Source: Octopus bimaculoides
Lineage: Eukaryota
DNA: 64,000 nt
Reading direction: 5' to 3'
NCBI RefSeq assembly: GCF_001194135.2
Contig: NC_068982.1
Location: 129,296,105 to 129,360,104 of the forward strand
Each line of letters begins with the position of its first letter. The stretch's first letter is position 1. Shown piece by piece: positions 1-64,000 of this stretch. The notes under the pieces are model-generated. The model saw only the letters and a program-made list of their open reading frames with translations, did no database searches and was not told the DNA's origin. The position numbers were made by a program, and so were the translations under genes.

Positions 1-804
1 ACACTGCAAATCTACATCACCTGATTAAAATCACCGTGCTAAGCTGAGTTAATCCGTAGTAAACTTTCATCCCTCTTGCTTCAAATAGAACATCTGCTCT
101 CTTTATCTTTAATCCCAGTTTACATTTAATTTTGTCTTTTGTTTGACGATTCTTTTAACTACTGAAAATATCAGAGTAAAACTCAGCACAAGGTTACTGA
201 GCTCTCTCGTTTTCTCTTTTTTTCACACCCTCCTCTCTCTCTCTCTCTCTCTCTCTCTCAAAAGAATAAAAATTAAAAATGTAAAAAATAGGTTTTCGCC
301 AGATTAATCATTACTGAAAAGGTTTTCATTATACATATTTTATTAATGGTGTTAAGTAGAAGCGAATTTCATTTTGTCGATATTGTTTGCGTGTCCAACA
401 GTCAATTTTCATACAAGGAATAATTAGCCAGACAATTAACCTCATTTTCTATTTCACTGTATTTTTAACATCACAGATTTTTGCTCGCTAAATTCGTCCA
501 AAATCTTTAGGCTGTCTCTTGTACTTAAAAGAGATATTAACGAAGAGAAGGGTGAGATTGAAGAGGGATTCGAAATCACAGAAAGGAAAATAACAAAAAT
601 GTAACTGAGACAGAAAGAGAGAGACAGAGGGAAGGAGAGAGAGGGCAAAGGAGAAATGGGGGGAATATATGTGCACGTGAACATCATCGATAGCGGATCT
701 TTATTAGATCATTTAATTAGTGTAATTAGTACTTATTAATATAACTTTCGAAATCAACTTCAATCAATGAATCGGAGTGTCTTACAAAGTGATTAAAGTG
801 ACGA

Positions 805-960
805 ATTTGCAGAGTCGTTAGAGCATCGGGTAAATTGCTTTGAGTTATTCTTTTTGGCTCTCAGCATTAAGAAGTCAAATACTACAGAGGCCAACTGTGT
901 CGTTTCTTCTTTCGTGGTCGATAAAGAAAGTACCAGTTCTATGCTGGGATAGATTCTTTT
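805..960 (+). mobile_element. degenerate tRNA-derived SINE, family A
   Basis: gcagagtcgttagagcatcggg...gtcgataaagaaagtaccagtt matches the head and body of better-preserved family A copies (e.g. 27586-27795). Confidence 0.6.
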
Positions 961-965
961 CTCTT

Positions 966-1038
<73 letters not shown>

Positions 1039-1454
1039 CCCTCTACTCTCTGGAAGAAATCAGCTGCAGCAAAACCTAGAAAGGGATGCGTTCCACTAGT
1101 TCTAAAAAATGTCAAGACAAGCCGCATGTCATGACGGCGCTCCAACGACTCCGCCAGGAATTGAACACCCTAAGGCAATGCAAAGCAAGCAAAATGCTTG
1201 CGTCGTAGATTAGAAAACCGATAAAGTAAAATTAAGATAATACGAAAAAAACCATTGGGAAAACCTGGCACATGTAGTCATTAAGAGCTAATGAGGCGCA
1301 TAGATTTTTCTAAAAATTAAGCTGTTATGAAATTCATGTCAACGACCTAATAAATAAGTGGATTACAAGTCTTAGTCGAAAAATATATGTAAGTTCCTGG
1401 TTCGAATCCAGTCTGGTATGAGACGGCAATATTAGTTGCTAATTTAGATACAGG

Positions 1455-2210
1455 ATTAGCATTTTGAGGGGATGGGGCTGGTCGATACCCTCGATTCCAG
1501 TTCTTAACTGGTAATTTAGGATCTTTTTTAAAACGGGGGACACATTTTTCATTAACGAAACACTTTGAAACTTGGAACACTGGTAGAATGTGTCATATAA
1601 AACATCTTTTTCTCTTAGTCTTCTTAAAAAAAAAAAGAAATCCCTAAGTTATTCCATGCTAAAGTTGTCGTATTTCTGTAATTTCAACCAATCACTGACG
1701 TCCATTCAGCCGATATACATTAAGTGCCGACTACATAAACAAACGATTCTGAAACAATTCTATCGGTGATAAGGTTAGGGTTAGGGTTAGGGTAAAACAG
1801 CAAATTTAAAATGAAAAAAGCAAATAAAACGAAGGTATGGAGATTAAATACGCTATACATCGCTTAATCAGCCAAAGGAGTAAATGTAAACAACTGAATA
1901 CTTGTCAGTGATTGGTTGAAATTATCGAAATAAGACAATTTTTTACATGAAATAAATTCGAATACAAAAATATTTTTCTGTTCTATAACACAAAATAGAT
2001 AAGTATACGAAGTTTGAAAGTCTTTCGGTACCAAAAACACTATGTAAAACATTAATGAAAAATGTGGCCCCCGTTTTAAAAAAATCCGTAATTTATTTTA
2101 TCAGTCCCAGAGGGATGAAAGACAAAGTTGACCTAGGTGAGGTTACAACCAGAACATAAAGAACCAATATAAATACTGCAAGGCATTTTTCTAATGCCCT
2201 CGCAATTATG
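1455..2210 (-). mobile_element. SINE family A copy split by a MITE insertion
   Basis: The SINE 3' part (1455-1518) and 5' part (2088-2210) are colinear once 1519-2087 and one TSD copy are removed. Confidence 0.75.
1519..2087. mobile_element. 569-bp MITE with GG-starting ~36-bp TIRs, 8-bp TSD and internal (TTAGGG)3
   Basis: TIRs ggatcttttttaaaacgggggacacatttttcattaa (1519-1555) and ttaatgaaaaatgtggcccccgttttaaaaaaatcc (2052-2087). Perfect TSD gtaattta at 1511-1518 and 2088-2095. Internal IR at 1681-1699 / 1904-1922. Confidence 0.9.
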
Positions 2211-2677
2211 TAGGGTAAGGCAATTTCCTGGAGATGTAGAAAGCCTAACGGAAAATTTATAAGTCTTCGAATTGCAAAATGCATCTTAGCATATCACAAG
2301 AAAAAAAATAGACAAAGAAATTTCGTTCAGTCGTTTACAAATTCAGAGTATTTCTTTACCATGTGGAAAAGTTTTATCCAAATTTCTCCCTATCAGGTTA
2401 GAGTTACTATTGAGCAAAGAAAAAGAGATTCTGTTATACCTTATCCCTAAGTGTTCTGTCTTGATCGCAATCTTGTTGCAACATATATTTATGAGAGGAG
2501 CTACATATCTTTCGCAGTCAGTTTTCCCTCAATAAGAATCTACTCATAATTCTGAGCAAAAATTATACTGACCAATAAAAACGCTTTCTTAACACTGAAC
2601 CTCCATCAAATATAGAACAACACTTTTAAATAAAGAATGACACATTAACAATAACTTTATGAATTTTTTGCGATATT

Positions 2678-2880
2678 GGTTTCAAATTTTGGAAGAAGGC
2701 CAGTAATTCTGGGGAAGGGACGAGCCGATTACATCGATTCCAGTGCTTAACTGGTACTTATTTTATAAACCCCGAAAGACTAAGACGACCTTGGCGGAAT
2801 TTAAACACAGAACAAAGACTGACGAAATGCCGCCAAGCACTTTGTCCGGTATGCTAACGATTCTGCCAACTCGCTGCCTT
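2678..2880 (-). mobile_element. SINE family A
   Basis: ggtttcaaatttt...aactggtacttattttat...ttctgccaactcgctgcctt; matches family A consensus. Confidence 0.85.
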
Positions 2881-4368
2881 AAATTCTTTATCATATTAAA
2901 AGGAAGTTATCTGCATATTAGGCTAACGTCAATAAAAACTGTTCTCATTCTTATTTTATTGATTCATACGTAGCTATTTGATTGGATTTTATTCAGTTCT
3001 TCATAAAGAAAATGTCCCGTTTTTTTATATATATTTTTATTTTCTAAAACACCTCTCCATTTTTAAATATCCTTTAGTTCTTTTTCCAGCGTGGAAGAAC
3101 ATTCAAGATTAGTTCCTTTCTTTGATATCTGGCATAAATAGGAGACATTATAAATTATAAAGAGAAATTAAAAAATATTCTATAGTGTTCGTGTCTTTCT
3201 TTTGACCATCAGTGATATAAATGAAGTGAAATAACTCCGACTAGGATTTGAAACTCAGCCGAGAATTCAGCTCTGACCCTGACCAAACGAACATTTCATC
3301 ACGTCGAACATCTGTCTATTTGTCTGTCTGTCTGTCTGCCTGTCTGTCCCCCTCTCTCTCTTTCTAGTGAGGTTTAAGACTGAATGATAAGAACGCTGTT
3401 TTAAATCTTTGAATACTTATCAAATAATCTACTGTATGATGAAATGGATTAGCTTAAAATTGTATTCTTCTAATCCCGGTATTGTCAAAAAAAAAAAAAA
3501 AGGATTATGCAAAAATGATGTTTCAGTACTTTATAACTTTGTACTATTCTCTCTTCTGGATCAATATATTTGAAGATCGTAATTAATTGTTAATATTCAA
3601 ATGTAGTGATTATAGAGTGTGCAATGATTGTATACCCCCACACAAAGTTAAGTATGGATTGCGTTTTACAACTGACAGTCTGTAAACAGATTTTTTAAAC
3701 AAAAATAGACCTTGGATCAATGATATGGATTCTACAACAGCTGGAGTTCCAATCTGCATGACTTCTATTATGACAGCCTGATAAAATATCAATTTCCAGA
3801 TATTCATTTTCCAACATATCAAAGCCGGTTTGGTGTTGAGTAATTTCTTTATCTAAAGTATCTCATTGCTTACACTTAAAATCACAGAGTCCAGTTTAAT
3901 TTTTCATTCCTTCGGTACCAATAGAACTAGTTCTAAAGTTTTGCTTCGTCGACCACAAAATAATTTTACTAACTCTATAATTTTATTTCTAGTTCTCAAA
4001 TCTGACAATAAAAATCTTGAAGCTGATTATTTTAAGAAATGCAGTTTTAAATAATGGTTCTATTGACGTGATGAAAATGTCAACAACGATAGCATACACA
4101 ATATCAACAGTAAGACAAAAATTACACTCCTAATCTATTCGAGTCATTAGGGGAATTTTAATGGAAAGCTAAATTACTAATTTGAAGACCAGGTTTAATA
4201 CTCTTATAAAGAATTTTTTTTTTTTTTAGATATCTAACGAAGAAACGTGTTAAAGGACATATAACTACCATTACTTAGGAAACTAAAACCTGGATTAAGA
4301 GAGTAACCTTCTAACACACTGCTAATATATTTAATCAATTGTATTCAAGGGAATTACGTTAAATCGTC

Positions 4369-4886
4369 AGTTATAGCAAGTAAGGCTGATACAGAAATTT
4401 ATAAAGTCAGATAATGTATATACGTATTTACATTTTAAACAAAGCTTAGCGTGCAGATATGAAGAGTGCATATGAGAGAGAATAAAAGCGTTAGAATCGG
4501 CGATGAAGTTTGAACATGCAATGACCATAAAGCTACATGTCCTTATCGGTACCCTTCATCAGCATTACCATCTTTACGCTATCGAGCATTGAATTTTAAG
4601 ATGGTTTTGAACCTTGCACAATTGCGACTTGTGTCTCGCCTATGTGTTTTGACTTGACTTCGTTTTAAATAGACCGCAAAAGTTTCATCTTACATATATA
4701 TATATATAGCTTTATGTAGCTTTATGGTCATTGCATGTTCAAGCTTCATCACCGATTCTAACACGCTTTTATTCTCTCTCATATGCACTCTTCATATCTG
4801 CACGCTAAGCTTTGTTTAAAATGTAAATACGTATATACATTATCAGTCTTTTATAAATTTCTGTATCAGTCTTACTTGCTATAACT
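4369..4886. repeat. long inverted repeat / foldback element (about 170-bp arms, 175-bp spacer)
   Basis: 4369-4538 is the reverse complement of 4714-4886 with only a handful of differences. Confidence 0.92.
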
Positions 4887-5639
4887 TTTGGGACTTTTTC
4901 TATATTTCTGATGAAGAGCTCCGCTTGAAACGTGAAATCCTCTTTCTTTTCTTTCCTTTCCTGAGCGTCCAATAACACTGTACTTATTCCACGTCCTCGC
5001 GTTATTGTCTTTTCTTGCTTGTTCATGTTTGAATTGATTATNNNNNNNNNNNNNNNNNNNNNNNNNNNNNNNNNNNNNNNNNNNNNNNNNNNNNNNNNNN
5101 NNNNNNNNNNNNNNNNNNNNNNNNNNNNNNNNNNNNNNNNNNNNNNTATGTATGTATACATATATCTAACGTTGAGATGGTTATTGAAATTGAAGTTATT
5201 GAAATCATTTTAAAGGAAATAATTCTTTTATTTTTTGTCAGCCAAACAAAGAATACATGTTTAGATTATTAGAAAAAAGAAAAACGAAACGAGCGATTAA
5301 AACATAACGGAAAAAAACTCAACGGCACATTGCATTACACTTTAGTGTAATAATCTGGGGCCACATTGGTCATTACCTTGAATCATCCATTATTTCTCAG
5401 GTTTTCTTTCTCTTCTTTCTTAAGGGCCACCACTAACCCTGTTCATTTTTATTTCTTTAAATTCAACTTTCTTTGCCTAGATAATATTAGCAGCCTCTAC
5501 CACATGTTTTAATAAGTACCTCCAATGGCGTACTGACAATCTAGTTTGTTTTGCAGATGTGTCGTAGAGACACCCTACCCAGAAATTATTGTTGTTGTTG
5601 TTGCAGATGTTGTTTCCAAAAACTTCCTACGACTTCCAC

Positions 5640-7070
5640 ATCCTAAAATGTTAAACCTTGCAACATACGGGAGAGGATGATACATGACATTAAAGAATTT
5701 GATTAAAGATAAAACTGTTCAAACAACTAGTTTGTTAAGTCCTCGAACATTCTTTTTTAGATCTGATTTGATACTTAAAATGGAACAGCTCCTGAGTGTG
5801 TGGATCGATGATGACACCTAGACGTAACATGCCGATAAATACCTTGGCTATTTAAACTAAAACTAAGTTTGTACGACGGTTTGCAGAAAGTAGAACGAGT
5901 AACTTCTAATGCAAAGCAATTTCTTGTTAATAAAAGCTGATTTGAAAGGTTTAAGAGGCACTTTATTTTTGTACATTAAAATGAACAAGGAAACAGCCAC
6001 TCCTGTAAAATAGTTGTTACTAGTTATTCGGAGGAGCAGAACAAAATATTTGTTAGAGGAGGTTGTACACCAAAACAAGTGCATGATGTTGATGAAACCG
6101 GGATTCTCTGGAAGCAAATGATTATTGGTAAAGAAAAATCAGCCCCAGTCTTTGAAGCTTCCAAATATCGTCTAACGCATTTTTATGAGTGGGGTGGGGT
6201 ACTGCTGAGGAATGAAATTAAAGCCCCTTACTTGTAGTTCACTCTGAAAACTGAAACGCATCCAAAGGCTATTTTAATGCAATCTATATTTGATTTCATG
6301 TTCAAATGAGAAGGCTTGGGTGATACAACGAGCTTTCTCTGAGATTGATTTACAAACATTTTGCTGTGTTATAGAAGAATATAGTCTCATGATTAATATT
6401 TACAACAAAGTATAGCTCCTTTTAGACAATTCACAAGTGACCATAAATTATCTTTTTGATGATGAGTGAGTTGAATATATCCCTAAGAACACAATTTCCT
6501 TGGATAAAGAAGTGATAGCTAACTTCATCGATATGTTACTTTAGAATAACTCGTAAATACAATTGATAGGTAAGTTAAAACCTATAGTTCGACTTTTAGA
6601 AAATATTTAGTATTATAGAAGCTGTAATTATTATAGCCGAGTCATCGTATGAATTGAAACCTTCAGCTTAGAATAGTGTTTGGCAAAAATACAATCAGAT
6701 TGTATCCGTAAGGTTAGGGTTTCTATCCGTGAAGAGTTTTTTTTTTTTTCAGGAGAAAGCCTATGTCAGGTGCAACATTGCGAGACTAGAAAATGGTGCA
6801 AGGTTTGAAGAAGTCGTCGGTTGAGTTAGGATCGAATCGACCTTAAAGAATATAGCTAAATAATGGACTTTGCTGATAACATGATCCTAAACCTGAACGT
6901 AAAATAAATAACTAGAGGAATTCATAATGAGCTCAGTTTTTACACTGATCTGTACAAACAGAAGATACGTCGTAAACGCCTCACAACTTTGGATATGTTC
7001 TTTACTCCTTCAACAGATACAGATGATGATGATGGTCACGATGACGATGACGATGATGATGATGACGTAT
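5640..7070 (+). mobile_element. degenerate Tigger/pogo DNA transposon (transposase pseudogene)
   Basis: Frameshifted remnants MEQLLSVWIDD (5780), VHDVDETGILWKQM (6079-6120), LLLDNS (about 6415) and C-terminal LYKQKIRRKRLTTLDMFF (about 6950-7004), typical of the Tigger/TIGD CENPB-HTH and DDE domains. Confidence 0.85.
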
Positions 7071-7072
7071 AA

Positions 7073-7783
7073 CAGGGGTGTCAAACTTGTTTGGTTTTAA
7101 GAACCGGATTAAATCATAAACTAGCTACCAAGGGTCGGATAACAACAATTATCCTTAAAACTCAATTCATAACGTAGGCCAAAGTAAATGGATAATGGGG
7201 ACAATAAACATTATAATAACTTTATTAACAATGAAGAAAGGAAAGAATATGAGGTGTCAACAAAGTTTGTGCGCAGAAATGTGTGGAAATATCCATATGG
7301 TATACATAGATTATTAAGAAAGAATCCCTAGAGAAAAAGCAGAGATAGAAATTGTCCAAATAAAAGTATACAGTTCTTGAGATGACCAATGCTTGATAGA
7401 AAGTTGGTATTGTTTCAGTTGTAGAATTTTTCAATATTGTTCACACTAGTGGAATCCATTTGGCTAAACACATGCGTAAATTTGAAACATAAGTTGACTC
7501 AACGTTACAGATAAAGTGAAGGGGAAATAGGTCACATCATTTAGTATCTGGTTTCGAAAGTTTTTCCATTGGTTGAGATATATAAAAAACGTCCCTTAAC
7601 GAGCACTGATTCGACTAATCTGTACTGATGTTATCACGGTTCTAGCCGAGCTCAGGCTCTGAACACATGCTAGTGACACACATTTAACATAATAATTAAA
7701 AAGTATTTAATGATAATTTTTATTTAAAAAATTGAGTCAGGGAGGGCTAAACATAGCTGCAGGACATACGTTTGACACGCCTT
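7073..7783. mobile_element. non-autonomous hAT-like element
   Basis: Ends caggggtgtcaaac (7073) and gtttgacacgcctt (7770-7783) are an imperfect TIR pair of hAT/Charlie type; the TSD is only partly recognisable. Confidence 0.6.
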
Positions 7784-7930
7784 CTCTACAAAACAGAAGA
7801 TAGTACTCCTCTTCCTTTCAGTAATTTCTATTTTACCAATTCTCTTTACGCTGCAGTCAACATAATTTGTGATGAGTAAGTATCGTAATAGGATATGACT
7901 GTATTCTCATTCATTCCCTTACATTTTTCT

Positions 7931-8030
7931 TTTCAAATGATCTTACGTAAACTGTGCTGCGTATTTCAAATGATCTTACGTAAACTGTGCTGCGTATTTC
8001 AAATGATCTTACGTATACTGTGTTGCGATA
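7931..8030. repeat. 33-bp minisatellite, 3 copies
   Basis: tttcaaatgatcttacgtaaactgtgctgcgta twice exactly, plus one diverged copy. Confidence 0.95.
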
Positions 8031-8359
8031 TTTTAATATCGTAGAATCCATTCGGATGAACAGGTACATAAAATTGCAAAGATAAATAAAAAAAACAGAC
8101 AAAAACTCCTGCTTGATTCAGCGTGTATAGACAGAGTGAAGAAGAAATAGATCACATCTTTTGATATATGAATTCATGCACAAAAGATGTATTCTTTTTT
8201 CCGAATGAACTCTGTCAGAATGCATCTCAGTTTGTAATGTGGAAATCAATGAGAAAATAGGTTTCGCATTACAGAATTCCGCATAGCAACAATATTTAAA
8301 AGAATACAGGATACTGTAACGCGGGAGAGGCCAGAATTTTAGATATTTGTAATACTTAC

Positions 8360-8579
8360 CAACAACAGTTGGTTCCAGGTCAACAAAGACCGCTCTGGGG
8401 ACATGCTTCCCAGCCCCAGTTTCACTGAAGAAAGTACTAAACGAATCATCTCTCCTCGGTTTCTTATCTGAAGGTACTTGACCATCAGGTTGAATTTTGT
8501 GTTCAAGACAGTAGAGTTCCCAACAAGCATTACCAATTTGTACACCTGCTTGTCCAACGTGGATACTGATACATTCCCT
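8360..8579 (-). CDS. TUBA: alpha-tubulin coding exon (codons 2-74 plus 1 nt; equivalent to canonical exon 2), divergent K40 loop
   Basis: The reverse complement reads tttatttctttcag|AGG GAA TGT ... ACT GTT GTT G|gtaagt. It translates without stops to [73 protein letters not shown], a clear alpha-tubulin N-terminus. The phase-0 intron after ATG and phase-1 intron after EPTVV match the conserved alpha-tubulin exon structure. Confidence 0.97.
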
Positions 8580-9151
8580 CTGAAAGAAATAAAGGAATAC
8601 ATGGTTATAACTATGATGTACCTTTAATTTCTACGAGATGCGCCCCAGTCTCAACCGAAGACGTCAAGGGAGAAAAGTTTTTACATATAAAGATACAAAC
8701 AGTTGAGGTGTCATACAATTGAAAAACTGATGTTTGTGTGTTATAAAAACATTATTCCTTTGTTATAAAATTTATAATAAAACTGAATGAATGAGATTGT
8801 ATTAAACTAGAGTCGATTCGATCAACCAAACTCCTTTACATGTAAGTGATCATATGCCACCACAAGAAATAATTCAACAGCAATATTATAGTTTACCATG
8901 CCAGAAAATTCTATAAAAATAAAGATAAATAAAGATACTAATGTCTTTCCTTGGTCTCAGAATTTCTGATGAAATTGTAAGAGTACCGTCTTGGACAGTC
9001 GTAGACCGGGCGGTGCCCTTCCATCTCCAAGTCTGACCACAGAAGATCTCTTGCTAGAAATGAGAAACAGACAGATAGAAGTAGGAGAATCGATCCTAGT
9101 AGAGGACTGGTGCTTTATTTATCGATCATGACAAGCAAAGTTGACTTCAAG

Positions 9152-10194
9152 TGTAGCGTAGACTCTCTATATACGTACATTCGAACGTAGCAGGGAACAG
9201 CTAGCCTTCGGCCGGTGTTTGTATCCCGTTGAGTCCACTACTCTGATTGGTTGGTATTGGTGCAATTTATCTCTTACTCTGTTGTGCCAACTGACTGCGG
9301 ATAGCCAGTCAGAGGTTTTATATAGCATCACGTGAACAACCTTTTTCGAACCCTTTTCGGGCCTACTGATCCTTATAAAAACCCAGCTTTTTCCTCATTA
9401 TACATCTTTGGTTCCTCCTTTTAAGGTCTCGCCACTGACCACACAAGACACAACCACTTCCAGCGACAACCCCACAGCAGCCACGTCGAGACTTACCAAC
9501 TTCGTCCAACAGCATTCAGCGACCTCCACCTCTGTCCCCGCCATCATCCTAACGTCAACATCTTTACGTACACAACTCAAACAAACAACTCGCCCATGTT
9601 TCAACACTTCTCTGTTCGTGAATTACTTCACCATGAATCAACAGTGAATATACAACCTGCGAGAACTCCCGTACCAAATGACCCAAACAGCAACATCACA
9701 GTCACAACTTCACGTATGACATGTACCTATAACCGCTCAGCATCACGGCCGCAACTTCTTGATACAGTATTTCGACTGCCGTGTACAATTGACTACGAAC
9801 AAGTATTCTCATTCTTGCGTCTATGGACTTCTCACTTCGATGGCTATAGACTCTTTCACTGTCTTTTTCTTCATTGCCATTCCCATATGTTCTTCACACG
9901 CACATACATCTATACTTACACACACACATACATTTTGTTCTCATGACAGTCTGTCTATTATTCTGTATACATGACACATACACAGACACATTGTTTACAT
10001 ATCAATAAATCTTCTCTTAACTATTCTACTCGGTTGTGTCTCTTTTCCCATCTGGCACTTATGTAGTATTCATTTTATATTTATTGTATCGACCGCGTGA
10101 TGTACTAAAGAGCCATTCTCATCACATCACATCGCACTGTCTTTACACAAGTTGTTTGAACTCACAAGGCAAAGAGCCGAAACGAATTCCAACA
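9152..10194 (+). mobile_element. probable solo LTR (Gypsy/BEL-like)
   Basis: Starts TGTAGCG, candidate end TCCAACA, inverted CCAAT (gattgg about 9245), TATA-like ccttataaaaaccc (about 9371-9384). Interrupts a SINE A fragment. No TSD found. Confidence 0.4.
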
Positions 10195-10249
10195 GGCAAT
10201 CTATCTGATACGAACTTCTCAACCAAATCATCTATAAAGACATTGTTAT

Positions 10250-10800
10250 AGATGGACATGCCAGAAAAAAAAATATTTGATAGTGAGTGTTTTATGATTA
10301 TAATTTATAGATCGGTGGTTACCAGAATCAGTAGATTGCCGTACAAATGCTTTATCGTATCTAGTTACGTCTTTTACTCGTATCTTGCTATTAATACCGC
10401 TCTGGCCAAAATACCTGACTCTTAAACAGCCTAGTCCACCGTGTTGCAATAAATTGATACGAACTATTTATGAGCAACTCACTTCGATCAGCAGTAACCT
10501 CTAAAACGTATAACTTCAGTAAGTAGTAAAGTCTTTAGGCTATGACCTCTGTATGCAGTACCTTCCATAACCTTTGATCTCTATAACGAATGACGTAGCA
10601 GCACTGTAAAATTAACAAATGTTTCATTCCAGCACTATTTTCCGTTTCTACTTTGATGCAAACATGATCCCTGTCATGATAACGGAGGTAGTCCATATAA
10701 AGTCTGCACTATGGTCTCTGCTACCAAAACCAACTTCCACTGTACTTATCCTTAGAGGGTGAATTTCAGTAGGTGTGTAATAATAGCACGAATTCCTATT
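10250..10800 (-). mobile_element. possible old L1/Tx1-like LINE relic
   Basis: Minus-strand peptide LQHGGLGCL resembles the post-RT GGLG motif of L1/Tx1 ORF2; otherwise heavily decayed. Confidence 0.25.
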
Positions 10801-10834
10801 GCGTTCCACGGAGAATACACGCTATGTCTTATTT

Positions 10835-11053
10835 GATTTCCAATTTAGGCACAAGGTGTAAAGTTTGGCCGGAGGTGGGAGGTTAGTCTGTTTTATCGTC
10901 CATGATACTTGATTATCTTTTTATTTTATCGACCCCCAGAAGATTGAAAGGAAAATTTGACCTTTGAGGGTTTTAAACTCAGAACGGTAAGAGCCGGAAG
11001 AAATATCCGAAGGTATTGTGTTCGATACTTTAACGATTTTGCAACTCCACCAC
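10835..11053 (-). mobile_element. SINE family A (diverged)
   Basis: ggcacaagg...ttttatcgaccccc...aaactcagaacg pattern. Confidence 0.75.
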
Positions 11054-11214
11054 CAGCGCCGTCTTAGCAGCATTATAGGCCCCACCTCCTGTCAAATCAC
11101 TGCACTGGGACCTATAGTATTTATTGACAGCAATCCACAGCATACGCGTATAAGAATTGGACTCCTTGCCCTGTAGGTAACTGTCCCGTGACCCCATCCC
11201 TTAAGACGGCACTG
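11054..11214. mobile_element. 161-bp hAT-type MITE with perfect 8-bp TSD
   Basis: TIRs cagcgccgtcttag / cttaagacggcactg; TSD tccaccac at 11046-11053 and 11215-11222; related copy at about 27490-27854. Confidence 0.88.
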
Positions 11215-11241
11215 TCCACCACCCTTGTTAAATCTAATAAC

Positions 11242-11457
11242 GGTTCTTTTTTAGGCACAAAGCCAGCAATTTTGTTGGGAGGGTGTGTCGATACGATTTA
11301 CACCAGTATTTGACTGGTACTTTACTTTATTGACCCCAAAAGTAAAAATGGTAAAGTTGATCTCGGCGGGATTTGACCTTAGAATGTATAGCGCTGGACC
11401 AAATGTCATGTGATGTTTTTTCCGACGCCCTAACAATTCTGCCAGTTCGCTGTCCTT
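11242..11457 (-). mobile_element. SINE family A
   Basis: Full-length match to the family A consensus. Confidence 0.85.
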
Positions 11458-11472
11458 GCTAATTCTAATAAT

Positions 11473-37824: not shown

Positions 37825-38175
37825 AGTGTGGCTGCACTTTGAGCAAGTGTCTTTTCTACTATGGCCGCCTCGGGTTGGCTAAACTGTGTAAGTGAATTTG
37901 ATGGAACAAAATGTATCCAAGTCGTATGTGTGTGGAGAGAGAGAGAGAGAGAGAGAGACATACATACTCACGCATGCACATGTGTGTATATGTATACGTG
38001 TGTGCGTGCATCTTTGTGTTTAATCTCTTACTGCTTGACAACCGGTGTTGGTTTGCAGTTCGACCAAATAGAACAATAGAATAAGTGTCAGACTTAAAAC
38101 AAATTTGATCAACTAAGCCCTTCAAGGCTGTGCCCTAGCATGGCCGCAGTCCAATGATCGAAATCAGCGAAAGAA
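37825..38175 (+). mobile_element. SINE family B (degenerate)
   Basis: gcactttgagcaagtgtc...gcttgacaaccggtgttgg...gcatggccgcagtccaatga. Confidence 0.75.
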
Positions 38176-38177
38176 CT

Positions 38178-38397
38178 ATAATCTTTTCTGCTCTAGGCAC
38201 AAGGCCTAAAATTTGGTGGGGGAGGGGGCTGTCGATTAAATCGACCCCAGTACGCAACTGGTACTTAATTTATCGACCCCGAAAGGATGAAAGGAAAAGT
38301 CGACCTCGGCGGAATTTGAACTCAGAACGTAACGGCAGACGAAATACCGCTAAGCAGTTCGCCCGGCGTGCTAACGTTTCTGCCAGCTCGCCGCCTT
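38178..38397 (-). mobile_element. young SINE family A
   Basis: Near-identical to the reverse complement of 27586-27795. Confidence 0.95.
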
Positions 38398-38708
38398 AAT
38401 GCCCACACACAAAGTTGGGAACGTTAGATTGTGATCTATATAAAGGCCATTAATAAAACTGTTTTAATTTGTTAGTTTGTTCGTTTGATTAAATAACTTA
38501 ATGAAGCGTAAGCTATGTTGGTTTTTGATACTAAAATTTTTACCATAAAATAAATACACAGCTTGTAGCCATTACTACTTGTGTAAACGAATTAAAACAA
38601 ATTAAATACAGTATCAAAAAGATCATTAGCTATTTAATTCAATCTGTTCGGGATTTTTCTACCGTTTTCTATTCTAAATTGTGTGTTGTTTTTATTTAAC
38701 CCTAGGCT

Positions 38709-38869
38709 TAGTATCCTAGCTGGAGAGTGGTGAGACGGTCCACCCTGGGCGACGCTTTTACAGAGCCGGCTCTTTTCAGTCTGCTGTATAAGCTGGTGTA
38801 CAACTGAGAGCCTGGCGGCGGCAAGCTCGTGATCTTTCTTGGGCGGCATACACTTTAGCTATGCCCCTG
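38709..38869 (+). mobile_element. MITE, CAGTGGCGTAGC-like TIR family (copy 3, short)
   Basis: gacggtccaccctgggcgacgctttta...gtctgctgtataagc shared with 21819-22160; ends gctatgcccctg. Confidence 0.7.
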
Positions 38870-40042
38870 ACATTAGTACAAGACAAGTTCAATTTTTTCT
38901 ATTTTATTCTTTAATCAGAAGGGAATGCAGTACCCATGACTCGTTATAAGGCTTTTGAAACCGGAGGAAGTTATCCTCAAACCGGAAACATGACCCGAAT
39001 GCTTGCAACAGAGTAAACTCTGCTAAAGACACCCAATGTGTCTGATGTTAGGCAATAGCGGGATTCCAACTAAGAACGGAAAGGGACGGAACAACTACTA
39101 CAAAGCATCTAACCCAATGTTCTTACAATCCACCGCCTTGGATAAGTATAAGTACTTTTTTATTGACTCCGACCCTACCCCAAAAGGGATGTAAGGCAAA
39201 GTTAACCTCAGCGGAATTTGAATTCACAGAGTCTGAACGAAACATAAACTGCGAAGCATTCTATCTGCCACTCTAACGAGTCTGCCATTTCGCCACTCCT
39301 GGGCATCCCATCATGACTTGGGCCTTAGTAATGAAACAAAGTAATTAAACACATTCGGGTTATAATATTTATTCATTTATTTATTTATTTATTTGCTTAC
39401 AAGTTATAAATTGTTGAAACTATACCACTGAATTAAGACAACACTATATTAGTGAATTGAATGAAATAACGTTTGAATATACGAATAGATTAAACAGTCT
39501 ACAATTGAATTATATTTGTGAACACTTTCAAAGGATATATANNNNNNNNNNNNNNNNNNNNNNNNNNNNNNNNNNNNNNNNNNNNNNNNNNNNNNNNNNN
39601 NNNNNNNNNNNNNNNNNNNNNNNNNNNNNNNNNNNNNNNNNNNNNNNNNNNNNNNNNNNNNNNNNNNNNNNNNNNNNNNNNNNNNNNNNNNNNNNNNNNN
39701 NNNNNNNNNNNNNNNNNNNNNNNNNNNNNNNNNNNNNNNNNNNNNNNNNNNNNNNNNNNNNNNNNNNNNNNNNNNNNNNNNNNNNNNNNNNNNNNNNNNN
39801 NNNNNNNNNNNNNNNNNNNNNNNNNNNNNNNNNNNNNNNNNNNNNNNNNNNNNNNNNNNNNNNNNNNNNNNNNNNNNNNNNNNNNNNNNNNNNNNNNNTT
39901 ATTTCTGTATACAGAGAGAGAGAGAGGGGGGGAGAGAGGAGAGAGATGAGTGTTTATGTATTTGCCTCTAAATATGTGTGTGTGTGCGCGCGCGCACTTA
40001 TGTACATCAATATCACTATGTATATGCATCAATATCACTATA

Positions 40043-40079
<37 letters not shown>

Positions 40080-40198
40080 TTGAGAGTAAGTCTGAGGAAA
40101 TCTGTCCTGCTACTGTCTATCATTGATTCTAGGCCAAAAATTGTTGGTATGTGGAAAGGTTAAGTAAAGCGAAATGGCTCAAGCTAGAACCGAAACTG

Positions 40199-41108
40199 TG
40201 TCACGAGTAGCCAGTCATAGCGCAAAGTTGTCCTACATATAAAACTGTACTCTGCTATTTTACTTGGAGAAATCCAACAAACGTAAGCGACACCTCCGAT
40301 ATACCACTGTCTTATAGAAAACATTTATCTTAATATAATAACCACATACTGGTATGGTAGTCGCAGTGAACCAGTTCTTGCGAAGATCCTGCTGAAAACC
40401 ATAGCACTTAGATTTTCTCAGCCTAATGTATCGACATAAAAGGAAAATTATTACCCTAAAGATATTAACATCTACGTAAATATGACCCAACCAATCAACA
40501 CTGGTTGATTAATTATGGTTGACACGGCACACTTCAAAGGAAGTGTACGAGTTTTCCCGCCAAAAAGATTCGTCGATGATTCTAGAAGGGTAGCCTACAG
40601 TTATAAAAGATGGCAAATTCCACCTCAGGTCGGAGTTACTCAGCTTTCTTGAGAAATCTGACACATATTTCATAGTTCTGTCTTAGCACGTTGGTTTCTT
40701 CCCTTCTTTTACTTTCCTTATGTAACATGATTACGGCGTACTCGGTAGAAGCCACCAACCTTAACTTGTGATGTCGAGTAACGCATATTAATTATATGTA
40801 GCGATTTAACTTCCTTGCACTACTTTCATAACATAATCTAGCAATTTGTATTGTAAAATATTTCTAACTGCTATATTCGTTGTACTTTGTTATATTGATT
40901 TATCAGATGTACGCTTGTAAATGTAAACGATGTACATTAATAAAATATTTGAAAACTCATGTAAATTTTTGTGTGGCCATAGATTTCAAACGCAGCCTAC
41001 CTACTTTTGTGAGCAACAACTGAAGAATACATGACTAACCGGCACACTGAACTGTAATTGCCACGTTGGAACTCTGAGCAAAAATATACAAGAATGCTAT
41101 CGGTTACA
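40199..41108 (+). mobile_element. probable solo LTR (Gypsy-like), 910 bp
   Basis: Begins TGTCACGA and ends GGTTACA; flanks actg / aatg (4-bp TSD, one mismatch); TATA-like ttataaaag at about 40601 and AATAAA at about 40939. Confidence 0.55.
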
Positions 41109-41920
41109 AATGCTTTTCATAGAATGATCATGGTATATTACTGACCAATCACTAATCCAATATGTAAGCTATAAATAGACAAAATTGAAGATCTGTACTT
41201 CTAAATCACAAATTCAGTCAAATGTATACAGATAGGTTGAGCGAAATGTATACATGGTAGCTAATCATAGTAACAGTCAGATCATCCCTCATATCATACC
41301 TGTCTTATGTATGTATGTATGTATGTATGTATGTATGTATGTATGTATTATGTCATTATTCAATTTATTTCAAGATTAGTACGAATAGAGAAAAACCAGT
41401 TTCTAACCTAGATCCAAGCTTCCTTGATTGGAATTTCAACATCAACAACAGAGTATTTTTGTATGTATGTATGTATGNNNNNNNNNNNNNNNNNNNNNNN
41501 NNNNNNNNNNNNNNNNNNNNNNNNNNNNNNNNNNNNNNNNNNNNNNNNNNNNNNNNNNNNNNNNNNNNNNNNNNNNNNNNNNNNNNNNNNNNNNNNNNNN
41601 NNNNNNNNNNNNNNNNNNNNNNNNNNNNNNNNNNNNNNNNNNNNNNNNNNNNNNNNNNNNNNNNNNNNNNNNNNNNNNNNNNNNNNNNNNNNNNNNNNNN
41701 NNNNNNNNNNNNNNNNNNNNNNNNNNNNNNNNNNNNNNNNNNNNNNNNNNNNNNNNNNNNNNNNNNNNNNNNNNNNNNNNNNNNNNNNNNNNNNNNNNNN
41801 NNNNNNNNNNNNNNNNNNNNNNNNNNNNNNNNNNNNNNNNNNNNNNNNNNNNNNNNNNNNNNNNNNNNNNNNNNNNNNNNNNNNNNNNNNNNNNNNNNNN
41901 NNNNNNNNNNNNNNNNNNNA

Positions 41921-42750
41921 CAGCTCCCAAAATTATTGCAGAACTTAATGACCACCTCGAGAACCCACTTTCCACAAAAACTGTTCGCCGGGAGCTGCCC
42001 AAAGCCGGATTTCACGGGAGGGCTGTAATCAGAAAACCACTACTTTCAAAACAAACGTTGCAAAGTGTTTAGAGTGGAGTAAAAAACTACAGAATTGGTC
42101 CCTTGAGCAGTGGAAGAATGTTATTTTCTCAAACGAGTCATCCTTTAACTTATTTCCGACCACCGGCCGAGTATACGTGTGGAGACAGCCAAAAGAAGCA
42201 TTTGACCCAGACTGCCTTCTTCCAACTATTAAACATGGAGGAGAATCTGTGATGACCGGGGGTGGGGGCTATATCTTGGAAATCCACCGGCCTAATGGCT
42301 TCCCTTCATGGCAGAATTAATAGTCAAGACTATTTAAGCATTTTATCTGTTCAAATTCATCCTATGGTTGCGGAACTGTTTCCGGAGAGAAACGCAATCT
42401 TCCAGAATGATAATGCACCAATTTACACAGCTAAAGCTGTTACTGAATGGTACAAGGAACATTCTAGTGAAGCTGAACATCTTTTCTGGCCACCACAGTC
42501 TCAGATTGAACGTTTATGGTGCATTTTAGAAAAACAAGGAGTCGATATCCTCCACTATCAGCACTACAAGAACTGGAGACTGTTTAAACTGGAGAATGAA
42601 CAAAAATTCCTTTGGAAACAATTCAAACTTTGTACGAGTCCATACCTCGTAGAATTCAAGCTGTAATTAATATCAAAGGTGGTCCTACCTCTTATTAAAA
42701 TAAATTTGTTTGAAATTATAAAGTATTTCCATTATTTTGTCCAACCCCTG
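41921..42750 (+). mobile_element. Tc1-family transposon relic (5' part lost in gap)
   Basis: APKIIAELNDHLENPLSTKTVRREL..AGFHGR, WKNVIFSNES, KHGGESVM, IFQNDNAPIYTAK, WPPQS, IE.LW; 3' TIR attattttgtccaacccctg followed by TA. Confidence 0.95.
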
Positions 42751-42764
42751 TATATGTTCAGATT

Positions 42765-43175
42765 TGTATGTTTTGTTTTATGCATGTATTCTCATGCATA
42801 TAGTTGCATATCTAGACATACTCATATATACTTAAATGATAAACTTCTGGCAAGTTTTACAGATTTTTACAGTTCCAGTGGTGGATTGGATCTGTAGTCT
42901 TCGAATCAGCTTTCTCCTTTCTGCTTTTGAGAAGCCTAATTTCTCAAGATTGGTATTTAAGCAGTATGTTATATATCCCAGTGCCCAAATTATTACAGCT
43001 ATAAGCCTGAACTTGTAATCTGGATAGAGTAACTGTAGATTTCTCAATAGTTCAGCATAGGTATTTTCTTTTTCGCTGATCTTTAGCTTTATGATGCTTC
43101 TGCTAATTATTCTTAAAGCTCAATATTACACATCTCTCGTCTTGCAATACACCTTCTGAAAATCCAACTATTATA
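42765..43175 (-). mobile_element. R4/Dong/NeSL-type non-LTR retrotransposon 3' fragment
   Basis: EKENTYAELLRNLQLLYPDYKFRLIAVIIWALGYITYCL..LQIQSTTGTVKICKT*, the C-terminal REL-domain ending, followed by a short 3'UTR. Confidence 0.75.
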
Positions 43176-45891
43176 CTTCACTGGTTGTTTTAGGCATGGT
43201 GTTCTAAGACTGATTAACCAATGTGTCCTTCCTTTTGATGAACGTTTTGCTCTTATTTCTAGCAACTCGAGTGGCCACTCAAACTCTCTCGTTCGTTCGT
43301 TATTGTGTTCTGTAGTAAAGTGTAGTGCTGCTGATAATACTGTTGATGTTTAGTCCCAGTTCAGCCATATCGAACAGACATATCGTTGGTGATCCAGCTG
43401 TGACAATACTATTTTTGATCTGCGTCCAGTAGCTGATTTATTCTCGAAGCTTGCCAGTCAACTATCCAAAAGACTGCAAGCCTCTTTGGCAGAAGAATGA
43501 AATGAATTTTCAATATTTGATTTTAAAAATTATTTTTATTATATTATAGTTATTTTTTTTTTATAGAATTCTGTAATATTTCTCTTTACTAATTCCGAGT
43601 TCTAATTATTTAATTTTTTTCTTAGATCTAACAACTTTTCAAATATGTACAGACTAGCAACTACTTCGACACTAGGCTTGTGTTGGACGGCATTGTTTTA
43701 CGGTTTAAATATGTTGCTATTGTTGATCTTATTACTACTGCCAGAGCACAAGTGTGATAATGTTTTATTACGTCATAATTTTTTTAAATAGGTGGCGTCA
43801 TGGCTTCAGAACCGTCTCTCTAATGTATCAGATGATTTAAACAAATACGATTTCAAAAGAAATTATACATTTCCTGATTCTCTATTCGTTTCCAACCAAC
43901 TTACATTTACAAATAACTGTGGAATTTCTATGGATACAACTGGTAAATTTATTATTTCTTGTCAGTAGATTCATTGGAAGATTCACAATATAATTTTCAC
44001 TTTGTAATTTATAAAGTAGAATGTATTTAATAAACTGGTTATTAAACTTTTGAATATTTTACATTAAGTGTAGAAGCCGTATAGGTTAGAATAGTGAACA
44101 GTGATTGCTTTGAAGTAGCTACTCAGTTGAAAATTTCATCACGATAAATTGAAAAATGGTGAGTAAATCACTTCACTCATGCTGGTAAGTCCTTAGTGAA
44201 GGTTTCAATGTCACAATTTTTCGTTTTCTATCGATGAAAATGACAAAGCTGTTATGTATAGACTAAATAAACAGATAGCTTCCGTGGTAAATTATTATAA
44301 GTGTGTCAGCTGTCGTAGTTTAATAAATCTGATATTTTACTTTTATATTGATTAAAATCAATTTGGATTTTGAGAGGAACAACATAACAGGTGTTACAAG
44401 ATGCCTCCACGGAAACAAATTTATGTTCTGTTCTTTATTCTAGTGTTGATCCCAAATTTATTTAATGAACGTAATGTTACATCCGAAAGGAAGGTTATGA
44501 TACTGGGCTATTGCTACTGTTGCTAATGAGATATCTATTTATCCCGCGAGACCACGGCTCTGTTCGTGGAAAGATTGTTTCAGCCTATGTTTGCAAAGAA
44601 GCATCTTATCCTACTGATAAGGCTTACATGGCGGACTGTCTCGGCTGTAGCAATTACATTTAAATTTAAATGTACTGTCTGTCAATATTGTTTGGGTACA
44701 TTTTTTATTGGTGAACGCGTTCGTTTCATTTCTTTCCTTGCCCCCNNNNNNNNNNNNNNNNNNNNNNNNNNNNNNNNNNNNNNNNNNNNNNNNNNNNNNN
44801 NNNNNNNNNNNNNNNNNNNNNNNNNNNNNNNNNNNNNNNNNNTAGCTGTTTTGCAATGTCTGAACTTTCCTCTTTCTAAATCCCCACTTATTTCATGCCT
44901 TTAGCAGAGCGAAAATCTGCAATGTCGTCTCACCTCTCAAAAAATTAATTTTCAATGATTTCATCTTTCTCTTACAGATATCTTTGAAACAAAGATGAGA
45001 GTGTCACCTTTATGTTCGCTTTCCAAAACATACCCAGGGTTGGAAAAAAAAAGCATGAAATATTGATCTTTGTTATGAAAAAATCGTTAGAAAGACAAAC
45101 ACTTGGTGATGCAACCAATGCGTAATGACTTGGACTGATTTACAAAGATAATGTATTCCAGATTTGAGATTTGCACTTCACATTCAGCATTGTATGGTAG
45201 AATATACAGAAACTAAAGTAAATAATATTGTAAAGACATGTAATCTAATGTTCTGTTGTTTCTGCCAATTTGCTGTCTTACACTGATATGTACTACACCT
45301 AATAGAAAAGTATAGCTGACACCTATAAGAGTAGATAACGTGACTGCTTAGTAAGCAGTCACGTTACCTGCCTTTTGTGTATGGATGGATCAAAATATCA
45401 ATGTGCATTTGAGGATATCAAAGAGGTTGATAATCTATAAGCGACAGCATTGTTTGTTCCTATTTGCTTGGAATCAAAGTTATTACACATCCTGTGTACA
45501 ACAGCCCAGTCAAAAGATCTTTTCCGTAATGAATGGGTAAAAATTGGAAATAAAATTTGTTTTCAAACATGATTAATCTAATCAATGATAATATAAAGAC
45601 AAAATGAAATATGCTATTCCATTATGTTTGTCATGAAAAACAAAAACAATTAGCAATTTTTTTGCTTCATCTGGTTTTTAAAAAATTACTGATCACAACA
45701 GAAATCGATGTATATTTTTGGTGAGGGGTGAGGGATAAGGAAGACAGCTGAAACATATTCAACATAGAATTTACTACAAACCATGTAAATATTTATTATA
45801 TTTTACATTCGTTGACATTTAACCTCTAACTTTAAGAGAGAGATCGCAAATTAAGTTTTGTCGCATTCATGTATATATATATATATAACAG

Positions 45892-46110
45892 ACGCAAGCG
45901 TGGCTCTGTGGTAAGAAGCTTGCTTTACAACCACTTGGTTCCGGGTTCACTCCCACTGTATGGCACCTTGGGCCAGTGTCTTCTATTATAGCTTCGGGCC
46001 GCCCAAAGCCTTCACTAAGGACTTACCAGCTTGTAAGTGGATTTGGTAGACGGAAACTGAAAGAAGCCCACCGAGATGCAATTCGAAAAAAGCCCGCCTC
46101 TTACATAGAT
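45892..46110 (+). mobile_element. SINE family B, 5' half
   Basis: gcgtggctctgtggtaagaagcttgc...gatttggtagacggaaactgaaagaagccc. Confidence 0.88.
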
Positions 46111-47207
46111 ATATACGGATAGACAATCTTCTATGTACTATGCTGAATACATGAGGTGTTCGTCTGGTATGTTGATTTTTTTGTTTATTTTTATGTGTCT
46201 TGACCATACTATACTGATGAGTAGAAGTTGCATATTACTGTAATAACTACGAAATCATGGTCTATAGTTTAGTTTGTTTTTAAGGGGCTAGCTTTGAGAG
46301 CTGCATTTCCTCGCGTTCGGTAAAAATGTGTTTATTATGGTAGTTTGACCTTTGAGTCCCTCTTAGCGTGAGGCATTCATGTATAGTAATGCCCTTATAT
46401 AATATAATATATANNNNNNNNNNNNNNNNNNNNNNNNNNNNNNNNNNNNNNNNNNNNNNNNNNNNNNNNNNNNNNNNNNNNNNNNNNNNNNNNNNNNNNN
46501 NNNNNNNNNNNNNNNNNNNNNNNNNNNNNNNNNNNNNNNNNNNNNNNNNNNNNNNNNNNNNNNNNNNNNNNNNNNNNNNNNNNNNNNNNNNNNNNNNNNN
46601 NNNNNNNNNNNNNNNNNNNNNNNNNNNNNNNNNNNNNNNNNNNNNNNNNNNNNNNNNNNNNNNNNNNNNNNNNNNNNNNNNNNNNNNNNNNNNNNNNNNN
46701 NNNNNNNNNNNNNNNNNNNNNNNNNNNNNNNNNNNNNNNNNNNNNNNNNNNNNNNNNNNNNNNNNNNNNNNNNNNNNNNNNNNNNNNNNNNNNNNNNNNN
46801 NNNNNNNNNNNNNNNNNNNNNNNNNNNNNNNNNNNNNNNNNNNNNNNNNNNNNNNNNNNNNNNNNNNNNNNNNNNNNNNNNNNNNNNNNNNNNNNNNNNN
46901 NNNNNNNNNNNNNNNNNNNNNNNNNNNNNNNNNNNNNNNNNNNNNNNNNNNNNNNNNNNNNNNNNNNNNNNNNNTATATATATTATTTACAATAGTTTTA
47001 GTGACCAATATTGGTGTAATTAGGGTGTGTTCCCCTCAGGCCAGCACTAAGTATGCCGTCCCCACAACGTCAACCTCACAGACCTTAGCATATTCTTAGT
47101 TCGTAAAACCCATTCCTGTTAGTAAGCTCACTGGAAAATTGAATCTAGATCGAAGACTCGGCACGTCGTAACTTTACCTTCACTCCATTGTATTCGCATT
47201 GTGAAAG

Positions 47208-47440
47208 CACGCGGCGTAGTAGTTGGGCTGTTGTATTCATGATCGTATGATCGTGGTTTCGATTTCCGGACTGAACGTTGTTTGCTTGAGCAAAGCCCTT
47301 CATTTCATGTTACTGCAGTCCACTCAGTTATAAATGAATTACAGCAGTATATAGGAAGTTAACCCTACGCTGGACCTTCGTCTCGTTCGAGGAGGGAACG
47401 CTGTAATCTCAGTCACTTAATTGCCATGGAAACCAAGTTA
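47208..47440 (+). mobile_element. SINE family C (degenerate)
   Basis: ggcgtagtagttggg..gtttcgatttccggac..cttgagcaaagcccttcatttcatgttactgcagtccactcagtt; homologous to 22504-22842. Confidence 0.65.
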
Positions 47441-47454
47441 AGGTCCGAAATATA

Positions 47455-47459
<5 letters not shown>

Positions 47460-47485
<26 letters not shown>

Positions 47486-47686
47486 GTTTCAGTCATTTGA
47501 CTGCCATGCGGAGCACCGTCTTTAGTCGAGCAAATCGACTCCAGGACTTATTCTTTGTAAGCCTAGTACTTATTTTATCGGTCTCTTTTGCCGAACTGCT
47601 AAGTTACGGGGACGTAAACATACCAGCATCGGTTGTCAAGTGATGTTGGGAGGGGGACAAACACAGACACACAAATATATGCACAC

Positions 47687-47721
<35 letters not shown>

Positions 47722-47875
47722 ATAGGCTTCTTTCAGTTTCCGTCTATCAAATCCACTCACAAGGCTTTGGTCGTCCCGAGGCTATAGTAGAAGACACTTG
47801 CCCAAGGTGCCACGCAGTGGGACTGAACCCAGAACCATGTGGTTGGTAAGCAAGCTACTTACCATACAGCCACTC
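47460..47875 (-). mobile_element. full-length SINE family B with poly(A) tail
   Basis: Reverse complement of the 62889-63287 type; poly(T) at 47462-47484. Confidence 0.92.
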
Positions 47876-49101
47876 GAGTAAGATATTATAAAAGATGAAT
47901 TTTGGTGATGGATTTTCCTTTGTTATTTTTAAATTTTAGAAATTTCTTACTCCAGAAACATTTTCCCTTTTAAAATGTTCTTATTATTGTTGTTTAGCCC
48001 TAGGTCAGTCGCAGTTGAATGAACCTATGATCAAAGGCACTTCAGCTTTGTATATCTAGGACTTACTCTTTAAAGCTGTAAGATGTAATTTGAAGCAATT
48101 TATCAACTATTTCAAGCATGTCGAGCGACCATGTAGATGTTCTTTCGTAAACCTTCGCTCACACACGGAGACATAATAGAATATCTCATATTTTAGTCCG
48201 GAGAGAAGACAGTGCCCATGATTCTTTATAGGGGCAACCGAAACTGAAGAGAGGGAGGAAGGTATCCTCAAATCGCAAGTCTGGTCCAACTTCTTGCAAC
48301 AGACTGGACTCCGATAAAGGCATGCAAGATGACAGAATTTGGTGTTTAACAGAGCGATAGATTAAGTTCATCATCCAGTTAGTTCATGGAGAAATTTGAA
48401 CTGGGCTACATATATCACAAGGTAGCCATTCTCACATTCTTACAGTTTTACCATTCTACTACCATGATTTTTGTATTCTTTTATCGACCCCGAGATGAGG
48501 CAAAAGACAAATTTCACCACAACGGGATTTGATCTCAGACCGTAGAAAGTCAGAATAAATACAGCTAGTTTTTCTCTCCGACCGACGTTCTAACGATTCG
48601 GCCAATTCACTTTACATATAAATGCAGTTTTATCTTTATTTTCATTTCTTTAGAATGACTCTGAATTTTGTCGATGTGGTATCGAAGAGTTTATGATTTA
48701 GTTTTTAATTAATTATTTCAGAAGTCTAATTAAATGCTTCGTTCTCTTTTTTATAGATTGCAACCGTTTCTCGACACGATCAGCCAATGATAATTTGTTT
48801 GATTAAAACAACACATTCGCGTAGTCGCCAATACTTTCCTCGAGTGGTCCATCATTACAATATGTTTTACAACTGTCTACAGCACAATTCAGCTGCAGCC
48901 TTGTCACTGCAGCTTTTACAGACAAAGATTCAGCGTAACACTGTTGTCAGTCTTACTATAAAAAAAAAGTAAAATTTCCATTAAATCATGAGATGATCTT
49001 AGTGAGTCATTCGCAGATTCAGTGATTCATGCGGTGAAAATACATACTAGGTTATAATAAATTTATTTCTCTGATTGCTTTTTATTATTACTGATTAATT
49101 C

Positions 49102-49320
49102 AAGCGGTGAGCTGGCAGAATCGTTAGCACACCAGACTAAATGCTAAGCGGTATTTCTTCCGGCTTTCCATTTTGAGATAAAATTCTGCCGAGATTGGTT
49201 CTGTCGTTCATCCACTCGGAGTCGATAAAATAAAAACCAGTAAAGTACTGGAGTTGATGAAATCGACTAGTTCTCTTCCCTGCAAATATTGGGCTTTGTG
49301 CCTATAGGAGAAAGGATTAT
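49102..49320 (+). mobile_element. SINE family A
   Basis: aagcggtgagctggcagaatcgttagcac head. Confidence 0.85.
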
Positions 49321-49329
49321 TTGTAATTA

Positions 49330-49782
49330 ATTATAATTTTGACACAAGGCCAGTAATTTTAAAGGCAAAAGGTTAGGCGATCACATAAACCCCATTGATC
49401 AACTGGTACTTTATTCTTATTTCTTTACTGCCCACAAGGGGCTACACACAGAGGGGACAAACAAGGACAGACAAACGGATTAAGTCGATTATGACCCCAG
49501 TGCGTAACTGGTACTTATTTAATTGACCCCGAAAGGATGAAAGGCAAAGTCGACCTCGGCGGAATTTGAACTCAGAACGTAGCGGCAGACGAAATACCGC
49601 TAAGCATTTCACCCGCGTGCTAACATTTCTGCCAGCTCGCCGCCTTTCTGGTACTTTATTCTATCGACCTAAAAAGGCAAAGTTAACATAAGCAGTATTT
49701 TGAAATCAAAGCGTAAAGTGCAAGAATTGCTTCTAAGCATTTTTGTTTGACGCTCTCACGTTTCTGCCAACTCGCAGCCTTT
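49330..49782 (-). mobile_element. old SINE family A copy hosting a nested younger SINE
   Basis: 49330-49417 and 49648-49782 are colinear halves. Confidence 0.8.
49418..49647 (-). mobile_element. young SINE family A variant with an alternative 3' tail and perfect 15-bp TSD
   Basis: TSD ctggtactttattct at 49403-49417 and 49648-49662; tail tatttctttactgcccacaaggggctacacacagagggg differs from the standard ggcacaaggcc tail. Confidence 0.92.
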
Positions 49783-49919
49783 TTATTAAACTTGACTATT
49801 TATACCTTGGTTAAGCAGAACCTGTTTGAGTGAAACTTAAGAGAATTTTAATTTTCATTTAAAATTCATTGTATTCAGTGTTTGAACGCATCTCTGGTAA
49901 ACGCATTGTTTTTCAGAAA

Positions 49920-50434
49920 CAATCTCCGGTTTGTTGGCGTAAACCCTCTCTTTCAGGTATCCCCATGAGAAAAAATCTGGGCTAGTCAAGTCAGGGGAAC
50001 GTGAAGGTCAGTTGACATTGCTGTAGCGGGAGATTATTCTCTCTCCAAAGCACTGCCGTAGCAACTACATTGTTTCTCTTGTGGTATGAATTTTTCATGT
50101 GGAGATACCTGAAAGAGAGGGTTTACGTCAACAAACCAGAGACCCTGTGCAATTGAAGGAGACATCAATAGAGAAATCTGAGAAGTGGGGTCTGAAACTC
50201 TTGAAGGTGTTATGGTGCAAGTTTTGGAAAGAGCACGGGCGTGCAAAGCCGAAAATGACTGCCATTTAAGCGATGTCAGTTTTCATACGTGATGTAGTGG
50301 AGTTGCAAAATTTAACTCGTGCATATTAATTTCCATTATGTCCGTTATATTGTATTAAAATTTCATGCATTTATTTGTAAAGTTAAGGAAGTTATTAAAA
50401 ATTGAAACTCGTTAGTGACTTTTGGGACACCCTG
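49920..50434 (+). mobile_element. rearranged 3' end of a Tc1/mariner-superfamily (maT/rosa-like) element
   Basis: Plus strand FMWRYLKERVYVNKPETL...CKAENDCHLSDVSFHT*, then TIR-like gacttttgggacaccctg (to 50434). Minus strand 50060-49920 reads RIISRYSNVN*PSRSPDLTSPDFFSWGYLKERVYANKPE. Confidence 0.8.
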
Positions 50435-50950
50435 CACATGGTAACGCATCACATTACAAACGGGCTTTTATAGGGGATGTCTTATAATGATGAAATACAT
50501 TTAATTAGTAATCATTTTCTATGTTGTTGCTATTTAACACTGTCAACGCCAACAAAGCAGACACACGATCAAAGGAATTTCAACTGTGTTCATCCCGTGT
50601 TTTCAGTGGCTTTTAGCACAGGCATGGCTTTGTGGTAAAGAAGTTCGTTCTTCAAACTACATAGATTTGAATTCAGACCCGCTGCATGACACTAACCACT
50701 TCTTGTGGTAAGTAAAGAAAGCATTATTTACTAAGTGATTTCGTTTGTTATTTATGTTGATGTTATTTAAACCAAGTAAGCTTTAATCATACAGACTTGG
50801 CCATTCCGTTTATATCATCAGGCATAAGATACTATGGATTAGGGACTCCATGAGAAATTTAGTAAGGTGGATCAAAGATTCTCTCAAAGTTCAACAGGAC
50901 TGTTAGTTTGCTTTATATATACATATATAAGTATGTGCGCACACACACAC

Positions 50951-51002
<52 letters not shown>

Positions 51003-51654
51003 GTATATATATATGTGTAAAAGAGGTCATGGGCCAACAGATTTTTGGGATCTGACGATACGCCATAAAGCTAAACCCTTTATAGACGGGAAACCTAAGG
51101 TAATCTCATAAACCGGCCTTCCTCATATATATATACACACACATATGGAAGGGGTAGCAAATCTTCCCGATCCCTCTTTCGTTCTCGAAACCCTGGACCG
51201 ATATGCCGGCAGGACCCCACGCACACATACACCCAATAGTCTCTTCATAAGGTCGTATGTCCCTTTTTAAGGCGGTAGAATATGATTGGAAGGAAACTTC
51301 ACAACTATTTCTCGGTAATCGTCTGTTTATTTTCTTGTGACGTCACATAAATTTAATTAAATTTTGATGAATGTAAACCAAAATTTAACGATGATACTGA
51401 GAATGGACAGAGGCTCTTAGTAATCCTGTAAATGTAGTTTTTATAAACGGCGTGAAAAGTTCTACAAATTAACCTCAAATATGAAAAATATCAAACATAA
51501 CGAAGTCTAGGAAAAATCTATATTTCTTTAAATAAACAACTAACCGAAATAGTCTGTCCTCTAAAGATATAAGGAATCAATATTTTACATCTGTTATATT
51601 ATTTAATGTCAATAAGTGTAACCTTCACATTGAGATCAAATAGATAACCTTTTC

Positions 51655-51857
51655 CACTTTAAGCACATGGAGTGAAATTTATAGGGTGGGGACTAGTCAA
51701 TTACCTCGACCCCTGTGAGCAACTGGTACTTACTTCATCGACCCCGAAAGAATTAAATGCAAAGTCAACCTCGGCAGAATTATAACCAGAACGTAAAGAC
51801 GGACGAAATGCCGCTAAGCATTTTGTCCAGCGTGCTAATGACTCCGCTAGCTCGGTC
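51655..51857 (-). mobile_element. SINE family A
   Basis: Match to consensus. Confidence 0.85.
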
Positions 51858-52155
51858 AAATAGATAATAAAGCCAAAATGTGCTTATAGAAGTGACACAA
51901 CAGAATCCGAATAAGTACGCAAATAAGAGCTACAAAGAGTTCACAAAGGGAAATAACTTTGTTGTGAGAAAGTAGAGAAATATGATGTTTCGAGCTGAAG
52001 TCTTTATCGAGAAGAGGAACTTCTTTTCTAAACATCAGAGAGCTCTGCACTTTCATTTTGGAAACTACGTTTACAGATGTAAATATGTATTGATGCTATA
52101 ATGCATCTTACTTCTCCTTTTCCTTCTCCTTTTTCTCCTCTTCCGCCTCCCCTAT

Positions 52156-52262
52156 TCTTCTTCTTCTTCTTCTTCTTCTTCTTCTTCTTCTTCTTCTTCT
52201 TCTTCTTCTTCTTCTACTACTACTACTACTACCACTACTACCACTACTACTACTACTTCTGC
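52156..52262. repeat. (TTC)n(TAC)n compound microsatellite
   Basis: Direct reading. Confidence 0.97.
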
Positions 52263-53887
52263 TGCTGCTGTTGTATAGCATGTGCATGTCTGGTTTATCA
52301 GCAAGGATAAGAATAATATTTCAAAATTTTTAACACATCCCTGCAGAATGGAAAGTGAGTAGCATTCGCTACGGAGATTTGTCTCGGAAATGATTAAAAA
52401 AAAAAAAACTTCTTGTATAAAACACACATTAATACAAACAGCGCCAGCAGACTACAAAACACGGTGTTTCGTCGTGATTTCGCCACCTCAGTGATAGATA
52501 TTAATTCGGTTATTTGAAACTAGACAGGATCTTTTGTCACTACATAGAAAACTGGAAGCAAAATATCGCTGGCGGGTGTTGAAGCTTGGTAAGGTGGAAT
52601 TAAGTCAGTTTAAGAACACGAATCAAAGAGGATTAAAATCATGACGTCTACATGTATTTTTGATATGTTCCTGTACACTAGAACATGAAAAGCATTCGCT
52701 GCGGGATTTTGTCTCCAGGAAAGAAAGACTTTGTGTGTGTGTGTGCGCGTGCGCGCGCATGTAAAGATAGATAAATAGATAGATAGATAGATAGATACAA
52801 ACATAAATACATAGAGAGAGAAAGAGGGATGTATAGAGAGAGAGAGACATAAGATAAACCTCTAGCTATACGTGTAGTCTATTACCATGAGTATCTTTAT
52901 CGTTTAATCATTTAAGTGATATTGAAAGATACACATGGAAACTGATCAAACATATAAAGATGCATATTTGTATTTTGTATGTATGTATGTATGTATGTAT
53001 GTATGTATGTATGTATGTATGTATCTATCTATCTATCTATCTATCTATTTATCTATATATCTACTTGTGTTATGTATTTATAGATTTATAGACATATACA
53101 GTAAACGTTGATGTATCTATATATGCATACCTCTCTGCATTTTTATCGTTATTTTTTTAAACGCATACACACTCACACATAATACACTCAGAGACAGGGA
53201 CAAGAAAAGAAAGAAGCGTGAGAGATGTGAGGGTGAGTTTGCCTGTGGGTGAATGAGCGAGTATGTGTGTTAACATGCATTCTTGCAAAAATGTACAATA
53301 CAAGCGTCTACAAAAGCGTTTAGCTGTGTCGACTTTTCCACTGAATCTCGAGATCCAGAAAAAGCAATTTCAAAAGCAGCACTACTGTTTCTTCGTTATG
53401 GGCTTCGCTTTCGGTGGCAGTTATATTAGGGTACTGAGATTTTGTAGGTTAGAAATCCCACCCCCTTACGTAATTACATTACCATTTTTGCTGTCTGACA
53501 ACTCTTATCTGTTTTTCCAGTTTAAACTGTTATCTTATGGCACGAAGATGATCTAACATCACGGAAAGGTCGAGTACATAATCAGGTATTAATAAAAGAG
53601 GAATGATAGATACAAAGACACATAATAAACAGCATTCCAGCTGTGTCAGCATGGTATTGTAAGCAGAGAGCAAATATCGGGTATGGATAGAACAGAAGAG
53701 AAAGAAGGAGCGTTGATTTGAGAAAGGGTTTCAATATTGTATTCTTTTTGGTTACATAGCGTTTTTAACAGATGTTTTGAAGGCTCCAACGTAAATGTAT
53801 GTGTGCATGTGTGTGTGTGTGTATTATTATTGGTTGGCTATTTCGGATTCAATCTGCCAATAGTTAATGAGGTGTCAGAACGGAAGT

Positions 53888-53906
53888 AGTAGTAGAGGTG
53901 GTGATG

Positions 53907-53979
<73 letters not shown>

Positions 53980-53980
53980 G
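53888..53980. repeat. (GTA)n/(GGT)n microsatellite
   Basis: Direct reading. Confidence 0.95.
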
Positions 53981-54317
53981 GGGGTGCGGTTCTGTTGTTG
54001 CACAGCCGTTGGTGAATCTCTAAATGAGGTGGCGGAATGGCAGTAGACTTTCATTATAAACATTGATAAACATTAAAGAGTCTCCTTACTTCGACAAAAT
54101 TGGTTTTAAGAGAGAGAGAGAGAGGTGGCAAGACTTCCTTTTGTAACCCTTTTTTTATTTTTATTTATTTTTTTTTTTTCCTACACAAACCCCCGTTTTC
54201 GGCTACGGAGAATACGAATCTGCAAAAAAATTGGCAAAAATCGGCATTCTGAAATTACCCCTCCCCCACCCCCTAAATTCTTCATTTTTAACTTTTTCTC
54301 TCTTTTACACTTTACTC

Positions 54318-54425
54318 TTTTTACTTGTTTCAGTCATTTGACTGCGGCCATGCTGGAGCACCGCCTTTAGTCGAACAAATCGACCCCAGGACTTATTCTT
54401 TGTAAGCCTAGTACTTATTCTATTG
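54318..54425 (-). mobile_element. SINE family B, 3' fragment
   Basis: gtttcagtcatttgactgcggccatgctggagcaccgcctttagtcg. Confidence 0.9.
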
Positions 54426-55381
54426 AATCCGAAAAACTGCAATGTTTTTTGTCTGTAAAATATTTGAAAGACCGTAACCTANNNNNNNNNNNNNNNNNNN
54501 NNNNNNNNNNNNNNNNNNNNNNNNNNNNNNNNNNNNNNNNNNNNNNNNNNNNNNNNNNNNNNNNNNNNNNNNNNNNNNNNNNNNNNNNNNNNNNNNNNNN
54601 NNNNNNNNNNNNNNNNNNNNNNNNNNNNNNNNNNNNNNNNNNNNNNNNNNNNNNNNNNNNNNNNNNNNNNNNNNNNNNNNNNNNNNNNNNNNNNNNNNNN
54701 NNNNNNNNNNNNNNNNNNNNNNNNNNNNNNNNNNNNNNNNNNNNNNNNNNNNNNNNNNNNNNNNNNNNNNNNNNNNNNNNNNNNNNNNNNNNNNNNNNNN
54801 NNNNNNNNNNNNNNNNNNNNNNNNNNNNNNNNNNNNNNNNNNNNNNNNNNNNNNNNNNNNNNNNNNNNNNNNNNNNNNNNNNNNNNNNNNNNNNNNNNNN
54901 NNNNNNNNNNNNNNNNNNNNNNNNNNNNNNNNNNNNNNNNNNNNNNNNNNNNNNNNNNNNNNNNNNNNNNNNNNNNNNNNNNNNNNNNNNNNNNNNNNNN
55001 NNNNNNNNNNNNNNNNNNNNNNNNNNNNNNNNNNNNNNNNNNNNNNNNNNNNNNNNNNNNNNNNNNNNNNNNNNNNNNNNNNNNNNNNNNNNNNNNNNNN
55101 NNNNNNNNNNNNNNNNNNNNNNNNNNNNNNNNNNNNNNNNNNNNNNNNNNNNNNNNNNNNNNNNNNNNNNNNNNNNNNNNNNNNNNNNNNNNNNNNNNNN
55201 NNNNNNNNNNNNNNNNNNNNNNNNNNNNNNNNNNNNNNNNNNNNNNNNNNNNNNNNNNNNNNNNNNNNNNNNNNNNNNNNNNNNNNNNNNNNNNNNNNNN
55301 NNNNNNNNNNNNNNNNNNNNNNNNNNNNNNNNNNNNNNNNNNNNNNNNNNNNNNNNNNNNNNNNNNNNNNNNNNNNNNNNN

Positions 55382-55417
<36 letters not shown>

Positions 55418-55725
55418 CACAATGATAAGCCGGGAAACACAAGCTGTCACCAATAGATAGAACATTTTGGAAATTTCTCTTCGAATTTAAATGCTGCATT
55501 GTTTGAAACTGCACATGTGGCTGCTGTTAGTAATGGAGCAATTTTTGAAAGAATTGGATTTTCATTTGGCGAATGTATTTCGTCAAGAAACCTGTAAAAC
55601 AATGAGAATGCATATTGAACGTCTCAAAGTTTTTATAGTAAGCAGTTAAAAGATCAGATAAATTATTTTTTCCATATGTTGAGAATAATATTGTACCTGG
55701 TTCAATTTTCCTAATCTAATTTGTC

Positions 55726-55771
<46 letters not shown>

Positions 55772-56214
55772 ACACACACATACACATACACACACACACG
55801 TATGTATATACGTATATGTATAATCATATACATTCACGCATATATATACACATATAAATTACACTCACACGTCTGTGCGTGCGCAAGTATGCAACCACTT
55901 CCTATATCATGTAACATGTGACATGGAAGAGTGAAAACAAGGAGGGGAGGGTCAACTGAGCAAATTAGCACATATCTTCCTTCCCCTCCATTTTTCATTT
56001 ATTTATTTGTTTGTATGTTTGTTTATTTGTTTGCAACTTTTCTTTCTCTAAAAGTTGCAACTCCAATATTTCACAAAAATGTCCGACTGAATCAATTTCT
56101 GCCTTCCAGTCTCTGTTTTCTTTTTAATTGCGACACAAGTCTGTTTATGATGTGCTCCATTATAACCAAAACAACACTCGGTCAAACCAACTTGAGATAA
56201 TGTATTCTTTGTAT

Positions 56215-56253
<39 letters not shown>

Positions 56254-56889
56254 AACTATTCTATTTCTAACTAATATTCCCGAACCTTACTTAAACTATA
56301 TTTATTGAAAATGAAGATGACAAGAAAAGAAGCGAAGAAGTCTGACTCCATTCTCATAAAGATTTAATCGCGCTAATATGAAGAACTGGATTAAATTGAG
56401 TAAATGTTCGGTGAATAAGGACAGCTACGAAGAATATGTCATTGCTAATGATCCCCAATACAGCTTCATTGCTGGATTTACCATTAAGCAAAGCACGTAC
56501 TTAGGGCATCAAGGGGAGGGACACCACAGAAATGACAAATGGTTTACGGCACAAAAGAAATCACTTTAAATATGCTAAAATAATATTCGAAGTGGTTTAT
56601 ATGATAAGAAATATAATTTTGAAGTGTTCAAGGTATCATAATGAGGATCTGATTACAAACTTTGCAATTTAAAAAAGTAGAACATTTTTCAGGTATAAAT
56701 AAAGTGGAAGTATACAAAAACAAACATTATTTTCCATCTTACTGTTAATTTTGTTTCATTTTTGACAAAAATTTATTTTATGGTTTATTATTTATATGTT
56801 GGATTACATATATATAGGGACACCAAAATCTTTTAAGTACTTAGAGTCTCTATGGGTCTTAATCCGGCCTTGTACAGCTTCAAAGAAGT

Positions 56890-57410
56890 CTTGTCCACTG
56901 GAGACCTGTTCTACGTCACCCACTAATTGGATTTCACCTTAAAGAAATTCGGTGATTGGTGCTAATATCACCAGCAAAACTTTCAACTGAGTATGGCATA
57001 CGAATCACCTACCAAAGCTTCCCATCTAAAACTGTCTCCTCTCTTGAATCGGTAGTTCCCTATAAGATCACACTCTTGCGACGTGAGTTAGCTAGGCTCT
57101 TTCTGTCTTACATTTCATCTGGTGTACCTCTGGGGTTTGGTTTTGTTCTCCACTCTCTTCCAGCTGTACATAAATGACCACGTGCTGTCACGTTCGACAA
57201 CATCCGCTTTTACGCAGAAGATGTGACCCCTTACTCCTCTTTAATTTTTCCCTACCACGTATCAACCACAATGGAATATTACTCCCAGATCTGGAACGGT
57301 AACGCTGCCGTCGCATACAAAGACATTCTAAACCGCATCCAGAGAAAAATCATTCAACTAATTGACATAAAATCATTCACAGACACTCAACTTTGCCAAA
57401 GAAACGCTTG
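56890..57410 (+). mobile_element. CR1-group LINE reverse-transcriptase relic with internal deletion
   Basis: Decayed motifs (A)NITSKTFN*VWH (ALDISKAFDRVWH), SGVPLG (SGVPQG), LYIND, FYAED (YADD), then MEYYSQIW and LNRIQRK. Confidence 0.8.
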
Positions 57411-57549
57411 TTAAGAGGCACTTGTCAATGGTGCCTACTATGCGGCAGCATTAGCAAGTGCTTCTACAATGGACCCGAGCCGACCAATGCTTTGTGAGGG
57501 AATATGGTAGACAGAAACTATGTGGAAGCCGATCATGCGTGCGCGCGCG

Positions 57550-57750
57550 TATTTACCCACTACAACCACTTGACAACCAGTATTGACTTGTTTATGTAGC
57601 CGTAACCTGCGGTTCAATAAAAAAAAAGGACCGACAGAATAAGTAGCAAACTTTAAAAAATACTGGGGTCGATTTGTTCGACTAAATCCTTCGAGGCGGT
57701 GCCCCAGTATGACCACAGTTCTAATTATTGAAACAAGTGAAAAGATAAAA
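57550..57750 (+). mobile_element. SINE family B, 3' half (degenerate)
   Basis: ccacttgacaacc...ctggggtcgatttgttcgact...ggcggtgccccagtatg. Confidence 0.8.
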
Positions 57751-60700
57751 AATACAGAACCAATACCCATAGTATTTATGTAAATACAGTTAAAGGCAAA
57801 TGTATGATAATTTATTCACGTGAATAAATTATCATGCATTTACATTACACTACCATAAGTTATAATGTAAGTAGTATTCACAGAAAATGTCTGAAAACGA
57901 ACAGAGTATTTCCTCGTAATTGTTCAAACATCTTTTCGTAAATTATTTTTTGCAACATGTGTGTTCTAATCAATTCTTATTAATTTTAATTTTTTCATAT
58001 CTTACAGTATCCCCTATTATTTCATTAGGGAACATATCTCTATTTTCTTCCTTAGTCCATATTCTTTCATTTTCTTGCTTATTCTTGCTTGTTCCTAATA
58101 GTGAAGATTTGGTCTTCTCAACAGTATTTGTCGTTCTCACCCAGCGAAGCCTACCATCTTTTAATACATAATTTTCGCAACTCGTGTATTATGATCGATA
58201 TTCCTGACAAAATAATTCACAAATGATATTTCACAGATAATAAAACTTTGTCGAACAAAAGTTACATTTTAAGTGTGTCTTTCTGTATGTGCGTAAAGTA
58301 GAAAAAGTATTCATGTCAAAGTATGTAGTGTTCGTGAATATCAGACGACCGTACTTCGTAGGGTCTCTCAATGGATGACTGGATCTAATTTCTTGGCCAA
58401 AAACGGTACCTTATACAGAGAACTCCAGAAGTTGTTCGTCGAAAAACGAACGCACATAAGCAAACGGCACGATATACTTGGCTGAAAATAACCACAAGAA
58501 CTATCTTTTGATGATTTTGATGGGTTTGAAAATCAAGACTTTCACGATAACAGCAAGTGAACAAAAGTAAAATGGCCACTTATTTGCAGGCCATAGTCAG
58601 TCATATATCTCTATGTGTGTCTGTATGTGAGTGAAGGACAGAGTAAGAATTAGTGAAGGAGACAGAGAAAATGTTAATGTAATTGTAGTTAGATCTCGTA
58701 GAAAGTTTCTTCTCCAGACGTAGAACGGCACGAGCTGTTATATTTTGCCTCAGTGAATCTTCTCAGAGTCTTACGCGTTTAAAAAAGGAAAAAAAAAAAC
58801 ACAAAACTCGCTCAGAATGTCAGCAGTAGATCGTCAAACACTGGTATTTCGAATAAATTTACTTTCCTCAGTGATGAATAGCCACTAGACATTCTGAGCT
58901 AAGCCAAAATATTCGTTCCGGTACAGAAATCTGTAAACACAACATTCAGTCATTTTTGACCTGGCTAAAATTTAATAAATATACGCGTTTTTAACAATAC
59001 ACGTCTCTTTGAAAAGTTTTTCTGAGACAAAACATTACGACTAGCATCGTTATATATTCTAAGATATATATATCTTAGAATCCATAACTTGATGGATTGT
59101 GGGACCAAGTTACTTTTTTACCTAGTTTGAAAAATGATAGATAACTTTTAACGAAAGAAGGGCGACAAGAGTATAATCAAGAATATAGTTTTTAAAGTTG
59201 CTCTTTCTTAAGACTCACCTTCAGTACTGCCTCTTCGCTACTTCTAGAAAACCAAACGCTTCCATATTGAAACAATTTCAAAAGAAATTATGTATTCCAT
59301 AGTTTTCTATTAACTTCAAAATAACAGTTGAATTTATACAGATACTGCTAATAATGATAAGTAGAATATGTAATGATGTGGGGTTTTTTTTGTGAGTAAG
59401 GCTTATTTCTGGGCTCTGAGTGAATCAATTTATGAAGAGGTTATATAGTTCCTAGAAAATTCTACTGAGAACGCATGAACAGGATTTTTCAAGTAGAGAG
59501 CTGTTAAGTGACAAGTGGTAGGCAAACATTTTTCATTGAAATAAATAGCAAAAGTATTTCCGGTTAACTTTTATTGAAAGGTAACTTGTTATTAGATCCC
59601 AAATGTCGGATACGATTAATATCCTTGCCGACGGAGGATGTGTGCTAGACAGAAGTTCTTAAGATTACAGAGCACAAGATTAGAAAATATACAATTTCTC
59701 TACCTGCCCAAATTATGTATTCTGTCTGAGGGTGTAGGTTACAACTCTAAAAACATTACTAGTTTTTCAAAATGGCAATAGTATTTGCAACTACACGGTG
59801 TTGCCTTTTGTTTTTAACACCCTTTCTTTAGTACACACATAACAATTAAGCTAAATGCTATTTGTTAAACAATCGTCTACATCTATTCTCGAATACAGCA
59901 CACAGATTTTGGGAGAATGAGAGCTGGGAGGTCGTTGTTTTGTTGTTGGTGCTTTTTTTTCTGCGTTGTTCTGGTTTTGCTATTTTTCATTTCAGAGAAG
60001 TTTAATTGCTTGAAGTATATTAATAGAATTCTTCAGCTGTGGAAATTTGAAACAAAACATCGAAAAAAAGGATAATAATTAAGAGAGAAATTGATATGTA
60101 ACAACCTCAGTGCGTTTTTTTTGTTGCGGTGACTTCAAAGTATATCAGATTGTTAAAATAATTTTTTAAATTCATTTCTGTATATTAATATTACTGTGTA
60201 TTATCAGAAATCAGTACAATTTCGAATTTCTTGACAGTATTTTCACAACAAATTTTATATGTATTTGTATTGGCATTGTTATTTTGTTGGTATTGTTGTT
60301 TAGCCTAGATTAATTCTGATTCAGTAAACTAATAAACAAAAGCGTTTTACTGTGACCATCACATCATTTGCTTCCTACATAGTGTATCTAGTTAAGACCC
60401 AGAAACCGTGGAATTCGCAAAGGAATCCGCTACTGACCAGCGTCAGCCACAAATAATCTAATAGAAGAAAGTGATTTTAAAACAGTTTTAAGTTAATAGA
60501 TATGTTGTGAGGAACCGGAAAAAATATCGACGTTTCGAGTGTAGGCCTTTTATCAAAACAGCGCAGAGACATTGTGTGAAAGAAAAAAAATTCGCTTGTT
60601 GGTACTTAGTAATCACGGTAATAATGGAAGAAGTGGCTCATGAAGCTGAAATGGCATAGCAAAGGTCTACAGACTTCGGATTATTGCAGCGTATATCAAG

Positions 60701-60999
60701 CAGATATCATTTGCTTTGACCATTCGATCTACGGGCCTGTTTCACCTATGTACACAGTATTGCAGAGTTGGCATTTCATATAAGTCATTACTGGATTTAT
60801 CGGTGAAATGGTTAGCAACTTAGGTGGCAGATTTATAATTGTGATGCATATAAGAATAGTTATTGTATATTTATTTGTCCACTTTCTTCATCATTATCAT
60901 GACTGCCGAAGTTTTTTTTTTTTTTCTATTATTTCTCTTGATAAAGATCCTACGCACAAAATGTTAGTTCTCCCAGTTCCTCGCAGCAAATACATTCTA

Positions 61000-61140
61000 A
61001 CATAAACACAAAGTCACATTTCGGTGGGGGAGAGGAAGGTTACGCCGACCCCAGTTCTTGACGGTGTCTTGCAGTAAGATCGAACCTGAAACCATGTGGT
61101 TGCGAAGCGAATTTCCTAACCACGCATTCATGCCCGCGCT
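61000..61140 (-). mobile_element. SINE with family B-type tRNA head but different body
   Basis: gaacctgaaaccatgtggttgcgaagcgaatttcctaaccac is the reverse complement of the B head. Confidence 0.6.
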
Positions 61141-61156
61141 GTATGCATATGTGTGT

Positions 61157-61230
<74 letters not shown>

Positions 61231-62689
61231 GTATAACGGATGCATGACCAAAGATTGAAACCACAGTCTTCACATTTGTTTCTTTCGTTCTCGGATTGTG
61301 CTCTTAAAATCTTGTCATATTCACTATCATCTTATGTTTACCAGAGGAGGATCTAGATAAGCATCTTTGTAAAATACTACAAACAAATTCTGTAAAGTAT
61401 AGAGTCGAGAGGACCTTTTAGTCTGGTTGAGAACATGACAATCCCGCTAGTAACGGGGCCACAATAAAATGTACTAAGTACCCCCTGTAAAGTGGTTGGC
61501 GTTAGGAACAGTATCCAGCCGTTGAAACCAAGTGGATAAGTAGATATGCAGTGCCTGTTTTATTGACCTCGATGAACTTCCAACGTAAAGGGACATAACA
61601 AAATACTGTAATACATACATATTGTTTTCCGGAATTTGGCACGCCAGAGCTGGGACATTTTGAAAAATAACCCCAATGTAATCGGTAGAACTGTACGCAA
61701 GTCTTATTTTATGAAGACAATTCGTGTATAGTTCTGCAAATTATATTGATTCTTGAACTGATGAGAACACGGATGTTGTTACGTAAGTAAAACGTTAATG
61801 TTCGAAACCGGTACACAATTAATTCTTTATTCTGTATATTTCTCATTTTGTCTTGCCCGCTTATGTTCTGGTGCTTTGCGAAATTTTTCTGGAGCACATT
61901 ATTTCTCTTTGTGGTTGAGTCGTTGATGACCTCTTTCTAGCATATAGGATGTCCACTTAGTGGTCATCCCTTCTTATACACATGTACGTATATTTATATG
62001 TATAAATGTCTAAATATATATGTATGCATGCAGACACCTATGTGTATATGAGGATGAAGTTGCGTGCACATATACACCCATACATANNNNNNNNNNNNNN
62101 NNNNNNNNNNNNNNNNNNNNNNNNNNNNNNNNNNNNNNNNNNNNNNNNNNNNNNNNNNNNNNNNNNNNNNNNNNNNNNNNNNNNNNNNNNNNNNNNNNNN
62201 NNNNNNNNNNNNNNNNNNNNNNNNNNNNNNNNNNNNNNNNNNNNNNNNNNNNNNNNNNNNNNNNNNNNNNNNNNNNNNNNNNNNNNNNNNNNNNNNNNNN
62301 NNNNNNNNNNNNNNNACATACATACATGCGTGCGTGTGGGGGGGATATGTATGAGTACGTACATGCACATATATGTTTGTGTGTGTATGTGCATGTACAT
62401 ATACATGTTTGTGTGAGTGTGTACGTCTGTAGATTTTATGAACGCCGGAGGTTTTATGTCTATGTACTGTGAGAATATGGTTGCGTGTATTTTTTTTCTT
62501 TTTTCTTTTTTTCTACTTATTAGAGTAACTTCCCTTTATTCAACGGTTTTTCATATCGTCTATTGCCATTAATAGCCGACGAGAATGCATCGTAGCTCTT
62601 CGCTTCGACATTCGAAACTCCGAGTACTATACTGACAACTTACTATTTGTTCTAAATTATAGGCGCGGGCGCGCATATTCACGCGCGTG

Positions 62690-62888
62690 TGTGTATTTGT
62701 GTCTATGTTTGTTCCCCACCACCACTTGACAACCAGTGTTGATATGTTTACGTCTCCTAAACCAAGCAGTTCGGCAAAAGAAATTGATAGAATAAGTACC
62801 AGGCTTTCAAGCAAATACGTACCAGGGTCAATTCATTCGATTGAAGCCCTTCAAGGTAGTGCCCCAGTATGGCCGCAGTCTAATGATT
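62690..62888 (+). mobile_element. SINE family B, 3' half (older)
   Basis: ccacttgacaaccagtgttg...gtgccccagtatggccgcagtctaatga. Confidence 0.8.
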
Positions 62889-63287
62889 GAGTGGCTGTGT
62901 GGTAAGTAGCTCGCTTACCAAGCACATGGTCTCGGGGTCATTCCCACTGCGTGGCACTTTGGGCAAGTGTCTTCTATTATAGCCTCGAGCCGACCGAAGC
63001 CTTATGAGTGAATTTGGTAGACGGAAACCGAAAGAAGCCCGTCGTATATATGTATATATCTATGTATGTGTGTGTATATGTTTGTGTGTCTGTGTCTGTC
63101 CCCTCAACATCGCTTGACAACCGATGCTGGTGTGTTTACGTCCCCGTAACATAGCGGTTCGGCAAAAGGAACCGATAGAACAAGTACTAGGCTTACAAAG
63201 AATAAGTCCTGGGGTCGATTTGCTCGACTAAAGGCGGTGCTCCAGCATGGCCACAGTCAAATGACTGAAACAAGTAAAAGAGTAAAG
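62889..63287 (+). mobile_element. full-length SINE family B
   Basis: gagtggctgtgtggtaagtagc head through ggcggtgctccagcatggccacagtcaaatgactgaaacaagtaaaagagtaaag tail. Confidence 0.95.
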
Positions 63288-63921
63288 TTTCCTATTTTAG
63301 ACAGTAGAGTCTGCTTTGATGATAATTTGGCTGCTAATTCTAGCAGACCCGGAGACCTGGTTGAACTAATCTTTCTTTTGGTTAAACATGAGGACCTAAA
63401 GCAGGACGGGAGATTGTTTCCAGATTACAAACTACAATCTGATCGAGTAGACATCACGCTATCCCAGCAAACGGGATGTATTGTATATCGTGACCTACAG
63501 GCATGTTTCAACAATGAGATATTCAACTGTATATATGTGTATGAGTGTGTTGGTGTGTATGTGTATATGTATATATGTGTGTGTGCATTGTATTTATACA
63601 AAGACGAGAAAGAAAGCTGCATTAATATATACCAGATGATAGTTCTGGTATGAATGTGAAGCAAACTTTTTGATTTATTTTCTTCCTTTTCGTGAAGGTT
63701 TAATATTTGTGTTAATAAGTAACACAGTATTTGGAGGACGTTTCATATCAATTTGTGTGTATGTGTGTATGTGTGTACCACAGGTTTATACACACACACA
63801 CACACACACACACAACTTTACATGTATTTACATAGATTAATAAACAAAGGAACAACTGCGCAATAGAACTATTTCGGCCACATTAATATATTAGATCTTT
63901 GAATGTTAATAATAATAATAA

Positions 63922-64000
63922 TAATACTTTCTATTATAGGCACAAGGCCTGAAATTTGGGGGAAGGAGTTAAGTCGATTACATCGACTCCAGTGTTTCAC
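63922..64000 (-). mobile_element. SINE family A 3' end, cut by the window edge
   Basis: (aat)n then ctttctattataggcacaaggcctgaaatttggggg. Confidence 0.85.

Follow-up and report, generated by a model that had tools for sequence, protein, structure and literature searches.

Divergent or K40-less luminal loops are found in several alpha-tubulins, including human TUBA8, most C. elegans alpha-tubulins other than MEC-12 and Drosophila alphaTub67C; the loops of these isotypes are neutral or acidic, Gly29 is kept and the isotypes are expressed. Isotype-specific K40 loops are already a known kind of variation, and loop variation is common among tubulin gene copies. The loop has been defined as P37-D47 by cryo-EM and molecular dynamics, with acetyl-K40, T41 and I42 packing against the globular body and with the glycine-rich stretch forming a tight turn that only glycines allow (PMC6535015). 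Our literature search returned no paper that brings octopus together with alpha-tubulin and K40, or RNA editing together with cephalopod tubulin isotypes. Here we describe an alpha-tubulin exon with a glycine-free K40 loop in a 64-kb stretch of an octopod genome (the window, meaning the whole stretch of DNA that was analysed). We consider it slightly better than an even bet, at a probability of roughly 55%, that this exon is exon 2 of a divergent alpha-tubulin paralogue maintained by selection, the rest of the gene lying outside the window.

The exon occupies positions 8360-8579 of the window on the minus strand, and its translation corresponds to coding exon 2 of alpha-tubulin, residues 2-75 in canonical numbering. 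It is 220 nt long (73 codons plus 1 nt), is open throughout without stops or frameshifts and ends in phase 1, its last base being G, the first of the Asp76 codon. In tblastn it matched residues 2-75 of human TUBA1A with an E value of 1e-37, and its translation matched the Pfam Tubulin family (PF00091) at E 3.4e-16, its 60.5 bits lying above the cut-off of 33. All 60 of the top PDB matches listed were alpha-tubulin chains (E ~1e-39), and nearly all named protein matches were labelled tubulin alpha. Residues 2-28, including the T1 nucleotide-binding loop GQAG, are the consensus of 550 alpha-tubulins. On these similarities, the assignment of the exon to the alpha class of the Tubulin/FtsZ GTPase superfamily is secure; the whole functional gene to which it would belong is putative, exon 2 alone being seen in the window.

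The boundaries of the exon are equally regular. The upstream intron ends (8580-8600, minus strand) with the polypyrimidine tract tattcctttatttctttc followed by AG at 8580-8581, directly before codon 2; the flank immediately 5' of the exon reads ...ttatttctttcAG, and the acceptor junction is tattcctttatttctttcAG|AGG GAA TGT. At the other end, a consensus donor (8352-8359, minus strand), G|GTAAGT, follows the first base of codon 76, with GTAAGTAT directly 3' of the exon and the junction GTT GTT G|GTAAGTAT. Introns after codon 1 and, in phase 1, after codon 75 are those of the conserved animal tubulin gene structure, and the same exon 2 boundaries and phase are found in two alpha-tubulin genes (A and B) of Argonauta hians and in five further loci (L001-L005). 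Both in tblastn and in the alignment to relatives, tubulin homology ends exactly at the acceptor. A processed pseudogene was rejected, since the similarity to tubulin breaks off precisely at a consensus acceptor and a consensus donor, both of them at conserved intron positions. Capture of the exon by a transposon was also rejected, as no terminal inverted or direct repeats flank it. The sequence-only reading that preceded this analysis had described an intact alpha-tubulin exon, and the open frame, the splice sites and the tblastn and Pfam matches all bear this out. It had also pointed to an MREC motif; the motif is encoded here from R2 onward, but Met1 lies outside the exon and must sit in an upstream exon.

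The exon was compared with alpha-tubulin N-termini gathered in four database searches and from two cluster listings, which are taxonomically mixed; of 632 proteins, ~550 gave usable segments. Outside the loop, it departs from the consensus of these ~550 sequences only at K29, V36 and S50, the other 61 of 64 residues being the same. V36 is shared with 33 of 550 alpha-tubulins and S50 with 47 of 534. Codon 29 (8496-8498, minus strand), as placed by the codon listing and the alignment, is AAA (Lys), at a position that is Gly in 548 of the 550 sequences and Lys in none; the codon is GGA in both Argonauta paralogues and GGG in L001-L005. The earlier claims that a near-invariant glycine had been replaced by lysine and that the change was focal, with canonical flanks, therefore hold against a broad sample.

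The K40 loop, from P37 to the DD pair, lies at 8445-8474 on the minus strand and is encoded by CCT TCA GAT AAG AAA CCG AGG AGA GAT GAT, one codon fewer than in canonical genes. The translation is SDKKPRRDD, against the canonical SDKTIGGGDD, so that K40-K41-P42-R43-R44 stands where K40-T41-I42-G43-G44-G45 is otherwise found and the loop is glycine-free; the codon listing and translation thus confirm the replacement of TIGGG by KPRR, one residue shorter, that had been read from the letters. Lys40 itself (AAG at 8463-8465) is kept within the P37-D47 loop together with S38-D39, as in the K40-acetylatable class of alpha-tubulins, although the T41-I42 and Gly43-45 turn context canonical for that class is absent and K41-P42-R43-R44 is present instead. 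K40 would thereby keep a predicted acetylation site for alphaTAT1/MEC-17. When the loop was set beside 192 distinct loops, its net charge of +1 lay at the top of a range from -6 to +1 (mode -2), and its four basic residues were matched in 0 of the 192 others. The description of the loop as strongly basic overstates a net charge of +1; the loop is only slightly cationic because D39 and the DD pair remain. A loop stripped of glycine, four basic residues clustered within it and Lys at position 29 together form a combination that is genuinely rare among the sequences compared.

The relatives place this rarity in perspective. The K40 loop is the most variable segment of exon 2 across eukaryotes, in both sequence and length, and every octopod paralogue that we compared has a non-canonical loop: SDKAVGGKDD in Enteroctopus dofleini Q06331, in which K40 is present, SDVAIGGRDD in Argonauta hians gene A (GAB1601148.1), in which K40 is absent (V40), and IDTFIPGGDD in gene B (GAB1601147.1), in which it is also absent (T40). 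With the loop this variable and two of the octopod paralogues lacking K40, the novelty that the sequence-only reading attached to the loop was overstated. The window exon resembles these paralogues in detail. A basic residue stands just before the DD pair in Enteroctopus (K), in Argonauta gene A (R, AGA) and in the window (R), and a proline two residues before the DD pair is found in Argonauta gene B and likewise in the window. The window codons CCG AGG AGA (P-R-R) align with CCA GGA GGG (P-G-G) of gene B, and the last loop Arg codon, AGA, is the same as the R45 codon of gene A; therefore, the loop is a variant on a family pattern and not random sequence. The differences are also clear: Enteroctopus Q06331 and Argonauta A and B keep G29 and at least two loop glycines, all of which are lost from the window exon, whereas K40, which both Argonauta genes lack, is kept in it. 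By these comparisons, octopod alpha-tubulin paralogues normally diverge through rewiring of the loop. None of the Enteroctopus and Argonauta paralogues is shown to be the orthologue, because dS is 1.7-2.9. At the DNA level the exon is 80% and 78% identical to the two Argonauta exon 2 copies and 75% identical to the next-best loci, and the codons AGG (R2) and AGT (S6) are common to the window exon and Argonauta hians.

Several observations on the related loci may be recorded here. The two Argonauta hians genes are adjacent and convergently oriented (L006, 11140-11362 on the plus strand and 19132-19354 on the minus strand; also L007), and no further tubulin gene or exon turned up in the 10 kb that flank the locus on each side. 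Over the first 35 codons of exon 2, genes A and B barely differ, which suggests gene conversion. The donor after exon 2 of gene B is of the GC type, G|GCAAGTAT, at the same position as the donor in the window. The loci L001-L005 (Logan runs SRR19451413, ERR13098443, ERR13098441, ERR12041346 and ERR12041345) are complete alpha-tubulin genes of five coding exons, including an ATG-only exon 1; their loop is SDNTMGRGDD, with N40 in place of K40, and V36 and V75 occur both in these loci and in the window exon.

Selection on the exon was assessed by the Nei-Gojobori method with the loop excluded. Flank dN/dS was 0.028 against Argonauta gene A (dS 1.7) and 0.020 against gene B (dS 2.9). Synonymous sites are saturated and flank residues almost unchanged; therefore, strong purifying selection must have acted for nearly all of the separate history of the exon. 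These values speak against long-standing decay, in keeping with the earlier view that the change is focal rather than a general decay, and they leave the exon either functional now or dead only very recently. A maintained paralogue would account for the low flank dN/dS and the near-consensus non-loop residues, for an intact frame with consensus splice sites at conserved intron positions and, as far as the comparisons reach, for a concentration of amino-acid change in the very segment that is most variable across eukaryotes and that differs in every octopod paralogue compared. Against it, G29K, at so constrained a site, could signal relaxed constraint. The same lysine can be read, together with the loop changes, as the first neutral substitutions in an orphan exon or young pseudogene fragment left by partial duplication or rearrangement. 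We regard such an origin as possible but doubtful: the frame is unbroken, acceptor and donor both fit the consensus, non-synonymous change is found only in the variable loop and at three other sites, two of which carry common variants, and the low flank dN/dS leaves room for a very recent death only.

Further evidence on the side of an orphan exon comes from the surroundings. With full alpha-tubulin as the query and E values up to 10, tblastn found no tubulin segment in the 64-kb window besides exon 2, and the other parts of a complete protein (the T4 loop with its GGGTGSG signature, the intermediate domain, the C-terminal domain and the acidic tail) were not found in it. In Argonauta, residues 76-451 are encoded by a single 1.1-kb exon that begins 0.09 kb (gene A) or 1.16 kb (gene B) past exon 2; in the window, tblastn found no exon 3 in the 8,359 nt downstream of the donor, which counts against a maintained paralogue as it counts for an orphan. 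A weak tblastn match at 1349-1531 was dismissed as chance, with 26% identity and an internal stop. The stretch 1-8351 (minus strand), the presumed intron 2, contains no tubulin-coding sequence by tblastn and includes an N gap at 5042-5146 and three copies of a 33-nt tandem repeat (7931-8029; 100%, 100% and 88% identity), which lie 330 nt past the 3' end of the exon. Three accounts of the missing exon 3 can be offered. A long intron is plausible, given that intron 1 of Argonauta gene B is ~5.9 kb and that long introns are ordinary in such genomes, a point that also tells against an orphan exon; an assembly problem is possible, given the N gap at 5042-5146; and a lone exon without a partner is possible as well. 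The long distance to any exon 3 is also the sole support for a further arrangement, in which the exon is one of two mutually exclusive versions of exon 2, with a canonical exon 2 and exon 3 beyond the window start. This seems extremely improbable to us: no second copy of exon 2 was found in the window, the two Argonauta genes have no such arrangement, and we know of no precedent for a mutually exclusive exon 2 in alpha-tubulin.

On the 5' side, exon 1 with its ATG was not located upstream in the window, where there is also no 5' similarity to Argonauta. Two ATG|GTRAG candidates for exon 1, at 12244 and 29622, were uninformative because Argonauta gene A uses ATG|GTTTGT. For the maintained paralogue, the gene would have exon 1 with the ATG upstream and a large 3' exon more than 8.4 kb downstream, both beyond the window.

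Searches for a protein containing the exon were likewise negative. Word-indexed protein searches with queries of 74 and 42 aa, which reach targets only up to ~1.75 times the query length, returned no protein with this exon; a 273-aa chimeric query that reached full-length tubulins found none with K29 or KKPRR, and neither did an exhaustive search of 50%-identity representatives. Such an absence would be expected of an orphan exon and stands against a maintained paralogue, but it is weak evidence because length-filtered matches and clustering at 90% and 50% hide near-identical tubulins. At the DNA level, the 24-nt loop sequence had 0 exact matches in JGI metagenome contigs, and the window ORFs at 8339-8602 (minus), 11811-12266 (minus) and 9596-9946 (plus) had no exact match in a contig index.

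The quality of the sequence itself has to be considered. The window is a stretch of gapped short-read draft scaffold, AT-rich (34% GC) and rich in microsatellites, with ten N gaps of 97-900 nt (5042-5146, 25754-26313, 31044-31451, 32014-32450, 39542-39898, 41478-41919, 44746-44842, 46414-46974, 54482-55381 and 62087-62315), many of them flanked by (TG)n or (TA)n microsatellites. Local sequence and distances are therefore to be taken with caution, which weakens the case for a maintained paralogue and raises the prospect of an assembly or sequencing artefact, in which a canonical or paralogue-like loop was misread in the purine-rich GGAGGAG tract, for example through two indels that cancel out. 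Out of frame, a Gly-Gly-Gly tract (GG AGG AGG A) does give Arg-Arg, and when the G after CC is dropped and one G restored, CCGAGGAGAGATGAT matches CCAGGAGGGGACGAT of Argonauta gene B at 12 of 15 positions, against 9 of 15 in frame (hand alignment). However, K29 (AAA against GGA) lies 33 nt away, out of reach of such indels, the reading frame runs on intact before and after the loop, and short-read data are unlikely to contain two errors 8-12 nt apart that offset each other exactly. We therefore judge an artefact to be improbable.

Repeats are frequent elsewhere in the window. Interspersed repeats of ~100 nt were noted at 47717-47816, 31504-31603, 62948-63047, 46030-46069, 11545-11619 and 27652-27726, and many further copies of these families lie in the Argonauta hians loci L006 and L007, with identities around 80% and within 75-95%. 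Together with the DNA identity of the exon to Argonauta and the R2 and S6 codons common to both, these repeats give good support to an octopod origin of the window. Three neighbouring, diverged repeat copies (62-83% identity, spaced by 400 and 232 nt) lie at 10921-11680, ~2.5 kb upstream of the exon. A remnant of a Tc1/mariner-type transposase (41920-42666, plus strand) directly follows the N gap at 41478-41919, with matches to HTH_Tnp_Tc3_2 at 41920-42072 (E 1.5e-8) and, below the Pfam cut-off, to DDE_3 at 42262-42666 (E 6e-5). Rfam and tRNA scans of the window were empty.

The codons of the unusual residues bear on a special case of the maintained paralogue, in which A-to-I editing would rescue or tune genomic G-to-A changes, returning AAA, AGG and AGA towards Gly in part of the transcripts. 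Lys29 (AAA), Arg43 (AGG) and Arg44 (AGA) differ from Gly codons by G-to-A alone, at the first or second position, and all four differences at these three former Gly codons are G-to-A relative to GGA or GGG in relatives. Coleoids recode extensively, and a published model, with which these changes would fit, holds that editing can rescue G-to-A substitutions (PMC7703385). Several features of the exon count against it. The local pre-mRNA structure does not stand out from shuffled sequence (z = -1.0, with equally good folds in 13 of 100 shuffles), no inverted repeat pairing with the exon was found, and a return from K29 to G requires two edits in one codon. ADAR disfavours a G as the 5' neighbour, and the A of both Arg codons follows a G. 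We therefore hold editing as the explanation for these changes to be very unlikely, and an expressed isotype whose genome-encoded KKPRR and Lys29 are edited in part of the transcripts (AGG and AGA to GGG and GGA, AAA to GGA) to be equally so; if it were true, the charge and flexibility of the lumen and the acetylation of K40 would be tunable at the RNA level.

Returning to a maintained paralogue with an unedited loop, we can suggest what the substitutions would do. Octopod alpha-tubulin paralogues differ mainly in the luminal H1-S2 'K40' loop. With canonical flanks, the GQAG nucleotide-binding loop included, the protein would probably still fold and enter polymers as other alpha-tubulins do. 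Position 29, which we take to be the C-terminal end of helix H1, would gain a further positive charge there from G29K. In the loop, K-P-R-R would remove T41 and I42, the hydrophobic residues that pack on the body when K40 is acetylated, and would remove the glycine turn, and the local charge would shift from acidic to slightly cationic. The loop may thus be more extended; recognition by alphaTAT1 may be weaker or altered even though K40 is kept, and contacts with luminal proteins or with the neighbouring protofilament may be changed.

If expressed, the exon would represent a natural alpha-tubulin isotype with K40 in a cationic, glycine-free loop and with replacement of a glycine that is near-invariant in the ~550 alpha-tubulins compared. 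It would offer a ready-made test of how alphaTAT1 access, the binding of luminal proteins and lateral contacts depend on the charge and flexibility of the loop, and it would be further evidence that octopods use paralogues to vary the lumen-facing side of the microtubule. A specialised role in sperm, cilia or axon, as the sequence-only reading proposed, would be speculative. If it is an orphan exon or pseudogene fragment, it would be a mere footnote on tubulin gene turnover in a repeat-rich genome.

Among known systems, canonical metazoan alpha-tubulin (human TUBA1A/1B and Drosophila alphaTub84B; chains 7ysq_A and 1jff_A) is identical to the window exon over residues 2-28 and 51-75 and is like it in residues 46-49 (D-D-S-F), in S38-D39-K40 and in the boundaries and phase of exon 2. 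The window exon differs from it by G29K, by KPRR in place of TIGGG, which brings three extra basic residues, and by M36V and N50S, both of which are common variants. With human TUBA8, the C. elegans isotypes and Drosophila alphaTub67C, the likeness is of another kind: there too, it is the luminal H1-S2 loop, and through it the acetylation of K40, that varies between isotypes.
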